A DNA stretch of 64,000 bases from Patescibacteria group bacterium (GTDB lineage Bacteria; Patescibacteriota; Patescibacteriia; PEXW01), in the NCBI GenBank assembly GCA_038063455.1, contig JBBTVB010000005.1:67482-131481 (forward strand), in the 5' to 3' direction. The number at the start of each line of letters is the position of its first letter. The stretch's first letter is position 1. This document shows positions 1 through 64,000 of this stretch, one piece after another. The notes under the pieces were generated by a model. The model ran no database searches. It had not been told where the DNA came from and saw only the letters and a list, made by a program, of their open reading frames with translations. The position numbers and the translations under genes are program-made.

Positions 1-15
1 GCCGTGCCAACACTT

Positions 16-348
16 TCAGGCGAGTGGAGTACCATTTGGTAACATACGCTCGGGTTTGGCAAGGACTACAGAACCATCCGGCTGAACAAACCCGGTAGTA
101 AGAACTTCCGATGTGAACGGCCCAATCTGTTTCGGTGAAAAACCCGTAGCGCAAATCAACTGGGCGCCTAACAGGTCTGCTTTGCGATACAACGTAGTAA
201 TCTGAGCACTACTCTGCTTTACGCCAAAGGGACCAAAATCTACCCAAAGCTTGTATGCGGATTTTTGCGCCTCGGGAAAATCTTCTATACGAATAACAGT
301 TCCCACCCGCAAGCCTACATTCTCAAAATCCTTCCAGGTAATACTCAT
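16..348 (-). CDS. tRNA-binding domain protein (CsaA/YgjH-like)
   Basis: 110-aa ORF. FPEAQKSAYKLWVDFG...SSAQIT...KQIGPFTSEVLTTG matches the pattern I recognise for CsaA-type OB-fold tRNA-binding proteins. Confidence 0.7.
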   Translation of the reverse strand: MSITWKDFENVGLRVGTVIRIEDFPEAQKSAYKLWVDFGPFGVKQSSAQITTLYRKADLLGAQLICATGFSPKQIGPFTSEVLTTGFVQPDGSVVLAKPERMLPNGTPLA

Positions 349-356
349 AAACTATA

Positions 357-914
357 CTATACCTGCTTGTGGCGTGGGCAATCAACCAGGTGATCATTCA
401 CCATCCCCGATGCTTGCATAAATGCATAGCAGATCGTCGAGCCAACAAAGGTAAAACCCGCATCTTTAAGGGCCACGCTCATGGCGTCGGACTCTTTGCT
501 GCGCGCAGGGATTTGCTTGGAACTCTTCCAGCGATTGACCTTTGGTTTATTACCGACAAACTGCCAAATGAAGGCGTCAAAACTACCATGAAGTTTTTGG
601 ATGTGTAAAAATACTTGGGCATTTTTTACCGTGCCGGCAATCTTCAAGCGGTTACGGATAATGCCTGGGTTGGCAAGTAACTGCCGGAGTTTTGCGCCTT
701 TATAGTTGACAATTTTCTTGGGGTCGAAATTATCAAAAGCGGCTGCAAAATTTTTCCGCTTGTGCAGCACCGTTCGCCAACTTAAACCGGCCTGGAACGC
801 ATCGAGTACCATGAATTCGAACAATTTCCGATCATTGTGCAGCGGCACGCCCCACTCTGTATCGTGGTAGCGCTGCATGAGTTTGTCTTCACCGGGCCAG
901 GGACAGCGATTCAT
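357..914 (-). CDS. tag: DNA-3-methyladenine glycosylase I
   Basis: 185-aa ORF. YHDTEWGVP...LFEFMVLDAFQAGLSW...CYAFMQASGMVNDH is typical of Tag. Confidence 0.85.
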   Translation of the reverse strand: MNRCPWPGEDKLMQRYHDTEWGVPLHNDRKLFEFMVLDAFQAGLSWRTVLHKRKNFAAAFDNFDPKKIVNYKGAKLRQLLANPGIIRNRLKIAGTVKNAQVFLHIQKLHGSFDAFIWQFVGNKPKVNRWKSSKQIPARSKESDAMSVALKDAGFTFVGSTICYAFMQASGMVNDHLVDCPRHKQV

Positions 915-916
915 AT

Positions 917-1336
917 TTACAAATTTTGAATCTGACCAAGATCACCATTTAACACTAAGGGTTTCATTGCCTGAATCTCACTCTCATAAAAGGGATTCTG
1001 TGGTATGGGCTTCCAAAAAAATATCTTTTTCCGTTGTAAATAGGCAATGCCAATTTCTAAAAAAGTATTCCCACCAATATAATTTTCAACACCATTTTTG
1101 TCAAAATTCAATACAAGTACTCCATCAGCATCGGCAAAATTTTCTATATCTTTGCGTATAGCATCTTCAGCGTGCTTCTGCTGCAATTTTAGTATTTCTT
1201 GCTCCTCCGCTGTTTTCCCGAGCATGGTCGAGAGGAAAGTCGAGTATATGGGGGTATGCCCCAAGTCAACAAGACGTTTACCGACGTCCTGCATTCCTAG
1301 GCTAAATTGCATACTACCGAGAATGGCAATTTTCAT
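917..1336 (-). CDS. hypothetical protein (possibly nucleoside deoxyribosyltransferase-like fold)
   Basis: ORF trimmed to MKIAILGSMQF... (ATG at 1336). The N-terminal beta-strand/Gly pattern resembles small Rossmann-like proteins. Function not established. Confidence 0.45.
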   Translation of the reverse strand: MKIAILGSMQFSLGMQDVGKRLVDLGHTPIYSTFLSTMLGKTAEEQEILKLQQKHAEDAIRKDIENFADADGVLVLNFDKNGVENYIGGNTFLEIGIAYLQRKKIFFWKPIPQNPFYESEIQAMKPLVLNGDLGQIQNL

Positions 1337-1400
1337 ACTTAGTGTCTTACCCACGAGTAAAACGAGAGTGGAACTTACAGAGTAGAACATTTCCAAATTT

Positions 1401-1688
1401 TTATCGAGTTTTGTACGCCGACAAAAAATCCCAGGTCCGCTGGCGTTCTTCTTGGGTTGTGCGGACAGATCTTTCTAGGCCGTCTAAAATGTTCCCAAAA
1501 TACGCTGACTGGATAAACGGCGGTTGTGCCAAACGAACGCCAGCCGTCCCGCTCGTGGTAGGGGTCAGGCTGGTAACTACGCAGTGGTTGTCCTGGGTTA
1601 AGGTCGTCGAAAAACCCGTACTACCACAAGCGAAGTTAACCAGTTGGCCGTTTTGGACGGTCACTTTTACATCAGCAACAATCAACAA
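1401..1688 (-). CDS. hypothetical protein
   Basis: 95-aa ORF on the same strand as its neighbours. It looks more protein-like than the overlapping plus-strand ORF. TTG start with an in-frame TAA immediately upstream. Confidence 0.3.
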   Translation of the reverse strand: MLIVADVKVTVQNGQLVNFACGSTGFSTTLTQDNHCVVTSLTPTTSGTAGVRLAQPPFIQSAYFGNILDGLERSVRTTQEERQRTWDFLSAYKTR

Positions 1689-1966
1689 TTACGAGGTCTG
1701 TAAGATAATCGGCACTTCCCAGGTATCGCCGACCGTATAGGTGGTTGCCGCTTGGAGGTGCAAATTTTCTTGGGTTTAAAATTTTTTAATATGTAGCTAA
1801 AGACCCGCGATTTACGCTGCATCTAGTACACCATAACCGGATTAAAACAATCTTAACGGGGGTACGATAAAAACGTGACGTAGGTCAAGTGTGACTCAAT
1901 CCTTGTATACCTAGAATGCCACCTATGCCTTTTTAGCTCGTATCATCGGGGTTCGCTGGTCGGCAG

Positions 1967-2752
1967 TTATACTCTTTGGCTAAGTATGAATCGGTGGAAA
2001 ACAAATGCATAGGCTAGTGCGGATAGATAGGCCAGCAGCGTTCCTACAACAATACCAAATGCCGGAACGATTAAAAAAAATAGTACCCCGAAAATAACGT
2101 TGCCGATGCTCCCATGCGGCATGGTTTTTGCCACTGAAGAAGTGAAGTCAATGCCATAGCGCCTATCTAAAATTACCAGCGAAGAAGAAAAAGCGGCCGG
2201 GAATCCGGCAAACATACCACCCCAGAGTGGGCCGAGTATTTTGGTAAGCAAGACGACTAGACAGACAATACCCCCAGTGCTTACTATGCGGAGCGCTACC
2301 TCGGTCTTGGTTAGAGTAATGGAAGCAAGCTTCCGGTCGGGAAAATTACGGAGGTAAACGATAGCACAAGTAAAGAAAATTGCTGCCAAGGCGACGGATA
2401 GGGTAATGCTCTTGATTGAGCTGGCCACCAATGGGAGCGTCAGACATGCCCATATCAGTAGGCCGCCAGCCAAAGCAATAATTCTCCCCCACCGACGTAG
2501 GTAAATGAAGCCAACAATAAAGAGGTTATTGGCGGCAATCGAAGCCGGGATGATCGGCATGGCCCGAACAGCCACATCCGTTCCTTGTGACCAGGCAATA
2601 AAAAGGATGCTGATAAGTAAACTTCCGGGTAGACCAATGAGCAAACCCCCAATCCGTGACCCGAACTTTTCTGAAACCCAAATGGCGAAAGCAATATATG
2701 AGCCACCAATCAAGAACGAGAGTAGTAATTTAATAAAAAATTGTATTTCCAT
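1967..2752 (-). CDS. integral membrane protein, unknown function
   Basis: 261-aa ORF made almost entirely of hydrophobic helices (about 8 predicted by eye). Confidence 0.6.
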   Translation of the reverse strand: MEIQFFIKLLLSFLIGGSYIAFAIWVSEKFGSRIGGLLIGLPGSLLISILFIAWSQGTDVAVRAMPIIPASIAANNLFIVGFIYLRRWGRIIALAGGLLIWACLTLPLVASSIKSITLSVALAAIFFTCAIVYLRNFPDRKLASITLTKTEVALRIVSTGGIVCLVVLLTKILGPLWGGMFAGFPAAFSSSLVILDRRYGIDFTSSVAKTMPHGSIGNVIFGVLFFLIVPAFGIVVGTLLAYLSALAYAFVFHRFILSQRV

Positions 2753-2802
2753 AGAACTTGTATAGCGCCAGTAATGTTTGAACCAGTCTCTGAACTATTT
2801 CG

Positions 2803-3672
2803 TCAGGGCATGTGACTTGAATTCAACTTTTTTACTAACTCATTCAAATAGTACTGTGGGGCGGCGTCATTTTTAATAGCTGCCAATAGGTATTGCAAAG
2901 CTGCCGATTTATTGCTTCTTGCTTTTTTTAAAATAAGAGCAAATATCGTACACGGCTCATGTTTACCTGTCTCATGGATGTTCAATGCTTCTACTAATAT
3001 TGGAAGTGATTTCCTCATTTCAAGATTCAAAAAGTTTTTAATAAGATGGCTATCCATGGTAAATAACCTATCTCCATTTTTTTGAACTCTTTTAATGAAA
3101 TCAAAAACTAGTGTTTTTTCAGAAATACCCAATGAGAGCTCTGTTGTCCTTTTAACAATATCCATTGGTTTTCCGGATTTTAATTCTTTGGTAAGGAGTA
3201 AAAGAATGGGTTCATTGGTTGTATTAATAAGATTGTGGTAAAAACCTTCACCATTTTCTTTGACAATAAAAAGGGTCTCTTTAGAAGACAATACTTTTTG
3301 TTTATGGATATTTTTATTACTAACAATACGGGCGTACGGAACACTTTCTTCAGTAACAGCTTCTCTGCTTACCAAGTAGGAAAATGTAAGACAATTCTTT
3401 AATAGGCTAGGGTTTTTCTTCCCCTCTCTCAAAGCCCCGATGACAAGGACCTTGGCTTTTCGAACTTCATCATGAGAACTTAGCTCATGAATATCATTGG
3501 CCGTGTATCCATGCGGCAGAAGGACTATCATCCTCGAAACCAAGGTCTTGCCTTCATCTTTAGCCTTAACAATATAAGAATGAGGACGATCAACTATTTC
3601 AGTTCTTACATCCTGAAAGACTTTTTCCGTTAACTTTTTAACTGCTTCGTGATTTAAAAAATCCTGGGCCAT
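2803..3672 (-). CDS. hypothetical protein on a low-GC islet
   Basis: ORF trimmed to MAQDFLNHEAV (ATG 3672) because the tracked upstream extension overlaps tRNA-Ser. Lys/Asn/Ile-rich and clearly more AT-rich than the flanks. Confidence 0.55.
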   Translation of the reverse strand: MAQDFLNHEAVKKLTEKVFQDVRTEIVDRPHSYIVKAKDEGKTLVSRMIVLLPHGYTANDIHELSSHDEVRKAKVLVIGALREGKKNPSLLKNCLTFSYLVSREAVTEESVPYARIVSNKNIHKQKVLSSKETLFIVKENGEGFYHNLINTTNEPILLLLTKELKSGKPMDIVKRTTELSLGISEKTLVFDFIKRVQKNGDRLFTMDSHLIKNFLNLEMRKSLPILVEALNIHETGKHEPCTIFALILKKARSNKSAALQYLLAAIKNDAAPQYYLNELVKKLNSSHMP

Positions 3673-3706
3673 ATCGATATTTGGGTCACCCGATACTAAG
3701 TTGTCC

Positions 3707-3794
3707 TGGCGGAGAGGCAGGGATTCGAACCCTGGATACCTTGCGGTATACTCGCTTTCCAAGCGAGCGCACTAGACCACTATGCGACCTCTCC
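3707..3794 (-). tRNA. tRNA-Ser (anticodon GGA), encoded CCA
   Basis: Minus-strand sequence GGAGAGG-TC-GCAT..AGTGC-G-CTCGC-TTGGAAA-GCGAG-long variable arm-CAGGG-TTCGAAT-CCCTG-CCTCTCC-GCCA folds as a class II cloverleaf. The anticodon loop is TTGGAAA. Confidence 0.9.
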
Positions 3795-4037
3795 AGGTTG
3801 CGCAAACAAATTCTTAAATTGAATTCCACCCTTATACTTTTTTATTCCCAACTCACGACGATATGCCGCGCTTCGGGTTGTGTATGTTTCCGTATAAACT
3901 ACTTTCCAAGGACGATAGGCTTTTGTAGCTTTTACGTCACCACGATTATGTCGGACGAGGCGCGATGACAGGTCGTCAGTATGACCTATATAATGCCGCC
4001 CATTCTGCAAGCTTTTAAGTATATACACGGCGTACAT
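3780..4037 (-). CDS. GIY-YIG nuclease family protein (short URI-domain type)
   Basis: 85 aa from ATG 4037: MYAVYILKSLQNGRHYIGHTDDLSSRLVRHNRG...RELGIKKY, which is the GIY...YIG...R...E motif order. The last 5 codons overlap the 5' end of tRNA-Ser. Confidence 0.8.
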   Translation of the reverse strand: MYAVYILKSLQNGRHYIGHTDDLSSRLVRHNRGDVKATKAYRPWKVVYTETYTTRSAAYRRELGIKKYKGGIQFKNLFAQPGEVA

Positions 4038-4078
4038 AGTTTGCTTTCTGCCGCAGGGCGGCATCCCGCTCCGCGGGA

Positions 4079-4113
4079 CAAGCGAGCGCACTCGACCACT
4101 ATGCGACCTCTCC
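4079..4113 (-). repeat. duplicated copy of tRNA-Ser nucleotides 1-35 (5' half up to the anticodon)
   Basis: 4079-4113 matches 3760-3794 at 34 of 35 positions. The single difference (A/C) is in the D-loop. Confidence 0.85.
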
Positions 4114-4192
4114 AAGTGCGGTGCACGCGTACAATAGCGGGTATCTGCTATGCTGTGAAGAGTCACACACTACGCTCACTAACCCAAGCACT

Positions 4193-4450
4193 ATGACCAC
4201 CTACAAAAACTGTCAGAGCTGCGGTATGCCGCTAAAAGATGGCGCTAATGCGGGCACGAATGCCGACGGCACGCCGAATGACCGGTTCTGCAAGAACTGC
4301 TACCAAAGTGGCCAATTTACCGAGCCGAACATCACCGTCACACAGATGCAAGACAAAGTGCAGGGCATTATGAAAGGCATGCACTTCCCCGGCTTTATGG
4401 CCAAGTGGTTTACGAAGAGTATTCCGAACTTAGAGCGCTGGAAAAAATAA
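4193..4450 (+). CDS. zinc-ribbon domain protein
   Basis: 85 aa from ATG 4193. CQSCGMP...FCKNCY forms a four-Cys ribbon. Confidence 0.6.
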   Translation: MTTYKNCQSCGMPLKDGANAGTNADGTPNDRFCKNCYQSGQFTEPNITVTQMQDKVQGIMKGMHFPGFMAKWFTKSIPNLERWKK

Positions 4451-4460
4451 TAAAGCCGTC

Positions 4461-4730
4461 CTAGGGAGGACGGCTATCTTCGCGAAGCTGATCAATGGTT
4501 CGCAGCCTATATGCTGCGAGTATGCCTTGAATATACCCAAGCCAACGGAACGCTTTTTCCATTCTCTGGCCTGCAATAAGTTGACGCATCTCGACTAGCA
4601 TCCACCTCAAGTGGGACAGGTGTTCCTCCTTACTTGGATGCTCAGCATACTGCACAATTTGTTGGATGGGATACGCTACGAGCAGCACTTCGTACTTTGC
4701 GACGACTTCAAGAACTTTTTCTGGTGTCAT
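4461..4730 (-). CDS. hypothetical protein
   Basis: 89 aa from ATG 4730, preceded by a GAGGAGAAAC ribosome-binding site. Confidence 0.45.
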   Translation of the reverse strand: MTPEKVLEVVAKYEVLLVAYPIQQIVQYAEHPSKEEHLSHLRWMLVEMRQLIAGQRMEKAFRWLGYIQGILAAYRLRTIDQLREDSRPP

Positions 4731-4883
4731 GTTTCTCCTCTTTTTGTGTGAGGTCTTCTTACTGGAGTTCGTCCAAAGCGTCAAGAAAACCGCCTTAGGG
4801 GGCGGCCTTCTTTTTGATACTTGTTGATTACTTCCGCCATGCACCACTCGCGTTGCTCGGATGCATGGCAAGCTTGGCCTTTT

Positions 4884-4949
4884 GTGGTGCATGCCCTGTA
4901 CCCGAACCCCGCAAAGCGGGATAAACTCCGTGAGTGGTTCAGGGTAGCC
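4884..4949. repeat. REP-like palindromic element (GTGGTKCATRCCCTG...GGTTCAGGG family)
   Basis: Homologous by eye to 29550-29618, including the internal CCCGC-N-GCGGGATAAACTCCG core. Confidence 0.6.
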
Positions 4950-4972
4950 TCCACTTCTCCAACAGCTAGTAC

Positions 4973-7435
4973 TTAACGCCCTGCCTTCTTCTCGGCCTGA
5001 CCGATGGCGATGGTAGTTTTGATGACTGTGTCCGGGTTGAGGGAAATGCTATCAATCCCCTCCTGCGCCAAGAACTGAGCAAAGTCCGGGAAGTCAGATG
5101 GAGCTTGGCCGCAAATGCCGATCTTGCGCTTGTACTGCTTGGCCCCGCGGATGACGGTACGGATAAGCTCTTTGACGCCGGCATTGCGCTCGTCATACAC
5201 GTGCGCTACCAAGGCCGAGTCGCGGTCCACGCCCAGGGTCAGCTGCGTAAGGTCGTTAGAGCCAATCGAGAAGCCATCAAAAATTTTACTAAACTCTTTC
5301 ACGAGAATAACGTTGTTGGGAATTTCGCACATCACGTACACTTCCAGCCCATCTTTGTGCTGCACCAGGCCGTACTTTTTCATGGTGGCAATTACCTTCT
5401 TACCTTCTTCCACGGTGCGACAGAACGGCACCATGACTTTGAGATTTTTGAGGCCCATCACATCGCGGACTTTTTTGAGCGCCAAGCATTCCAGCCGGAA
5501 GGCCGGTTCGTACTTGGGGTCGTAGTAACGGGACGCGCCGCGCCAGCCAATCATCGGGTTGCCTTCAATGGGCTCAAAGGCTTTGCCGCCCACCAAGTTA
5601 GCGTACTCATTGGTTTTGAAGTCCGACAGGCGGATGATAACGTCTTTCGGGTAGAAAGCGGCGGCAATGCGACCCACACCTTCGGCGAGCTTGTCGACAA
5701 AGTACTGTGACTTGTTGGTGTAGCCGTAGGTCAGCTGTTCAATTTGCTTGCGCACACTCGGCTCTTTCACTTTGCCGAAATTGAGCAGGGCCATGGGGTG
5801 CACCTTGATGTAGTCATTGATGACAAATTCCTCGCGCGCCAAGCCCACGCCGTCGTTCGGGATGAAGCTATCGGCAAAGGCGGATTCCGGGTTACCTACG
5901 TTCATCATCACTTTAGTGCGCGGCCGCTTCAATTCTTTCAGGTTGGTTTTGCGGATGCTAAAGGGTAGCTTGCCGGCGTACACAAACCCCTTCTCGCCTT
6001 CGGCACAGGAGACCGTTACCATGCCAGCTTTACTCAAGTCTGCAGTGCCAGTGCCTGTGCCCACCACACACGGTACGCCCAGCTCGCGAGAGATAATGGC
6101 GGCGTGGCAGGTGCGGCCGCCGGAGTTGGTAATAATCGCGGCCGCCTTTTTCATAATCGGCTCCCAGTCGGGGTCGGTCATTTCCGTTACCAACACTTCG
6201 CCCGCTTTAAACTGGCCAATATCTTTTACGTCTTCAATAATGTGCACTTGACCGCTGGCGATCTTGGCGCCAATCGAACCGCCCTGGGTCAGGACTTTAC
6301 CGCGTTTGCCCAAAATGTAGGTTTCCAGCACGTTCGGGTTGCGGCGGCTAGTGACGGTTTCGGGCCGGGCCTGCACGATGAAGAGTTTGTTCGTCTCGCC
6401 GTCTTTGGCCCACTCCATGTCCATGGGCTTAAAGTGGCCGGCTTTCTTAGAGTAGTGGTCTTCCACAATCACCGCCCACTTGGCGAGCTGCAAAATTTCG
6501 GGCTCGGTAAGCGCAAACTTCTGCCGGTCGGGGTCGGACACGCGCACGTTCTTCACCGGCTTGGTGCCGCCGGTGGCGTAAATCATTTTAATTTCCTTGC
6601 TACCCACGCGCTTGCCGACAATCGGCTTAAAGCCTAGGCGCAGCGTGGGCTTATGCACGTAGTACTCGTCTGGAGTCACGGCGCCTTGCACAATATTCTC
6701 ACCCAAACCGTAGCTGGCATTAATCATGACCGCGTCTTTGAAGCCCGACTCGGTGTCGATGGAGAACATGACGCCGCTGGTGGCCAAGTCGGACCGCACC
6801 ATCTTCTGCACACCAATGGAGAGGGAAACCTTGAAGTGGTCGAACTTCTTTTCGGCGCGGTAGCTTATGGCCCGGTTGGTAAACAGCGAGGCAAAGCATG
6901 CCCGGCAGGATTGGATGAGCGCGTCTTCACCATGCACGTTGAGGTAGGTTTCTTGCTGGCCCGCAAACGATGCGTCTACCAAATCTTCAGCCGTGGCACT
7001 GGAGCGTACTGCGGTGTCCACATTCTTCACGCCGTTCTCTTTCGACAACCGGCGATACGCCTGCACGATTTCTTCGCGTAGCTCGGGCGGGAATTCCGCG
7101 TGCAAAATTGTCTCGCGCACGCGGCGGCCGTGGTCGTACAGATTTTTTAAATTATCGACCTTCAGGTCTTTCAAAATCCGGCGAATATCATCCTGAATTT
7201 TTGCTTTGGTCAGCAGGTATTGGTAGGCGTAAGCCGTAATGGCAAAACCATTAGGGATTTTGACACCCTTGCTGGTGAGCTCGCGGTACATTTCTCCCAA
7301 GCTGGCGTTCTTCCCGCCCACGAGCGGCACGTCAGCAATGCCAATTTCATCAAACCACAAAATAAACCGCTTACGTTTTTCAGCGGCGGTCGGCATGCGC
7401 TTCGGCATAGGGTGTGTGTTTAGAGAACGTGACAA
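4973..7435 (-). CDS. ppsA: phosphoenolpyruvate synthase (pyruvate, water dikinase)
   Basis: 820-aa ORF with an N-terminal ...VPLVGGKNASLGEM..., a central GGRTCHAAIISRELGVP phosphohistidine motif and a C-terminal PEP-utilising domain. The exact start is uncertain. Confidence 0.92.
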   Translation of the reverse strand: MSRSLNTHPMPKRMPTAAEKRKRFILWFDEIGIADVPLVGGKNASLGEMYRELTSKGVKIPNGFAITAYAYQYLLTKAKIQDDIRRILKDLKVDNLKNLYDHGRRVRETILHAEFPPELREEIVQAYRRLSKENGVKNVDTAVRSSATAEDLVDASFAGQQETYLNVHGEDALIQSCRACFASLFTNRAISYRAEKKFDHFKVSLSIGVQKMVRSDLATSGVMFSIDTESGFKDAVMINASYGLGENIVQGAVTPDEYYVHKPTLRLGFKPIVGKRVGSKEIKMIYATGGTKPVKNVRVSDPDRQKFALTEPEILQLAKWAVIVEDHYSKKAGHFKPMDMEWAKDGETNKLFIVQARPETVTSRRNPNVLETYILGKRGKVLTQGGSIGAKIASGQVHIIEDVKDIGQFKAGEVLVTEMTDPDWEPIMKKAAAIITNSGGRTCHAAIISRELGVPCVVGTGTGTADLSKAGMVTVSCAEGEKGFVYAGKLPFSIRKTNLKELKRPRTKVMMNVGNPESAFADSFIPNDGVGLAREEFVINDYIKVHPMALLNFGKVKEPSVRKQIEQLTYGYTNKSQYFVDKLAEGVGRIAAAFYPKDVIIRLSDFKTNEYANLVGGKAFEPIEGNPMIGWRGASRYYDPKYEPAFRLECLALKKVRDVMGLKNLKVMVPFCRTVEEGKKVIATMKKYGLVQHKDGLEVYVMCEIPNNVILVKEFSKIFDGFSIGSNDLTQLTLGVDRDSALVAHVYDERNAGVKELIRTVIRGAKQYKRKIGICGQAPSDFPDFAQFLAQEGIDSISLNPDTVIKTTIAIGQAEKKAGR

Positions 7436-7534
7436 GGTGTTTGTATTCTAGCACAAAAACAGCGGATTGTCTACTCAAAATAAAAACGACCTCTGCTCTG
7501 GGAGCAGGGGCCGTTGTAAAAAGATAGTGCTGAC

Positions 7535-9592
7535 TTACGCAGCGTTGGTTTTGAGATACCTTCCGAGACCGGAGCGTTGCACCAAGCGGTTGATGTTGCC
7601 ACTGCCGATACCAGGTTTTAGTTTATGGTTCTCGTCGATCATGAAGCACTTTGCACCAAAGCGTCTCTCCGCTTCGACTGCAACGTCCATGATCTGCGTG
7701 CTAAATAGCAGACTCACCTTGCGCTCGTTGAGCGCTTCAAGCACCTGCAATGCAACCTGCATACCGTCCCGCTCCTGTGTCGCTGAGCCGAGCTCATCGA
7801 GCACAAGGATGACGTTTTTGCCATCCACACCTTCGATACCCTTGAACACATTGGCGGTTTTCCGGATAAGGAGCTGACAGACCGACTGACCGCTCACTCC
7901 TTCGATGAACACGAGGCCAAGGTGGGACTTGCAGTTCAAGCGAAGACGTCGGCCGAGAATGGGTAAGCCACTCTGCGCTAGGTAGATGTTCGCCACCAGC
8001 GTATGTTCGGTAACAGTCTTGCCGCCGCCATGCGTACCAGTGAGACCAATCATCGTGCCGTTAATCGGCGGCAACCCGTTTATGGGCACGACCTTCTTCG
8101 ACTTCAGTACTTCGCCAAGATGCATGGGAATAAGCTCTTCGAACTCCACAATGTTTTCACCATTGCCATCCACGATCTCCGGGAAGGAGAGGGTAGAGTT
8201 AAATTCCTTCGCTTTCACCACACACTTAGTGAGCAAGTCGCACATATGCAGGAGGCGGGTCATGTGCTCACCGCAGAAATCCCGTAGTGAGCCAACCGCC
8301 AGGTACGTCGGGTGCAGATCATCAGCGAAGTAGAGGTTGTTCAAGGCTTTCCATTTGTGCTCTTGGTCCGTCAAGGGCGAGAGCGCGTTCATGATGCGAC
8401 TGAATAAATGCGGGTCGACCTCGAAAAGGTTTGCTCGAAGCCTCGCATCTGCAGATGAGCTGTACACTTGCTGAAGGTTTTTCTGTATCTTCTCCTGCGC
8501 ATGCATGATAGTTTCCATTCGCTTGGGGCTATAGCCTGCGAACTGAGCAAAGGAGAAGGAGAAGCTCGCGTCTGCTGTCTTCGTCTGCCGCACATTGATA
8601 ATGCGGAACCGAAGACCATCGGTCCTGTCCTTGTAGTTCCCGAACGAAAAGTGAACAGTAAAAGTCAGGGGCGTGCAGCAGAACTTAAGCACCTCGACGT
8701 CCTGAGTGACGGTCGTGACCAAAGCTTGAACAACATCATCAACGACTTCCGTGCTCGCGTTGATGACCATTGGTTCGTACGCCTTGGCATCAAGTTGCTT
8801 ATTCTGGAAGTCAAGTATGCGCTTCCAGATGCCACCAACAATCCAACGCCAGGGATTCCACCGCTGGTTGAGCCAATGCGGATAGCGCTTCTTCCGTGCT
8901 TCAGAGAGCGCGTAGCTGAAAGTTCGATGGCCGTGGAACTCCAAAATCCGCTTGCTTTTGATGGAAAGGACGGATGTTGGATTGAAGTCCTTCTCCACCG
9001 CATCACCAGCAAGCTTCTTCCTCAAACGTTCAAGTGCTGTGTTGGACGTTTCGCAATCGATTTCGACGACACCTTCGAGGACGGCAGTCGATTCGAGTAT
9101 TTCGCCAATCACCTTACCCATCTCACGGTCATCAGCTTCCAAGTTAAGAAAACTCTGGAGCGTATCCGTAAAGACCCGAAGTCGCTTAGGCAGCCGATCA
9201 AAGGGTTTCAGAGCCTCGAGGAATGCTCGTACCTCCACCCAAAACGGCGTATGGCCCTGCTGCGGATCGTAGTATGACTGGAAGCCCCTCTCGGTTGTCG
9301 GCAGGCCAGGCGCATTCCGGAGCGCTTTGAAAGAATCCCAGAGCTCTGGGTGTTCGCTCAAAAAGCGCATGACATCCTGCCGCTCTCGGGCTTCTGCGGT
9401 ATCGCAGTTCCCAAATCCCCGCTTCAAGGGGTGATGAAGAATACCCATGCCATCGAGGACGGCACTTTCAGGGAAATCATCCTCGTTGATGATTGTTAAC
9501 TTCGGCGTATCGAAACGCCAGAAACTAAAATCGGGCGCGGGATACTGTCCAACTTGTGGCTTGCTGAGAGACATTGATTCCTCCATGCGCAT
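7535..9592 (-). CDS. MutS-domain-V-like ATPase with a large uncharacterised N-terminal region
   Basis: The C-terminal ~200 aa carry GLTGTHGGGKT (Walker A-like), VLVLDELGSAT (Walker B-like, compare the MutS DELGRGT) and LLFSTQ (compare ATH). Confidence 0.55.
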   Translation of the reverse strand: MRMEESMSLSKPQVGQYPAPDFSFWRFDTPKLTIINEDDFPESAVLDGMGILHHPLKRGFGNCDTAEARERQDVMRFLSEHPELWDSFKALRNAPGLPTTERGFQSYYDPQQGHTPFWVEVRAFLEALKPFDRLPKRLRVFTDTLQSFLNLEADDREMGKVIGEILESTAVLEGVVEIDCETSNTALERLRKKLAGDAVEKDFNPTSVLSIKSKRILEFHGHRTFSYALSEARKKRYPHWLNQRWNPWRWIVGGIWKRILDFQNKQLDAKAYEPMVINASTEVVDDVVQALVTTVTQDVEVLKFCCTPLTFTVHFSFGNYKDRTDGLRFRIINVRQTKTADASFSFSFAQFAGYSPKRMETIMHAQEKIQKNLQQVYSSSADARLRANLFEVDPHLFSRIMNALSPLTDQEHKWKALNNLYFADDLHPTYLAVGSLRDFCGEHMTRLLHMCDLLTKCVVKAKEFNSTLSFPEIVDGNGENIVEFEELIPMHLGEVLKSKKVVPINGLPPINGTMIGLTGTHGGGKTVTEHTLVANIYLAQSGLPILGRRLRLNCKSHLGLVFIEGVSGQSVCQLLIRKTANVFKGIEGVDGKNVILVLDELGSATQERDGMQVALQVLEALNERKVSLLFSTQIMDVAVEAERRFGAKCFMIDENHKLKPGIGSGNINRLVQRSGLGRYLKTNAA

Positions 9593-9768
9593 TTCTATGC
9601 GCTTTTCCTAAGGTTTATGGGTTCAAAAATCTATAATTTTCAAAGAGTTGCTCGCTGCAGAACCTTTAAAAAAATTAAAATTCCGCAACACTAGAATCTA
9701 CTATAACAGGCGTATCTTGTCAAGATAAGCCTGAACATGAATCATTCCTTAGCTCCTTGCCAAAAGAT

Positions 9769-10071
9769 TTAGACCTTGTACTTCTCTAACCAATCACCAA
9801 TAATCGGGAGCTTGTAGGTGTTACCAATAAACGCTTGGTAAAAACCGTAGAGCTCGAATGCCAGAATAATAAAGCCAACGAATGGGATAAACCACAGCAC
9901 GGACAGGATGAACAACGCTGTACCGTTTTTGGCATGCTGCTGGATAAAAGCATCGTCACGCTTGACGAACAGAATGATAAGGCAGATGAACCAGACGTAG
10001 CCAAGTGCGGCGAGCAAATTCTTCTGGTTATTGAAACCGGTATTCTGGGTTTTTTGGGTGACAGGGTCCAT
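9769..10071 (-). CDS. small membrane protein (DUF4870-like)
   Basis: 100 aa from ATG 10071 with three hydrophobic helices. The ...LAALGYVWFICLIILFVKRDD.FIQQHAKNG pattern is typical of this family. Confidence 0.55.
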   Translation of the reverse strand: MDPVTQKTQNTGFNNQKNLLAALGYVWFICLIILFVKRDDAFIQQHAKNGTALFILSVLWFIPFVGFIILAFELYGFYQAFIGNTYKLPIIGDWLEKYKV

Positions 10072-10161
10072 GCAGAGAGTATACAAGAAAATATTGACAA
10101 CGCAAACCATGGTGCTATCCTGCACAATCAACAAACCTACACTGTACATTCAAGGAGGAAT

Positions 10162-10731
10162 ATGAGTTTGATAACTCGCCAAGGACGGGAGCGGCTGCTG
10201 ATTAAAAAAGGAGCGGCCGACAAAGCTTTTGTGCATCGCGATGCACGTAACGAAAGAGCAGTAGTCGAAAAAACTCTGTATGACGAGTACGAACTTGCCC
10301 AGCAACCCTGCGACTGGCACCTGTACGCGGCCAAAGTCTTGCACAGTAAGCTGCCGGGCACGCACTGGGAGCACAACTGCGGCGACCTACTGGCAAAGTG
10401 GGAACGTGCAGTAACCAGTCACGTGTCAACAGCGCAACGTGAAATCGCAGGGGCCATAAGCGGCCACGCGATACTAGGCGCTCCGCTACCCGCAGTGTAC
10501 GTGTACATCGTGGGCAAAGGGGAATTGCGACTACACCAGTGCCCGCTGCCTTTCTGCTTCGGAAGGGAGGTAGCGTACCGGCCTGCAGATGCTGCAAGTT
10601 TTGCCACGACGATGCTGGAACGGCTGCGCCGGATACCGCCCCTCAACCAGTGCAACCACACCATTCCAGTGCCAGCCTCGGCGCAAAAAATTCTGGGTAA
10701 CTACCTGGAAATCTACCGCGCGCGACGTTAA
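10162..10731 (+). CDS. hypothetical protein
   Basis: 189 aa from ATG 10162, preceded by an AGGAGG ribosome-binding site. Confidence 0.5.
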   Translation: MSLITRQGRERLLIKKGAADKAFVHRDARNERAVVEKTLYDEYELAQQPCDWHLYAAKVLHSKLPGTHWEHNCGDLLAKWERAVTSHVSTAQREIAGAISGHAILGAPLPAVYVYIVGKGELRLHQCPLPFCFGREVAYRPADAASFATTMLERLRRIPPLNQCNHTIPVPASAQKILGNYLEIYRARR

Positions 10732-11038
10732 GGAAAAACGCGCGATAGCCCCCCCCTCTTGACAATTCCTGCCAGCCCGCTATCATTAGCAATCATTTAC
10801 TCGGGCTAAATACCAATGGCTCGAGGAATGGACAGTATAAAAAACAACAAACCCGCCAAAGGAAGGCCACAACATGCCGAAGTAGCGACCCAAGAGGTTG
10901 AAAAATCAAATTTTAAACGCCATGAGCAATCATGGCGTCTTTTTTACGTCGTAAATAATAACGATAAAGGGCCGAGCAAGCCCCGCACCACATTGGTGCG
11001 CGGGCAAGCTCGGCCCCTACAGTCTATAACTTTTCGGC

Positions 11039-12703
<1,665 letters not shown>

Positions 12704-12707
12704 TTAT

Positions 12708-12986
12708 TTACTTTTGGAGAATTGCCAGCACGTCCTCGTCTTTGAGGATTTTGTACTCAATGTCTTCCACTTCGACTTCGTCGCCCGAGTACTTGCCGAA
12801 CAGCACAACGTCGCCCAGCTTGAGGCCGAGCTTCATAATTTTCTCACCGGTGCCAATGGCGACGACTTCGCCTTGTTCCTTTTTCTCTTTATCTACCGTG
12901 TCGGGCAGCACAATGCCGGACTTCGTTACCTCTTCCTGCGTGGCGGGCTTTACCACAATTCTATCGCCCAAGGGTTTTAGCTGCAT
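12708..12986 (-). CDS. groS: co-chaperonin GroES
   Basis: 92 aa from ATG 12986 ([14 protein letters not shown]...), located directly upstream of groEL. Confidence 0.95.
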
Positions 12987-13027
12987 ATGCAGTTTCTGCT
13001 TATTTAATGCGAGGTTTCGGGCAATTT

Positions 13028-13054
13028 TTAGCACTAACCATTAAGGAGTGCTAA
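13028..13054 (-). promoter_or_regulatory. CIRCE operator (HrcA-binding inverted repeat)
   Basis: TTAGCACTA-N9-GAGTGCTAA lies upstream of groES. This is one mismatch from the consensus TTAGCACTC-N9-GAGTGCTAA. Confidence 0.85.
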
Positions 13055-13070
13055 ATGCCGTGTGAAAGGA

Positions 13071-13098
13071 ATTTTAGCAGGAAAATAGGGGGTGTCAA
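13071..13098 (-). promoter_or_regulatory. sigma-70-like groESL promoter
   Basis: On the minus strand, TTGACA (13093-13098), a 16-nt spacer and TAAAAT (13071-13076), just upstream of CIRCE. Confidence 0.6.
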
Positions 13099-13216
13099 CC
13101 CCACACCACTTTTAACAAAAAAAGTGGGATCAATACTCATTCCTAGGCTTTCCTTTACATAGCTGACTCCGGCCCTTAAGCTAAACCAAAATACGAAACA
13201 ACCAAATGGAGGGGCC

Positions 13217-14053
13217 ATGCGCTCTTTACAATTCTGGATAAAAGTCACCCGGCCAATGCAGGCCTTGCTTGGTGGCCTAGCCACGTACATTGTGGCAACA
13301 CTTTCTGATGGGCAGGACTGGTTTGCCCCCGTAAAACTCGCTGCTGCTGGAGTAATGTTCATGGGCGTAGCGGGCGCAAGCATTTTTCACTACGGTGCGG
13401 CCCACCAAATGTATGCTCGAAAAGATTGGGATCGGATTGAAGTACGGCAACCCGCACTACTCATCAGCCTGGGCGGCCTAATGATGTTCATGAGCAGCGC
13501 GCTCGCATTAGCGATACTACCCAGTATTTGCTTCTGGATAACAACCTTTAATGCTGTGGCGGTGAGCTGCTATGCACGCTGGTTGGCAAAACATTGGGTG
13601 ACGAAAAACGTAGTTATTGCCTTCGTCTGTACAACTCCTGTACTCATTGGTTGGCTTAGCGGACAGCATACGCACCCTGCGCTTCCCTACCTTACCGTTG
13701 CAACATTCTTTGCCTACTGGACCAGGGAAATTATCAAAGACTACCTGGATATGAAGGCAGATGACGGCATTCGAGTGACGCTGCCGCTTTGGTTAGGCCC
13801 GGCAAAAGCGCATCGCGCGCTGTACGTGGCGGCAATCACCATGTTCCTCGCTGTTGCAAGCTTGCTCGAGTTCGCCAGTACGATGCATGGTGGCCCAACC
13901 CTTGCAGTGGTGTTCTTCCAGGTGGCGATAATCAGCTTGGCTTTTACAGGGTTCTGCCTCGCGGAACGCAGATGCATCCCGCAACTGCCCAGGTTCATTA
14001 CCTGCAGCAACGCCCTGGTCCTGGCCAGCGCGTTCCTGCTGAAACTTTCCTAG
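13217..14053 (+). CDS. UbiA-family prenyltransferase-like membrane protein
   Basis: 278 aa, polytopic. It has the Asp-rich motif REIIKDYLDMKADDGIRVTLP. The first Asp-rich motif is not obvious. Confidence 0.55.
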   Translation: MRSLQFWIKVTRPMQALLGGLATYIVATLSDGQDWFAPVKLAAAGVMFMGVAGASIFHYGAAHQMYARKDWDRIEVRQPALLISLGGLMMFMSSALALAILPSICFWITTFNAVAVSCYARWLAKHWVTKNVVIAFVCTTPVLIGWLSGQHTHPALPYLTVATFFAYWTREIIKDYLDMKADDGIRVTLPLWLGPAKAHRALYVAAITMFLAVASLLEFASTMHGGPTLAVVFFQVAIISLAFTGFCLAERRCIPQLPRFITCSNALVLASAFLLKLS

Positions 14054-14062
14054 CCCGTCCTT

Positions 14063-14090
14063 GCCCGCGACCCTGTCGCGGGCTTTTTTT
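14063..14090. terminator. bidirectional intrinsic terminator
   Basis: GCCCGCGAC-CCT-GTCGCGGGC 9-bp stem followed by T7, between convergent genes. Confidence 0.7.
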
Positions 14091-14092
14091 GA

Positions 14093-15655
14093 TTAACTGG
14101 CGCCGTTCTCCGTAGCGAGCAAGTCGAAGAACATGGCCTCGGTAAGCAGCTCGACCGGGGCGCGGTTATCCGTAAAAACTTGGCGCGCCGGCACGGCGTG
14201 CGTTGGTGCTGCCGCTTGGCGAATTGTTGCCATGTGGTCTTTCAGGGCAAGGGGCACTCGCTCTTCTAGCCCGACGGACGAAAGCTGTTCCGTGGTAGCC
14301 AAGATAAGGTGGTTGGCCACCCCAGGCAAACGTTTCACAGCCACGTGCGGAAAAACACTTTCGAGCGTGGCGAGGATGCGCTGCAGCAATGGCGCGTCGT
14401 CGCGAAAGGCGTTGACGTTGATGCTGAAGATGCCACCGGGACGCAAGTGCTGCCGCGCCAATTGGAAGTACTCTTGCGTGGTCAGGTGCGGGGCAATGTA
14501 CACCTGCTGGCTGTACGCATCGGTAATAATCAGGTCGTACTGCTGCGCCGTGGTAGCCAAAAACATCCGCCCGTCGGCAGTGTGAATGGTTAAATTGTCA
14601 CGCTCCAACGCAAAGTGCTTTTTGGCCAGCGCTACAATATCGGGGTCAATCTCCACGCCGTCCATGTGCAGGTCGAGTACTGGCCCAGCAAAGGCATCGA
14701 GCTGTCGGCTCAAGGTGCCGCCGGCCAACCCGACAATGAGCGCGTCGTACCGCTCGCCAGCCCGACCATTAATAAACGGCAAGGCGCTAAAGTAGTCGTA
14801 GTACCCGCCAAAAAGAATGCGGTCCGGGTGGTAGAGCGACTGGATACCAATGCCGTCGTTAATGCGCAGAGCGCGCGTGCCATCCTCGCTTGCGGTAACG
14901 CGCACGTACTGGTACGCGCTGTCGCGCTCTTCCACGGTTACGCCATCGGGCCGGATGAACATGCCGCGGGTGAGGAGGTAGCCGCCAATGGGCAGCAACA
15001 GCAAGGCAAAAGCCCAGCGCCCACGCCGACCTAGCACTATGGCACTCAACAAAATGAGCGCGGCGCTGCCCAAGAAGAAGGTTTCGCGCACGCCCACGAA
15101 CGGGATGAGGAAAAATGCCGGCAGAAAAATGCCCACAATGCTGCCAACCGTGGACGCGGCAAAAATCCTGCCGGCGGCGCGGCCCGTGGCTTCCACGGTG
15201 GTGGCGGCCAGGCGGATGGCAAATGGGCTAACCATGCCCAGCAGGAAAATGGGTGGGAAAAACAGCAGCGCCGCCGCGAGCAGCGAAGCTACAACCACCA
15301 CAAATTGCAGACCGGCTTCGGTCGTGGTGGCAATGAGCGTCTTGGCCACAACCCGCACCAGTACGGGAATGAGCGTGGTGTACACCCCGGCCGCCAGCAC
15401 CACAAATGCCAGCACGTGGCGTTCGGGATGACGATCGGCCAATTTGCCACCGGTGCTGTAGCCGGTAGCCAAGGCAATGAGCGTAATGCCAATGACATTC
15501 GCCCAGACGTAGAGCGAGGTGCCGAAGTACGGCGCGAGCGCACGGGAGGCAGTAATTTCTATGGCGGTAATAACCAGGCCCGTAATAAACACAAAACCCG
15601 TGAGCTGCCGGGGCGTGAACGGCGTGCTGGCTGCAGGCGTGTGATTATCGGGCAT
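14093..15655 (-). CDS. fused membrane domain / spermidine-synthase-like methyltransferase-fold protein
   Basis: 520 aa. The N-terminal part has about 7 TM helices. The C-terminal part has ...ALIVGLAGGTLSR...VEIDPDIV...DLIITDAY..., an aminopropyltransferase-like pattern. Confidence 0.7.
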   Translation of the reverse strand: MPDNHTPAASTPFTPRQLTGFVFITGLVITAIEITASRALAPYFGTSLYVWANVIGITLIALATGYSTGGKLADRHPERHVLAFVVLAAGVYTTLIPVLVRVVAKTLIATTTEAGLQFVVVVASLLAAALLFFPPIFLLGMVSPFAIRLAATTVEATGRAAGRIFAASTVGSIVGIFLPAFFLIPFVGVRETFFLGSAALILLSAIVLGRRGRWAFALLLLPIGGYLLTRGMFIRPDGVTVEERDSAYQYVRVTASEDGTRALRINDGIGIQSLYHPDRILFGGYYDYFSALPFINGRAGERYDALIVGLAGGTLSRQLDAFAGPVLDLHMDGVEIDPDIVALAKKHFALERDNLTIHTADGRMFLATTAQQYDLIITDAYSQQVYIAPHLTTQEYFQLARQHLRPGGIFSINVNAFRDDAPLLQRILATLESVFPHVAVKRLPGVANHLILATTEQLSSVGLEERVPLALKDHMATIRQAAAPTHAVPARQVFTDNRAPVELLTEAMFFDLLATENGAS

Positions 15656-17018
15656 GTATTTTTTCTTGAATGGCGATACTCAGCCACACCAGCATAGCAC
15701 CCGCGCTCAGTGTCCAGAGGTAGTGATCAAAGAGGCCGATGACTAGCAGCGCGGAAAAACTACCCTGCAAAACGAGTGATGCCCAAGTTGGGTGCTGGAG
15801 CGTTTGCAAAAGTTGACGACGGAGCACGGTGAGCAAGAACGCCAGGTAGACCAAACCTCCGATGACGCCAAGCTCCACCACGCTCAACAGGTAGATATTG
15901 TGGACGGGCTGGTAGGCATGCACATTCCCCCGCTCGCGGGTTAGCTGGTCATAGACGGCCACGGGCATATTGCCATAGCCCACACCGCGCAAGGGTTCCA
16001 GTTTAATAAGCGCGTACGCATCCGTAAATTGTTGCTGCCGCTCAGAAATGGACTTCTGCTCCAGCCGACCTGTGGCCTCTGATCGAGCGAGGAATAGCTG
16101 CGGCAAGACCAGCGCCGTAACGCCCGCGATGACCACCATGAACACTGTCCACTTGGCCCACAACCGCCAACCCCAGGGCCAACGCAGGATAAGTAGGAAC
16201 ACAAGCATGACCAACCAGCCCGCGGCAAAGCCAACCCAGCCTGAGCGGGAGAAGGTGAGCAGCAAGCCTAGGAGGAGGATGGTGAGCGTAAGCAGCAGCC
16301 CGGCGATGCGCCAAGCCTGATGGATGTGCCACTTCCTGCCTTCAACATGGCGCCGAACATTTTCCCGCGTCCACGTGGCAAAACCTTTGCGCACGTCGTC
16401 ATACATCCGCAGGTAAAAACCAAAGGTAATAAGCAGCGCGACGGCCAAATACCCGCCCAAAATATTTGGATGCGGCAAACTCCCATAGGCCCGCAGCCAG
16501 CGCATGCCACCGACCTCGACCACGGATGTGCCGCTGAGGCCAGGATCATGGCTAGCTAAACCCAACCACGAAAACGCCGGGCTGGACTGGGTAAAAAATT
16601 GCCCTATACCGAAGAGCGCCTGCAGCACCGCCCCGCCGACAAAACAGGCCAAGAGGAAGGTTGGCTTCACCCATTCCTGCTGCACCACCCACCACAGCAG
16701 CACGCCGAGGACGAACAGTCGCAGGCTGTAGAGCGCCACATCCGAACGGTTGGCAAAAATGAGCGAGCCAAAAATAACCACGCCGAGTGCGCCGATGGCC
16801 AACCACATGCTGCGCGAACCAGCCCGCCGCCGGGGCAGCAGGGCCGCGCCAACCGCGAGGAAGATGAGGAGAATATCGGTAGCGTACAGACTCAACGTCC
16901 CATACTCTGTTGGCGTCGCGCCAATGTGCGGCTGGGCCACAATCAAACGGGTCTGCCATGGCAGCAGGGCCACGTACAGCCCGAGACCAAACCCCAGCCA
17001 GCGCGCGATGCGGTTCAT
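15645..17018 (-). CDS. O-antigen ligase (Wzy_C)-family membrane protein
   Basis: 457 aa, polytopic, with the LLTFSRSGWVGFAAG motif. Overlaps the downstream gene by 11 nt and the upstream gene by 4 nt, which suggests an operon. Confidence 0.65.
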   Translation of the reverse strand: MNRIARWLGFGLGLYVALLPWQTRLIVAQPHIGATPTEYGTLSLYATDILLIFLAVGAALLPRRRAGSRSMWLAIGALGVVIFGSLIFANRSDVALYSLRLFVLGVLLWWVVQQEWVKPTFLLACFVGGAVLQALFGIGQFFTQSSPAFSWLGLASHDPGLSGTSVVEVGGMRWLRAYGSLPHPNILGGYLAVALLITFGFYLRMYDDVRKGFATWTRENVRRHVEGRKWHIHQAWRIAGLLLTLTILLLGLLLTFSRSGWVGFAAGWLVMLVFLLILRWPWGWRLWAKWTVFMVVIAGVTALVLPQLFLARSEATGRLEQKSISERQQQFTDAYALIKLEPLRGVGYGNMPVAVYDQLTRERGNVHAYQPVHNIYLLSVVELGVIGGLVYLAFLLTVLRRQLLQTLQHPTWASLVLQGSFSALLVIGLFDHYLWTLSAGAMLVWLSIAIQEKIHAR

Positions 17019-18061
17019 ATGCCCAGAGCCGCACAGCGGGCGCGGAATTGCCTGGCATACTCGTCGCGCCGGTCATTGTCGTGGAACTTGAGCATGGTGT
17101 TGTTGAGGACGACGCGCGTGTCCTGATTGGCAAGCGTGCGCAGTGCTGGCGGCAAGCGCTGTTGCTGGAACCGTTCGGCCCACCGCTCGAACCACGCACT
17201 GGCGACCAGTGCTTCGAGCATCGGTTGAACAAACAATGCGCGCAGCCGGCGCTGCTCGGCAATTGCCCGGGGTGCGGCATTGGGCAACGCGGCTGCAGCC
17301 CAGGGGTTGGCCTGCCAGAGTTTTTCCAGAAGCCCCTGCGGGTCGTACAGTGGCACCAGCGTGGCCAGCCACATGGTGAAGTATGGGTCATCCGCATTCC
17401 GCACCGCACGCAGGTCACCAACGTCTTGGGTGATAAAAAAGGACAAGCAGACTTTATCCGCCCGGTTGCCAACCTGCGGCCGGAGCTTGCGCAGCTGCGC
17501 CCAACCTGCCGCGAAGAGCCGCGCGGTCCATACATGGCCGGGTGAGGTTATGATGAAAACATCAATGTCGCTTTCGGCACGCGCGTTCGATGTAGCCAAA
17601 GAGTTGCACACGGCCACGGCCCGGACGAAAGGCAAACGCGCAAGCACGCGCGCAAACTTTTTTGCGCGACCAAACTTGAGCAAGGCCAAACGGTAACGCC
17701 CCTGCCGCGTAGCGACAATGCCTTGCTGGCCTTTGAGAAAATAAAAGCCACTCTGCTGTTGAAGTTTCTCCTGTAACAGCGGACTTTTCACAAGCCCCTC
17801 CTCTACTGCTCTATAGCTATACACATTGTCATTGCGAGGGGTAGCAACGACGACCTGCCCGCCATCGCCTTCGGCGAAGCCGAGGCCGGCGGGAGCAATC
17901 TTGCTTTGCGCTGTATCAACAAGATTGCCACGTCCCGCTGCTGCGGGACTCGCAATGACAGAAGCAAACCCCCACTTCCATACTTCCCATGCGGTCAGCG
18001 GATAGCTAAACATGTCGAAGTAGGCAACGGTGCGCAGGATCGCTTGTTCCAGCGGATTCAT
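17015..18061 (-). CDS. hypothetical protein with polymerase-beta-type nucleotidyltransferase-like motif
   Basis: 348 aa. AVCNSLATSNARAESDIDVFIIT resembles the GS...DxD NTase motif. It contains an in-frame palindromic-element insertion (listed as the next feature). Confidence 0.5.
   Translation of the reverse strand: MNPLEQAILRTVAYFDMFSYPLTAWEVWKWGFASVIASPAAAGRGNLVDTAQSKIAPAGLGFAEGDGGQVVVATPRNDNVYSYRAVEEGLVKSPLLQEKLQQQSGFYFLKGQQGIVATRQGRYRLALLKFGRAKKFARVLARLPFVRAVAVCNSLATSNARAESDIDVFIITSPGHVWTARLFAAGWAQLRKLRPQVGNRADKVCLSFFITQDVGDLRAVRNADDPYFTMWLATLVPLYDPQGLLEKLWQANPWAAAALPNAAPRAIAEQRRLRALFVQPMLEALVASAWFERWAERFQQQRLPPALRTLANQDTRVVLNNTMLKFHDNDRRDEYARQFRARCAALGI
17828..17959. mobile_element. palindromic MITE/RPE-like element, type A (GTCATTGCGAG...CTCGCAATGAC), inserted in frame in a CDS
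   Basis: Perfect 11-bp terminal inverted repeats. Length 132 bp, i.e. 44 codons (VIASPAAAGRGN...ATPRND). The first ~70 nt are homologous to the uvrC copy. Confidence 0.75.
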
Positions 18062-18202
18062 GACTGCATGCTACCGCGTGAGCAGGAGTAGGTGCAACCA
18101 GGTCGTACGCTTGACAGCAGGACAAATCCTGGTATACTCCGGCCACAACAAAAAGCCCCTGCACTGGGCATGCACAGCACATTCTAGCCAAAGGAGGCGT
18201 TC

Positions 18203-18502
18203 GTGCTCATACTGACCCGAAAATTGGGGGAATCGATTACCATAGGTGATGATATTCGTGTATCCGTTATTGGAGTGCGCGGTCGACAAGTCCGACTCGC
18301 AATTGATGCGCCGACAAACGTCATCGTGCACCGCGAAGAAATCTATGTCAAAATCCAGGCGGAAAATCTCCGCAGGACTGACCCGACTGGAACTGATGTA
18401 ATGCAACTGGCCAAGCTCATCAAGACCAAGCTTACCGGCGAAGAACCCCCGGCTCCACCAACAGCGAGCTACCCAGAAAGTGACCCAGAAGGAGAGCTCT
18501 AA
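18203..18502 (+). CDS. csrA: carbon storage regulator CsrA
   Basis: GTG start after an AGGAGG site. [48 protein letters not shown] is near-consensus CsrA, followed by a ~40-aa Pro/Glu-rich tail. Confidence 0.9.
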
Positions 18503-18526
18503 AACCTGGTTAGAGCGCAAACCAAA

Positions 18527-18559
18527 AACCCCGCCACCATATGACGGGGTTCTTTTTTT
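18527..18559. terminator. bidirectional intrinsic terminator (csrA / uvrA)
   Basis: AACCCCG...CGGGGTT stem flanked by an A-run on one side and a T-run on the other. Confidence 0.6.
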
Positions 18560-21410
18560 ACACCAGCTTCTTCAAGTACTGGCCGGTGTAACTCGCCTTC
18601 ACCTTGGCCACGTCTTTGGGCCGGCCTTCCGCCACCAGCTTGCCGCCTTTATCGCCGCCGCCGGGGCCGAGGTCTACCAACCAGTCCGCGGATTTAATGA
18701 CGTCCAAGTTGTGTTCAATGACGAGCACCGTGTTGCCTTTGTCCACCAGCTGGTTGAGCACGCCGAGCAAACGCTTCACGTCATCAACATGCAAGCCCGT
18801 GGTCGGCTCGTCCAAAATGTAGAGTGTGCGGCCAGTGGCGCGGCGGGAGAGTTCCGTCGCCAATTTGACGCGCTGGGCTTCACCGCCCGAGAGCGTGGTC
18901 GCGCTCTGGCCCAAGTGCACGTAGCCTAGGCCCACATCCATAAGGGTTTGAAGTTTGCCTTTGATCGCGGGAATGTGTTTGAAAAACTCCAGCGACTCTT
19001 CCACGGTCATGTTGAGCACGTCAGCAATCGTCTTGCCTTTGTATAAAATTTCTAAAACTTGATTCGAGTAGCGCTTGCCATGGCACTCTTCACACTCCAC
19101 GTACACATCCGGCAAAAAGTGCATTTCAATGCGCACCAAACCGTCGCCTTCACAGGCTTCACACCGGCCACCCGGCACATTGAAGCTAAACCGGCCCGGC
19201 CCAAACCCGCGCGTCTTGGCTTCTGGCACTTGGGTGAAAAGGTCGCGGATGGGGGTGAACACGCCCGTGTAGGTGGCAGGATTCGAACGCGGCGTGCGGC
19301 CGATTGGCGACTGGTCAATGGTGATCACTTTATCCAAGTGTTCCATGCCGGTAATAGCTTCGTGCTTGCCCGGCAAATCTTTAGCATTGTAAAACTCCTG
19401 CGCCAACGCGCGGGAAAGGATATCGGTAATGAGCGTGGACTTGCCGCTGCCCGACACGCCGGTGACGCACACGAACATGCCGAGGGGCAACTTGACGGTC
19501 AGGTTTTCCAAGTTAAATTCCTGCGCGCCCTTGATGACGAGCGCTTTGCCATTGCCCTTGCGGTACTGCTTAGGTACGGGAATAGACTTTTTGCCAGAGA
19601 GGTACTGGCCAGTGAGCGACTTGGGGTTGCGCGCCAGCTCTTTGGGGTTGCCCTGCGCCACCACCGTGCCGCCGTGCTCGCCCGCGCCCGGGCCAATATC
19701 CACCACGTGGTCAGCGGCTAAGATGGTTTCTTCGTCATGCTCGACGACCAGCACAGTGTTACCCAGGTCGCGCAACGACTTGAGCGTGTGGATGAGTTTG
19801 GCATTGTCCCGCTGGTGCAGGCCGATGGACGGCTCATCTAAAATGTAGAGCACGCCCACGAGTGAGGAACCAATTTGCGTGGCCAAGCTGATGCGCTGCG
19901 ATTCGCCGCCCGAGAGCGTGGACGCGGCGCGGTCGAGGGTAAGGTAGTCCAGGCCCACATTTTGCAAAAAACCCAGGCGGCTGCGGATTTCTTTTAAAAT
20001 CTGCTTGGCAATGGCGGCATCACGGTCGCTAAAGGCTTTGGGTTTGGCCAGGGTGTCGAAAAACAACGCAGCTTTTTCTACGGTGTCGGCCGTGACGTCA
20101 GAAATGTTCTTATCGGCCACAGTTACACCCAACACGTCCGGCTTTAGGCGCTTGCCTTTGCAGGTCGGGCAGGGCCACACCCGCATGTAGCGCTCAATTT
20201 CCGTGCGGATGTAGTCCGAATCGGTTTCTTTGTACCGCCGCATCAGGTTGGGAATAACCCCTTCATATGCCGTCATGAACGCGCGGACTTTACCGGCACT
20301 GGAGTTGTTATTCACGTCGTACTCTTTCTCGCCCGTGCCGTGCAAAATGGCATCCAGCGCTTTCTTCGGCAAATCTTTTACGGGTACATGCAAGTTAATC
20401 TTCAACTCGCGGGCAACTGCTTCGACCACGCGCATGTACCAGGTTTGGCTGGACGCACTCCGCGACCAAGGTCGAATCGCCCCTTCGGGAATGGAGAGCT
20501 TAGGGTTGGGGATGACGAGTTCAGGATCGATTTCGAGTTTCGTCCCCAAGCCCGTGCACTCGGGGCAGGCGCCGTGGGGATTGTTAAACGAAAAGTTACG
20601 CGGCTCAATGGGTGGCAGGCTGGTGCCGTCGTGCGGGCAGGCAAAGTGCTGGCTAAACAGCGTGTCGGTCATTTTCTGTTTCGCATCAAGCTTGCTCACA
20701 ATAATCAGGCCCTTGCCCAAACGGCCAGCGGCCTCTAAAGATTCGGTCAGGCGCTGCCGGTCCAACTCCGTGCCCAACGTCAGCCGGTCGATGACCACAT
20801 CAATGCTGTGCTTCTTCTGTTTGTCCAGCTCGATGGATTCGGCTTCGTCCAGCGGCGTGACAATCCCGTCCAAGCGCACGCGCACGTAGCCCGCCTTGCG
20901 CACGTCGGCAAACACGTGGCGGTGCTCCCCTTTCATATCCCGCACCTTCGGCGCCAGGATGAGGATGGGTGTGTTCGCCGGCCAGGCAAGCACTTGCTTG
21001 CGGATTTGCTCCACGGTTTGACGTTGCACTTCGCGGCCGCAGACCGGGCAGTGCGGCGTGCCCACGCGGGCGTAGAGTAAGCGTAGGTAGTCGTAAATTT
21101 CTGTTACGGTACCGACCGTCGAGCGCGGGTTGTGCGTGACAGACTTCTGGTCAATAGCAATTGCCGGCGACAACCCATCAATCTGGTCTACGTCTGGCTT
21201 GTCCATGAGGCCCAAAAACTGCCGCGCGTATGACGACAGGGATTCCACGTAGCGGCGCTGGCCTTCGGCATAGATAGTATCGAACGCTAAGCTGGATTTG
21301 CCGCTGCCGGACAAACCCGTGAAGACGACAAAGGCATTCCGCGGGATATCCAGGCTAACGTTCTTGAGGTTGTGGACCCGAGCACCGCGAACGCGAATGA
21401 TGTCTGCCAT
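18558..21410 (-). CDS. uvrA: excinuclease ABC subunit A
   Basis: 950 aa. It has two ABC ATPase modules ([18 protein letters not shown]), zinc-finger Cys pairs and two LSGGE signatures. Confidence 0.97.
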
Positions 21411-21649
21411 TGTGGTGGTATTCCACCACTACCTCGAGCGTATCGAGAGGTGGCAGAAAAAATTAACCAATAGAGTGCGAGCAGTGTATCACCCGTGTCA
21501 AGAAGGGTCAAGGGGAAAGCCGTAGAGCTGTAGGCCATAGAGCAGTAGGAGCAGAACTTTCTCTGCCCAGACGTGAGGAGATCTTATGGCCGGGTTTTGA
21601 AATTCATACCGACTTTAGTCGGGTGACCCACGCCACTAAAGTGGCTATG

Positions 21650-21680
21650 AAAAACAAAAACCCTCGTGTTTCCACAAGGG
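21650..21680 (-). terminator. intrinsic-terminator-like hairpin 19 nt 3' of TR2
   Basis: The minus-sense RNA reads CCCUUGUG-GAAA-CACGAGGG (8-bp stem including one G-U pair, GNRA loop) followed by UUUUUGUUUU. Confidence 0.65.
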
Positions 21681-21699
21681 TTTTGGGATACCACAGGAA

Positions 21700-21819
21700 T
21701 TTGCGAACGCGGACGAATCGACAGTACCGATTCCAGCTGTTGTCGAGCACATTGCGGTTGAGGTTCCGCCCGTTGTCGTTGAGGTAGACGTACGCAACGT
21801 CACCACCGGCAACCGTACC
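21700..21819 (-). repeat. DGR template repeat TR2
   Basis: 120 bp matching VR2 (22195-22314). It encodes Asn-rich ...VYLNDNGRNLNRNVLDNSWNRYCRFVRVRK. 15 of the 16 differences are at TR adenines on the minus strand. Confidence 0.85.
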
Positions 21820-22099
21820 GTCGTTCACGTGCAGCGTGCCATCCATGGCACTGCCCGTCGAGTAACTCTCGGGGCTGTATTGTATTCGGGGTCATGGGTA
21901 ACCCACCAGCACCCTGCACCAAGTACCTTATGGTAAAGAGGATTCGCGGGAGGCGCGCTGTCGTAAGGCATTGCCCGACGACATTCTGGCCAGTACCAGC
22001 GCCCTAGAGTTCGGCCGTCCGCAGCCGCTCGCCCCGAGTGGGGTCGAGGGGTGACCGCGGGCAGATTCGCCTACTGTCCAAGGTACAGTCTAGCAGATT

Positions 22100-22139
22100 G
22101 ATAGAAAATGCCCCACACCTTTTGTAAAAGATGTGGGGC
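22100..22139 (-). terminator. hairpin/terminator downstream of DGR target gene 2
   Basis: GCCCCACA...TGTGGGGC stem (22110-22139) with an inner A/T extension, followed on the minus strand by ATTTTC. Confidence 0.55.
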
Positions 22140-22191
22140 GAATGCAAAGTCCAAAGGGACCAAAAGTTCCAAGCGAACAAGCAGCAAAGTG

Positions 22192-22767
22192 CTACTTGCG
22201 AACGCGGACGAATCGACAGTACCGATTCCAGCTGCGGCCGAGCACAATGCGGCGGAGGTCCCGCCCGCCGCCGTGGAGGCCGACGTACGCAACGCCACCA
22301 CCGGCAACCGCACCCAGGCAGACGATTGGCGATTCACCAAGGTCGGCCTTTGTGTCTGGAACTGCGTCCAGGTAGGTCTCGCTGTCGGCACGATCCAGGG
22401 GACGGAACCTCGGTTCATTCTGCCAGTCCACCACCTCCTGGGTGGTCGGCTCGTGGTCAAAAATTTTCACGTCGTACGCAACTTCCCGCACCCCCGGAAC
22501 GATTGGGAAGTCTACAACCGACAAGCTCGTATTAACGTAGTAGTAATCCTTCTTGCGGATGGACTGCCAACGTGGGTCATCACCGTTGACGGTCAGGATG
22601 GTTGGCATGGCAAAGGGGTTCTTCCCCTGTGCGAAGAGCTCTAACTGCCGCTTCGTAATTATCCGCTTCTTCACCTTGGTGATAATATCGATAATTAACC
22701 CGAGGCAATCGTCCGCACCCAAGCGCTCGTCGTCCGGCACGTTTCCGACCATGTTCTTGTTTGCCAT
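22192..22767 (-). CDS. DGR target (variable) protein 2
   Basis: 191 aa from ATG 22767 (AAGGAG ribosome-binding site 7 nt upstream; the tracked ORF extends to 22791). The C-terminal 40 aa are VR2. No signal peptide or TM helix is visible. Confidence 0.8.
   Translation of the reverse strand: MANKNMVGNVPDDERLGADDCLGLIIDIITKVKKRIITKRQLELFAQGKNPFAMPTILTVNGDDPRWQSIRKKDYYYVNTSLSVVDFPIVPGVREVAYDVKIFDHEPTTQEVVDWQNEPRFRPLDRADSETYLDAVPDTKADLGESPIVCLGAVAGGGVAYVGLHGGGRDLRRIVLGRSWNRYCRFVRVRK
22195..22314 (-). repeat. DGR variable repeat VR2
   Basis: The 3'-terminal 120 bp of the CDS, abutting the TAG stop. Aligned to TR2 with adenine-restricted substitutions. Confidence 0.85.
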
Positions 22768-22958
22768 GATCAGCTCCTTATATTTCTGCAATTGTCCGAA
22801 GCCGTCGGAACCACGGTGGTGAGCGTTTTGCTCACATTTTGAAAAGTATTTATTTGACAGTCAAAGGTAGCACAGACGAGCCTCTTTGTCAATCCTTTAA
22901 ATCTGCACAAAAAGCAACCCCACTACACAGAAAGGTCGCTCGAAACTAACTGAGCAAA

Positions 22959-23204
22959 TTATAACTCCTTACTTATTTGCTCCCAAGTAATACCAAACTT
23001 TTCTTCGATCTCCTTCAGCGTGTAGTACAACACATCCTTCCGTAACTTTGATTGAATGGTGAGTGACTTCTCGGTTCTCGGCCAAATTATTTTAAAGTGA
23101 CTCCCATCACCACCGCTCATATCAATGATAAAACCAACTCTTTGTAAGGCGCGTATGAATTTCCGAGTTTTTATCTCGCCCGGCAGCTCGCTACGCGAGG
23201 GCAT
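22959..23204 (-). CDS. HicA-like toxin (YcfA family)
   Basis: 81 aa. ...RKFIRALQRVGFIIDMSGGDGSHFKI... resembles the HicA L..GF....GSH motif. Low-GC islet. Confidence 0.5.
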   Translation of the reverse strand: MPSRSELPGEIKTRKFIRALQRVGFIIDMSGGDGSHFKIIWPRTEKSLTIQSKLRKDVLYYTLKEIEEKFGITWEQISKEL

Positions 23205-23517
23205 ACCTTTCGCGTCGCTCGCCTTTCCTAAAAATATTTACCTTCTTTGCAAAAGACGATGGGATACTAAAGGAGGTTAATATTGCATCTTTCACGTTAC
23301 GATCGAGCTCTTCTTGGGTACGACCAGAAGTAATGATCGATCCAAATCGAAAGTTCTCACTTACTGCGACAAGACCTTCAGAATTTTTCTCAAATTTAAA
23401 TTCAATTCCATCATACTGACGGAAATAATTCTCCAATTCCCACAACCCCTTAGGGACGTAGGCATTGCCATAAAAGGCCTTCACGACTTGATCTCGCAAT
23501 ACTTTAAGAATTGCCAT
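23191..23517 (-). CDS. HicB-like antitoxin (UPF0150-like)
   Basis: 108 aa from ATG 23517, overlapping the downstream HicA-like gene by 14 nt. ...GLVAVSENFRFGSIITSGRTQEELDRNVKDAI fits the HicB N-terminal-domain pattern. Confidence 0.45.
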   Translation of the reverse strand: MAILKVLRDQVVKAFYGNAYVPKGLWELENYFRQYDGIEFKFEKNSEGLVAVSENFRFGSIITSGRTQEELDRNVKDAILTSFSIPSSFAKKVNIFRKGERRERYALA

Positions 23518-23606
23518 ACTTAAGAAATTGAGTATACCACACTGTTCCAGAGTTCTTTGGCTTACCATTATTAGATTATATTGTCAATTCTACATACAAT
23601 AAACAT

Positions 23607-25493
23607 ATGTCCCCTGCCCTCCGCCGCCAACTCCAAACCCTGCCTGCTAAGCCAGGGGTGTACACCTATTTCGATGCCAAGGGTGACGTGCTGTACGTGG
23701 GCAAAGCGACAAGTTTAAAATCCCGCGTATCGTCCTACTTCACCAAAAAGAACGGCTTAACCCCGGCAAAGAAAATCATGGTCAGCAAGATTGTACGGCT
23801 GGAAACCATTGTCACCAGCAGCGAGACCGAGGCGCTGATGCTGGAAACTACGCGCATCAAGACCCTGCACCCGCCGTACAACATTGTGATGCGGGATGAT
23901 AAGAATTTTCTCTTTATCAAAGTTGCGCTGGCCGAAGCCTACCCCAGCGTCACCACGGTCCGCCGCCTGACCAAAGATGGCTCGCGCTACTTTGGGCCGT
24001 ACGTCTCGGCGGGGGCCGTGTACACCACGCTCAAGCTGCTCAAAAAAATCTTCCCCTACAAAAACTGTAGCAACCCACCAGACAAACCCTGCTTTGAATT
24101 CCACCTGCACCGCTGCCTGGGTCATGGCACCGATGCCGCCAGCCAGGAACGCTACCGAAAAATTATCCATGACCTCATGCACTTCTTGCGCGGTGACACC
24201 AAGGATGTGCGGAAGGAGTTGGAGAAGCAGATGAAGCTCGCTAGCCAGAAACGACAATTTGAAAAGGCCGCTGTCGCCCGCGACCGCGTGTTTGCTATAA
24301 ATAAACTGATGCAGCAGCAGAATGCCATCATGCCCGCGGCCGTGAACCTAGATTGTATTGGCTACGCCACGGTGGGGAGCTTGGCCGCTGTGAATCGCTT
24401 ACTCATTCGGAATGGCAAAATCCTGGATCGCCAAACCTTTTTGTTGCAACACGTGCAGGATGAACCAGCGCCGGTGGTCCTGGCCAGTTTTATGGAACAA
24501 TTTTACAGCCAAGTCACCGACCCGCCGGAAAAAATTGCTCTACCTTTTGCCCTCGTGCTATCCCCGGCGTTCCATAGCGCGGTTGATGCCGAGACTTTTA
24601 CTCCGCAGCGCGGCCGGTTGAAGAAACTCATGAAAGTGAGTGAGTTGAATGCCACGGAATTCCTGCGCCAGCAAAAAGCCAGTTTTGAAAAAGACGACGT
24701 CCGCCTGCTCAAAGGTTTGCGCGAACTTGCTACAGCCCTAAACCTATCCGAAGCGCCAAAACGTATTGAAGCCTTTGACGTGGCGAATGTCCAAGGCGAG
24801 CACGCCACCGGCAGCATGGTGACGTTTGTGAATGGCCGCCCGGAAAAAAAGTGGTATCGGCGCTTCACCATAAAAACCGTACAGGGTTCCAATGACCCGG
24901 CGATGATGGCGGAAATGCTCACTCGGCGATTTGGCCACGCTTCCTCTGTCATTGCGAGCCCCGCACCAGCGGGGCGCGGCAATCCTGCTGATGTAGCGAA
25001 GGGCAAGATTGCTTCGTCGTCCCGTGTCAGCGGGACTCCTCGCAATGACACATGGCCCCTGCCTGACCTTATTATTCTAGACGGCGGTGCAGGGCAGCTG
25101 AGCGTGGTTACCCGGGCGCTGGGTAAAATCCATGTGCCGATTGTTGCCCTGGCCAAAGCCGGCCACGCCCACGAACCCCAGCAGGGCGACCGCGAACGCA
25201 TCTTCCGCATTGGCAAACCGCCGGTGAAATTACCCAACCCGTCGGACGGTTTGTTTCTGATTGAGCGCATCCGCGACGAAGCGCACCGCTTTACCATTGC
25301 CGGTTACCGCGGCAAGCACCGCAAGGCCAGCATCGGCTCGGCGCTCGATACCATTTCCGGGGTTGGACCAACGATGAAAAAGAAACTCTTAAAAACCTTT
25401 GGCTCGGTGGCAAAAATCCGTCAGGCGGCGGAAGATGATGTGGCAAAGGTGGTTGGGCCGAAGCTGGCGAAAACGTTGCAAGAAAAACTATAG
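23607..25493 (+). CDS. uvrC: excinuclease ABC subunit C
   Basis: 628 aa with an N-terminal GIY-YIG domain (PGVYTYFDAKGDVLYVGKA...), a UVR domain, an endonuclease domain and a C-terminal (HhH)2. It contains a 34-codon palindromic-element insert. Confidence 0.95.
   Translation: MSPALRRQLQTLPAKPGVYTYFDAKGDVLYVGKATSLKSRVSSYFTKKNGLTPAKKIMVSKIVRLETIVTSSETEALMLETTRIKTLHPPYNIVMRDDKNFLFIKVALAEAYPSVTTVRRLTKDGSRYFGPYVSAGAVYTTLKLLKKIFPYKNCSNPPDKPCFEFHLHRCLGHGTDAASQERYRKIIHDLMHFLRGDTKDVRKELEKQMKLASQKRQFEKAAVARDRVFAINKLMQQQNAIMPAAVNLDCIGYATVGSLAAVNRLLIRNGKILDRQTFLLQHVQDEPAPVVLASFMEQFYSQVTDPPEKIALPFALVLSPAFHSAVDAETFTPQRGRLKKLMKVSELNATEFLRQQKASFEKDDVRLLKGLRELATALNLSEAPKRIEAFDVANVQGEHATGSMVTFVNGRPEKKWYRRFTIKTVQGSNDPAMMAEMLTRRFGHASSVIASPAPAGRGNPADVAKGKIASSSRVSGTPRNDTWPLPDLIILDGGAGQLSVVTRALGKIHVPIVALAKAGHAHEPQQGDRERIFRIGKPPVKLPNPSDGLFLIERIRDEAHRFTIAGYRGKHRKASIGSALDTISGVGPTMKKKLLKTFGSVAKIRQAAEDDVAKVVGPKLAKTLQEKL
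24948..25049. mobile_element. palindromic MITE/RPE-like element, type A, inserted in frame in uvrC
   Basis: GTCATTGCGAG at 24948-24958 and CTCGCAATGAC at 25039-25049 are perfect inverted repeats. Length 102 bp, i.e. 34 codons (V448-D481, VIASPAPAGRGNPADVAKGKIASSSRVSGTPRND). Internal sub-hairpins are present. Confidence 0.8.
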
Positions 25494-25698
25494 CTTCGGG
25501 TAGGCGAGGTCACTTGACCTCGCCATCAATTGCCTGGGTCAAGGGACCCAGGCTACACAATCAAAATTATGACTGATACCGAGCGTAGACTCGAACTCAA
25601 AGTGAAACGCCGCGAAAAAAAGAAGAAGCCCAAGATGGCCGTCCAGGGCAAACGAGTGTTTCAGATTGTACGGTTACACGCGAAACGGAGGAAACGTA

Positions 25699-26847
25699 CT
25701 ACTTCGTGAAGGTGAAGGTGGAAAGGATGATCTGCTCGGTACTACTCATTTCCTTGTCGCCGACGAATTCTAGCCCTAGTAGCTTACCCTGATGCTGCAC
25801 AACAAAGGCTACTGTATCTTCGCCGCAACTAGGACCGTCACAGTATTTATAGATGAACTTCTTGCCAGCACGGTTACCCAACTTCGCGTCACCGACTGGT
25901 GTCGTATCGAACCAATACGAGAGCAAACCATCAACTGCATCAATGCGGTATCGCGTATCAACGACTATCCTTCCGGCGGGATTTTTCACAACGACGGTCC
26001 CATCAGAAGCAGCAGTTGCTATATAAAACTCTGGGTATCTAAATGAATAAGCAAGGGATGTGCTTGTGTACGTCTTCCATTTTGATATCGTCGTGGTGAA
26101 TGTGAATGTACTGAGAATCTTTTTTACTAACACGTCGAATCCATCTTTCTTCGCAGTGTCTTGACGGAACACTATCGTATAATTGTCGCCTGGCGTGACA
26201 TTTGGTTCGATGACCGATATCTCGTAGAGGTTTGCGTCCTGGTCTTCTGAGCCGGTAGCTACTAACTCTTGATTCACGGAGAATCCTTTGGCGCCCTTAG
26301 TCGCAGTGTACTGCAAGTCGGTATATATCAACTTGAATTCTTGAGGATTAACCGCAACCTGTATGGATGGGCGCGCTAAACCTGTTGCATTAACATCCAT
26401 GAAAATAGCTGGATTAACGTCTGCAGAGATAGTCCAGCCGGTGGGATATTTGAAACTAAACACTCCTTGTGGATCCGTATACGTCTTCCATCCTGCTGTA
26501 CTGACGCTGGCATTCGTGTTTGCACTGGAATTGGTATTCACGGTGGTATTCGTATTCCCATTGCTATTGGTGGTCGCAATCGGCCCGCAGATTGAACGGC
26601 AAGTGCAGGAACCCGCCGCGCCAATAGCCGTAACGCCACAAATGGGCTGGTAGCAGGGGTCGGCGCCACAGTATGACGTGCAATCGGCATCGGCCGTACA
26701 CGCCAGATTGAGCGCAGTGTTTGTATCCGTCGTTTTGGGCGTAGGAGATGTACGCTGAACCAGAAAAACGCCAGTAACAACCGCGGCGATAATGCCGAGG
26801 GCTATGACGACGCCGAGGATGACTGCAATGCCACGGGGATGTTGCAT
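25699..26847 (-). CDS. membrane-anchored extracellular protein, unknown function
   Basis: 382 aa. N-terminal TM anchor, a Cys-rich segment, an Asn/Thr-rich linker, and two repeated WKTYT...SF(K/R)YP domains. Confidence 0.6.
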   Translation of the reverse strand: MQHPRGIAVILGVVIALGIIAAVVTGVFLVQRTSPTPKTTDTNTALNLACTADADCTSYCGADPCYQPICGVTAIGAAGSCTCRSICGPIATTNSNGNTNTTVNTNSSANTNASVSTAGWKTYTDPQGVFSFKYPTGWTISADVNPAIFMDVNATGLARPSIQVAVNPQEFKLIYTDLQYTATKGAKGFSVNQELVATGSEDQDANLYEISVIEPNVTPGDNYTIVFRQDTAKKDGFDVLVKKILSTFTFTTTISKWKTYTSTSLAYSFRYPEFYIATAASDGTVVVKNPAGRIVVDTRYRIDAVDGLLSYWFDTTPVGDAKLGNRAGKKFIYKYCDGPSCGEDTVAFVVQHQGKLLGLEFVGDKEMSSTEQIILSTFTFTK

Positions 26848-27067
26848 ATGGCAAAATGTAAGAGCATTAAGTATAGCACCGATGACGCCAACGGAAGGAC
26901 GAATACTCTTTGATCAATCTGGAGTTGACCCAGCACCACTTTGCAGAAACACTAGCATGCAAAGCGAACGTGAGTACGTAAAATTCGTGTGTACTGACCG
27001 TGCATTAGTGCACAAAGTGGTGCTGGGTTGACAAACACCAACGAACATTGTAGGCTGCACCCTACGT

Positions 27068-27304
27068 ATGAACTGGGAACTCACCCTGAGCATTGTCCAA
27101 ATTTCTACCGTCGCTTTGCTGACGGTTGCCATTTTGCTGCAAGCCAAAGGCGCTGGCCTTGGCGCGGTTTTTGGCGGTGAAGGCAATGTCTACCGCACCA
27201 AACGCGGCGCCGAAAAAGTACTCTTCATTGCCACTATCGTGCTCGGTGTCATTTTCGCCGGCTCGGCAATTGCTTCGCTCCTGCTTCGCAACGGCACCAT
27301 ATAA
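27068..27304 (+). CDS. secG: preprotein translocase subunit SecG
   Basis: 78 aa with two TM helices and the central LLQ.KGAGLG..FGG motif. Confidence 0.85.
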   Translation: MNWELTLSIVQISTVALLTVAILLQAKGAGLGAVFGGEGNVYRTKRGAEKVLFIATIVLGVIFAGSAIASLLLRNGTI

Positions 27305-27310
27305 GGTTTT

Positions 27311-29119
27311 GTGCGTAATCCCTTAGCTCCCCTGCTCAACCGGGGCCGCGACATCGTTGCCCGTTTTCGACGTCCCGCAACTGCGCCGGCTGTGCCTTTG
27401 CTGCACGACCAAGCCATGGTCCACAATCTCAATGGCTCCCGCTGGCCCAGCTGGATCCAATTTTCGTACATCTTCCGCTACCTCAACAAACGCGAGGGCT
27501 GGATATTCCGTGGCGCCATTGTGCTGCTCTTCGGTTCGGCGATATTCCTGGTCGGCCGGTACATTGACCGGCACTGGATAGCTGAGCCGGCAGTGGGCGG
27601 CAGCTTTACCGAAGCCGTGGTCGGCGCGCCGCGCTTTATTAATCCGGTCCTGGCCAGCAGCGACGTGGACCTGGCAATGACGCCCCTACTGTACAGCGGC
27701 TTGCTGCGGCAGCTCCCCGACGGGACCTTTGCCAACGACCTGGCCGAAAATGTTGCAGTGAGCGCGGACGGCAAAACCTACACCGTCAAACTAGCGCAGG
27801 GCCGCACCTGGCACGATGGCCAGCCCCTGACGGCTGACGACGTGAGCTTTACGGTGGAAACAATCCAAAACCCGAATGTCGCTAGTCCCCGCTACGCTGA
27901 CTTCCGGGATATGAAGGTGGACGCACCGGATGACCGAACCATTACCTTCACCCTCGAGAAAGCGAATCCTGGTTTCCGCCGACTGCTGACCCAAGGCATT
28001 TTGCCCGCGCACATCTGGGCCGAAATTCCGCCGGCGTCTATGACGACCACGGACTACAACCTCAAACCCATTGGTAACGGCCCGTTTAAATTTAAAGAAA
28101 TTCGAAAAAAGGAACGCTCCGGCGACGTGACCAACATTATTTTGGAGCGTAATGCCGCCGCGGCAAACCCTGCCTTCCTGCAGGAATTGAAAATTCGCTT
28201 TGTCGACGACGGCCAAGCAGCGCTGGATAGTTTGGGCGGCCAGGCTGACGGCACACGCTTGGTGAATAACGAGCTCTACGTAAAAGCCGAGAAGCTCCGC
28301 GGTGGCCGCGTGGACTACCTTTTCCTGCCCCAATCGGTTGCAGCTTTCTTCAACACCAAACGCAGCTTGTTTGCCAGCAAAGACGTGCGGCTGGCACTGC
28401 GCGATGCAATTGACCCGGCAAGCGTGCGGGATGCCGCCCGGCCGTCTGCCCAGACCATCGCCAGCCCGGTGCTCCAAGGCATGCTGGGTTGGAGCGCCTT
28501 GCCCGAACGCAAAGCTGACCTTGAAGGCGCCCGCCAGCGCCTGGAAAAAGCCGGCTGGAAAAAAGAAGGTGACGTGTACGTGAAAGCTAAAACGAAATTG
28601 GCATTTACCCTAACCGTGCCGGATGTAAAAGAATACGTCGATGCCGCTAATGCGCTGGCGGCGGCGTGGAAAAACCTGGGCGCTACCGTCACAGTGAGCG
28701 CGGTGGATCCGAGTACCCTGGCCAAAGAAGTTATTAAAGAACGCGCCTTCGATATCCTGCTCTTCGCTGACCGTTACGATGCCACGCTAGACCTGTACCC
28801 GTTCTGGCATTCCACCCAAAGTTTTGACCCCGGCCTCAACCTGACCAGCTTCTACAGCAAGGATATGGATGCGGCGTTGGACAAAGCCCACGCTGGGAAT
28901 ACCTTAGATGCCGACCGAACCGCTGCGAACACCCGGGTGCAGCAAATTATGGTCGAAGAAGCTCCGGCAATATTCCTGTACCAACCGGCGGCCGCTATCG
29001 TGCGCACCAAAACCTTGCGGAGCACCAACCCGCCAACGCTCCTCACGGCGAGCAATCGCTTCCTGGATGTGAGCAACTGGTACGTTGACACAGATCGGAC
29101 GTGGCAGTGGAACCCCTAA
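27311..29119 (+). CDS. ABC transporter substrate-binding protein, family 5 (peptide/nickel type)
   Basis: 602 aa, GTG start, N-terminal TM anchor. ...LLRQLPDGTFANDLAE...DGKTYTVKLAQGRTWHDGQPLTADDV... is typical of SBP_bac_5. Confidence 0.8.
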   Translation: MRNPLAPLLNRGRDIVARFRRPATAPAVPLLHDQAMVHNLNGSRWPSWIQFSYIFRYLNKREGWIFRGAIVLLFGSAIFLVGRYIDRHWIAEPAVGGSFTEAVVGAPRFINPVLASSDVDLAMTPLLYSGLLRQLPDGTFANDLAENVAVSADGKTYTVKLAQGRTWHDGQPLTADDVSFTVETIQNPNVASPRYADFRDMKVDAPDDRTITFTLEKANPGFRRLLTQGILPAHIWAEIPPASMTTTDYNLKPIGNGPFKFKEIRKKERSGDVTNIILERNAAAANPAFLQELKIRFVDDGQAALDSLGGQADGTRLVNNELYVKAEKLRGGRVDYLFLPQSVAAFFNTKRSLFASKDVRLALRDAIDPASVRDAARPSAQTIASPVLQGMLGWSALPERKADLEGARQRLEKAGWKKEGDVYVKAKTKLAFTLTVPDVKEYVDAANALAAAWKNLGATVTVSAVDPSTLAKEVIKERAFDILLFADRYDATLDLYPFWHSTQSFDPGLNLTSFYSKDMDAALDKAHAGNTLDADRTAANTRVQQIMVEEAPAIFLYQPAAAIVRTKTLRSTNPPTLLTASNRFLDVSNWYVDTDRTWQWNP

Positions 29120-29268
29120 AGACAAACACTTCTATTGGTAAGGCATACGAGGGGTGACACCCCGCCGATGGCTTATCCAAAGTACCTGGCGGGGTGGAAT
29201 CCGTAGCGTGTCGTGAGGGAAATGCTAGCGAGTGATGCGGGTAAAGTAATCAGGTACACTACAACTAT

Positions 29269-29355
29269 GGGCGAGTGGCGGAACTGGTAGACGCACTGGC
29301 TTCAGGAGCCAGCGACCGCAAGGTCATGGAGGTTCGAGTCCTCTCTCGCCCACCA
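29269..29355 (+). tRNA. tRNA-Leu (anticodon CAG), encoded CCA
   Basis: GGGCGAG-TG-GCG..CGC-A-CTGGC-TTCAGGA-GCCAG-variable arm-GGAGG-TTCGAGT-CCTCT-CTCGCCC-ACCA folds as a class II cloverleaf. Confidence 0.9.
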
Positions 29356-29618
29356 TGAACCACTCACTTTGTTCGGGTTCATGGCGAGCCACAACGTATA
29401 GCTACGTACTCGCCGTAAATCTAAATGAAGTGCGTGGTTCATGCCCTGAATCGGAGGCCGGAGGCCGACTGGTTCAGGGCAGACCTCATTCGACCCCAGG
29501 CATGAATCACTCCTTTATTCGGGTTTCCCAGCAAACCCAAGTGAAGCCGGTGGTTCATACCCTGTACCCGAGCCCCGCCGTCAGCGGGATAAACTCCGCG
29601 AGAGGTTCAGGGCAGCCC
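29353..29618. repeat. cluster of REP-like palindromic units downstream of tRNA-Leu
   Basis: Two alternating unit types, each present twice: CATGAAYCACTC...TTCGGGTT, and GTGGTTCATRCCCTG...GGTTCAGGGCAG. The last unit (29550-29618) is homologous to 4884-4949. Confidence 0.6.
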
Positions 29619-29687
29619 GGTAACGCAGTAAAAAAACAAAATAAAACCAAAAGCATTTTTTTGTTTCTCATTTAACTCAATTTTCTC

Positions 29688-31430
29688 ATGTCAAAGCATC
29701 GCAAACCCCGCCCCGTAACCACCCGGAGCTTTAGCCAGCCCGAACCCGGCCTCAACCTGCCACCCAAAGATAGTCTCCGGATTATCCCGATTGGCGGCAA
29801 TGAAGAAGTCGGCCGCAACTGTACCATCTTCGAGTACGGCAACGATATCATTATCCTGGATATGGGCGTCCAATTCCCGGAAGAAGATATGCCGGGCGTA
29901 GACTACATTATTCCAAACCTCTCGTACCTGCGCGGCAAAGAAAACCGCGTGCGCGGCGTCATCTTCAGCCACGGCCACTTGGACCACATTGGCGCCTCAG
30001 CAATCCTGCTGGAACGATTGGGCTACCCGCAAATCGTCGGCCGGCCGCTGACCCTGGCCATGATCAAGCACCGTGTGGACGACTTCCAGAAAGGCGCGGC
30101 CAAGCGGTTGAAGACCATTGTCATTAAAAACGTGAACGACCGCATTACACTCGGCGGCTTTAAAATCGGCTTCTTCCCGGTGGACCACTCCATCATGGAT
30201 GCAGTCGGTGTGATTATTCACACGCCGCACGGCACGGTCGTGCACCCCGGCGACTGGACGTATGAAAAAGACCCGGTGGGCCGCAAAGCCATTGAGTACC
30301 GACACCTGGCCAACCTGCCCAAACCGACCATTTTGATGCTCGAATCGTTGGGCTCCATGAGCAGCAAAGAGCGCGTGCCCGAGCGCGTTATGTACGCCAA
30401 CTTGGAAAAGCTGATTACCGAAGCGCCCGGCCGCCTCATTATTGGGACGTTCTCCAGTCAGCTGGAGCGCATTAAGTACGTGCTGGAATTTGCCGAGAAG
30501 CTCGGCAAAAAAGTGGCTCTCGATGGCTTTAGCATGAAGAACAACGTGGAAATTGCCAAAGTGCTAGGCTACATTGCCGTAAAGAAAGACACGATTATCC
30601 CGGTCGAAAAAATCCACGACTTCCCTGACCGACGCGTAGTGGTACTGTGCACCGGCGCGCAAGGCGAGAGCAATGCTGTGCTTTCCCGCATTATGAACGG
30701 CGACCACCGCAGCATTAAAATCCGGGCCTCGGATACCATTGTCTTTTCCTCCTCGGTTATCCCCGGCAACGAGCGTACCATCCAGCGCCTCAAAGATAGC
30801 CTCTACCGCCTGACCGACAACGTCATCCACAGCGACATCATGGACGTACACTCCAGCGGCCACAGCACAGCCGAGGACATGCGCGAGGTTATGCGGCAAA
30901 TCAACCCAACCTACTTCCTGCCCGTGTACGCCAACCACTACTTCCTCAAGGAAGCGCAGAAACTGGCCGTCCGCAACGGCATGCCCAAGGACAAAACGTT
31001 TATTCTGGATAACGGCAACGTGCTGGAATTTGTGAACGGCAAACCCAAGCTGCTGCCGGGCAAAGTGAAAACCGACTACGTGTTTGTGGACGGCCTGGGC
31101 GTGGGTGACGTGTCCAACGTGGTATTGCGCGACCGCCAGACCATGGCCAACGAGGGCATGGTGGTGGTTATTGTGAATGTCGACCGCCGCACCGGCAAAC
31201 TCGTAAACGAACCGAACATTATTACCCACGGCTTTGTGTACGCCAAGACCAACACCCGCCTGATTGATGAGACCAAGAAGAAAGTGCAAGCCTTGCTCAA
31301 GGATAGTGACAAGCGCACCGGCCCGAACGAAGGCTACCTCGTCAACCGCATCCGGGATGGCTTGGGCACGTTCCTCTTCCAAAAAACCGAACGCCGGCCG
31401 ATGATTATTCCCGTGGTGCTGGACGTATAG
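29688..31430 (+). CDS. rnj: ribonuclease J
   Basis: 580 aa. Metallo-beta-lactamase HGHLDHIG motif, beta-CASP region and C-terminal domain. Confidence 0.9.
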   Translation: MSKHRKPRPVTTRSFSQPEPGLNLPPKDSLRIIPIGGNEEVGRNCTIFEYGNDIIILDMGVQFPEEDMPGVDYIIPNLSYLRGKENRVRGVIFSHGHLDHIGASAILLERLGYPQIVGRPLTLAMIKHRVDDFQKGAAKRLKTIVIKNVNDRITLGGFKIGFFPVDHSIMDAVGVIIHTPHGTVVHPGDWTYEKDPVGRKAIEYRHLANLPKPTILMLESLGSMSSKERVPERVMYANLEKLITEAPGRLIIGTFSSQLERIKYVLEFAEKLGKKVALDGFSMKNNVEIAKVLGYIAVKKDTIIPVEKIHDFPDRRVVVLCTGAQGESNAVLSRIMNGDHRSIKIRASDTIVFSSSVIPGNERTIQRLKDSLYRLTDNVIHSDIMDVHSSGHSTAEDMREVMRQINPTYFLPVYANHYFLKEAQKLAVRNGMPKDKTFILDNGNVLEFVNGKPKLLPGKVKTDYVFVDGLGVGDVSNVVLRDRQTMANEGMVVVIVNVDRRTGKLVNEPNIITHGFVYAKTNTRLIDETKKKVQALLKDSDKRTGPNEGYLVNRIRDGLGTFLFQKTERRPMIIPVVLDV

Positions 31431-31434
31431 CATT

Positions 31435-31523
31435 GTCATCCTGAAGCCTGCAGGCTGAAGGATCTCCCAGGGTAGAATGAAGGGAGATTCTTCGCTCGGC
31501 CGAAAGGTCTCACTCAGAATGAC
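31435..31523. repeat. palindromic element, type B (GTCATCCTGA...TCAGAATGAC), intergenic
   Basis: 89 bp with imperfect terminal inverted repeats related to type A at the GTCAT/ATGAC ends. The internal GAGATTCTTCGCTC motif is typical of such elements. Confidence 0.65.
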
Positions 31524-31733
31524 AAAAAATACTCAATACTCCCCCGCCCCCGCCAGGGCGGGTTTTTGTATCTCCTCGTTTCTGTGTATACTGAACTGGC
31601 ATACAAAAACCTCACAGTTTGCTTGTCGGCTACTGCATGAGTCAAAATCAGAACTCTTATCTCTATCCCTCAATAACCCACACCGTGTGTCGGCGGTGTG
31701 TTCACTTTGTCTCTTTTTAATTTTCGCTAACCT

Positions 31734-34700
31734 ATGCGGAAAACCACTCTCCAGGCAGTGCGCGGCGTACTCGCCAGCTTCACTATCCTGGCCACTGTGC
31801 TGTTCCCTTACGGCGGGCTGACTATTCCAGCCGCGAGCGCCTTGAGTAGTGTCAAAACCATTAGCGGCCAGGTGACCTACGAAGGCACCAGCACCGGCGT
31901 GGCTGGGGCGCAGGTAAATGCTTGGAGTTTTGGTGGGAGCGGTGGCAACACCACCACCGATGGCAGTGGCAACTACTCCTTCCTCGTGCCGGGCGGCGAC
32001 TACCAAATGAACCTATGGGCAAGCAACCCGGCAACTGCCGACTGGACGTACAACGAGCCGCCGGTACAGGTGAACTTTAGCCAGGATGAAAACGCGCAAA
32101 GCGAAACACGCAACTTCAAAGTGAAAAAAGCAACTGCTACGCTTACTGGCACCGTCACCAAAACCGACGGTACAGCAGTGACCCAAGGTGGCGTCGGTGC
32201 TTGGTCGCAAGGCGGTTCGGGTGGCTCCAGCGTGCAGCTGAATGGCAGCAGCACCTATGTTATGCGCCTGCCAGCCGGCACGTTCAATGCCAGCTACTGG
32301 TCAAGCGACCCAAGCCTGACGGCGACGCAACAAATTATTACAGTGAAAGACGGGGAAACGGTTACGGCCAATTTCGTCGTGAAACAAAAAACTGCACATA
32401 TTACTGGAGTGCTGCTCGATAGTGTCACTGGTAGTGCGGCGGCAAATGTGCGCATTAACGCTTTTTGCCAAGACGCGAATGCCGGCAGCCCGGGCCAGGG
32501 GCCAATGCCGGGCGTCTTTGGCAATGCTACCTCGGAAGCAAGCGGGGCCTTTGACATTGCTCTGCTAGCCGGCCGCTGCTTTGTGAACATCGACCAATTC
32601 GTTGACCAGCAGAATCAAAGCGCAGCGCAATACGTGTTCACTGGCGACCCGCGCACCATGGAGGTAACGCTGGAAACCGACACGACCAGCAAAAACATGG
32701 GCAACGTGAATCTAACCAAAACCGATGCAACCATTCTGGTACGTATCAAAGATGAGAGTGGAAACCCAATTCAAAACTTCCCGGGCTTTGTCGGCGTAGA
32801 AAAGCCACAGGCCGAAGGACAATTCGGCGGCCCCGGCAACCACTTTGGCGGACCGGTGATGAATGGCGTAGCCACCATTAAAGTGCCAACCACGGTCTCG
32901 ACCAGCTGGTTGGTACGCGTCCACACGCCCCCGAATGCAGAGTACTCCGTTGGTTCGGAAACGACTGTCACGGTTGCTAGTGGCGGCACTGCCGAAGCCA
33001 CCGTGAACTTAGTGAAAAATAACTCCGCGGTATATGGCTCGTTGGTTTCGGACACTGGCATTCCTATGAACAACTGCACGGCTAAAACCGGCCAACCCTC
33101 GTTCGGCGATGTGTTTCTCATGGGTCCCGGCGGCCATCGTAACGCGCAAATTAAACCAGACTGCAGCTTCGAAATTTCCGTAGTCGCCGGCACGTACCAA
33201 TTCGGGTACCACTTCTTCGAAGGCAACGGCCTGCTCAACCGGCCACCCTCGCAAGACCCGGTGGTGGTCAAAGCTGGTGAGCGCTCCCTCAAGAACATTA
33301 GCGTGCTGGCTGGCGACGCAACCATTAAGGGTCGACTCCTCGACCCAAGCGGCAAGCCGGTAGCCAATGCCTTTGTGAATGCGAGTAACGATGTGGAATA
33401 TTTTGGACGCCCGGGCCAATCTGGCCCTGGTGGTACAGGCGGCCCAGGTGGACCAGGCAAACCCAAAGAAATTGGCCAAGGTGAATTTAAGGGGAAGAAC
33501 GATGCCGGCGATATCTTCCAGGTGTGTATGAATGCCAAGCAGAAAAAGGACACCAAGATTATTAATGAATGCAAAGCCAAAAAACTGCCGGGCGGTTTTA
33601 CCGGCCCAGGTGGCTGCAGCAACGTTATGAGCTGTGTAGATTTTTGTACCAAGAAAGAGAATCAGAGTGAATGTGGCAAATTCAAAGGCCCCGAACAAGG
33701 CCCGGGCGGACAAAACAAGCCTGTGAGCGGCCCGGGCGGCTGCAAAACCGATGCCGAGTGTAAAGCCTTTTGCAACAAACCGGAAAACGCCAAAACCTGC
33801 CAGCAGTTCGGCCCCGGGCCGAACCAAGGCTTCACCGGTGCGAGTTTCTTTAAGGGCAAAGTGAAGGGCGCCACCAACGAAGACAATGTGGGTCCGGGGC
33901 CGAATGCCTTTCAGAATATCTTGCACTCTGGCGCACCGACCGATGCCAATGGCGTCTTCAGCATTAGCGTGGTCAGTGGCCACAAGTACTCGGTTCGAGC
34001 CTTCCCTCAACCGGGTTCGGCCTTCATGCCAGCCCAAGAACAGGTGGTGGACTTGAGCAGCGCAAAATCTGCCTCGGTCGATCTCATCCTGCGCACTGCA
34101 GACGCAAAAATTACCGGTACGGTCACCGGCGGCGGCACCCATGGCCATTGCGGCGGCTTCTCCGAAGATGCTAACCATACGGGCGGACCGATTATGAATG
34201 GTCGTTTCGAGATCAACGTGAGCAAAGGCGTCTGGCATATCATGTGCGACGCCCCATCTGGCAACGATATGTACCGCAGCGATGAAGTGACCATTGTGGT
34301 AAGCGCCAAAGGCACAATTACCCAAAACATGAAGCTCGAAAAAAATAATTTCCGCGTCCCTTCACCAATCAGCAAGACCTTCGACGTCACCCAGCCGCAG
34401 ACGCTCTCCTTAGACGACGGCACGGAAATTACCATCCCGGCCAACGCCTTGGGGACGTCCGGTAACGCCACGGTGACCGCCACACCAACTGCAAATGTTA
34501 CCCGGACAAAAGAGGCTCTGCCGGCCATGGGCTTTGGCTACGAGTTAGAGGCGATCAATGCCAGCACCGGCGCGGAGATTACCGACTTCAACAGCAATGT
34601 GACCATCGAGTACCAATACCCCGAGGACAAGGAGCTCGAAACCGAAGGGCTAGACGAATCCAGCTTTAAACCCCAGTTCTTCAACGAAACTAAAAACAGC

Positions 34701-35642
34701 TGGGAAGCTATTGAAAATGCTACGCAGGACAAAACCGATAATACCTACACGGTCCTTGCCGACCACTTCTCGATCCACGCGGTGACTACCAGCGGCAAAG
34801 CCGGTGCGCTCAAAACCGTTACCAAGCTAACAGGGAAGAGTAAGGGCTCGGTGAAAATTGATAAGACCACGGTGAAAGCTTTTGCCGGCGTCAGCGTTAA
34901 TGCGGCAACCGCAAACTACGGCGGGACCACGGGCCAACTGGTCTTTGTTTCACCTGCCGAAACTCTCAAGAGCGGGACGGCCGTAGTCAAAGTGTTTACT
35001 ACCAAGGGCAAACTCGTCAAAACCCTTACCCCGTGCGGCAACTCCAAAAACGCGATTAGCCTGGTGCTCACCGACGTAACCAAAGATGGCAAGAGCGATG
35101 TACTGGCTAGTCAGAATTCTGGCACCTGCGGGGCAAAGGTGTACGATGTCAAAGGCAAGTACAAGACATATGCCTTGAACCTCGGGGCACAAGCGCGCAG
35201 TACCGTTAGCGTGACAACTATGGAAGCCCACCAGGTGGGGGTGGCGAGCATCGCCGCGCTGGTAAAATCCGGCGCCGCCAGCGACGTCAAGGTGTTCAAA
35301 TTCAACAAGGGTAAATTCACGGAGGATACGAGCATCAACGAATCGAGTAAGCGCATTAAAATCTCCGGCTCCTCCGTATCCTTGCTCACTCTTAAGCCCA
35401 GCGGCAAAGCCTCGGCCAGCTTGAGTAGTACCAAGACGACCAGCAAGGTGAACCTGGCTGGCGAGAACTTCGAGACCGGTATGGTAGCCACTATTGGCAC
35501 GGTAGCCGGTGCGGTAAAAGTGACCAATGGCAAGGTTGCCAGCATTACCTTTGACGGCACCAAGCTTACCAAAGGCAAAAAAACGCTCAAGCTGGTGAAC
35601 CCCAGCGGCGGGTCAGGCAGTATCAGCGTAACCGTGAAGTAG
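31734..35642 (+). CDS. very large secreted/cell-surface protein with carboxypeptidase-regulatory-like (Ig-like beta-sandwich) repeats
   Basis: 1302 aa with an N-terminal signal-like segment. It has repeated ...G.V....G..V.GA.V.A... modules, a Gly/Pro-rich plus Cys-rich central module, and Thr/Ser/Gly/Lys-rich C-terminal repeats. Confidence 0.8.
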   Translation: MRKTTLQAVRGVLASFTILATVLFPYGGLTIPAASALSSVKTISGQVTYEGTSTGVAGAQVNAWSFGGSGGNTTTDGSGNYSFLVPGGDYQMNLWASNPATADWTYNEPPVQVNFSQDENAQSETRNFKVKKATATLTGTVTKTDGTAVTQGGVGAWSQGGSGGSSVQLNGSSTYVMRLPAGTFNASYWSSDPSLTATQQIITVKDGETVTANFVVKQKTAHITGVLLDSVTGSAAANVRINAFCQDANAGSPGQGPMPGVFGNATSEASGAFDIALLAGRCFVNIDQFVDQQNQSAAQYVFTGDPRTMEVTLETDTTSKNMGNVNLTKTDATILVRIKDESGNPIQNFPGFVGVEKPQAEGQFGGPGNHFGGPVMNGVATIKVPTTVSTSWLVRVHTPPNAEYSVGSETTVTVASGGTAEATVNLVKNNSAVYGSLVSDTGIPMNNCTAKTGQPSFGDVFLMGPGGHRNAQIKPDCSFEISVVAGTYQFGYHFFEGNGLLNRPPSQDPVVVKAGERSLKNISVLAGDATIKGRLLDPSGKPVANAFVNASNDVEYFGRPGQSGPGGTGGPGGPGKPKEIGQGEFKGKNDAGDIFQVCMNAKQKKDTKIINECKAKKLPGGFTGPGGCSNVMSCVDFCTKKENQSECGKFKGPEQGPGGQNKPVSGPGGCKTDAECKAFCNKPENAKTCQQFGPGPNQGFTGASFFKGKVKGATNEDNVGPGPNAFQNILHSGAPTDANGVFSISVVSGHKYSVRAFPQPGSAFMPAQEQVVDLSSAKSASVDLILRTADAKITGTVTGGGTHGHCGGFSEDANHTGGPIMNGRFEINVSKGVWHIMCDAPSGNDMYRSDEVTIVVSAKGTITQNMKLEKNNFRVPSPISKTFDVTQPQTLSLDDGTEITIPANALGTSGNATVTATPTANVTRTKEALPAMGFGYELEAINASTGAEITDFNSNVTIEYQYPEDKELETEGLDESSFKPQFFNETKNSWEAIENATQDKTDNTYTVLADHFSIHAVTTSGKAGALKTVTKLTGKSKGSVKIDKTTVKAFAGVSVNAATANYGGTTGQLVFVSPAETLKSGTAVVKVFTTKGKLVKTLTPCGNSKNAISLVLTDVTKDGKSDVLASQNSGTCGAKVYDVKGKYKTYALNLGAQARSTVSVTTMEAHQVGVASIAALVKSGAASDVKVFKFNKGKFTEDTSINESSKRIKISGSSVSLLTLKPSGKASASLSSTKTTSKVNLAGENFETGMVATIGTVAGAVKVTNGKVASITFDGTKLTKGKKTLKLVNPSGGSGSISVTVK

Positions 35643-35723
35643 CCAGCCCTTGCTGACACCCACCCCTGCCAGACTTCAAGGCGGGGGTTTTGGTTTAGGA
35701 CAAAGGCAGGGTAGAATAGCTGC

Positions 35724-36794
35724 ATGAAACGACTACATATATTCATGCCGATTGTGCTTGCCGCCATGCTCTGGCCTAGCGCCACATTTGCTTTGCCCAC
35801 CGGTTTTCGAGAAACCAAAGTGACCGGTGGCTTGAACGCCCCCACGTCCATGGCTTTTGCGCCAGATGGCCGACTCTTTGTTACGGAACAAGCTGGAAAA
35901 ATCCGCGTCATCCAAAACGGCAAGTTGCTGGCTACACCTTTTGCCACCATGCAAACAACCGCCAATGGCGAACGCGGCTTGCTGGGCCTGGCCTTTGATC
36001 CGAATTTTTCCCGCAACCGCTACATCTACGTGTACTACACCGTTTCGGGCGCAAGCCCGTACAACAAAGTTTCCCGCCTCACTGCCAGCTCCGCCAGTGC
36101 CAATACCATGCTGGCTGGTAGTTTAAAAACAATTGTGAATTTGGATAAACTCTCTTCAGCCACCAACCACAACGGCGGGGCAATCCATTTTGGGCCAGAT
36201 GGAAAACTGTATATCGCGGTCGGCGAAAATGCGAACCGAGATTACGCGCAATCGTTTGCAAACCGGCACGGAAAAATGCTGCGAATCAACAGCGATGGTT
36301 CCATCCCGACGGATAACCCGTTCTACCGAACCGCCAGCGGCGCCAACCGGATGATCTGGGCCTACGGCTTGCGTAACCCCTACACCTTTGCCTTTGACCC
36401 GCAGGATAGCCGCATGAACATCAACGACGTTGGCCAGAGCAGCCGGGAAGAAGTGAACCGCGGCCGCGCCGGCGCGAACTACGGCTGGCCGACCTGTGAA
36501 GGCAGCTGTTCAGTGAAAGGACTCACCAACCCCCTCTACGCCTATGGCCGAAGCGTCGGTACAGCGATTACCGGTGGCGCGTTTTACCGCAGTCGGCTGT
36601 TTGGCACAGGCTATGCCGGTGATTACTTTTTTAGCGACTACAACGGCGGATTTATTAAACGGCTCACACCCAATGGCCGAGTGCTGAATTTCCACACCAC
36701 CGCAAAAAGCCCGCTCGATATCGATATTGGACTCAATGGCAAGTTGTACTACCTCTCCATCTACGACGGTGCCGTGTATCGGGTGAGCCCATAA
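35724..36794 (+). CDS. PQQ-dependent sugar (glucose/sorbosone) dehydrogenase-like beta-propeller
   Basis: 356 aa with a signal peptide. ...ERGLLGLAFDPNF..NRYIYVYYT...HNGGAIHFGPDGKLYIAVGE... is typical of the family. Confidence 0.85.
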   Translation: MKRLHIFMPIVLAAMLWPSATFALPTGFRETKVTGGLNAPTSMAFAPDGRLFVTEQAGKIRVIQNGKLLATPFATMQTTANGERGLLGLAFDPNFSRNRYIYVYYTVSGASPYNKVSRLTASSASANTMLAGSLKTIVNLDKLSSATNHNGGAIHFGPDGKLYIAVGENANRDYAQSFANRHGKMLRINSDGSIPTDNPFYRTASGANRMIWAYGLRNPYTFAFDPQDSRMNINDVGQSSREEVNRGRAGANYGWPTCEGSCSVKGLTNPLYAYGRSVGTAITGGAFYRSRLFGTGYAGDYFFSDYNGGFIKRLTPNGRVLNFHTTAKSPLDIDIGLNGKLYYLSIYDGAVYRVSP

Positions 36795-36937
36795 AAAGGT
36801 ACTTAAAAGAAGTAATCATTAACCACCCCGCCCACCAGAATGGGGTTTTTGGATACCGACTTGCAAAAAAAGTGACTTTATATTAGATTACTAGGAATAA
36901 TTCTTTAACAACTTAATAGGAGGCGAAAGAGGTAACG

Positions 36938-37744
36938 ATGACTGAATCCACAACCAATCAATTTGGCAGGCAACTAGCTGCGTTTAGAGAACGAGCGAAC
37001 ATGACACAGCAGCATCTTGCAAACCGATGTGGAGTGTCACAATCCTTTATTGCACAACTAGAAAGAGTAGATCGACGGAGAAAAAACGGCGACGAACGAG
37101 TGAATAACCTTAGTCATACCCAAGTCACTAAGCTCGTGGAAGCCCTTGATTTATGGCCACCCGACTTCGACGAATTGTATCGTCTGGCTGGGCTCTCAAC
37201 TGATCGCACAAGAGAGGAGGAGATCACTCTGCAAAGTAGTTATCATTGTCGAAGTTTATGGGTATTCGCACGTAGCATACTTGATATTGAGAGCGACTTC
37301 TTTAAGGTTGTTGCTGCGAATATGCGACGTCAACCAGCGCCGGTGTCTTACACATATTTCATTCCTAGAATGAATGAGATTGAATTCGAAATGCTACATA
37401 GAAAACTCGTAACCCTTGGTGAATTCACAGAACAAGAGCTGTCCAACCCAATCAACCACCCGCTCACCTGCTACTGTCTCCCAGAGGCACTTTTCATATC
37501 TAACTTCGCAATCTACAATCCACCTATAGAAGTCCAACCGGGAACAAACAAATGCAAAGGCTCCTGCCCAATATATGGGTGCGGCACAAAATCAATAAAT
37601 GGAAAGGCACAATCCTTCTTCACGTTGCATATCACCGAAGTTATAACGCTTTACGAAAGAATACTTGGTTGGAAAAATCGAATCGACCTTGGTTCTGAGG
37701 TTCTATCGCAAAGCGCATACAAACTATTCCCCAAGCACACATAA
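36938..37744 (+). CDS. XRE-family HTH protein with uncharacterised C-terminal domain
   Basis: 268 aa. N-terminal FGRQLAAFRERANMTQQHLANRCGVSQSFIAQLER. The region is low in GC. Confidence 0.6.
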   Translation: MTESTTNQFGRQLAAFRERANMTQQHLANRCGVSQSFIAQLERVDRRRKNGDERVNNLSHTQVTKLVEALDLWPPDFDELYRLAGLSTDRTREEEITLQSSYHCRSLWVFARSILDIESDFFKVVAANMRRQPAPVSYTYFIPRMNEIEFEMLHRKLVTLGEFTEQELSNPINHPLTCYCLPEALFISNFAIYNPPIEVQPGTNKCKGSCPIYGCGTKSINGKAQSFFTLHITEVITLYERILGWKNRIDLGSEVLSQSAYKLFPKHT

Positions 37745-37927
37745 AGAAAACCAAGATTCGTTTTGAACATCTCCACGCTCGTCACTGCCCAATGACGAGC
37801 GTTTTATTTTTGTGCTTGCACAATTCAACCCCGTATACCCGACAGATGTAAATGAAGTAACTAAAAAGCATACAATGTTAGCTTACGGCTCTATGGCTCT
37901 AAGGTGTATGACTGGTATACTATCCCC

Positions 37928-38911
37928 ATGGCCAAACCTCGCATCATCTCCGGCATCCAGCCCACGGGCAAGCTCCACTTGGGCAACTACCTGGGTTCGC
38001 TCAAGAACTTTGTCGAGCTCCAAAACTCCGGCAAGTACGAGTGCTTCTTTTTTATTGCTGACCTGCACAGCCTGACGGAGAACTACGATCCCAAGCAGAA
38101 GCAGGCTGATGTGCTCGAAGTCATTGCGACATTCTTAGCGCTGGGGCTAGACCCGAAAAAGTCTACACTTTTCTTGCAGTCTGCCATCCCGGCCCACACC
38201 CAGCTGGCCTGGATTTTCAACACCCTAACCCCCATGGGTGAACTGGAACGGATGACGCAATATAAAGACAAGGCCAGCCGACAAAAGAATAATGTAAATG
38301 TCGGCTTGTTCACCTATCCCCTTTTACAGGCCGCAGACATTCTCATCTACAAACCATTTGGCGTGCCAGTGGGGCAGGATCAAATCCAACACGTAGAGCT
38401 AGCCCGGATGATTGCCCGCAAATTCAATACGAAATATGGCGAAGTATTTCCAGAGCCCAAAGAAATTTTAACCCCCGTACCAAAAGTGATGAGCTTGCTG
38501 GAACCGGAGAAAAAAATGAGTAAGTCCTTGGGCGATCAGCACGTGCTCAACCTGACGGACGAGCCAGAGGTACTCAAGAAAAAGCTGGCGCGCGCAGTCA
38601 CGGCCACCGAGGGCGGCAGTGAAAACCCGGGCGTAGAGAATCTGCTGACCATCCTGGAACAATTTGATGCGGATAAAACGAAAGCCTTCTGGCAACAGGA
38701 AGCTGATCGAACTATCCGCTATAGCGATCTGAAAGCAACCTTAACCGAAATTTTGGATGCGGCCTTTGCTGACTTCCGCAAAGAACATGCCCGGCTGCTT
38801 GCGCACCCGAAGGAATGCGAAAAAACCCTTGCGGCTGGCAATGCCGATGCAGGAAAAGTCGCTAACCAGACGTTGATCGAGGCGCTGCAAAAAACTGGCT
38901 TAGCGGAGTAA
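37928..38911 (+). CDS. trpS: tryptophan--tRNA ligase
   Basis: 327 aa from ATG 37928. GIQPTGKLHLGNYLG (HIGH-type motif) and KMSKS are present. Confidence 0.92.
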   Translation: MAKPRIISGIQPTGKLHLGNYLGSLKNFVELQNSGKYECFFFIADLHSLTENYDPKQKQADVLEVIATFLALGLDPKKSTLFLQSAIPAHTQLAWIFNTLTPMGELERMTQYKDKASRQKNNVNVGLFTYPLLQAADILIYKPFGVPVGQDQIQHVELARMIARKFNTKYGEVFPEPKEILTPVPKVMSLLEPEKKMSKSLGDQHVLNLTDEPEVLKKKLARAVTATEGGSENPGVENLLTILEQFDADKTKAFWQQEADRTIRYSDLKATLTEILDAAFADFRKEHARLLAHPKECEKTLAAGNADAGKVANQTLIEALQKTGLAE

Positions 38912-38968
38912 AACCCGGATGGTCGCTGCAAATCTGAACGGACGTTTTTGTTTTGCTAAAAAGTGTAA

Positions 38969-38996
38969 TTGACAGTATATAACCATGTGTTAAGGT
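38969..38996 (+). promoter_or_regulatory. putative purH promoter (TTGACA-N16-TAAGGT)
   Basis: The -35 and -10-like hexamers and the following GGTTGCACAAAA are repeated almost exactly upstream of purC. Confidence 0.5.
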
Positions 38997-39051
38997 TGCA
39001 CAAAAGTAAAGTAGAAATAGTTACTTCACAACCTACAGAAAGAAGGAAAGT

Positions 39052-40686
39052 ATGCAAGCAAAAGCGCTTGTATCGGTCTCTGACAAAAGCGGACTCACCA
39101 CACTGGCCGCAACGCTTCATCAATACGGTATAGAAATAATCTCAACCGGGGGCACGTATAGAGCCATTTGCGATATCGGCATACCGGCGACGAAGATTTC
39201 AGACTTTACAGGGGCGCCGGAAATTATGGATGGTCGAGTAAAAACTATCCACCCGAAAGTTGCTGCCAGCATCTTACACCGCCGGAACGTGTCCACAGAT
39301 ACGGAGGAAATGGTCAGCGCGGGATACGGCAAAAACAGTATTGACTTCGTTATTATCAACTTGTACCCATTCGAGAAAACAACTGAAAAAATCAACGTGA
39401 CGGAAGAAGAGGTCATCGAAAACATTGACATCGGCGGCCCAGGAAGTGTCCGCGCTGGTGCCAAGAACTTCGATTCAGTGTGCGTCATCGTTGACCCAGC
39501 GGATTATCATCGACTTCTTGCTGAGCTGAATGCGAACAACGGCAAGACCACGCTGGAGTTTCGGCGGAAAATGGCGGTAAAGGCGTTTGCGCATACCTGT
39601 GAGTATGACCTGGCTATTGCCCGCTACCTCAGCGGCGGTAATTTTGACGGTTTCACTGGGCGAAAAGTTGAAGACCTAAAATACGGCGAAAACCCTCAAC
39701 AAAAAGAGGGTGCCGCATTCTTCACCTTCGGCACCGATGATTCGCTGGCGATTGACCAATTTGTGCTGGTCGACGGCACTCCAAAAGGCTACGTCAACAA
39801 CACTGACCTCGACCGTGGCCTACGTATTGCCATTCGTATTGCCGCTACCCTCAAGGTAAATTTTGCAGACAAGCAACCCTGCTTCATCTGCCTCGGGGTC
39901 AAGCATGGTAATGCCTGTGGTGTCGGTGTCAGTTTCACCGACCCTCAAGAGGCATTACAACGAATGGTTCAAGGCAACCCCGTTGCCCTGTTTGGTGGTT
40001 TCGTCCTGACGAACTTCGACATTGGCGCCGAGGAAGCGGTCATCTTGCGGGAGTGCGGCATTGCTAAAGGCGGCAAACCTCGTATCTTTAATGGCATCTT
40101 TGCTCCCAGTATCTCATCGGGGGCAACAGCACTGCTCCGTCGCAAAGACGGTCGCCATCGGATAATGGTCAATCCCGCCTTGCTTCAGCTAACCATGGAT
40201 ACGGCTCGGCAGTTTCGCTGCCTGCGCGGCGGATTCCAAATCCAGCCGGTGAACCCGTTCATCCTGGACTTCGTGAATCCACATCCAGGATTGTTGGTCA
40301 CTGGTCAGCTCACTGAACAGCAGCGCATCGATGCAACGTTAGCCAAAGCAATCTGTGACAGCAGCACGTCAAACACTATTACCGTGGTCCGAGACGGCAT
40401 GCTCCTGGCAAACGGCACCTGCCGGCCATCTCGCGTCGGTGCCTTCCGCACTGCGTTGGCCGAAGCCATCAGTAATGGCTTGACGTTCGAAGGTGCGGTC
40501 CTGGCCAGTGACTCTTTCTTCCCCGAAACAGACGGTCCGCAAGAAATTATTGCTGCCGGTATCAAGGTGGTAATGACGACTTCCGGATCAAAAGCTGACG
40601 AAAGAGTATTCGAGCTCTTCTCAGAAGCCGGGGTGACAGTGATTGCTATCCCCGACAGCATCGGCCGCGGTTTCGACAGCCACTAG
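39052..40686 (+). CDS. purH: bifunctional AICAR transformylase / IMP cyclohydrolase-like protein
   Basis: 544 aa. N-terminal MGS-like domain ALVSVSDKSGL...IISTGGT...PEIMDGRVKTIHPKV, with a longer-than-usual divergent AICARFT-like C-terminal part. Confidence 0.8.
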   Translation: MQAKALVSVSDKSGLTTLAATLHQYGIEIISTGGTYRAICDIGIPATKISDFTGAPEIMDGRVKTIHPKVAASILHRRNVSTDTEEMVSAGYGKNSIDFVIINLYPFEKTTEKINVTEEEVIENIDIGGPGSVRAGAKNFDSVCVIVDPADYHRLLAELNANNGKTTLEFRRKMAVKAFAHTCEYDLAIARYLSGGNFDGFTGRKVEDLKYGENPQQKEGAAFFTFGTDDSLAIDQFVLVDGTPKGYVNNTDLDRGLRIAIRIAATLKVNFADKQPCFICLGVKHGNACGVGVSFTDPQEALQRMVQGNPVALFGGFVLTNFDIGAEEAVILRECGIAKGGKPRIFNGIFAPSISSGATALLRRKDGRHRIMVNPALLQLTMDTARQFRCLRGGFQIQPVNPFILDFVNPHPGLLVTGQLTEQQRIDATLAKAICDSSTSNTITVVRDGMLLANGTCRPSRVGAFRTALAEAISNGLTFEGAVLASDSFFPETDGPQEIIAAGIKVVMTTSGSKADERVFELFSEAGVTVIAIPDSIGRGFDSH

Positions 40687-40711
40687 TTCGCTCATGCTTT
40701 TCAAAAAAACC

Positions 40712-40747
40712 AAACGGCTCCCCTCTCAAGGAGCCGTTTCTTTATTA
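40712..40747 (+). terminator. intrinsic terminator after purH
   Basis: AAACGGCTCC / GGAGCCGTTT 10-bp stem followed by CTTTATT. Confidence 0.6.
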
Positions 40748-40758
40748 TCAATAGAAGA

Positions 40759-40787
40759 TTTGACAACACATCCGCTCATGCTAAGGT
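40759..40787 (+). promoter_or_regulatory. putative purC promoter (TTGACA-N17-TAAGGT)
   Basis: Same architecture as the purH promoter, including GGTTGCACAAAA and the downstream CAACCTA-GAAAGA. Confidence 0.5.
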
Positions 40788-40839
40788 TGCACAAAATCAA
40801 CAAAATGTTTTTTTAACAACCTAGAAAGAGGTTTAGACT

Positions 40840-41829
40840 ATGGGAACAACGCTCTCCCCAGCCCGAGAAAATTTTCCAGTACTCGAGGGCTTACCTCTGA
40901 TCAACAGAGGCAAAGTCCGTGACACGTACGCAATAGATAATGACTATTTACTCATTGTGGCCAGCGATGCGGTGTCGATCTTTGACCACGTACTCAACAC
41001 GACCATCCCGCGGAAAGGGATTGTCCTGAACTTGCTGTCACACCTCTGGTTCCAGCGACTTGCCGAATATGGCATTCCGACGCATATGGTAGCAACTGGC
41101 ACAGAAATCAATCCCCACCTACCGAAAATGCATTGGGGAAATGACGACCTGCTCGCCCGTTCGATGGTCGTCGGTAGGCTTAGGATGGTACCAGTTGAAT
41201 TTATTGCTCGTGCCTATCTCACTGGCTCAGGCCTCAAAGCCTACAATGAGACAGGGATGGTCTGCGGGCACACTCTGCCCAAGGGCATGCGGGACGGCGA
41301 CAAGTTGCCTTTTGTCCTTGATACGCCCACGACGAAAGCAGAAGTCGGCCATGACGAGCACCTTCGTGCCGATATCATCAGAGCAAAATATCCTGAAGAA
41401 ACCTACTTGCTGACGAAAACGTTCCAGCTGGTATCGAGCTATCTGTACGAGCGCGGCATCCTACTTGCGGACACCAAGCTGGAAATGGGCAGATTCGGTA
41501 GGACTGCCTACCCAATCATCGGTGACGAAGTGTTCACCCCTGATTCCAGCAGATTTTGGGAACGGTCAGCGTGGGAAGAGCTCAACGCCTCCCACTCGGG
41601 GAAAACCCCACCGCCTTTTGACAAGCAAGTCATTCGAAACTGGGGCCTCACGCTTGGCATCAACCAGCGAAAACCCGAAGTTGCTGAAGATGTCGGCTGG
41701 GTGCACGAACAAGAGGTGCCGAGTGACCTCGTCAACATTGCCACTGCAACCTACTACGATATCTTCAAACGAATCACGGGGCAAACCCCTGAACAATACG
41801 CGCAGCAGCACCTGGGCGTTACTCTCTAA
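40840..41829 (+). CDS. purC: phosphoribosylaminoimidazole-succinocarboxamide (SAICAR) synthase
   Basis: 329 aa. ...RGKVRDTYAIDNDYLLIVASDAVSIFD...LADTKLEMG... is typical of the long form of PurC. Confidence 0.85.
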   Translation: MGTTLSPARENFPVLEGLPLINRGKVRDTYAIDNDYLLIVASDAVSIFDHVLNTTIPRKGIVLNLLSHLWFQRLAEYGIPTHMVATGTEINPHLPKMHWGNDDLLARSMVVGRLRMVPVEFIARAYLTGSGLKAYNETGMVCGHTLPKGMRDGDKLPFVLDTPTTKAEVGHDEHLRADIIRAKYPEETYLLTKTFQLVSSYLYERGILLADTKLEMGRFGRTAYPIIGDEVFTPDSSRFWERSAWEELNASHSGKTPPPFDKQVIRNWGLTLGINQRKPEVAEDVGWVHEQEVPSDLVNIATATYYDIFKRITGQTPEQYAQQHLGVTL

Positions 41830-41904
41830 AAAACAGTTCGATTCTGTACAGGCAGTCGTCTCACCAGACGCTGCCTGTTTTTTTATTCAAAATTTAAAAA
41901 GGTT

Positions 41905-43407
41905 TTATTGGGTCGACGTCTCAACCTGCTGTTTGATGATGACGTAGTTTTCAAACATCCAAATAACAATATTTGATCGGCGCAAATAGCGTGAGAGATC
42001 AGGCTCCGTGCCATACACAAGCGTATACCGAAGCTGCGCATTCTCTACTGGTGGCGTACCTGCCTGGTCCAAGAGGTACCACATACTTTTTTCATACGGG
42101 AAAGGTTCAGTCGAGATACGGAAAGGCTGGCCAGCCGCATCCTGGATGATGTACGCACTGGCAGCTTGCAATTGCTGCAAGGTCAGCGCGTACTTTCCTG
42201 GCGGTTCCCCGTAGGCGCGCAAACGGCCGCCCGCAAAACTGTTCGCCGATTGCCAAAAGGCGAAACCTGCGGCCAAAACAATGAGCGGCACTACCAGGGC
42301 TCGAAAGCGGCCTTGCTGCCAGAGCCAGTCAATGCCCGCCGCCACAATAAGGAATGGGAGCGGGAAGAGCAGCGCAAAATAGTGCAGGAACACCACACTG
42401 GTAAAGGCGTGGTACACCACAAACGGAACCAGTAGCCAAGCTAACAAGATAATGTTGCCCCGTGCGGCTGGCTGCCGCCAGCCACGGATGGTGCGCCACG
42501 CTAGCACGCCAGTCCCCAGGCCCATGAGTGCCAGGGCAAGCGGTTTGAGCTGCTGCGTGAAAATTGCTTCGTTAAAAAAATGGTGGAAGGCTTTTATCGT
42601 GTGCTGCATCCGCCAGATAGTGTCGTAGTGATGCGTGCTGCTGCCGTGAATAATCTGCCACAGCCCATGGGAAACTTCAAAATTATGCTGCAGGTCATAG
42701 ATCAACTGCGGTAGCTGGAGCATGCCCACCAGGCCCAACCCAAGTATCACTTGCCACCAGCGCAAACGGATTTTAAGCACAACACAAAGGAGGAAGAGGA
42801 GTGGCGGCAGCACAAAAATGGCGGTGGCGTGCAGCTGCAGCAAAACACCCGTACATAGTCCAACCACCGCAACCCACGCAGTCGCGTGTTTCCGGCCTGG
42901 CTGCGCCAGGGCGTGGATGCCTAACAACAAGAGCAACATAAAAAATGGCGCTGGATTTGGATTCCACTGCCAGCGCCCATAGTGCGCCACCAAGTAACTC
43001 ACGCTGTACAAGAGTGCGGCAATCAAGCCGACACGGGTACTAAACAATCGCTTGCCCAACAGGTAGACCAGGAAGATGCTGGCAAAAGCAAGGATGGCGA
43101 CCGTCCATGCTCCGCCAGCTGGATTGTTCCCGGTGAGTGCGTACGCAGGCACGAGCATGTACAAAAAAGCTGGGCCGAGCTTAAAGGTCCCGTCACCAAT
43201 CGATGAGCCCGCGCCCAAAAGCTGCACGTCGCCATCGCGCGCAATACTCCGCACCAGGAACGCATCCCGGGCTTCGTCACCCGAAAAGTGCATCAGACTC
43301 CCAACCTGACTAAAGCGCAAAAAACCACCAAGCAAAAGAATGCCAAGTAAAGCAACAAAAACAGCAGGGTTTTTCCGTACCCACAATGCTGCATTGCTAC
43401 CTAGCAT
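41905..43407 (-). CDS. glycosyltransferase family 39 (ArnT/PMT-like) membrane protein
   Basis: 500 aa, polytopic, with an N-terminal ...FSGDEARDAF... loop motif. Confidence 0.7.
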   Translation of the reverse strand: MLGSNAALWVRKNPAVFVALLGILLLGGFLRFSQVGSLMHFSGDEARDAFLVRSIARDGDVQLLGAGSSIGDGTFKLGPAFLYMLVPAYALTGNNPAGGAWTVAILAFASIFLVYLLGKRLFSTRVGLIAALLYSVSYLVAHYGRWQWNPNPAPFFMLLLLLGIHALAQPGRKHATAWVAVVGLCTGVLLQLHATAIFVLPPLLFLLCVVLKIRLRWWQVILGLGLVGMLQLPQLIYDLQHNFEVSHGLWQIIHGSSTHHYDTIWRMQHTIKAFHHFFNEAIFTQQLKPLALALMGLGTGVLAWRTIRGWRQPAARGNIILLAWLLVPFVVYHAFTSVVFLHYFALLFPLPFLIVAAGIDWLWQQGRFRALVVPLIVLAAGFAFWQSANSFAGGRLRAYGEPPGKYALTLQQLQAASAYIIQDAAGQPFRISTEPFPYEKSMWYLLDQAGTPPVENAQLRYTLVYGTEPDLSRYLRRSNIVIWMFENYVIIKQQVETSTQ

Positions 43408-44750
43408 TACTCAAACGTCTTAATGAGGGCGGTCACCTCGTCCCGCCTCTGCTCCATCATTTCTTTTGATAGTGCTTCCAGATTCAGCCGCAGCAAGGGT
43501 TCGGTATTGGATGACCGCACATTCATGTGCCAGTCGGCGTACTCCACGCTGTAGCCGTCCATCTCGTACACGTTGTCGCTGGTGTACTTTGCTTTAATCG
43601 CCGCCAGTGCCGCTTGCTGGTCTTTTACCGTGAAATTAATTTCACCAGTGATGAAATACTTGGTTTCAAGTACGGCCAGTAACTCGGACATTTTTTTACC
43701 GCGGCGGGAAACCATTTCCAATACTTTCAGGCTGGGCACCATGCCCGAGTCTGCGCCATGGAAATCTTTGAAATAGTAGTGGCCGCTCACTTCCCCACCA
43801 AAGCAGGCATGCTCATCGCGCAGCCGCGTCTTGATAAAGGCATGGCCCACGCGGTTCATCAGCGGCGTGCCACCTGCGGCAATGACCAAGTCTTTCACGC
43901 ACCAACTGGCACGGCAGTCGTACACAATCGGCGAAGCCGGATACTTCAGCAACATTTCTTCAGCCAGTAAAGCAGTCATAAAATCGCCAGGAATAAATCG
44001 GCCTTTGTCGTCAATGCAGAAGAAGCGATCACCGTCACCGTCAAAGGCAAAGCCTAGGTCTGCGCCTTCAGAAACAACGCGCGCTTGGAGCTCCCGCCGG
44101 TTTTCTTCTTTGAGCGGATCGCCGCCGTGGTTTGGGAATGTGCCATCGGGTTCAAAGTACATTGGCACCACGGTCACCTGCGGAATCTTGGTCATCAGCC
44201 GCTGGATAGCCGGGCCGACCATGCCGTTGCCGGTATCGATAATAACTTTCAAAGGTTTGATGCTTGGCACATCTACCAAACTCAACACTTTTTCGGTGAA
44301 CGAATCAGCTAGGTCAACTTGCCTAATCGTGCCCACACGGTCAGCTTTGGGAAACTCCCCTTTCATGGCCAAATCCCGTACCTCGGGAATCCCATCCGAA
44401 CCGCTTAAAAGGAACGGCATCTCGCGCACCATTTTGAAACCATTGTACTGCGGCGGGTTGTGCGACGCTGTCACCATCATGCCCGGCAACTTGAGCGTGG
44501 CGCAGGCGTGGTAGTACTGGTCTGTGCCGACCATGCCAATATCCACCACGTCGCAACCCTGCTCGGTAATCCCCTTTACCACAGCCTGCCACAAGCTCGG
44601 CCCGGACACACGCATGTCCCGCCCCACGGCAATTTCCTTGGCACCTAAATAGGTGACGAACGCCCGCCCGACCTGCTCGGCAACTTTCTCGTTAATCTGG
44701 TCAGGATACGTGCCGCGAATGTCGTAGGCTTTGAAAATTTTTGGGTCCAT
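43407..44750 (-). CDS. phosphomannomutase/phosphoglucomutase
   Basis: 447 aa. FKAYDIRG, the active-site TASHNP, the Mg-binding FDGDGDR and a C-terminal sugar-phosphate loop. Confidence 0.9.
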   Translation of the reverse strand: MDPKIFKAYDIRGTYPDQINEKVAEQVGRAFVTYLGAKEIAVGRDMRVSGPSLWQAVVKGITEQGCDVVDIGMVGTDQYYHACATLKLPGMMVTASHNPPQYNGFKMVREMPFLLSGSDGIPEVRDLAMKGEFPKADRVGTIRQVDLADSFTEKVLSLVDVPSIKPLKVIIDTGNGMVGPAIQRLMTKIPQVTVVPMYFEPDGTFPNHGGDPLKEENRRELQARVVSEGADLGFAFDGDGDRFFCIDDKGRFIPGDFMTALLAEEMLLKYPASPIVYDCRASWCVKDLVIAAGGTPLMNRVGHAFIKTRLRDEHACFGGEVSGHYYFKDFHGADSGMVPSLKVLEMVSRRGKKMSELLAVLETKYFITGEINFTVKDQQAALAAIKAKYTSDNVYEMDGYSVEYADWHMNVRSSNTEPLLRLNLEALSKEMMEQRRDEVTALIKTFE

Positions 44751-44761
44751 AGATTTTACTA

Positions 44762-45874
44762 TTAATTCTTCCAGATGATCCTTCTCCTAAGATCATTAAA
44801 TATTCTAAAGTCAATTTTATGATCATGCTGTAATCTCCCAACTACTATGGCTGGACTAACATTAATCTTATTAGCAAAAGAAACAATTGTGTCCTTTTTG
44901 ACCCCACTTTTTAAGTGGTCAACTAATGATGCGTAGTCTACAGGTGGAATCAAAGTGTTTTTTGCGAAATTATCAGCTTCAACTTCATAATCTGGATGCA
45001 GACTAGGACCAGTACCCAACTCAATTTGCATTTCGCTTTTTGGATGTTGAAGAATATGACCAATTTCATGAAACAACGAAAACCAAAATACATCTTCCCA
45101 TTTGTATCTAATAGACAACTGGAGTAGCGCCTTACTAGGAGTTAACCAACGAGTAATACCATTTATAGGCGCCTTAGAAATTTCTCTTGTTAAAACAAAG
45201 GCTATACCACAATCACTTAATATTAATCTTAAGGCCTTTAGTGCCTTTGGTAAGTCATTTTGGGTCGTCAATGCCCTAATATCATTCAAAGAGTCAATCA
45301 ATTTGACCTTTGAAAATTCTTGCGTCTGAATTTTCTGCCCATCAATTACTCCTTTACGTGCCCAAGCATTGATTGCAGGAATGGAATAGTTGTTTACTTT
45401 TGCAATTCTATAGAGCCCTTTTGGTAAAGCTTCTAATAAGGAAACACTGGTTAAAGAAGTAGCACCAAAATATTGCTGTAAAAAACTAATTCTCTCTTGC
45501 ATTGAGTTTGCTGCAGGCACCCAACCTAACCTCAACATTTCTGCATAAGGGAATTGCTTTCCAGCATCAACTTCTTTAGATTTAATATTTTTTTCATCTT
45601 CCCGTATGAGTATGTCTCGATAACTTGACTCCAAAGAATTCCAAAATCTTGAAGGTACACCAAGCACAACTTCCAATTGAAGTGCTGTTTCGGGTGTTAT
45701 TGCGGCTTTTGCGTGAATAATCTCATTAATAAATTTTTTTGGTCGCTGCATTCTATTTGCCAATTCTGCTTGTGAGATTCCGCGCTCTTTGAGGACGGCA
45801 TTCAAAGTCTCACCGGGTGGAATCGGTGTGGAGGGCTTAAATAAAACAAATTTTGCTGACGATGACATTCGCAT
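44762..45874 (-). CDS. HigA-like HTH antitoxin fused to ImmA/IrrE-type zinc metallopeptidase domain
   Basis: 370 aa. N-terminal GETLNAVLKERGISQAELANRMQRPKKFINEIIHAKAAITPETALQLEVVLG. C-terminal HEXXH motif (LFHEIGHIL). Low-GC islet. Confidence 0.7.
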   Translation of the reverse strand: MRMSSSAKFVLFKPSTPIPPGETLNAVLKERGISQAELANRMQRPKKFINEIIHAKAAITPETALQLEVVLGVPSRFWNSLESSYRDILIREDEKNIKSKEVDAGKQFPYAEMLRLGWVPAANSMQERISFLQQYFGATSLTSVSLLEALPKGLYRIAKVNNYSIPAINAWARKGVIDGQKIQTQEFSKVKLIDSLNDIRALTTQNDLPKALKALRLILSDCGIAFVLTREISKAPINGITRWLTPSKALLQLSIRYKWEDVFWFSLFHEIGHILQHPKSEMQIELGTGPSLHPDYEVEADNFAKNTLIPPVDYASLVDHLKSGVKKDTIVSFANKINVSPAIVVGRLQHDHKIDFRIFNDLRRRIIWKN

Positions 45875-45878
45875 ATTA

Positions 45879-46205
45879 TTACTTATAATGCTCGCTTACT
45901 ACCACTTCTACGGCAACTATTTTAGACCATACGAGTGAATTGTTTTCAACCCATTCATGTGGTTCTCCCCGTGGTGTAACAAGTAGCCGCATTTTCCCTT
46001 TCAACCTTGATGAAATTTGATGTTTCCTCTGATATCTCAATTGCTCCCAATGGCCATCAACGTTTTTAAGGTCTTCCATGCTCTCTGCGTCATGAAGCTG
46101 TTGCAAGCGACGTCGTATCACGTTAGCAGTTTCGGGACCATAAACACGCTCTAGCTTGCTTGTAGCTTCTAACTTTGCCAGATGTGAATCCAGAAAAACT
46201 TGCAT
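45879..46205 (-). CDS. HigB-like (plasmid killer / RelE-superfamily) toxin
   Basis: 108 aa, directly upstream of the HigA-like gene. ...LQQLHDAESMEDLKNVDGHWEQL...RLLV... fits the HigB pattern. Confidence 0.55.
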   Translation of the reverse strand: MQVFLDSHLAKLEATSKLERVYGPETANVIRRRLQQLHDAESMEDLKNVDGHWEQLRYQRKHQISSRLKGKMRLLVTPRGEPHEWVENNSLVWSKIVAVEVVVSEHYK

Positions 46206-46341
46206 TTATTAGAGAAAAATGATGGATATTGCGCATGTGGTGTTAACCCAAAAGGTTAATACTGATACATTACCTGACACTGCATATCCTGTCAACACAT
46301 TTACGCTTCCCAACAATCTAGCCTCACGCTACACTCCCCTC

Positions 46342-47622
46342 ATGCCAATTCTCCACACCCAAGACCCGGAAATAGACAAGCTCATCCACGCCGAGCTGGA
46401 ACGCCAGCAGGACGGTTTGGAAATGATCCCGTCCGAAAACTTCACGAGCCAGGCCGTGATGGAGGCCATGGGCTCGGTGCTGACCAACAAGTACAGCGAG
46501 GGCTACCCGGGCGCCCGCTACTACGGCGGCAACCAGTACGTGGACCAGGTGGAAAACCTGGCGCGCGACCGCGCCAAGCAGCTCTTTGGTGTGGCCCACG
46601 CCAATGTCCAGCCGTACTCCGGCTCGCCGGCCAACTTAGCTATCTACTTTGCATTACTCGACCCAGGCGACACCGTGCTGGGCATGGACCTGGCCCAAGG
46701 CGGCCACCTGACGCATGGCTACAAGTTCAATTTCTCGGGTAAATTCTTCCACGCCGAGAATTACGGCGTTGACGAAAAAACCCATCGACTGGATTACGAT
46801 GCTATTCGGGAAAAAGCTAAGGCCGTAAAGCCGAAAATGCTTATCTGCGGAGCAACAGCGTACCCGCGGCTTATTGATTTTCAAAAGTTCCGCGAAATTG
46901 CCGATGAAGTGGGCGCCTACCTGGTAGCCGACATTTCCCACATCAGCGGCTTGGTCATTGCCGGTGAACACCCATCCCCCATCCCCTACGCCGACGTGGT
47001 TATGACCACTACGCACAAAACCCTGCGCGGCCCGCGCGGGGCAATGATCCTGGTGCCAAAGTTGGAGGACCGTTACCACGACCAGTACCACCCCAAAACC
47101 AAGCGCGACCTGGCGGGGCTTGTTGACGCGGCAATTATGCCGGGCTTGCAAGGCGGGCCACACAACCACCAGACCGCAGCGATTGCCGTGGCCCTGCAAG
47201 AGGCCATGACTCCCGAATTTAAAACCTATGGCAAGCAGATTGTGGTGAATGCCAAGAAGCTGGCAGAAACCTTTACCGCGGAAGGCATTACCCTTATTAC
47301 CGGCGGCACGGACAACCACCTGCTGCTCATGGATGTGTCCCCCCTGGGCCTGACCGGCAAGCAAGCTGAAACCCTGCTTGATAGCGTGGGTATTACCGTC
47401 AACAAAAACCTGGTGCCCTACGACCAGCGCAAACCCATGGACCCGTCGGGCATCCGGCTGGGTACGCCAGCGCTCACCACCCGCGGCTTTACCGAGGATG
47501 ATATGGTGGCAGTGGGCAAAACCATTGCCGCCGTGCTGAAGGCCCCGGATAATGAAACCGTGCTGGCTGCCGCCCGCATGGCCGTGGAGAAGTTGACTGA
47601 TGCTCACCCGTTGTATCAATAG
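46342..47622 (+). CDS. glyA: serine hydroxymethyltransferase
   Basis: 426 aa from ATG 46342. ...LEMIPSENFTS..., ...YSEGYPGARYYGG... and the PLP-Lys motif TTTHKTLRGPRG. Confidence 0.93.
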   Translation: MPILHTQDPEIDKLIHAELERQQDGLEMIPSENFTSQAVMEAMGSVLTNKYSEGYPGARYYGGNQYVDQVENLARDRAKQLFGVAHANVQPYSGSPANLAIYFALLDPGDTVLGMDLAQGGHLTHGYKFNFSGKFFHAENYGVDEKTHRLDYDAIREKAKAVKPKMLICGATAYPRLIDFQKFREIADEVGAYLVADISHISGLVIAGEHPSPIPYADVVMTTTHKTLRGPRGAMILVPKLEDRYHDQYHPKTKRDLAGLVDAAIMPGLQGGPHNHQTAAIAVALQEAMTPEFKTYGKQIVVNAKKLAETFTAEGITLITGGTDNHLLLMDVSPLGLTGKQAETLLDSVGITVNKNLVPYDQRKPMDPSGIRLGTPALTTRGFTEDDMVAVGKTIAAVLKAPDNETVLAAARMAVEKLTDAHPLYQ

Positions 47623-47706
47623 AACCCTAGCGCGGGCCTCTGTGCCCGCGCAGGCAGGGACGCCTGCGCTAGGTTTAATTGTAATAAATATTTGTAATTC
47701 GTAACC

Positions 47707-48258
47707 ATGCGTAAGCACACCACCCTAGGCAAACACCGCTTCGTCTTCAAGGGCATCATCTACAATATTAGCCATTCGACGGCGACGCTGCCCGACGGCA
47801 GGAAAAAGACCTTTGAATTCTTGCACCGCGTCCCAACGGCCGTCGTGCTGGCTTTTGATGCCAAGCGCCGGATTATCCTGACCAAAGAGTACAAAGAACT
47901 AGCGCAAAAATTTATCTGGCACCTGGTCGTGGGCAAAGTGGAGGGCGGGCACACGCCCAAGCAGGCCGCGCAAAAAGAGCTGCAAGAAGAAGCCGGCTAC
48001 AAAGCGAAAAAGCTCAAGCTCTTCTACCGCTCACCCATGCACAAGGGCTGGCCGCTGTATGCGTTCATTGCCACCGGCCTGACCCCTTCGAAACTCCCTG
48101 GCGACCCGGGCGAGGATATTCGGCCCGTACCAATGAGCTTGGCAAAAGCGGAACAGCTGGCCTTCAACACAAAAATTGGCGACCCCGTCCTGGCCTACCT
48201 GGTAGCCAAGGCCGCGCACGTGGTGCGGACCCAGGGCTGGAAAGCTCTGCTATCCTAA
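47707..48258 (+). CDS. NUDIX hydrolase
   Basis: 183 aa. The Nudix box is GKVEGGHTPKQAAQKELQEEAGY. Confidence 0.75.
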   Translation: MRKHTTLGKHRFVFKGIIYNISHSTATLPDGRKKTFEFLHRVPTAVVLAFDAKRRIILTKEYKELAQKFIWHLVVGKVEGGHTPKQAAQKELQEEAGYKAKKLKLFYRSPMHKGWPLYAFIATGLTPSKLPGDPGEDIRPVPMSLAKAEQLAFNTKIGDPVLAYLVAKAAHVVRTQGWKALLS

Positions 48259-48262
48259 GCGC

Positions 48263-49096
48263 ATGCAACGTATTGATGGCCGACAACTCGCTGCCAGCAT
48301 GCGCGCCGAACTCAAGGCGCAGGTTGGCACAATGACCACAAAACCTGGGTTAGCTATTGTCCTTGTCGGCAATGACCCAGCGTCCCACACCTACGTCCGA
48401 TTGAAGCAACGCGCGGCCCAAGAAATTGGCTTGCACTTTGTGCGGTGTGACTTCCCTGCCGAAGCTAGCGAAGCTGACGTGCTGGCGCGCATTGCCGCGC
48501 TCAATGCTGACCCAAAGATCCATAGCATTATCGTCCAATTGCCCTTGCCTGCCCCGCTCAACGCCGACCGCATTGTGAATGCCATTGCCCCGGCCAAAGA
48601 TGCGGATGGCTTTCTCAAAGCGTCGCTCGAAAAATTTCGCACCGATGCAACGGCCCTGCCACCCGTGTTGTGCGAAGGCATCTGGCGGCTTATGACGAGC
48701 ACTGGGGAAGACTATGCGGGTAAACGCGCAGTGGTCCTGGCCAACTCCACCACCTTTGGCGAGCCCATGGCCCTACTGCTTACGCGGAAAAATCTGGATG
48801 TGCAGATTGCCTACCCCCCGTTCCACAACACCCACGCCCTCACGCAAGCCGCTGAAGTGGTAGTGATTGCTATTGGCCAACCGCGCTTTCTCAAAGCCGC
48901 CGATATCCAAAGCGGCGCAACCCTTATTGACGTGGGTTACACGCGCGTCGCGGATAAAGATGTGGGTGATGTAGACGCTACTGAAATGGCGAACCTTTCG
49001 GGCTGGCTCACGCCCGTGCCCGGCGGGGTGGGGCCGGTAACTGTGGCCATGTTACTCGAGCGAACCGTAACCATAGCAAGCTATGCCCAACGTTAA
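48263..49096 (+). CDS. folD: bifunctional methylenetetrahydrofolate dehydrogenase/cyclohydrolase
   Basis: 277 aa. ...PGLAIVLVGNDPASHTYVRLK..., ...IIVQLPLP..., ...TPVPGGVGPVTVAML... Confidence 0.92.
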   Translation: MQRIDGRQLAASMRAELKAQVGTMTTKPGLAIVLVGNDPASHTYVRLKQRAAQEIGLHFVRCDFPAEASEADVLARIAALNADPKIHSIIVQLPLPAPLNADRIVNAIAPAKDADGFLKASLEKFRTDATALPPVLCEGIWRLMTSTGEDYAGKRAVVLANSTTFGEPMALLLTRKNLDVQIAYPPFHNTHALTQAAEVVVIAIGQPRFLKAADIQSGATLIDVGYTRVADKDVGDVDATEMANLSGWLTPVPGGVGPVTVAMLLERTVTIASYAQR

Positions 49097-49616
49097 ACAG
49101 CGTATCCAATCGTACTTTCGGCACTGCCCGCACTGCGGGACGCGGTCAAAGTTCCAGCGCGTTCACGCCACGCGCGAGCTTGTGTGCCCAAAATGCGAGT
49201 ACACGTTCTGGATGAACTCCAAGCCGACCGTGTCGGCGCTCATCCTGCGCGATAATAAAGTGCTGCTTACCAAACGGGCTATTTCCCCTTTCAAAGGCCA
49301 GTGGGATATCCCGGGCGGTTTTCTAGACATGCATGAAACCCCGGTGGGTGGGTTGCAGCGCGAGATGCGCGAAGAGCTTGGCGTTCGGATAATGCAGCCA
49401 AGATTCCTGAGTGTGTACGTGGGCCTGTACCCCAGCATCCCACCCCAATCCACCCTAAACTTATACTACCTGGTCACTCGATTCACCGGCAAGCTCACAC
49501 CGCAGGATGACGTTGCCGCGTTTGCGTGGCACCCACTCAATCGCCTGCCCAAAAAACTTGCGTTTTCAAACAACCGCCAAGCGCTACAAGACCTGCAAAA
49601 ATTCCTGCGCGGTTAA
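49083..49616 (+). CDS. NUDIX hydrolase with N-terminal zinc ribbon
   Basis: 177 aa. CPHCG...CPKCE ribbon and the Nudix box GGFLDMHETPVGGLQREMREELGV. Overlaps folD by 14 nt. Confidence 0.75.
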   Translation: MPNVKQRIQSYFRHCPHCGTRSKFQRVHATRELVCPKCEYTFWMNSKPTVSALILRDNKVLLTKRAISPFKGQWDIPGGFLDMHETPVGGLQREMREELGVRIMQPRFLSVYVGLYPSIPPQSTLNLYYLVTRFTGKLTPQDDVAAFAWHPLNRLPKKLAFSNNRQALQDLQKFLRG

Positions 49617-50315
49617 CTACAGCTTCCCCGCGCCCAGCGGGTTGTAGCCGCCACGGACTTCCACGCCATCCGTAAACCCGTCGCCATCCGAGTCGGCCTT
49701 TTTCGGGTCCGTGCCCCGGCTGGTTTCCTCGACATCGCTTAACCCATCCTGGTCGGTATCCAGCACTGCGTTCGTATTCGCATTGCTATCTGCAAAAACC
49801 GAAGTGGTATTTACATTGGCCGCTTTGGTGTTGACCACCTGCAACGCATTGATTGTAGAGTTTTTTGCCTCTTGCCCAAAAATGAGGAAGGCAGCAGTGC
49901 CGCCACCGATGACCAAAAAACCAGCGACGCTTGCCAGAATAACCCCCCAACGCTTTTTGCTCCCCACCTCTGGCAATACCACTTGCTGCGTTTGGGCAAG
50001 TACATAGGCAACCTTGGCATCACTAGGTTTCGGCACAGTACGAATGGGTTTCAATGGCCCCCACTGCTTCTCGGTGGCTGCTGCAGGGGTGGTATTTGTG
50101 GGTGGCGGTGGGGTGCTGGATGGAGCTGTCGCCGCAAAAGCCATCGGTGCGGCCGGTGCAGGCCGTGATTGCTGCATCCAAGGCGCAGGCGGTGCAACTT
50201 TTGGCATGCTAGGCAGTGCCGGTGCCGCAAGAATATTCTGCGCGGGTGTCGCTGGGGGCGGTGGCAATGGCGAAACCGACGTACCAGTTTGTGGAGTACC
50301 CTCGTTCATGCACAA
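49617..50315 (-). CDS. Pro-rich membrane-anchored protein with C-terminal thrombospondin-type-3-like Ca-binding repeats
   Basis: 232 aa with one TM helix. The C-terminus is DTDQDGLSDVEE...DSDGDGFTDGVE. Confidence 0.55.
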   Translation of the reverse strand: MCMNEGTPQTGTSVSPLPPPPATPAQNILAAPALPSMPKVAPPAPWMQQSRPAPAAPMAFAATAPSSTPPPPTNTTPAAATEKQWGPLKPIRTVPKPSDAKVAYVLAQTQQVVLPEVGSKKRWGVILASVAGFLVIGGGTAAFLIFGQEAKNSTINALQVVNTKAANVNTTSVFADSNANTNAVLDTDQDGLSDVEETSRGTDPKKADSDGDGFTDGVEVRGGYNPLGAGKL

Positions 50316-50408
50316 AGTATACCCAGCCCCACTCTTTTTCGCAAAAAAAGTGAATCTGGGTATACCGTACTTTCCACTATCCTAGAAAATGTGTAGTATC
50401 ACCGCACT

Positions 50409-51500
50409 ATGGCATTACAAATTGGCATCGTCGGCCTTCCCAACGTGGGCAAGTCCACCCTCTTCCGCGCGCTTACCAAAAAACAGGTGCCCGCAGAGAA
50501 CTACCCGTTTACCACCATTGATCCCAATGTGGGTGTGGTTGAAGTACCAGACGACCGCCTGCCGCAGCTGGCTAAGGTGAGTGAATCCAAAAAAGTGGTG
50601 CCGGCCATTTGCGAATTTGTAGACATTGCCGGGCTGGTGCGCGACGCACACAAAGGCGAAGGCTTGGGTAACAAGTTCCTGGCCAATATTCGCGAGGTGG
50701 CAGCCATTGCCCATGTGGTCCGCGTATTTACCGATGCCGACGTTATCCACGTCGATAACCGCGTCGACCCGGTAAGCGATGTTGAGACCATTGAAACCGA
50801 ACTCGCCCTCGCCGACCTCGACACGGTGAAGAAGCGAGTAAGCGCGGTGGAAGGCAAAGTGAAAACCGGCGACAAAGCCGCGGTGGCCGAACTCCCCATC
50901 CTGCAACGCATTGAAAAGGCCTTGGCCAGCGGCACCCCTGCCCGTGCTGTTGCCACTGATGACGAGACCCGAGAAATCATTCGGACGTTAAGCCTGCTGT
51001 CTGGCAAGCCCGTGCTGTACGTGGCCAACGTTGACGAAAATGAATTGCAACGCGCTGGGGCTATCCAAACTGAATTGGCCGCCAAACTCAACCGCCGGGC
51101 CGAAGATATTGTAGTGGTGTCTGCAAAAATAGAGGCGGAACTCTCTGAACTGGCTGACGATGAGGCGGCCGCCTACCTTAAAGACTTGGGCTTAGCACAG
51201 CCCGGTCTGCACCGGCTTATCCGCCAAGCGTTTGCTACCCTTGGCCTACAGACCTTTTTTACCTCGGGCGAGATGGAATCCAAAGCCTGGACCATACCAG
51301 TTGGTGCACTCGCCCCGCAAGCCGCCGGGGTTATCCACACCGACTTTGAAAAGACGTTTATCCGCGCGGAAATTATGGACTGGAAAGACCTCGTCGCGTA
51401 CGGCGAGCCGGGCTGCAAAGAAAAAGGTTTGCTGCGAATTGAGGGTAAGGAGTACGTCATGCGGGATGGCGACGTGGCCCACTTCCGAGTGGGAGCATAA
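50409..51500 (+). CDS. ychF: redox-regulated ATPase YchF
   Basis: 363 aa. GIVGLPNVGKSTLF P-loop, a coiled-coil insertion and a C-terminal TGS-like domain. Confidence 0.93.
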   Translation: MALQIGIVGLPNVGKSTLFRALTKKQVPAENYPFTTIDPNVGVVEVPDDRLPQLAKVSESKKVVPAICEFVDIAGLVRDAHKGEGLGNKFLANIREVAAIAHVVRVFTDADVIHVDNRVDPVSDVETIETELALADLDTVKKRVSAVEGKVKTGDKAAVAELPILQRIEKALASGTPARAVATDDETREIIRTLSLLSGKPVLYVANVDENELQRAGAIQTELAAKLNRRAEDIVVVSAKIEAELSELADDEAAAYLKDLGLAQPGLHRLIRQAFATLGLQTFFTSGEMESKAWTIPVGALAPQAAGVIHTDFEKTFIRAEIMDWKDLVAYGEPGCKEKGLLRIEGKEYVMRDGDVAHFRVGA

Positions 51501-51534
51501 ACGCTAAACAACCTTTGAGTGCTATACTGAAGGT

Positions 51535-51827
51535 GAAACAAGACCTTTTACAATCCCACTCTCAAAAGCGAGGAGGACACTTTTTCGATTGCGGCCTACA
51601 CAATACCCAAGCTTGGCGATCATATATTGCCACACGGGGTAAAGCAGAACCTTAAACCAGCATGGTGGTAGACCCTGCACAAGGAGGACAACTTGAAAGT
51701 CAAACGTAGCTTCTCGAGAAAGGATGCAGGCCAAATACCTTCGACGATAGAGAGGGGGTGATCCACTCTACAGAAGGCTAAGCCCCTTCTAAACATACAC
51801 GCCGGTCCCCAGGGATCGGCGTTTTTT
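51535..51827 (+). ncRNA. candidate ~290-nt non-coding RNA (identity unknown)
   Basis: ORF-free 325-bp gap. Extended -10-like TGCTATACT at 51520-51528, several internal helices, and a strong hairpin (51800-51821) followed by T6. It could instead be a long ychF 3' UTR ending in a shared bidirectional terminator. Confidence 0.25.
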
Positions 51828-53058
51828 ATTTTTCCTTTTTTAGCAGGATAATCTCTCGACCCACCACTTGGTCGGGCCGGCTATACAGAATTGAACCACG
51901 CGGGGTAGAACGAAACCAGGACTGCTTGATCAACCAGGGTGGCGGCGCAATAACCGAGAAGCCTGCAGCTCCCACCGCGTTTTGCAATTGCAAGAAATAA
52001 CCGTGCTCTTCTACCCGAAAAAATGGCCACACCATAGCCACACGACCGCCGGTTCGTACCACCCCACCAAGCGCGCGCAACCAGGCTTCGTATTGCCGGC
52101 TAAGTGCAGAAACGAGCGGTAAAATCACGCGCCCGCGAGGCACGCCTCGCTGCGGCGGGCCCAGATAGGGTTCCGTAGCAATCACATCGACAGCTTCGGG
52201 GCCAAGTTCACGGGGTAAATCTTTTGCGTCGCGCTGCACTACATCCTGCATCTCCGGCTCCACGCCAAAATGTTTTGCCAGCCACGCCAAATTGTCGGTG
52301 GTGTCGGCCACTGCCTTGGGGCTAATGTCCGAACCGTGCACGTGGCTAATGCCGAGCAGTAAGGCTTCTTGTAAAATCGTTCCCGAACCGCAAAACGGAT
52401 CGAGTAGCCGGTCATTGGGTTTGGGCTGCGTCAGGTTGACCATGACTTGCGCCACCTTCGGCGGCAACATCCCAGATACGCTGTCGCGCGCAGGTCGGCC
52501 AAAATCCCGATCGCCGTATGCCGCAATGTCTTGGGTGTCAGCCGTACGGCCCCACACCAACCCGGTGGGAGTGGCAAGGAGCAGCACTTCGAAACCCTGG
52601 GTCAAAATTTTTCCTTGCACCAGCGCGCTGGCAGGCAGCGTCGGCTCTTTTGCAACCACTACCCGGGCCGAGCGGCCACTCGCGACCATAGCTTTCTTCA
52701 CCCGTTGCAGCACCACGCCCAAGTCACGACGCATGGTGCGGGTGGCGGGCATACCAGCGTCATACACGCTGCCACCAAAGGCAATGCGGGCGGTGCTGCC
52801 ATTCGGGACCAGCTCTGGCCAGCGGTGGACGAGCTCGTGCTCCAGGTCTGCCAGGCTGGCAACTTGCCCTTCCACCACCCCAACCTTCACCAACCCGCCG
52901 GCAAGCATTTGCAGGCGCTGGGGCTGCAACGTGGGGGGTACAATCGCTAATTCGCGCGTGAGCACCGAAAAAGGTTGATCCGAGAGCAATCGGCACAACT
53001 CCCAGGCCGAGAGGGTTGGCTCGCGGCCAAAAATAGCAATCAGGTCTCCAGGTTCCAT
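51826..53058 (-). CDS. SAM-dependent RNA/DNA methyltransferase (UPF0020/Trm11-like)
   Basis: 410 aa from ATG 53058. LLDPFCGSGTILQEA (SAM motif I) and ATEPYLGPP (motif IV). Confidence 0.7.
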   Translation of the reverse strand: MEPGDLIAIFGREPTLSAWELCRLLSDQPFSVLTRELAIVPPTLQPQRLQMLAGGLVKVGVVEGQVASLADLEHELVHRWPELVPNGSTARIAFGGSVYDAGMPATRTMRRDLGVVLQRVKKAMVASGRSARVVVAKEPTLPASALVQGKILTQGFEVLLLATPTGLVWGRTADTQDIAAYGDRDFGRPARDSVSGMLPPKVAQVMVNLTQPKPNDRLLDPFCGSGTILQEALLLGISHVHGSDISPKAVADTTDNLAWLAKHFGVEPEMQDVVQRDAKDLPRELGPEAVDVIATEPYLGPPQRGVPRGRVILPLVSALSRQYEAWLRALGGVVRTGGRVAMVWPFFRVEEHGYFLQLQNAVGAAGFSVIAPPPWLIKQSWFRSTPRGSILYSRPDQVVGREIILLKKEK

Positions 53059-53186
53059 ACGCGCAGTGTAGCAGGTCAATGCCCTCAAACCATACCGGCC
53101 TTCATGCCCTCACCGCCTGACCCCCTTTTCCTTGACACTAATACACCCTAGTGGTACGCTCCACGTACAATTTTTCGCCTTTTGTC

Positions 53187-53690
53187 ATGCCTACACAACA
53201 CTACGACATGCTCGCTCTGGTTGGTGGTGAACACTCCCCAGAAGCAGCCGCAGAGATCCTCGAATCCGTCCGCAGCCTCGTTACCCAAACCGGGGGCGAA
53301 GTGCTGCAAGCCAGCGTCATTGGCAAGAAGAAGCTGGCCTACGCCATCCAAAAGCAGAAATTCGGCACCTACCTGGGGCTGGATTTTAATCTGGACGGCG
53401 CCAAGGTAGCCGCCCTGGACCGCGAACTCCGCCTGCGCAACGATGTGCTGCGCTTCTTGAGCGTGAAGACCAAGCTCAAGACCGCCAAAGAATTGGAAGA
53501 AGAAGCGCGCATTCAAGAAAAAATCCAGGCTCGCAAATCTCGTGAAGAAACTTCAGCACGCCAAGAACGCGAAGCTGCCGAACGGGCCGAAGCCGCCACC
53601 GCCCCCGAGCGCAAGGCCGAAGCGCCGCTCTCGCTAGAAGACATCGACAAAAAAATCGACGAAATTCTTGACGAGGACATTGCCAAGTAA
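53187..53690 (+). CDS. rpsF: 30S ribosomal protein S6 with charged C-terminal extension
   Basis: 167 aa from ATG 53187. YDMLALV...GKKKLAYAI.K...G.Y. Located in the conserved rpsF-ssb-rpsR order. Confidence 0.85.
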   Translation: MPTQHYDMLALVGGEHSPEAAAEILESVRSLVTQTGGEVLQASVIGKKKLAYAIQKQKFGTYLGLDFNLDGAKVAALDRELRLRNDVLRFLSVKTKLKTAKELEEEARIQEKIQARKSREETSARQEREAAERAEAATAPERKAEAPLSLEDIDKKIDEILDEDIAK

Positions 53691-53717
53691 TTTTATTCGC
53701 CCACACAGAACACGCGT

Positions 53718-54143
53718 ATGATGAACCTCAACAAAGCCATGATTATTGGGAACGTCACCCGGGACCCGGACGTGCGTACCACCAGCGGCGGCCAGCAAGT
53801 TGCCCTCTTTAGCGTTGCCACCAACCGCTCCTGGACCGACCCGTCAGGCCAGAAAAAAGAGCAGGTAGAATTCCACAGCGTGGTCGCCTGGCGCAAACTC
53901 GCCGAAATTATCGGCCAGTACGTCAAGAAGGGTGGCAAAATTTTTGTGGAAGGCCGCTTGCAAACCCGCTCCTGGGACGACCCCAGCGGCGTGAAGAAGT
54001 ACCGCACCGAAATTGTGGCTGAGAACGTCATCATGCTCGACCGCAAGCCCGGCACCGCCGGCCCCATGGATAGCCCGACCGATGCCCCTGCTCCCACCGA
54101 ACCCACGGAACCCGAAGTGAACGTGGAAGATATCCCTTTCTAA
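53718..54143 (+). CDS. ssb: single-stranded DNA-binding protein
   Basis: 141 aa. NKAMIIGNVTRDPDVR...FHSVVAWRKLAE...GRLQTRSWDD and the acidic tip EDIPF. Confidence 0.92.
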   Translation: MMNLNKAMIIGNVTRDPDVRTTSGGQQVALFSVATNRSWTDPSGQKKEQVEFHSVVAWRKLAEIIGQYVKKGGKIFVEGRLQTRSWDDPSGVKKYRTEIVAENVIMLDRKPGTAGPMDSPTDAPAPTEPTEPEVNVEDIPF

Positions 54144-54147
54144 ACCT

Positions 54148-54396
54148 ATGCCTGCAATCCGCCAGCAACGCCAGAAAGCCACTCCGCAACCCACACCCAA
54201 GCACTGTGCGTTTTGCGTGCTGGGCTTAAAAGAAGTGGACTACAAAGAAGTCCGCGTCTACCAGAAGTACGTGTCGTCCTACTCCAAAATCCTGCCCCGC
54301 CGCCGCACCGGTCTGTGCATGCGCCACCAACGTATGACCGCCGAAGCAATCAAGCGCGCGCGGTTCATGGCCTTGGTTGGGTACGTACCAAAGTAG
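54148..54396 (+). CDS. rpsR: 30S ribosomal protein S18
   Basis: 82 aa. ...VDYKEVRVYQKYVSSYSKILPRRRTGLCMRHQR.... Confidence 0.9.
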   Translation: MPAIRQQRQKATPQPTPKHCAFCVLGLKEVDYKEVRVYQKYVSSYSKILPRRRTGLCMRHQRMTAEAIKRARFMALVGYVPK

Positions 54397-54559
54397 ATTG
54401 GTTATAGGGTAGAGGGTATAGAGGCTAGAAAAAAAACGTCAGGCGGCGGGATAAAAGCCGATAGATGTTTTTCCTCGGTACTAAATATTTCACAAACTCC
54501 TACCCTCTTCTTCCAACCCCCTACCAGCCTCTACACCCACCGACCTTCTTCCTCTAACT

Positions 54560-55132
54560 ATGCCGACAATGCTCACCATGAAAGAACTCCGCATCGGCGT
54601 GGCTATCACCCACGAAAACGAACCCTACGTGGTGTTGTGGTCGGACTTCATGCGCACGGCCATGCGCAAACCCGTGATGCGTACCAAACTTCGCAATCTT
54701 ATCTCGGGCCGCACCCTGGAGCTCACCTTCAAACCCGACGATAAAATCCAAGAAGCCAACCTGGAACGCAACAAAGCCAGCTACCTGTACCTGCAAAATG
54801 GCGAGTACTATTTCATGGACCAAGCCAGCTACGACCAGTTTTTCCTGACTGCCGACCAGCTCGGCGACCAAGCCAAATTTTTAAAAGAAGGTCTGGAGGT
54901 GCAAGTGCTAAATTACGACAGCAAGCCGGTGACTATCCAGATCCCCATGAAGATTGAGTACACCGTGGTGGAAGCGCCGGACGCAGTCAAAGGCGACACG
55001 GCTACCAACACGAACAAGACCATTAAGCTAGACAACGGCCTGGAAATTAAGGCGCCCATGTTTATTAAGCAGGGCGAGCGGATTTTGGTAAGCACCGAAA
55101 CCGGCGACTACAGCGCAAGGGCTGGGGAGTAG
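54560..55132 (+). CDS. efp: elongation factor P
   Basis: 190 aa with the three-domain EF-P pattern (...RTKLRNLISGRT..., ...YLY..G..Y.FMD..SYDQ..., ...VKGDTA....K...L..G..I..P.FI..G). The start is uncertain within the first 7 codons. Confidence 0.9.
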   Translation: MPTMLTMKELRIGVAITHENEPYVVLWSDFMRTAMRKPVMRTKLRNLISGRTLELTFKPDDKIQEANLERNKASYLYLQNGEYYFMDQASYDQFFLTADQLGDQAKFLKEGLEVQVLNYDSKPVTIQIPMKIEYTVVEAPDAVKGDTATNTNKTIKLDNGLEIKAPMFIKQGERILVSTETGDYSARAGE

Positions 55133-55139
55133 TTACGCC

Positions 55140-56135
55140 TCAGCGCCACAAGCCTACCTGCTGCACTACCTGCGCCTGCAGTTTTTGAGCATTCCCATGC
55201 GCTAGCAAACCCAGGTAGGACTGTACCGTGGCCTTTTCGGGGTGAGACGCCAGCCGCCGCAACATCCGCTGCTTGGTCGCGGTGCGCAGCACGCGGTGGT
55301 GGGGAAAATGCACCCAGCCCAAAAAATCCACGCCACTGGCCAGCGTCTGGATGCTCACTTTGCGCGGGTGCAGGTCCAAATGCAACTGCGTGTGAAGATA
55401 CTCCTGCATGGCAGGAATACACTGCCGCAAGAATGCTTGATCAGTAGAAAGGACGGCGAAATCATCGGCGTAGCGCAGGTAGTGCGCGGCCTTGAGGCGG
55501 TGCTTCACCAACTGGTCGAAGGGCGTCATGTACACGTTCACGAACAGCTGCGACGTCAGGTTGCCCAGCGGCAGACCGATGCCGGGCGACCAAGCGAAAC
55601 TCTGGATGACTTCCTGGAGCAAAGCCAGAATCCGCGCATCGGGAATCCGCTCAGCGAGCAGTTGCAGCAAGGTTGCATGGTGAATGCTGGCGAAAAACTT
55701 CCGGATATCACACTTGAGCACCCAACAGGTGCGGGTGCTGTTCCGGCTAACCTGGCGGCCAAACGTTTGGAACCGCTGCATGGCCCGGTGCGTCCCCTTG
55801 CCCAGCTGGCAAGAATAGGAATCGGCGATAAAGGTCCGGCTGAAAAACGGGTACAGGACGCGGTAGATGGCGTGGTGCACCAGCCGGTCCCGTACCATCG
55901 CCTTGTGAATGTCCCGCGGCTTCGGGTCGGCAATCCGAAAGTGCGTGTACGGCCCATGGCGGTATGCACCCGCAGCGAGTTCGCGGTGCAAACCTAAAAG
56001 ATTGTCCATGAGCCGATACCCAAAAGTTTGCACGTCGGGTTTGTTACGCTTGCCGGGTAAAAATTCTTGCCACGCCAAAAGCAAATTCTCGACTGACGTG
56101 ATATCCTCTAAAGTATGACGCAATTGGGCCTTCAT
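55140..56135 (-). CDS. DGR reverse transcriptase
   Basis: 331 aa. Motifs IADPKPRDIHKAMVRDRLVHHA, SYSCQLGKGTH, LPLGNLTSQLFVNVYM (DGR-type [I/L]GxxxSQ in motif 4, where group II introns have QGxxxSP) and YLRYADDFAVL. There is no maturase or endonuclease extension. It lies next to a TR/VR pair. Confidence 0.92.
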   Translation of the reverse strand: MKAQLRHTLEDITSVENLLLAWQEFLPGKRNKPDVQTFGYRLMDNLLGLHRELAAGAYRHGPYTHFRIADPKPRDIHKAMVRDRLVHHAIYRVLYPFFSRTFIADSYSCQLGKGTHRAMQRFQTFGRQVSRNSTRTCWVLKCDIRKFFASIHHATLLQLLAERIPDARILALLQEVIQSFAWSPGIGLPLGNLTSQLFVNVYMTPFDQLVKHRLKAAHYLRYADDFAVLSTDQAFLRQCIPAMQEYLHTQLHLDLHPRKVSIQTLASGVDFLGWVHFPHHRVLRTATKQRMLRRLASHPEKATVQSYLGLLAHGNAQKLQAQVVQQVGLWR

Positions 56136-56197
56136 ACATCCAGTAATTTTCCCCCCCCCCTTTCGGAGCGAACAACGATATTCCTATTGTACAGAAG

Positions 56198-56542
56198 TTG
56201 AGACAGGCCTACACGCTCTGGCACGCCACCCTGCAGCACTTCCCTCGTCTTTCGCGCTTCACACTTGGCGCGAAAATTGACGGCCTCTACTGCGATACCT
56301 TGGAACTTTCCCTGCTGGCTGGCTACGCCCAACGTGAACATAAAGCTGCGCTTGTAGACCGGGCAACGAGCAAACTTGATGCGCTCAAATTCTTCTTACA
56401 AGTCGCCTGGGAGTTGCGGGCGGTGGACACCAAAAAGTATAGTCGCTTGAGCGAGCCACTCCTGGAAGTGGGCAAGATGCTCGGCGGGTGGCGTAAACAA
56501 CTCCAACAAAAAAACCCACCCCGCTACGTTGGGGTGGATTAA
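56198..56542 (+). CDS. avd: Avd-like four-helix-bundle DGR accessory protein (start uncertain)
   Basis: 114 aa from TTG 56198. ...QKLRQAYTLWHATLQHFPRLSRFTLGAKIDGLYCDTLELSLLAGYA... and the C-terminal EVGKMLGGWRKQL match my recollection of the Avd / 23S-rRNA-IVS four-helix-bundle family. Divergent from the RT gene. Confidence 0.75.
   Translation: MRQAYTLWHATLQHFPRLSRFTLGAKIDGLYCDTLELSLLAGYAQREHKAALVDRATSKLDALKFFLQVAWELRAVDTKKYSRLSEPLLEVGKMLGGWRKQLQQKNPPRYVGVD
56505..56537 (-). terminator. intrinsic-terminator-like hairpin 17 nt 3' of TR1
   Basis: Minus-sense CCACCCC-AACGUAGC-GGGGUGG followed by GUUUUUUUGUUG. It overlaps the last codons of avd on the other strand. Confidence 0.6.
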
Positions 56543-56554
56543 GTACGTGAAGAG

Positions 56555-56654
56555 ACTTGCGGACGCCGGCAAACCACCAGTTGTCGTTCCACTTGTCGTT
56601 GTTACGGTTGACGTTCACGTTGCGCTCGTCATTCCACCGATTGAACGTGGCGAA
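56555..56654 (-). repeat. DGR template repeat TR1
   Basis: 100 bp matching VR1 with 17 mismatches, all at minus-strand adenines. It encodes FATFNRWNDERNVNVNRNNDKWNDNWWFAGVRK. Confidence 0.9.
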
Positions 56655-56899
56655 GTGTACAGCCTACCGCCTGGTGCACTGCCCATTGAAAAGGTTCTCT
56701 GGGCTGTAGGGTCTTCGGGAGCGTGGTACTCCGCTAGTACACTGTACCAAGTATCTTCAAGATACGAGAATCGTGAAGGATGCCCTAACCAAAGCCGTAG
56801 CCCTGATTACTCTCAAACCTTCAGCGCTCTAGATTTCGATCGCCTGTAACCGTAGCCGCAGGCGGTAGCATCTACTCTCCGCAGGAAGTATAGAAAAAA

Positions 56900-56946
56900 T
56901 CTAAGCAAAAAGAAACGCCGTGCGAGAGACAAGCTCTCGCACGGCG
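56900..56946 (-). terminator. intrinsic terminator of DGR target gene 1
   Basis: Perfect 13-bp stem (56916-56928 / 56934-56946) with loop ACAAG, followed on the minus strand by TTTCTTTTTGC. Confidence 0.75.
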
Positions 56947-57001
56947 GAATCAAAGGGACAAAGGAACCAACAAGTTCACAGTGTCATAGGTTCAAAGGGC
57001 C

Positions 57002-57613
57002 TTACTTGCGGACGCCGGCAAACCACCAGCCGTCGTGCCACTCGTCGTAGGAACGGAAGACGTACACGTGGCGCTCGCCACGCCACCGACGGAACGCGGC
57101 GAAACACCACTTACCGTCGGCATCTTTCCAATGCGTACCGTTTGGGTGGTCGTCAGCGAAGGTCTTGTCATCACGATTGACGGCGGCCTGTGAGTACGGA
57201 TCAGCCGGCACGAGTCCGCGAGATGCGTACTCTTTTTCCAGCTCCTCGTCGCTGAGGTAGCGACCGACTGTAAAAAAGCAAACGTCTGTCTCGTTGCCCT
57301 CACCTTTCGGCATGGACTGTACGACCTTCTTGTCGGTGTACTTCGCACGTTCAGTCGCATCGAGGACTGCCTCGGGTTTGAGTGAACGGTCCACGGTCAC
57401 GTGACGGACGACCATGTTGCTGATCGTTTCGACGCGTTTGCGGAAATCGTTGACAAGCTGTATGGCGATGGCTTCACCCTGCGCCTCAATCACCTGCTGC
57501 GATGCCTCGCTCGGCAGATTACTCTTGCGCAGTTTGTCACGAATCTGATCCGTGAGCTTTACGATCTGACCATCGGTCAAGGTCTTGGCAGATGGGGACA
57601 TGGTTTTTTCCAT
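57002..57613 (-). CDS. DGR target (variable) protein 1
   Basis: 203 aa, ATG 57613 with an AAGGAAGGA ribosome-binding site. The C-terminal 33 aa are VR1. No signal peptide or TM helix is visible. Confidence 0.85.
   Translation of the reverse strand: MEKTMSPSAKTLTDGQIVKLTDQIRDKLRKSNLPSEASQQVIEAQGEAIAIQLVNDFRKRVETISNMVVRHVTVDRSLKPEAVLDATERAKYTDKKVVQSMPKGEGNETDVCFFTVGRYLSDEELEKEYASRGLVPADPYSQAAVNRDDKTFADDHPNGTHWKDADGKWCFAAFRRWRGERHVYVFRSYDEWHDGWWFAGVRK
57004..57103 (-). repeat. DGR variable repeat VR1
   Basis: The 3'-terminal 100 bp of the target CDS, ending in the stop codon. It encodes FAAFRRWRGERHVYVFRSYDEWHDGWWFAGVRK. Confidence 0.9.
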
Positions 57614-57850
57614 GGCGTCATCCTTCCTTCTTCAGTTTGTCCGAATGTCTGTCGGAACCACAGTTGAGGGCGTTTTTGCCCACGTTTTTCAAGAATACTA
57701 TAAAACACCATAGCATAGCCGAGAATGGTAAAAAAGTCAACCCCTAGCTTGGGTACAGTTAGCCAAAACTTTAAGACTTGCCGACGCATAAAAGCCGCGC
57801 TATGCTAGCTCTCTGACAAGAGGCGGATATTCAATCTATCCCCTATATTT

Positions 57851-58210
57851 ATGACCAAAGAAGCAGAACCTACAATTAGCGATGTTTTGGCAGCAATTCA
57901 TAGCTCTGCTGAACATACCGAGGCGCGCATGGTTACCAAGGAGTACCTAGAAAAACGGCTGCAAAAGTTAGAAATCGCCATGGTCACCAAAGACTACCTA
58001 GAGAAACGCCTGCAAAAGTTCCAGACCACCATGGTAACCAAAGACTACTTGGACACCAAGTTGGCAAACCTGGAAGGCAACCTAATCGTACTAACGCGCA
58101 AAGAAGACCAGAAGCTCCATACCCTGGTGGATATTCTCCATGACAAGCAAGTTATTGATGATGCCGACGTCCGGAGAGTAGAACGTTTGGAGCCATTCGC
58201 TCGCTCGTAA
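57851..58210 (+). CDS. hypothetical coiled-coil protein with three tandem 17-aa repeats
   Basis: 119 aa with the unit MVTK(E/D)YL(E/D)(K/T)(R/K)L... repeated three times. Confidence 0.55.
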   Translation: MTKEAEPTISDVLAAIHSSAEHTEARMVTKEYLEKRLQKLEIAMVTKDYLEKRLQKFQTTMVTKDYLDTKLANLEGNLIVLTRKEDQKLHTLVDILHDKQVIDDADVRRVERLEPFARS

Positions 58211-58355
58211 CGTATCGTATAAGTAGAAGAAGCTCCACCTCTACACAGGTGGAGCTTTGTGGTTCTACAACTTTCTCATGCTGTAGAAAATGACCCTTTA
58301 TTAAGGGAGAAGTCCTGCTTTGCCCGCTCACGGGGTTTTGTTGTATTCTAAATAT

Positions 58356-58742
58356 ATGCACCTCCCCAAGCTCTCTGCCCTCCGCCGGGCACCGGTCGTC
58401 CGGCTGGCGATACTCATTGTCTGGGCAGGAGCCACGGCATTCCTGGCATTCCACTATATTCGTTCGGTCCAGGACAAGCAAACAACAAATGATGCGGCAG
58501 CAGCGCTAAGACAGGTCAGCAGGCACGTGGCATTTGATGGGGCCGACCCGGCAGTGGCCACGGTGACCGATGCCGACACCCTAAAAAATAAAGATGCCTT
58601 CTACAAACGGGCAATGAACGGTGACAAGCTGGTGGTGTGGGAGGAAAAAGCGCTCCTGTACCGACCATCGACAGATCGTATCATTGACTTCGGGGTCGTG
58701 GTGCAAAAACCCACACCCGACCAACCGGTGCAAAAAAAATAA
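58356..58742 (+). CDS. membrane-anchored hypothetical protein
   Basis: 128 aa from ATG 58356 with an N-terminal TM helix (VVRLAILIVWAGATAFLAF). Confidence 0.5.
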   Translation: MHLPKLSALRRAPVVRLAILIVWAGATAFLAFHYIRSVQDKQTTNDAAAALRQVSRHVAFDGADPAVATVTDADTLKNKDAFYKRAMNGDKLVVWEEKALLYRPSTDRIIDFGVVVQKPTPDQPVQKK

Positions 58743-58789
58743 ATGTTGGGGCGGACGAGGGGACGCTTCACTCTTACACACTTGGGCCT

Positions 58790-59200
58790 ATGCAGAAGAA
58801 TTTCGTAGCCTACAGCATTATCGTGCTGGCGCTGGTAGCTGGCTTTTTGGTGGTGTACACGCGGAAGGCCAACAGCATTACCCAGCACGCCGACCCTGCG
58901 CGGTACTACGCCGTATTCTTGAGTAATGACCAGGTGTACTTTGCACACATCGACGAAGAAAACCAAGACGCCGTGGTGCTGAAAGACGTGTACTACCTTA
59001 AAACGAATACCAATGCCGTGCGCCAAGGCGAGGCGACCGAGGCTGCAACGGCCAAGGTGTCCCTGATAAAACTCGGCAAAGAACTCCACCAACCCCAGGA
59101 ACCCGTGGTTATCAATCGAGAGCATGTGCTGTTCTACGAGCCTATCGGCAATGACGGCGAAGTGATGAAAGCGATTATCGCCCACCAGGCCCAAAAGTAA
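58790..59200 (+). CDS. membrane-anchored hypothetical protein
   Basis: 136 aa with an N-terminal TM helix (AYSIIVLALVAGFLVVY). Its stop overlaps the start of the next gene. Confidence 0.55.
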   Translation: MQKNFVAYSIIVLALVAGFLVVYTRKANSITQHADPARYYAVFLSNDQVYFAHIDEENQDAVVLKDVYYLKTNTNAVRQGEATEAATAKVSLIKLGKELHQPQEPVVINREHVLFYEPIGNDGEVMKAIIAHQAQK

Positions 59201-61515
59201 TGTTCATCACACCGATCCGCACGTACCGGTTCATCCTGCTGCTGCCAGCACTCGCCTGGGGCCTCGTCGGACGACCCGCAGGGGCACAAGAAATTCCCAT
59301 CACGAATGCGCAGCTGGACCAGTCCAGTACCAGCTCGCGCTGGTTTGTGGAAACGAAGCATGATGATGTGCTTACAGGCTCGGGCGTGGACGTGGTCACG
59401 AGCTGGGATGTCCCAGTGCCGAGCGGAGTGAAGAGCAATGCAACAACGAGCACAACCGCCACGCAGGTCACCAGCATTACCAACAATACCTTCACCACCC
59501 TGCTCCAAGGCGGAGCGCCGTTGGCGTTTGACGGGACGGTAACCGGTGGCGCAGCAGCCACCCTGCGAGTCACCGATCCCACGGCAAACCAGACCATTAC
59601 CCTGCCCAATGCCTCGGGCGAAATTTCACTCTTAGGCCAAGCAATAAGCGGCAGCGAGGTGAGCACCGGTGCAATTCTGCTGGGTGATAAGACCAGCGGC
59701 GACTACGTGGCCGGCATCACGGCGGGCAATGGTGTCAGCCTTGGCGGCACCAGTGGCGAGGGCGCCACGGCCAGTGTTGGCTTGGGAAATTTGAGTGCGA
59801 ACTGGCTGCAAGGCGGTGCCTTTGACCTGGTGCTCGGCAATACGAAAAGTGAATTAAAAATCCTTGGTACGGATGGTAGTCACTACCTTACGTTGGATGC
59901 CGGGAGCCTGGCCAGCGATGCTACCTTCACTTTTTCCGGCGGCTCGGGCACGGTCCTAACTACCGGGAACTTTAGCGCCAGCACCGGTGGCCTGCTGGTA
60001 ACGAATAACCTCTCGGACCTCGACAGTGCTGCTAGTGCCCGGACCAACTTGGGACTCGGCAGCTTGGCCACCGAATCGGCAAGCGGCGTCGCGATAACTG
60101 GCGGGAGTATTACTGGCATAACCGATTTGACGGTGGCCGACGGTGGCACAGGTCTGTCTACGGTACCAACCAGCGGCCAACTACTCATCGGCAACGGCAC
60201 GGGCTACACCGTAGGCAGCATCTCGGGTACCGGCATTACTGCCGTCACCAATGGCAGCGGCAGCATCACTATCGCCAGCACGGAAGCAGACACCTTAGCC
60301 GCGGTCACCGGCCGCGGGGCGACGACGAGTACAGCCCTAACACTTTCGAACGCGGCGAACAGTCTGACGGCTGGCACACTCACCGTCACAGGTGGGACAG
60401 TCAACGGCGTAACCATTGGCGGAACGACACCGGGTCTAGGCACCTTCACCACCTTCTCGGCAACGGGCACCACAACGCTCGGTTCGGGTGCCGGGAACAC
60501 CACAAGCATTGGTAACACGACGGGCACTGTCCAGATCGAATCCACGGGTTTGGACGTGTCCACCGCTGGCGCACTCTCCGGCATCACCGGCTTTACGCAA
60601 GGCTCGGGCAACGTCGCCATCAGCGGCGTGGGCACGCTCTCCACCGGGACCGGCGCAATCTCGCTTAATGGCGATGCCACTGTTGCCGCCGGTAAAAACC
60701 TTGCCCTGGCCTCGGGTACTGGCACGTTCACCCAAAGTTTTACGGCCACAACGGGTACGGCGGCAACCCTGAATATTACTAACGCCGGTACAAGCGGAAG
60801 CAATGTCGTCAAAGGCGTAGTCCTTAACCTGACGGGCACGAATAATGGCACAGGTACCAACACCATTACTGGCTTGGATTTTGGTACCGTAGCCGCGGCG
60901 ACCAACAACAGTTATACGGGTCTCAATCTGGGCACCGGCTGGACCAACTTCTTGGACACGCCGACGATTGATATCTCCGGCGCAGGCGCTATCACGGGCC
61001 TCACCGGTCTTACTCTTGCTTCCGGCAATATCGCCGTCACTGGCACCGGAACCTTGTCCACTGGCACCGGGGCAGTCAGCCTAAACGGCGACACGACGGT
61101 GGCGTCAGGCAAAATCCTAGCGGTGACGAGTGGCGATGGCTTGACGGTCGGCGGGAACATCCTGCCGCAAACCCTCTTCGTACCAGTCGGCCTGGCGGCG
61201 ACCCTATTGGACAGCACAGTGTTCGTCGCCGACGCTAGCTACCAGTTAACAAGCACGCGCTGCACCTACGCCCTGGCTGCCCTCTCGGGCGGTACCTTGC
61301 AAGTCCGCGTAGAAACTGGCACGGCCGCGCCGGGCACCGGCACTGCACAACTCACTGGCACGCTCGACCTCTCCAGCACTATCAACACCACTCTTGCTGG
61401 TACGGTCGTTGGCTCGCCCACAACCATTGCCCCGGGCGACCGCATCAGTCTTGACCTGGGCGGGACGCTTACCAACCTCCTGGGTTTCTGCACGCTCGGC
61501 CTCAAGCGCGTATAA
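59200..61515 (+). CDS. large secreted Gly/Thr/Ser-rich beta-strand-repeat protein (tail-fibre / adhesin-like)
   Basis: 771 aa with a signal-like N-terminus. It has an NLSDLDSAASARTNLGLGSLA motif of the kind seen in phage tail fibres, and an internal ~145-aa duplication (..GNVAISGVGTLSTGTGAISLNGDATVAAGK.. / ..GNIAVTGTGTLSTGTGAVSLNGDTTVASGK..). Confidence 0.75.
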   Translation: MFITPIRTYRFILLLPALAWGLVGRPAGAQEIPITNAQLDQSSTSSRWFVETKHDDVLTGSGVDVVTSWDVPVPSGVKSNATTSTTATQVTSITNNTFTTLLQGGAPLAFDGTVTGGAAATLRVTDPTANQTITLPNASGEISLLGQAISGSEVSTGAILLGDKTSGDYVAGITAGNGVSLGGTSGEGATASVGLGNLSANWLQGGAFDLVLGNTKSELKILGTDGSHYLTLDAGSLASDATFTFSGGSGTVLTTGNFSASTGGLLVTNNLSDLDSAASARTNLGLGSLATESASGVAITGGSITGITDLTVADGGTGLSTVPTSGQLLIGNGTGYTVGSISGTGITAVTNGSGSITIASTEADTLAAVTGRGATTSTALTLSNAANSLTAGTLTVTGGTVNGVTIGGTTPGLGTFTTFSATGTTTLGSGAGNTTSIGNTTGTVQIESTGLDVSTAGALSGITGFTQGSGNVAISGVGTLSTGTGAISLNGDATVAAGKNLALASGTGTFTQSFTATTGTAATLNITNAGTSGSNVVKGVVLNLTGTNNGTGTNTITGLDFGTVAAATNNSYTGLNLGTGWTNFLDTPTIDISGAGAITGLTGLTLASGNIAVTGTGTLSTGTGAVSLNGDTTVASGKILAVTSGDGLTVGGNILPQTLFVPVGLAATLLDSTVFVADASYQLTSTRCTYALAALSGGTLQVRVETGTAAPGTGTAQLTGTLDLSSTINTTLAGTVVGSPTTIAPGDRISLDLGGTLTNLLGFCTLGLKRV

Positions 61516-61541
61516 CCTTACTCTCAGCTCACTCAACGAAT

Positions 61542-61733
61542 ATGAAAAATCTCCTCAACAACACCTTTGCCCGCATCCTCATCTTCCTAACCGGATTTAT
61601 CATCATTACGGTCTTCACCTTTGGCTGGGACTGGGGCAAAATCTGGAAGTTCGTGGTGGCCTGCGCCTTATGGATTGTGTTCTTCTTCCTGCTGACGCCG
61701 CATGGTGATAAGTCGCAAGCGTCGACACAGTAA
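61542..61733 (+). CDS. small two-TM membrane protein
   Basis: 63 aa with two hydrophobic helices. Confidence 0.45.
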   Translation: MKNLLNNTFARILIFLTGFIIITVFTFGWDWGKIWKFVVACALWIVFFFLLTPHGDKSQASTQ

Positions 61734-61761
61734 AATTTCTTACGGCAAAATCGTAGTCATA

Positions 61762-61794
61762 CAAAAAGAGCCTCGCAAATGCGAGGCTCTTTTT
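61762..61794. terminator. bidirectional intrinsic terminator (recA / upstream cluster)
   Basis: AGAGCCTCGC-AAAT-GCGAGGCTCT perfect 10-bp stem flanked by A5 and T4. Confidence 0.75.
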
Positions 61795-61810
61795 GGTTCA
61801 CTAATATATT

Positions 61811-62851
61811 TTACTTTCTTTCCTCGGCTTCCTTTTCCTTTGCCCGCTTTTCGATGGCGGCGCGGAGCTCTTTGGCAAACTTCGGATTCTCTTTAATGTA
61901 GCTGCGGGTTTGCTCACGGCCTACTCCCAGCTTGATTTCGCCGAAGCTTACGGTGTTGCCGCTCTTTTCCAGCACGCCCAGATTAAGGCCCAAGTCCAGC
62001 AGGTCGCTGCTAACAGAAATACCTTCGGCGTACATAATGTCGAATTCCGCGATGCGGAACGGTGCGGCAACTTTGTTCTTGACGATTTTGGCTTTTACCC
62101 GGTTGCCGACAATCGCCTCCCCGCTCTTCAGCTGGGCAATGCGACGCACGTCAATGCGCATGGAAGAGTAGAACTTAAGGGCCATGCCGCCCGTGGTGGT
62201 TTCCGGGTTGCCAAACATGATCCCAATCTTCATGCGGGTCTGGTTGATGAAGATGACCACGGTCTTGGTCTTAGAAATAATCGCGGTGAGCTTGCGGAGC
62301 GCCTGGCTCATGAGCCGGGCTTGCAAACCCATGTGCGAGTCCCCCATCTCACCTTCGATTTCTGCTCGGGGGGTAAGCGCGGCTACCGAGTCGACAACAA
62401 TCACGTCCACGCCGTTGCTGCGGACGAGCGTCTCGACAATTTCTAAAGCTTGCTCGCCGTTGTCCGGTTGGGAGATAAGGAGTTCATCCACGTTGACGCC
62501 GACTTTGCGGGCGTAGTCTGGGTCCAAGGCATGCTCGGCGTCCACGAATGCAGCAATGCCGCCCTCTTTCTGGACCTCGGCAATAATGTGCAGGGTGAGC
62601 GTGGTTTTACCCGACGCTTCCGGCCCAAAAATTTCGACCACGCGGCCGCGAGGCACGCCGCCCACGCCCAGGGCCAGGTCGAGTGACAGGCAGCCAGTGG
62701 GGATGGCCTCTACTTTCTGCACATTTTGCTTGGCCAGGGTCATAATCGCCCCTTCACCAAAGCGGTCTTGAATATTCGCAATGGCTTGGGCGGCGGCTTT
62801 GTGCTTGTCGTCCCCGCTCATGCCGGGGGTTTCTTGGGTTTTCTTAGGCAT
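61811..62851 (-). CDS. recA: recombinase RecA
   Basis: 346 aa. ...[17 protein letters not shown]... plus the L1 and L2 loop motifs. Confidence 0.97.
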
Positions 62852-62918
62852 ATAAATAATTAGGGGTTAATTCGCCTCTTGTTTACCCTCCGAAGCCTTG
62901 GGCGAAGGAGGGTGAAGG

Positions 62919-63632
62919 CTATTGTACCACAGCCGGCAGTTCCACCAGGACCCGCCGAATAACCGTGGCTGTTTGGCTGCGCTTTTTGGTGGCAGTCACG
63001 GTTAGGGTGTTAACCCCCGGCTGCAAATCCACATCTTCCTGAAAGTTCCCTTGCGCATCCACTTGAATCGCCCGGCCATTTACCTGCACGTCGACTTCCG
63101 GCTCGGTGCTGCCAGCCAGGGTGACGCGTGGCTCGGTGAGCATAATATCGGTTGCCGGCTGGCTCACGACCAGCGGGGGCGGTGCAATAATGTGCACAAT
63201 CTGGACGCCAAAATACACCAGCGCCGCCAGCAGGAGGGTGGCTAAACCGGTCATGCGTATGAGGCGGTTCGTAAAAAAGTTTCTCGCCGTGGCGCGGGGC
63301 ATGGTTCCGGCCGTTGCCGGGAAGGGTTCGCCATCAAATCTGTCGACCACTGTGTCGGCAGACAAGTTGAGCACGCCTGCAATGCTGCGTAAAAAACCCC
63401 GCACGTAGGTGGGGCCGGGCGTCTGGTCATACCGACCCGCTTCAATGGCAGCTATGTATTTCGCTTGAACGTTGGCCCGACGACCCAGCTCTGCAATGCT
63501 CAGACCATCTTCTTCGCGCACCATCTTCAGCGACTCGCCCAGCGTGTCAGCAGGAAGTTCACGACGTTTAAAGCCCGCACCACGTCGTGTGGATTGAGGT
63601 TGCACATCGTTTGTTGTCGATGATTCTGGCAC
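62919..63632 (-). CDS. RodZ-like HTH/transmembrane protein
   Basis: 237 aa. HTH (LSIAELGRRANVQAKYIAAIEAGRYD...PGPTYVRGFLRS), one TM helix and a beta-rich C-terminal domain. Confidence 0.65.
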   Translation of the reverse strand: MPESSTTNDVQPQSTRRGAGFKRRELPADTLGESLKMVREEDGLSIAELGRRANVQAKYIAAIEAGRYDQTPGPTYVRGFLRSIAGVLNLSADTVVDRFDGEPFPATAGTMPRATARNFFTNRLIRMTGLATLLLAALVYFGVQIVHIIAPPPLVVSQPATDIMLTEPRVTLAGSTEPEVDVQVNGRAIQVDAQGNFQEDVDLQPGVNTLTVTATKKRSQTATVIRRVLVELPAVVQ

Positions 63633-63678
63633 GACGTTTACCTAGAGATTTTGCGAAACGGGTGCGGGGCGGGCTTAC

Positions 63679-64000
63679 TCATGCCGTTGGTTGCTCATCA
63701 TCTGGTGGCGGCACATCGTCTTCAACTGCATTCGGCACGGGGATGCCGGCGTTGGGGTCTTGACTGGCCAGCACTTCGCGGGGCTTGGCACCGTCACCAG
63801 GGCCAATCACACCTTGTTCTTCCAGCAAGTCCAGTAATCGAGCTGCCCTGGCATAGCCGACCCGCAACCGGCGCTGCAACAACGAAGCCGAGGCCTTTTG
63901 CGCCCGCAGGATAACGTCCTTGGCTTCTTCCAGTAGTTCATCGTCACCCTCATCCCCGCCTGGCTCGCCCACCATCACCCCGCCGTTCGTGCCAATAAGG
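63679..64000 (-). CDS. ftsK: DNA translocase FtsK/SpoIIIE, C-terminal part (partial at window edge)
   Basis: Gamma-domain winged helix ...[43 protein letters not shown].... The ORF continues beyond position 64000. Confidence 0.8.

Follow-up and report, generated by a model that had tools for sequence, protein, structure and literature searches.

A probable REP-type palindromic repeat carried in frame within uvrC of a Patescibacteria group bacterium

The uvrC gene of a Patescibacteria group bacterium (GCA_038063455.1) very probably harbors a palindromic, non-autonomous REP-type repeat, kept in frame as a loop that the UvrC protein tolerates. The gene lies within the 64,000-nucleotide stretch of DNA analyzed here, referred to as the window. 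The element would consist of two inverted hairpin units tagged with (C/T)GTC that face each other across a short spacer, and it would lie on the margin of the CGTC-tagged REP superfamily. GTAG REPs, with their RAYT transposases, suggest by analogy that its mobilization may involve a trans-acting protein that recognizes hairpins in single-stranded DNA. The uvrC copy would persist because the linker it occupies is naturally variable in length, because its own length is a multiple of three (3n), and because it is read in a single hydrophilic, stop-free frame (VIA...RND); the resulting disordered loop of 34 residues would be transcribed, translated and tolerated by UvrC. Over evolutionary time, the site would turn over between dimer, single unit, no element and other palindromes. 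The features concerned are the following:

23607..25493, plus strand: uvrC, the host gene, 628 aa (ORF, translation, Pfam domains)
24948-25049, plus strand: element core, 102 bp, uvrC codons 448-481 (family membership)
24947..25050, plus strand: whole element, an inverted dimer of two TGTC-tagged REP-like hairpin units
24947..24986, plus strand: left REP-like unit (sequence, hairpin arms, within-arm covariation, half alleles)
24987..25006, plus strand: variable spacer separating both units, the least conserved part of orthologous copies
25007..25050, minus strand: right REP-like unit, in inverted orientation, tag TGTC
17828..17959, minus strand: second copy, 132 bp, 44 codons, in frame in the ORF 17015-18061 (minus strand)
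31435..31523, no strand assigned: third copy, 89 bp, an intergenic variant, aligned to the canonical copies that the relatives L121 and L123 have at the same site

The initial annotation described the segment as bounded by perfect 11-bp inverted repeats, which are indeed present as GTCATTGCGAG (24948-24958) and CTCGCAATGAC (25039-25049), although the perfect terminal inverted repeat comprises 12 nt rather than 11 (TGTCATTGCGAG / CTCGCAATGACA, 24947-25050). The three internal sub-hairpins it listed were also located inside the element, with arms CGAGCCCCGC/GCGGGGCGCG (24955-64 / 24969-78, 90% complementary), GCAATCCTGC/GCAAGATTGC (24979-88 / 25003-12, 90% complementary) and GTCCCG/CGGGAC (25019-24 / 25031-36, 100% complementary). 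The left unit is composed of the tag TGTC, a basal stem formed by ATTGC (24951-55) and GCAAT (24979-83), an apical hairpin (CCCCGC-ACCA-GCGGGG, 24959-74) and the tail CCT. The right unit has its basal stem ATTGC/GCAAT at 25042-46 / 25008-12 (plus-strand coordinates) and the apical hairpin GTCCCG-TGTCAG-CGGGAC (25019-36). The predicted fold of the element reaches -33.6 kcal/mol as DNA (z -6.4) and -59.2 kcal/mol as RNA (z -6.8); taken together, the single-strand folding z-scores range from -5.7 to -7.2. Within the window, the 11-mer terminus occurs in four exact copies and in six at no more than one mismatch, against 1.15 expected, a count of six being reached in none of 100 shuffles (0/100).

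The host UvrC is complete and 100% identical to a protein named UvrC by NCBI from a 'Patescibacteria group bacterium' MAG. Pfam assigns it GIY-YIG, UVR, UvrC_RNaseH, UvrC_RNaseH_dom (residues 376-564, spanning the insert) and HHH_5, with both RNase H-like domains and the HhH present, and D391, D492 and H560 are invariant across 31 UvrC homologues. The insert site falls inside the RNase H-like endonuclease domain, in the linker between the helix 430-443 and the strand bearing the conserved DGG aspartate (D492). The in-frame placement is exact: the element occupies codons 448-481, translates as VIASPAPAGRGNPADVAKGKIASSSRVSGTPRND and contains zero stop codons. As the initial annotation had anticipated, deleting these 34 codons restores a short linker, of 12 residues, which is within the common range of homologues; across 120 of them the linker spans 10 to 56 residues, with 10, 13 and 15 as the commonest lengths and 10-16 in 55 of the 120, and in some clades, such as Chloroflexi-like homologues, it is long and conserved. 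The solved UvrC structures 3c65 and 2nrt align as two blocks that break at the insert, where they have 5 residues versus 38 here. Structural modeling, which had been proposed as a check, gave AlphaFold2 pLDDT values below 50 and no secondary structure for residues 449-481, between confident flanks. The segment thus modeled most likely encodes a floppy, disordered surface loop, and the insert peptide is most likely a 34-residue loop rich in Ala, Ser, Gly, Pro and Arg that UvrC tolerates. Judging from the reading frame, the 102 nt are probably translated into the UvrC protein, on which their effect would be near-neutral.

The claim that the segment is a repeat holds well beyond the window, where copies are abundant. 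The exact pair of termini was found at no fewer than 120 loci in reference genomes from at least nine phyla, as well as in many copies in IMG/VR viral contigs, while the right arm GCGGGACTCCTCGCAATGAC, used as a probe, retrieved at least 120 loci in metagenomes and is common to copies at other sites in relatives. Copies share the arms GTCATTGCGAG-CGNAGCGAA-GCAATCCAG, or the longer GAGCGAAGCGACGAA form, together with a CCA tail; this sharing was judged apart from the termini, since the search itself required them. About 230 of 264 arms have the GCAAT motif, which is followed by CCAG in 96 and by CCAT in 24. The base preceding GTCATTGCGAG is C in 89/137 copies (65%) or T in 41/137 (30%), mirrored by G/A past the other terminus, which defines the CGTC/TGTC tag. 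Each unit consists of a 5-bp basal stem around 9-20 nt, with an apical GCGNAGC or a 6-bp GC hairpin and a loop of 4-6 nt.

Pairing within these units is reflected in their covariation. Within the arms of 329 family members, the counts were 564 for T-A, 16 for C-G, 6 for T-G and 0 for C-A; all 18 elements with a C-type terminus pair it with a T-type partner, and termini covary with the inner motif of their own arm. This pattern indicates that the paired unit is each arm, as a putative tagged REP-like hairpin, and not the terminal inverted repeat. The C-terminus variant, which is the source of most of the covariation signal, may come from few events. The arm-wise model is not favored by thermodynamics alone: folded as a whole, the element reaches its lowest energy as a cloverleaf that the terminal repeat closes, and this structure beats the two-unit fold by 6.6 kcal/mol (DNA). 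Single units do occur, both as 'half' alleles of uvrC and in metagenomes, where 37 of 49 partnerless units keep the inner motif.

Copies inside genes follow a length rule. In contexts of less than 55% GC, to which the comparison was restricted, 11 of 13 copies embedded in long ORFs have 3n lengths, versus 38/117 of the others (Fisher p=3.9e-4), and the VIA...RND frame is used in 10 of the 11 3n copies within long ORFs; a few non-3n copies also sit in open frames. The hosts of the family include UvrC, a 348-aa protein, UvrA, GuaA, GAPDH, a penicillin-binding protein and a phage portal protein. These frames suggest that copies in genes are read through by the ribosome.

The 348-aa protein is encoded in the window by the ORF 17015-18061 (minus strand) and has no Pfam match; the homologous copy reported there, at 17828-17959, was confirmed in frame within this second gene. 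It lies on the opposite DNA strand, the same element frame is translated (VIASPAAAGRGN...TPRND), and its DNA fold has z-scores of -5.7 and -6.7. Orthologues of this gene occur without the element in L121 (307 aa) and L122 (303 aa) and with it in L123 (350 aa) and L191. Both canonical copies of the window have TGTC at each end, with the tails CCT and CTT. The third copy starts 5 nt past the RNase J stop codon, has the termini GTCATCCTGAAG / CTCAGAATGAC, and folds with a z-score of -3.0; its within-arm stems, ATCCT/AGGAT and ATTCT/AGAAT, are compensated variants, and L122 has the identical variant type at the RNase J site. A terminus search at up to two mismatches and a scan for the peptide motif found no window copies beyond these three.

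The insertion, expected to be lineage-specific, varies between lineages, and the element is not confined to this one. Among orthologues 84-89% identical, the linker holds the full element, half of it, none or unrelated palindromes, these states being interleaved on a star-like tree, too star-like for gains and losses to be counted. The 'half' alleles correspond exactly to the left REP-like unit, and this one UvrC linker hosts, in close relatives, at least four unrelated palindromic families, besides one family that is present there as a dimer, as a monomer or not at all. A Doudnabacteria UvrC that is only 40% identical carries a canonical family copy at the same linker, so that the distant homologous segment named in advance as a sign of ancestry does exist; an ancestral origin is nonetheless unlikely, because many intermediate lineages have no element. 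A better fit is that the Doudnabacteria and window copies arrived independently, in a loop that is permissive or a hotspot. No clean pair of filled and empty alleles was found at either genic locus when one was sought to set the insertion boundaries; the flanks of filled and 'empty' alleles differ at both loci, in uvrC as HASS...TW vs HAKDATHSW. A candidate remnant of the right terminus in an 'empty' allele (CGCGAAAGACGCC vs CGCAAAGACGCG) was too weak to claim. Separately, a polymorphic UvrA insertion in relatives was considered as another element and discarded, as it is not significantly palindromic (z about -1).

The conservation of the copies sets a puzzle for any account of passive persistence. 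Orthologous uvrC copies are 86-87% identical versus 49% at the fourfold sites and 53% at the third positions of uvrC, and their identity per codon position is flat (84/90/84% and 85/91/85%), with 92% identity at paired positions versus 68-74% at unpaired ones. In the second gene, the copies are 84% identical, whereas fourfold sites reach 29% and amino-acid identity 63%. Overall, orthologous copies at 84-87% identity contrast with host-gene fourfold sites at 29-49%. Passive junk would be expected to decay, yet these copies outlast the fourfold sites, so something keeps or renews them, whether by structural selection, gene conversion or re-insertion. One form of such upkeep would be selection on nucleic-acid structure acting through mRNA stability, translation pausing or local DNA topology; another would be renewal by site-specific re-insertion or gene conversion. 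Either would add to the REP-type interpretation, and we consider it doubtful as a component. It draws on the identities just given, which recur in the second gene, on the flat codon positions, on the excess of paired over unpaired identity, on stems that vary in a compensated way, and on the family copy at the same linker of the 40%-identical UvrC. Weighing against it, close relatives without the element or with unrelated palindromes show that the site can do without any specific function; at 36/42 positions (about 86%) the window copy agrees with the half allele, in which the outer stem cannot form; no Rfam family matches; and the mosaic similarity between loci points to homogenization instead of selection.

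A broader proposal, which we regard as unlikely, is that the family is a multi-phylum hairpin module actively kept or renewed at particular sites and not decaying junk. If true, it would be kept through structural selection on DNA or RNA or through repeated site-specific insertion in permissive linkers of excision-repair genes, and the mobilizing activity would be encoded away from the element, possibly by a conserved host or phage enzyme. It would explain the identical termini from Bradyrhizobium to Patescibacteria and phages, as well as the UvrC codon shared by 40%-identical lineages and the 84-87% identity of copies despite saturated synonymous sites.

The remaining explanations fare worse. 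The perfect terminal repeats (TG...CA), the small size and the many dispersed copies recall a classical MITE, that is, an insertion sequence reduced by deletion and mobilized by a DDE transposase that acts on the 11-12-bp inverted repeats. This model was rejected and is very unlikely: target-site duplications of 2-8 bp are at or below chance in 137 copies, barring one 7-bp match, the termini do not covary mutually but each with its own arm, and lone single arms exist. Nor did a recurrent transposase emerge among the most widespread neighbors of the copies: 1,924 ORFs within 1.5 kb of copies at 240 loci were clustered, and Pfam analysis of representatives of 10 of the 12 most widespread clusters identified phage or gene-transfer-agent structural proteins in eight of the ten, with no Pfam match for the other two. 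The same neighbor clustering yielded no RAYT gene flanked by units. Curated plasmid and phage collections offered no clear vector, with matches only to six alphaproteobacterial megaplasmids and five partial matches to phages. Copies of the family lie at many different sites.

Could the segment instead be an ancestral or adaptive extension of the UvrC linker, with a function at the protein level and the palindrome incidental? The ORF is kept open in several lineages and long conserved linkers exist in some clades; the same DNA is nevertheless present elsewhere, both in a second gene and between genes, and hundreds of unrelated genomes contain it, its conservation lacks codon periodicity, its peptide is predicted to be disordered and is missing from close relatives, and no Pfam or NCBIfam model fits it, all of which makes this reading highly improbable. 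At the peptide level, four element peptides matched no Pfam or NCBIfam family at E up to 10; three queries, too short for the size of the databases searched, returned nothing significant, namely the 34-aa peptide in phmmer against 1.84 billion representatives (0 matches), a profile from five element peptides (50 candidates, 0 significant) and the insert peptide of the Xanthobacter UvrC. It is scarcely credible that the segment is spliced out or bypassed by the ribosome, in the manner of the byp elements of yeast mitochondria, to leave a UvrC protein without the 34 residues. An RNA structure of -59 kcal/mol in mid-ORF and the few non-3n copies in open frames would suit such removal, which imposes no 3n, stop-free or frame rule, yet genic copies obey all three. 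Rfam gives no intron or ribozyme family; at gathering thresholds it returned nothing, and its one sub-threshold match, to HgcC, is a chance match (14 bits against a gathering score of 50). Proteins of R. conorii decorated with RPE-1 are, moreover, reported as expressed in vivo in the text of PMC3733652. An artefact of assembly or binning, through a chimeric contig or a collapsed repeat, has a negligible probability: the source is metagenome-assembled and repeats misassemble easily, but the same insertion at the same codon, with lineage-specific differences, is present in the independent assemblies L123 (GCA_030689605.1) and L124 (ENA ERZ18667691) from different samples, with an intact frame and conserved flanking synteny (Wzy-like gene, second gene, csrA, uvrA, uvrC, secG, SBP, RNase J).

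As a probably tolerated REP-type repeat, the element carries the notion of selfish DNA that resides in coding sequences into the Candidate Phyla Radiation (CPR), whose genomes are small and gene-dense and therefore leave a mobile hairpin scant intergenic space in which to land; a literature search found no paper linking REP or MITE elements with Patescibacteria. The UvrC linker, a few residues ahead of the DGG motif, offers a natural experiment on loop tolerance and the evolution of protein length. Annotators and structure predictors should be alert to peptides such as VIAS...PRND or SPLxGEGxGVRG. The termini shared across phyla and phages and the conservation above synonymous levels are relevant to the question of how CGTC-type REPs and RPEs could spread and be maintained with no transposase of their own.

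Among known systems, the CGTC REPs are the ones the family resembles in tag, architecture and distribution: both have a (C/T)GTC tag outside the foot of the hairpin, a stem starting with A-T and a CCA tail; both form mostly inverted dimers with tags outward, and single units too; both occur in several phyla, mostly between genes, with occasional in-frame genic copies of 20-45 residues running from VI.. to ..(H/N)D and DNA-repair genes prominent among the hosts. They differ in the stem, which in the published CGTC families is contiguous over 8-9 bp with a 4-5-nt loop and in the window family has 5 bp, an internal loop and an apical hairpin; loops of varied length are mentioned for Bradyrhizobium CGTC-1 in the text of PMC3733652. 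The motifs ATTGCGAG, VIAS and PRND are absent from the supplementary tables of that paper, although the family may coincide with one of its Bradyrhizobium CGTC-1 variants. Patescibacteria, Chloroflexi, Cyanobacteria and Planctomycetota also lie outside the five phyla that its text gives for CGTC repeats. The same text describes CGTC REPs as having no dedicated transposase (PMC3733652), and the neighbor clustering here is in line with this as far as its annotated clusters go. Looked up as strings in the literature, GTCATTGCGAG, CTCGCAATGAC and the inner motifs matched nothing but unrelated primers.

As a rule, a REPIN and its RAYT form a lineage-specific pair that is inherited vertically. REPINs share with the window element the inverted doublet of tagged hairpins, the long hairpin, the lack of target-site duplication and the occurrence of singlets as remnants or building blocks, a likeness that offers a plausible single-strand DNA mechanism. 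They differ from it in their GTAG tag, against CGTC/TGTC here, in that no RAYT-like gene was found for the window family, and in the identity of its termini across phyla. In the work of Nunvar (2010), of Bertels and Rainey (2011) and of Ton-Hoang (2012), REPINs and GTAG REPs are said to be mobilized by RAYT (HUH Y1) transposases. Bacterial MITEs, such as Correia/CREE, ERIC and QMITE1 of Coxiella, are likewise small and non-autonomous, with terminal repeats and in-frame fusions that add peptide segments to ORFs (PMC10969869; PMC5896051); unlike the element, which has no duplication and pairs arm-wise, they show target-site duplications and an insertion-sequence origin.

The initial annotation likened the insertion to the Rickettsia palindromic elements (RPEs). 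RPE-1 and the uvrC element are both palindromes of roughly 100-150 bp found in frame in unrelated housekeeping genes, encode a fold-compatible peptide, and reside in reduced genomes with little intergenic space. The window family, unlike RPE-1, is spread over many phyla and phages, with most copies lying between genes. No RPE family or peptide model among NCBIfam and Pfam matched the four element peptides at E up to 10, and the NCBIfam library presumably holds the RPE1 model. RPE-1 occurs in Rickettsia alone, and a dedicated family model exists for its peptide. Elements of the RPE-1 type were described by Ogata et al. (2000 Science 290:347; 2002 Genome Res 12:808), as cited in PMC10969869 and PMC3733652. 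The comparison stands for in-frame, loop-compatible palindromic repeats in unrelated genes; the element is not peculiar to one lineage, and cases outside Rickettsia had already been published: the text of PMC3733652 reports in-gene REP-type repeats in uvrA, uvrB and uvrC, the last being Xanthobacter Xaut_2344, with an insertion at residues 550-585 of 779. The tie to RPEs may even exceed analogy, because that text equates CGTC-1 with Neisseria dRS3 and R. conorii RPE-6, and CGTC-4 with RPE-4 (Di Nocera, De Gregorio & Rocco 2013, BMC Genomics 14:522, PMC3733652). The behavior is thus already known from Rickettsia and other REP-type repeats, of which the uvrC element is a well-documented new example.

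The palindromic element of uvrC lies within a complete, stop-free reading frame, occupying codons 448-481 as the initial annotation had it, and the three internal hairpins described there are present at their positions. Its inverted repeats are indeed perfect, but they measure 12 nt rather than 11. The element and its neighbouring copies are as follows:

23607-25493, plus strand: uvrC, complete, containing the element
24947-24958: left terminus TGTCATTGCGAG, 12-nt perfect inverted repeat
25039-25050: right terminus CTCGCAATGACA, 12-nt perfect inverted repeat
17828-17959: copy of 132 bp (44 codons) inside the second gene, ORF 17015-18061, minus strand
31435-31523: third copy, a sequence variant 5 nt past the RNase J stop codon

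The second-gene copy had likewise been recognized at the outset, and the element is read in the same frame in both hosts (VIASPAAAGRGN...TPRND versus VIASPAPAGRGN...TPRND). Both copies fold much more stably than shuffled sequences as DNA or RNA (z -5.7 to -7.2), and the 11-mer is much commoner than in shuffled sequence.

To delineate the family, one-genome-per-species references were searched for both exact termini at a spacing of 50-80 nt, with the interior unconstrained. The pair occurs at no fewer than 120 loci, the matches listed including Alpha-, Beta- and Gammaproteobacteria, Desulfobacterota, Bacteroidota, Chloroflexi, Planctomycetota, Cyanobacteria, a Moduliflexus MAG and three Patescibacteria, and at no fewer than 120 loci in IMG/VR viral contigs, where structural genes of phages and gene-transfer agents are recurrent neighbours. 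Copies in viral contigs are also located between head and tail genes in gene-transfer-agent-like clusters. The interior is conserved as well, with arms of the form GTCATTGCGAG-CG(N)AGCGAA-GCAATCCAG or the longer GAGCGAAGCGACGAA. Within the apical motif GCGNAGC, N is the sole freely varying base, which is the unconstrained middle base of an unusually stable DNA mini-hairpin described by Hirao and co-workers; the window copies carry a longer GC hairpin in place of this motif. The palindrome extends 1-2 pyrimidine/purine pairs beyond the termini, giving CGTC (65%) or TGTC (30%) at each end, and no target-site duplication was seen in the flanks.

At minimum energy the whole element folds into a cloverleaf that the terminal repeat closes, whereas covariation within arms, assessed in 329 non-redundant elements, argues for each arm as a hairpin unit of its own: base 6 of the terminus and the inner GC(A/G)AT combine as T-A 564 times, C-G 16, T-G 6 and C-A 0 (Fisher p ~1e-26). 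Such a unit consists of a (C/T)GTC tag, a stem ATTGC...GCAAT and a CCA tail. A C-type terminus occurs in 18 elements, each of which has a T-type terminus on the opposite arm; C-type units may stem from few events. Judged by these pairings, the element is an inverted dimer of two hairpin units; single units are also found alone. At the RNase J site, L121 and L123 (loci from other genomes) carry canonical copies, and the window and L122 share the same variant, in which termini and inner stems are altered in a compensated way (ATCCT/AGGAT in one arm, ATTCT/AGAAT in the other).

Family length shows no overall bias modulo three. Copies inside genes were sought among 130 whose flanks have less than 55% GC, a range in which long ORFs carry information. 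A copy was counted as genic if its frame stays open over 60 codons or more on both sides. By this criterion 13 of 130 are genic, and a length divisible by three is found in 11 of these 13 versus 38 of the 117 others (Fisher p=3.9e-4). The VIA...RND frame is used in 10 of the 11 genic copies of such length, and the TGA within CTCGCAATGAC closes one frame of the three in every case. Hosts of genic copies include:

UvrA, GMP synthase, GAPDH and radical-SAM activase
penicillin-binding protein (SLR...LAMT frame)
large surface proteins with several copies
phage portal protein gene, in-frame 84-bp copy near the C-terminus (L347, 5727-5810)

Two or three family copies also occur within one long ORF in each of L151 and L158. 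Divisibility by three, the absence of stops and the frame rules argue that ribosomes would read through the element and that it would be neither spliced out nor bypassed.

The window UvrC is identical to an NCBI-annotated protein of a 'Patescibacteria group bacterium' MAG. In an alignment of 31 homologues, the linker that holds its insert is flanked by the RRF motif and W-PLPDLIILDGG. The solved UvrC C-terminal halves (3c65, 2nrt) align as two blocks whose break coincides exactly with the insert, with 5 residues at the break versus 38 in the window protein. Linker length ranges from 10 to 56 residues among 120 homologues; removal of the 34 inserted residues leaves 12, restoring the short linker originally proposed (10-16 residues in 55 of 120). 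In an AlphaFold2 model (mean pLDDT 81), residues 449-481 score below 50 in pLDDT and form no secondary structure; helix 430-443 precedes them, and strand 488-492, bearing the DGG motif's invariant D492, follows. A second, clade-specific insertion in the same domain, AGHAHEPQQGDRE (window ~25158-25193, residues ~518-529), is present in all homologues at least 62% identical and absent from more distant ones; it is modelled with pLDDT below 50 and is not a repeat.

Among 14 orthologues 83-89% identical, the linker varies at this spot (P numbers are UvrC homologues):

P0001-3: full element
P0004, P0007, P0008, P0012: about half of the element
P0005, P0006, P0009: nothing (HAKDATHSW)
P0010, P0011, P0013, P0014: unrelated peptides

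DNA of the allele types was compared for eight of the aligned homologues. Full alleles begin 3' of ...CTCT and stop ahead of (A/G)NN-TGG, the 'half' allele is precisely one element arm, and the unrelated peptides are products of three other nested palindromes, e.g. CCCCCTCTCCCCTTGCGGGAGAGGG...GGGGTGAGGGGG, translated SPLAGEGLGVRG. These palindromes, mutually unrelated, occupy the uvrC linkers of the following close relatives:

L126, gene 10001-11824
L127, gene 1568-3430
L128, gene 10001-11866

SPLxGEGxGVRG-type peptides are again found at the linker in several more distant Patescibacteria (CPR) UvrC proteins (P0022, P0028, P0045, P0058). On a tree of star-like shape, the four states are intermixed. 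In the alignment, left units of monomer alleles resemble particular dimer alleles (P0012 that of P0002; P0004, P0007 and P0008 that of P0001), which suggests that dimer-monomer switching happened more than once. A family segment at the linker of a distant taxon, initially named as evidence for ancestry rather than insertion, does exist as a canonical 69-bp copy in a Doudnabacteria UvrC 40% identical; the interpretation as an insertion still stands. The UvrC linker is, as a new point, a permissive spot or hotspot for several palindromic families.

Orthologous elements are conserved above the synonymous rate. Between the window, L123 and L124, protein identity of UvrC is ~88%, and the gene is 53% identical at its third codon positions and 49% at fourfold sites, while the elements share 86-87% of aligned positions, flat over codon positions, with paired bases at 92% and unpaired at 68-74%. 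The contrast is larger in the second gene (element 84%, fourfold sites 29%, protein 63%). Any of three processes could account for this excess: selection on nucleic acid structure, gene conversion among copies or recurrent insertion at one site. The element is present in second-gene orthologues of 348-350 aa and absent from those of 303 and 307 aa; in the L191 copy at this site, the interior is inverted compared with the window and L123.

Other repeats are present in the window. A ~65-nt structured repeat (GTGGTNCATNCCCTG...CCCCGC..GCGGGATAAACTCCG..GGTTCAGGG), matching no Rfam family, has three window copies, all near tRNA genes:

4884-4949, 29434-29480, 29550-29617: ~65-nt repeat
3707-3794: tRNA-Ser
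29269-29355: tRNA-Leu

A 39-nt piece of tRNA-Ser is duplicated (3760-3798 and 4079-4117, 95% identity, 319 nt apart), which could be a scar of integration at the tRNA gene. The variable uvrA-uvrC spacer holds a 119-nt direct repeat (21701-21819 and 22196-22314, 87% identical) and, in relatives, different small genes including a HicA-like toxin; a 51-nt (17-codon) tandem repeat lies at 57928-58080 in three copies (61-80% identity to the first). UvrA of relatives contains a 30-42-residue insert, SGVHPAKGENIG...SSPEL, without significant palindromicity (z ~-1) and absent from the window UvrA and L121; the insert of L126 includes an additional 12-codon palindromic piece. The uvrA genes with this insert are:

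L122, 5978-8923
L123, 2861-5806
L126, 6280-9318
L128, 6645-9671

No Rfam, Pfam or NCBIfam model matches the element, and a literature search found neither its termini and inner motifs in a relevant context nor a link between REP or MITE elements and Patescibacteria. Its anatomy matches the CGTC-tagged REP superfamily in tag, stem start, tail and dimer arrangement: according to Di Nocera et al. (2013, PMC3733652), these repeats have a CGTC tag often changed to TGTC, an A-T stem start and a CCA tail, are chiefly head-to-head dimers without an associated transposase, and are equated with Neisseria dRS3 and Rickettsia RPE-6 and RPE-4. Genes carrying published copies there include uvrA and uvrB, and a CGTC-3 dimer lies in uvrC of Xanthobacter autotrophicus. 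The stems differ, the window unit having a 5-bp basal stem with an apical hairpin and the published CGTC REPs 8-9 bp and a 4-5-nt loop; the window-family strings and peptides do not appear in the supplementary tables of PMC3733652. The element behaves like Rickettsia palindromic elements, in agreement with the initial interpretation, and is most suitably classified as two REP-like units with CGTC/TGTC tags in an inverted dimer; a relationship to RPE-4 and RPE-6 is possible. What is new relative to these systems is the host group, Patescibacteria, and the family itself, with identical termini in many phyla and in viral contigs.

Follow-up and report, generated by a model that had tools for sequence, protein, structure and literature searches.

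How can two template repeats (TRs) 35 kb apart be served by one reverse transcriptase (RT), and what do the non-coding sequences that flank each of them contribute? This question is raised by a 64,000-nt stretch of DNA (the window) from a Patescibacteria group bacterium (GCA_038063455.1, JBBTVB010000005.1, positions 67,482-131,481 of the forward strand), in which a DGR has two target-plus-TR modules, 35 kb from each other, and a single RT-Avd pair at 55-56.5 kb. The DGRs of Patescibacteria form a separate clade, and few phyla are as rich in these elements; to our knowledge, detailed RNA requirements have been worked out for the Bordetella phage element alone. A sequence-only reading had proposed that both TRs of the window are autonomous, terminator-bounded RNA units with constrained flanks. 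We conclude, with a probability of roughly 0.7, that each TR lies in a self-contained gene for a structured noncoding RNA, in which an equivalent of the phage Sp region is placed 5′ of TR in a permuted, retron-like arrangement. Promoters, terminators, transcript ends, the site of priming, the binding of RT and Avd, and service of a distant module in trans are predictions that we infer from the sequence.

The genes and repeats of the two modules are the following.

55140..56135, minus strand: DGR reverse transcriptase (RVT_1, E 1.5e-19)
56151..56160, minus strand: G10 run between avd and RT
56198..56542, plus strand, antisense to TR and RT: avd (Pfam bAvd PF22296, E 4.9e-12)
56555..56654, minus strand: TR1 core, template repeat of 100 nt, collinear with VR1
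57002..57613, minus strand: target gene 1, with VR1 at 57103-57004
21699..21814, minus strand: TR2 core, 116 nt
22110..22767, minus strand: target gene 2 (gene at 22767-22192), with VR2 at 22309-22194

The window contains the features by which a DGR is recognized, namely, an A-specific TR/VR pair, a DGR-type RT, and Avd. All 17 differences between TR1 and VR1 over 100 nt are at TR adenines, as are 14 of the 15 between TR2 and VR2 over 116 nt, and this A specificity in both modules indicates that both have been used. Homologues of the RT in Patescibacteria number in the thousands, and TR/VR mismatches are A-biased in the 54 of 80 RT-anchored homologous loci for which a repeat pair was identifiable. 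The avd product scores 46.7 bits against bAvd PF22296 (cut-off, 40), and its gene sits antisense between TR1 and RT; the product of target gene 1 matched no Pfam family. Module 1 alone adjoins the RT gene, and module 2 has neither avd nor RT beside it. The avd frame, which is interrupted at a C10 run, is open from about position 56145; an ATG further upstream (56115) is out of frame across that run. A G-run or another simple repeat is seen between avd and RT. Of 34 avd frames, 12 are ON, which equals chance expectation, and the ON fraction is not decisive for a coding C-run. A hypermutable simple repeat at the avd/RT junction may switch the system on and off.

Similarity between the modules is found outside their coding sequences. 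The 83-nt block that the sequence-only reading had marked just 5′ of each TR (56757-56675 and 21929-21847) is identical at 60 of 83 positions (72%) and scores 32, whereas shuffles average -20 and reach at most -8. For the targets, the DNA that encodes the N-terminal parts scores -58, within the range of shuffles (mean, -74.6; maximum, -38), and the two proteins, described earlier as barely alignable over their N-terminal two-thirds, give a BLASTP E of 4.3 against each other. The segments after the VRs, where sharing had also been claimed, score 8 against a shuffled maximum of -1; a CYTTKG repeat array follows each VR. The target genes' own terminator-like hairpins were recovered as described, at 56946-56916 and 22139-22110, with 13 pairs each. 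As for the target 5′ untranslated regions (5′UTRs), their sharing is real (score of 11 against a shuffled maximum of -7) but lineage specific, being confined to the two modules and a syntenic relative (L082); a shared 5′UTR motif as a family-wide element was discarded, since an nhmmer profile of the two UTRs finds none in 80 loci.

56906..57001, minus strand: post-VR1 segment, with CYTTKG-type repeats (57001-56950), a 13-bp hairpin (56946-56916), and a T-run
22191-22143, minus strand: post-VR2 repeat array, followed by a 13-bp hairpin (22139-22110)
57641..57740, minus strand: target-1 promoter-like site TTGACT-17-TATGCT (57740-57712) and 5′UTR with two hairpins

The conserved 5′ block proved to be real and non-coding, but it is not limited to 83 nt and comprises about 240 nt from a promoter-like box to TR. 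Each proposed TR RNA gene is about 380-430 bases long and lies on the minus strand, from about 56879 to 56503 in module 1 and from about 22078 to 21650 in module 2, with the parts listed here in the order of the RNA.

56887..56892, minus strand: -10-like hexamer TATACT, proposed TR1 RNA promoter, just past the target-1 terminator
56760..56879, minus strand: TR1 RNA leader, beginning GAGAGUAG, with hairpins L3 (56864-56841) and L5 (56809-56786)
56748..56759, minus strand: 5′ strand of TR1 helix P0, UGAAGAUACUUG, the proposed priming strand, pairing with CAAGUCUCUUCA at and after the TR1 3′ end
56657..56747, minus strand: TR1 three-helix domain P1-P3, containing the 83-nt block, from RNAalifold and pair counts
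56747-56736 with 56668-56657, minus strand: TR1 P1
56734-56717, minus strand: TR1 P2 hairpin
56716-56705, minus strand: TR1 conserved single strand GAAGACCCUACA
56704-56681, minus strand: TR1 P3 hairpin, followed by a linker (56680-56669)
56548..56559, minus strand: 3′ strand of TR1 P0, CAAGUCUCUUCA, the first four bases of which also form the TR1 3′ end
56503..56540, minus strand: TR1 RNA 3′ hairpin (56540-56513; 10 pairs; z = -2.2) and U-run, tail TTTTTGTTGG, proposed RNA end
22087..22095, minus strand: extended -10-like sequence match TGCTAGACT, proposed TR2 RNA promoter
21935..22078, minus strand: TR2 RNA leader, beginning GACAGUAG, with L3 (22062-22017, containing an inserted hairpin) and L5 (21982-21960); z = -2.5
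21829..21934, minus strand: 5′ strand of TR2 P0, ACCAUAAGGUACUUG (21934-21920), and P1-P3, from a covariance-model match
21919-21908 with 21840-21829, minus strand: TR2 P1
21907-21888 and 21875-21853, minus strand: TR2 P2 and P3, respectively
21887-21876, minus strand: TR2 conserved single strand GAAUACAAUACA
21650..21703, minus strand: 3′ strand of TR2 P0, CAAAUUCCUGUGGU (21703-21690), then hairpin and U-run
21684-21657, minus strand: TR2 RNA 3′ hairpin (12 pairs; GAAA loop; z = -3.5), followed by the U-run, tail TGTTTTTCAT

All helices of the TR RNA covary, over 27-56 loci. For the 23 pairs of P1-P3 (alignment A3), 96.8% are paired, compared with 73.5±0.8 in shuffles and 27-60% in slid controls, and double changes number 327 versus 89.5±11 in shuffles. 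P1, which begins directly after UUG, consists of 12 pairs, 97.5% paired and with double changes at ten of them, and the P1-P3 domain ends 3-13 nt before TR. The P0 helix spans the entire TR; in TR1 its strands are complementary at 11 of 12 positions. Its core of 6 pairs is 84% paired over 56 loci (62±1.8 in shuffles, 44-56% in slid controls), with 63 double changes versus 20±3.6 in shuffles. The three P0 pairs nearest the proposed priming site (U-A, U-A, and G-C) are nearly invariant and thus carry no covariation, and the last of these proximal pairs reads G·A in 14 of the 56 loci. A G stands immediately 5′ of the CAA at the TR 3′ end in 55 of 55 loci. The leader, of about 130 nt, contains in TR1 two bulged stems of 9-10 bp, L3 and L5, each capped by a UACG tetraloop (GGCUACGGYU), and a single-sequence fold of the TR1 leader recovers both. 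Over 27 leader pairs (alignment A6, from which the TR2 leader was left out), 93.5% are paired versus 69.2±1.2 in shuffles, with 192 double changes versus 64±7. The two modules also covary with each other, both at P0 (UGAAGA/UCUUCA versus ACCAUAAGG/CCUGUGGU) and at P1 (GUACAG/CUGUAC versus GUGCAG/CUGCAC). The covariation in P1-P3, the leader, and P0 bears out the proposal that the non-coding flanks are constrained as structured RNA. A local hairpin candidate able to sequester the P0 5′ strand is present in both modules and in many loci of the CUUCA...UGAAG type; where P0 has a different sequence, no such hairpin is evident.

The distribution of this RNA was determined with a covariance model (R1) that was trained on 53 other loci, with the window excluded. 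R1 has two matches in the 64-kb window, 56766-56655 (66.3 bits, E 2.4e-12) and 21938-21827 (80.7 bits, E 1.7e-15), and none elsewhere in it. It also matches 66 of 80 RT-anchored loci; the other 14 all have less than about 650 nt available upstream of RT. The matches lie on the RT strand and end at TR in all loci but one (L017), where the TR module is inverted relative to RT, and a second RNA copy is found in a single RT-anchored locus (L070). In metagenomes, the motif was found 77 times with sufficient flanking sequence, and in 70 of these cases RT lies 0.3-1.5 kb downstream. The idea that orphan modules are common was rejected, since only 7 of the 77 have no nearby RT; most of these 7 look truncated or decayed, and complete unlinked modules like module 2 are rare.

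These results bear on a simple genealogical account, according to which the flank similarity is the residue of a recent target-plus-TR duplication whose non-coding parts are unconstrained. The lineage-specific 5′UTR sequence that the modules share, absent from distant loci, is what such an event would leave behind. Yet the coding N-termini are at the shuffled level while the flanks are 72% identical, and the RNA recurs with compensatory changes in the R1-matched genome loci, which come from many Patescibacteria lineages, and in metagenomes of many samples, so that we give this account practically no credence. As the flanks represent a family-wide RNA and not local paralogy, the earlier suggestion of duplicated 1.2-kb modules, taken as a recent event, is too narrow.

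The ends of the RNA are suggested by two kinds of sites. Of 36 loci, 35 have a TAnnnT box before the position where the conserved leader starts, in most cases at a distance of 6-8 nt, and TGn accompanies the box in 25 of the 36. On the other side, a consensus scan of the minus strand for terminator-like sites found a hairpin and a U-run 3′ of each TR where the sequence-only reading had placed them, with the TR1 hairpin overlapping the last codons of the antisense avd (56198..56542, plus strand) and the lone U·G pair of the TR2 hairpin possible in the TR sense only, both as had been noted. The counts of terminator-like sites per region are not above those of shuffles (3 versus 2.1±1.4; 2 versus 1.7±1.3). 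In 55 of 56 TR 3′ flanks, a hairpin followed by U-rich sequence was recovered by a script that chooses the best such hairpin, and by our own reading of the script's table about 50 of the 56 have a compact GC-rich hairpin right after the conserved UCUUCAUUU. Apart from CUC/GAG ends, the stems have no sequence in common, and they resemble ordinary terminators; a GC-rich hairpin directly before a U-run is the arrangement of intrinsic (Rho-independent) terminators, and termination is predicted here on this sequence pattern. Module 2 retains the hairpin and U-run despite the absence of a neighboring avd or RT. The -10-like box, the 3′ hairpin, and their retention in module 2 together uphold the notion of autonomous, terminator-bounded TR RNA units.

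A structured leader with a terminator downstream could also be a cis-regulatory element, e.g., a riboswitch or attenuator that controls read-through into TR, avd, or RT, with the hairpins being ordinary gene terminators: a bidirectional one shared with the convergent avd, plus the target gene's own. The overlap of the TR1 hairpin with the avd end and the terminator-like counts at the level of shuffles are compatible with this. However, the terminator follows the whole TR and not the structured leader, P0 pairs across TR, and the module 2 hairpin is present with no avd or RT to regulate. Further, an antisense gene lies between TR and RT, which makes control of RT by read-through implausible. 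A scan of the whole window with Rfam 15 brought only two tRNAs to the gathering threshold, and at E ≤ 10 the region 56450-57000 yielded no RT-1 to RT-19 motif, retron msr, or riboswitch; we found no description of the TR RNA in Rfam 15 or in the searchable literature. We therefore regard cis-regulation as quite improbable and favor a self-contained TR RNA gene.

For such a gene, we propose the following mechanism. Each TR RNA would be transcribed from its own -10-type promoter and ended at the intrinsic-terminator hairpin, and the approximately 240 nt before TR would fill the role that Sp, located behind TR, has in the DGR of the Bordetella phage. In the leader, the two UACG-capped hairpins may be Avd-binding stem-loops, although the choice of hairpin is a guess. 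Pairing of UGAAGAUACUUG with the last TR bases and the next 8 nt (P0) would form the template:primer duplex, and P1, 12 bp long and closing on the bases just upstream of TR, the stop duplex. P2 with the GAA would correspond to a stem-loop with A-minor adenosines, the single strand to the thumb ring, and P3 to the RT-binding stem-loop. A 2′-OH at the UUG|G junction would act as the cis primer for reverse transcription; synthesis would begin across from the invariant G that precedes CAA, proceed through TR, and halt at P1. The resulting order, with a 5′ priming and recognition part, a 3′ template, and a closing helix, would be that of retrons and would amount to the Bordetella RNA in circularly permuted form. 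The single RT-Avd could serve module 2, 35 kb away, in trans because such an RNA would be complete in itself.

On the joint proposition, in which permuted, retron-like independent noncoding RNA genes act as trans cartridges, have perhaps the older or commoner order, and belong to a repeat-switched system, our judgment is evenly balanced. If it is true, one RT-Avd could be enough for several unlinked target-plus-TR modules, as in the present genome; the retron-like order may be older or commoner among DGRs than the Bordetella order; and a template cartridge acting in trans would be a convenient design for DGR-based mutagenesis tools. With an RNA of about 380-430 nt for which ends and a priming nucleotide are predicted and helices can be tested, the DGRs of Patescibacteria become accessible to reconstitution, and a second, differently wired DGR RNA offers another case in which to ask what parts of such an RNA are indispensable. 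In fragmentary metagenomes, the covariance model serves as a sensitive marker for TRs, orphan ones included.

Among known systems, retrons offer the same topology. In a retron RNA, helix a1/a2 closes the molecule, the priming G is on the 5′ side and is followed by RT-recognition stem-loops, and the template lies 3′ and is copied inwards; priming from the 2′-OH of a guanosine is documented for retrons. The a1/a2 helix of msr-msd would thus correspond to P0 here, with recognition stem-loops and then a 3′ template in both. In contrast, the RT of the window belongs to the DGR clade and comes with Avd, its template is a TR with A-specific VR changes, and the RNA shows no sequence or model similarity to retron RNAs. 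Identity with a retron is ruled out by the TR/VR pair, the Avd, and the lack of a match to any Rfam retron RNA family; the resemblance is one of topology alone. The RT-1 to RT-19 motifs are likewise conserved structured RNAs beside RT genes; of these, RT-10 (Weinberg et al. 2017), a structured region between TR and brt in BPP-1 that was proposed to be part of the DGR, lies 3′ of TR. In gene order and orientation the locus follows architecture B3, TR-(avd)-RT, which makes up 90% of the CPR set of Wu et al. 2018; their description is one of gene order, and the text searched has no mention by name of secondary structure, of anything upstream of the TR, or of multiple TRs.

The closest comparison is with the RNA of Bordetella phage BPP-1, whose non-template elements are ordered as described by Handa et al. 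(2018; bioRxiv 10.1101/2023.10.23.563531). Sp is collinear with the series leader-P0-P1-P2-GAA-single strand-P3. Both RNAs have UNCG-capped stem-loop(s) followed by a strand, the proposed priming strand in the present case, that is complementary to the TR 3′ end; a duplex of about 12 bp with the bases just upstream of TR (the BPP-1 stop duplex has 11-12 bp; P1 has 12), which in each case ends close before TR; a small stem-loop followed by GAA and a conserved single strand of about 12 nt, GAAnACGnUACA; and then a further stem-loop with an internal loop. RT, Avd, and A-specific mutagenesis are common to both. The template:primer duplex covers 10 positions with 3 non-standard pairs in BPP-1, and the candidate duplex here covers 12 positions with 2 mismatches; the first template base is a G in BPP-1 (TR G117), as is the predicted one here.

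At the sequence level, P2 is followed here by (G/A)AAUACGAUACA, and the phage has GAACACGUUACA at Sp79-90. Two IUPAC patterns, GAANACGNTACA and GCTACGGCTT, which were composed after the phage sequence was known, occur once each in the 42.5-kb phage genome, both within Sp (Sp79-90 and Sp16-25, respectively), with the strand and the order that the comparison requires. With matrices built from Patescibacteria only, the Sp79-90 site ranks 3rd and the Sp16-25 site 22nd of about 85,000; the joint matrix score ranks the Sp pair 1st, narrowly (20.0 versus 19.2 for the next site). The latter, 22nd-ranking site has in common with the leader hairpins the sequence GCUACGGCUU, and L3/L5 are located 5′ of the priming strand as in Sp. 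P3 shows no sequence likeness to the phage RT-binding stem-loop, and detection of the phage RNA by the whole-domain covariance model gave no match, the signal coming from the short-motif matrices alone. These short motifs suggest homology to Sp.

They also bear on the location of the priming element. Directly behind TR, in the position of the phage Avd-binding stem-loop, a hairpin and U-tail are conserved, and the 5′ RNA might instead serve stability or processing of the TR RNA or the homing step at the target, with priming elsewhere, e.g., in the 3′ hairpin and tail. A priming model with the 3′-OH of a nicked RNA has reportedly been advanced by Naorem et al. The priming site proposed here is a prediction, the pairs beside it are without covariation, and the whole-domain model does not recognize the phage RNA, all of which leave room for such an arrangement. 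We nevertheless consider it unlikely, as a six-element order and two motifs match Sp on the 5′ side, P1 stops short of TR like the phage stop duplex, and the 3′ stems resemble ordinary terminators. It is further disfavored by the finding of no cognate complementarity between the RNA and post-VR DNA: pairing of the TR RNA with its own post-VR DNA was rejected, the longest match being 7.5 nt in cognate versus 6.6±1.8 in non-cognate combinations, at no consistent position.

On the favored reading, that of an Sp equivalent 5′ of TR, the layout departs from that of the phage as the sequence-only reading had suspected: a structured region of about 240 nt precedes TR, and an Sp-like region 3′ of TR is absent, with about 50 nt following it (the P0 3′ strand, the hairpin, and the U-run). 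The preprint of Handa et al. (10.1101/2023.10.23.563531) describes CPR DGRs as having stem-loops and duplexes "similar" to those of the phage, in predictions that took in 40 nt before TR and 100 nt after it; with these flanks, the 3′ hairpin described here may already be counted in their tables. Placement of the entire non-template region 5′ of TR, and not 3′ as in BPP-1, means that the RNA needs an extra closing helix (the P0 core) and a linker from P3 to P1. In addition, loci with the full leader have two candidate Avd-type hairpins and BPP-1 has one; P3 is much shorter than the BPP-1 RT-binding stem-loop; avd is antisense here; and the RNA of BPP-1 is part of an avd-TR-brt transcript, whereas the TR RNAs of the window have a predicted promoter and terminator of their own.

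The window, part of a Patescibacteria (CPR) genome, carries two target-plus-template units of one DGR, modules 1 and 2, which lie 35 kb apart. Module 2 has the layout of module 1 but no accessory gene (avd) or reverse transcriptase (RT) gene downstream, the next gene being uvrA. The features, including the template repeats (TR) and variable repeats (VR), are as follows.

57613-57002, minus strand: target gene 1, carrying VR1
57103-57004, minus strand: VR1, inside target gene 1
56946-56916, minus strand: target-1 hairpin, 13 bp, with T-run (consensus scan)
between the target-1 hairpin and TR1, minus strand: non-coding stretch of ~240 nt
56892-56887, minus strand: promoter-like box of module 1, TATACT, directly after the target-1 hairpin and T-run
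56654-56555, minus strand: TR1, repeat pair with VR1
56540-56503, minus strand: 3' hairpin and U-run of TR1 (consensus scan)
56198..56542, plus (opposite) strand: avd (Pfam bAvd)
56135-55140, minus strand: RT (RVT_1)
22767-22192, minus strand: target gene 2, with VR2 at 22309-22194
22095-22087, minus strand: promoter-like box of module 2, TGCTAGACT, directly after the target-2 hairpin and T-run
21814-21699, minus strand: TR2, module 2's own template

A protein identical to this RT is annotated in a Patescibacteria MAG. In the TR/VR cores, 17/17 differences in module 1 and 14/15 in module 2 fall at TR adenines, and both modules are thus real DGR template/target pairs. The consensus scan recovered all four hairpin-plus-U-run sites where the sequence-only reading had placed them; because the count of such sites per region in the window is no higher than in shuffles, their weight rests on conserved position. 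Between the TR2 terminator and uvrA (21645-21600, minus strand) there are also two short inverted repeats, CCACUUUAGUGG and CGACUAAAGUCG.

That reading had further proposed that an 83-nt non-coding block 5' of each TR is kept between otherwise diverged modules, and the alignments bear this out: 60 of its 83 positions (72%) are identical, with a score of 32 that lies above every shuffled control (mean -20, maximum -8). The similarity suspected in the target 5'UTRs (56/89 identical, 63%; score 11, shuffled maximum -7) and post-VR segments (32/52, 62%; score 8, shuffled maximum -1) likewise exceeds the shuffles, and the target N termini are, as described, scarcely alignable, their coding DNA (54% identity, score -58) being indistinguishable from shuffles (mean -74.6, maximum -38) and the two proteins giving a BLASTP E of 4.3. 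Common to the target mRNAs are a promoter-like site and a two-hairpin 5'UTR (57705-57617 and 22845-22771, minus strand; ~150-272 in the syntenic relative L082), the first hairpin being of the form GUGGGC..GCCCUC, GUGAGC..GCUCAC, or GUGGG..CCCAC and the second UCCGA..UCGGA; this 5'UTR is conserved in L082 and was not found in more distant loci.

We retrieved 80 loci in species-representative genomes by anchoring on RT relatives (56-75% identical). A profile of the block matched in >60 of them, on the RT strand in all except L017, and each match stops ~10 nt short of a TR called independently from A-biased repeats. The consensus fold of 56 aligned sequences (alignment A3) comprises three helices: P1 (12 bp), whose 5' strand opens the block and whose 3' strand finishes 3-13 nt before TR; P2, a hairpin whose sequence is highly variable; and P3, a hairpin interrupted by a G-A/R-A internal loop. 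The single strands between them, UAG, GAAUACGAUACA (P2 to P3), and CAGUGG..GAYG, are conserved. Across the 23 pairs, 96.8% of cells are paired versus 73.5 ± 0.8% in shuffles and 27-60% in slid controls, with 327 double-change cells versus 89.5 ± 11. A covariance model trained on 53 loci, window excluded, found exactly two matches in the 64-kb window, both full length (module 2, 21938-21827, minus strand, 80.7 bits, E 1.7e-15; module 1, 56766-56655, minus strand, 66.3 bits, E 2.4e-12); among the 80 loci it matched 66, and all 14 others have less than ~650 nt upstream of RT. Covariance analysis with related DGR loci thus makes the block part of a covarying structured RNA across Patescibacteria. 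A full Patescibacteria-type unit (5' RNA domain, TR, and an RT 60% identical) also occurs at 3313-3565 of L073, a 3.4-Mb contig titled Pirellulales bacterium and assigned to Planctomycetes, which suggests horizontal transfer beyond CPR.

A long-range helix, P0, encloses the template. Its 5' strand, the conserved UGAAGAUACUUG, lies directly ahead of P1, and its 3' strand, CAACUCUCUUCA, right behind TR, the first bases of the latter being the final bases of TR; complementarity between the strands spans 12 positions, two of them pyrimidine mismatches. With the 5' and 3' flanks aligned independently (A3 with A4, 56 loci), the core of six distal pairs is 84% paired versus 62 ± 1.8% in shuffles (maximum 68) and 44-56% in slid controls, with 63 double-change cells versus 20 ± 3.6 (maximum 30). 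Compensatory versions include AUACGA/UCGUAU, AAUACAG/CUGUAUU, and UGAGGA/UCCUUA, and the window's own modules differ in a compensating manner (UGAAGA/UCUUCA versus ACCAUAAGG/CCUGUGGU). The three P1-proximal pairs (U-A, U-A, and G-C, with the CAA ending TR) are nearly invariant, so covariation neither supports nor contradicts them; the G immediately 5' of this CAA is present in 55/55 loci. The P0 5' strand could also form a local hairpin with bases just upstream (56766-56748 and 21935-21920, minus strand), namely GUAUC-UUGAA-GAUAC and UACC-AUAA-GGUA in the window and CUUCA-AAAAAA-UGAAG in many loci; loci with different P0 sequences show no evident counterpart, and the hairpin may be a folding intermediate or alternative state.

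Upstream of P0 lies a conserved leader of ~130 nt and near-constant length (134 nt in module 1), starting G(G/A)NAGUAG. Its 27 pairs (A6, 27 sequences) are paired in 93.5% of cells versus 69.2 ± 1.2% in shuffles and 38-50% in slid controls, with 192 double-change cells versus 64 ± 7; for both P1-P3 and the leader, 0/500 shuffles reached the observed values on any measure. Two leader hairpins, L3 and L5, are alike, each having 9-10 bp, one bulge, and a tetraloop of the UACG type (consensus GGYUACGGYU). In 35/36 loci the leader start is preceded within 24 nt, mostly at 6-8 nt, by a TAnnnT hexamer, which has the form TGnTAnnnT in 25/36. At the other end, a scripted search located a hairpin with U-rich sequence behind it, 3' of UCUUCAUUU, in 55/56 loci; by manual reading of the resulting table, ~50 of these are compact and GC-rich (7-12 bp), and stem sequences are unrelated from locus to locus.

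Four observations fit with TR lying in an independent RNA gene of ~380-430 nt. Module 2 retains the TR 3' hairpin though no avd adjoins; every locus examined has avd in antisense, as judged by a conserved reverse complement of MLGGW directly after the hairpin; in L017 (2534-2788) the entire unit of 5' domain and TR is inverted relative to RT, making co-transcription with RT impossible; and L070 (861-3960) has two tandem target-TR-avd units ahead of one RT.

861-1529: L070 target A, with VR at 1401-1532
1843-1974: L070 TR A, then an antisense avd-like ORF at 1982-2275
2573-3238: L070 target B
3478-3599: L070 TR B

TR-(avd)-RT is the gene order of the known architecture B3, typical of CPR DGRs, the description of which does not include a structured TR RNA (Wu et al. 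2018). The C-terminal tail of Avd is coded antisense to the U-run and hairpin of the TR RNA (56503-56542 and equivalents; e.g., AAACAAAAC for K-Q-N), and terminator and tail therefore restrict each other.

Two further sequence elements accompany these DGRs. In the window a run of 10 G separates the divergent genes avd and RT (56160-56151, RT sense, minus strand); 31/38 loci have 7-13 G just upstream of the RT start, and three others have (TTGG)10, (CTGG)10, or (GA)17. In the avd sense this C-run stands a few codons ahead of the conserved Avd helix 1, and reading through it from an upstream start codon keeps the avd frame in 12/34 loci (e.g., MNPPPAGNLSIIQHL) and loses it in 22/34, window included, where 11 or 8 C would connect the ATG at 56115 to avd, yielding an Avd of ~142 aa. 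The repeat resembles a phase-variable switch turning the DGR ON or OFF, with an ON fraction equal to chance and a putative Avd start. Identity of the intergenic stretch between the window and L082 is 84-96%, above that of the flanking coding DNA, and the literature searched yielded no paper tying DGRs to simple-repeat phase variation. The second element is an array of degenerate motifs of the CYTTKG type (CCCTTTG, CCTTGG, CTTAG) spaced 7-8 nt apart, running from target stop codon to target hairpin (57001-56950 and 22191-22143, minus strand) and found after VR also in L002-L078; the post-VR segment shared by the modules is a portion of it. The 75 nt after each VR hold a mean of 4.4 motifs versus 0.8 in shuffles and 0.2 on the opposite strand, CCCTT being 21-fold enriched. 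No cognate complementarity was found between TR RNA and post-VR DNA; our guess is that the array is a target-site signal.

An exact-pattern scan of metagenome contigs gave at least 120 matches, 77 with enough flank; among these listed matches, 70/77 have an RT 0.3-1.5 kb downstream and the other 7 are mostly truncated or decayed, so a complete unlinked second module, as in the window, is unusual. Four contigs (L087, L116, L184, and L194) retain the 5' RNA domain and TR, with 3' parts, avd, or RT truncated or missing, and are apparently decaying DGRs. Rfam 15 has no family matching the Patescibacteria TR RNA, and we found no published description of it within the searchable literature. The RT-10 motif (Weinberg et al. 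2017) is the Bordetella phage spacer (Sp) itself. Handa et al. (bioRxiv 10.1101/2023.10.23.563531) surveyed 278 DGRs, mentioning CPR members, over the 40 nt before and 100 nt after TR, a span too short to include the leader, P0, or most of P1-P3.

In the Bordetella phage DGR the RNA elements follow TR, in Sp (Handa et al., bioRxiv 10.1101/2023.10.23.563531). The layout here is unlike it, as the first reading had anticipated: the conserved structured RNA stands 5' of TR, and a hairpin and U-run 3'. The proposed counterparts in the Patescibacteria RNA stand in identical 5'-to-3' order.

Phage Sp elements (Handa et al., bioRxiv 10.1101/2023.10.23.563531) and proposed Patescibacteria counterparts
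Sp3-33, Avd-binding stem-loop, 11 bp, UNCG loop: L3 and L5, UACG loops
Sp47-56 with TR117-129, priming strand, 7 canonical and 3 non-standard pairs, priming residue A56, first template base G117: P0 strand
Sp59-70, stop duplex of 11-12 bp with bases directly 5' of TR: P1 5' strand
Sp71-78, small stem-loop, and Sp79-81, adenosines making A-minor contacts: P2, then GAA
Sp82-94, Thumb Ring, single-stranded: 12-nt single strand
Sp95-139, RT-binding stem-loop, internal loops: P3

Past P3 the Patescibacteria series continues with a linker, the P1 3' strand, and TR, so that the proposed Sp-equivalent precedes the template; P0 joins the distal end of TR to the putative priming strand. Short motifs also correspond: phage Sp79-90 is GAACACGUUACA versus the consensus GAAUACGAUACA, and Sp16-25, the apex of the Avd-binding stem-loop, is GCUACGGCUU versus GGCUACGGCUU in L5 of module 1. 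Two IUPAC patterns occur once each in the 42.5-kb phage genome, at Sp79-90 and Sp16-25 (expected 0.01 and 0.09), and, because they were drawn up with the phage sequence in view, we scanned again with matrices from the Patescibacteria alignments only. The Thumb Ring site then ranks 3 and the apex site 22 of ~85,000 phage positions, and the ordered pair ranks 1 by a narrow margin (20.0 versus 19.2). The whole-domain covariance model gave no match to the phage RNA, an expected outcome for differently wired strands, so homology rests on the short motifs and their order; true homology with Sp, as a circular permutation, seems slightly better than an even bet.

We give a probability of about 0.7 to the 5' region being an Sp-equivalent scaffold within an autonomous RNA. 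RT-Avd would bind this region; P0 would set the last TR bases against the UUG|G junction, whose 2'-OH would prime opposite the invariant G; TR would be copied until synthesis halts at P1; and the 3' hairpin and U-run would merely terminate and protect the RNA. As this would involve no dependence on neighbouring genes, RT-Avd encoded at 55-56.5 kb could use TR2 RNA made 35 kb away. Retron RNA carries its priming strand and recognition hairpins 5' and its template 3', with a closing helix joining the ends, and is primed from a 2'-OH at a G; the Patescibacteria RNA has this same topology, with putative priming and recognition elements 5', template 3', and a closing helix.
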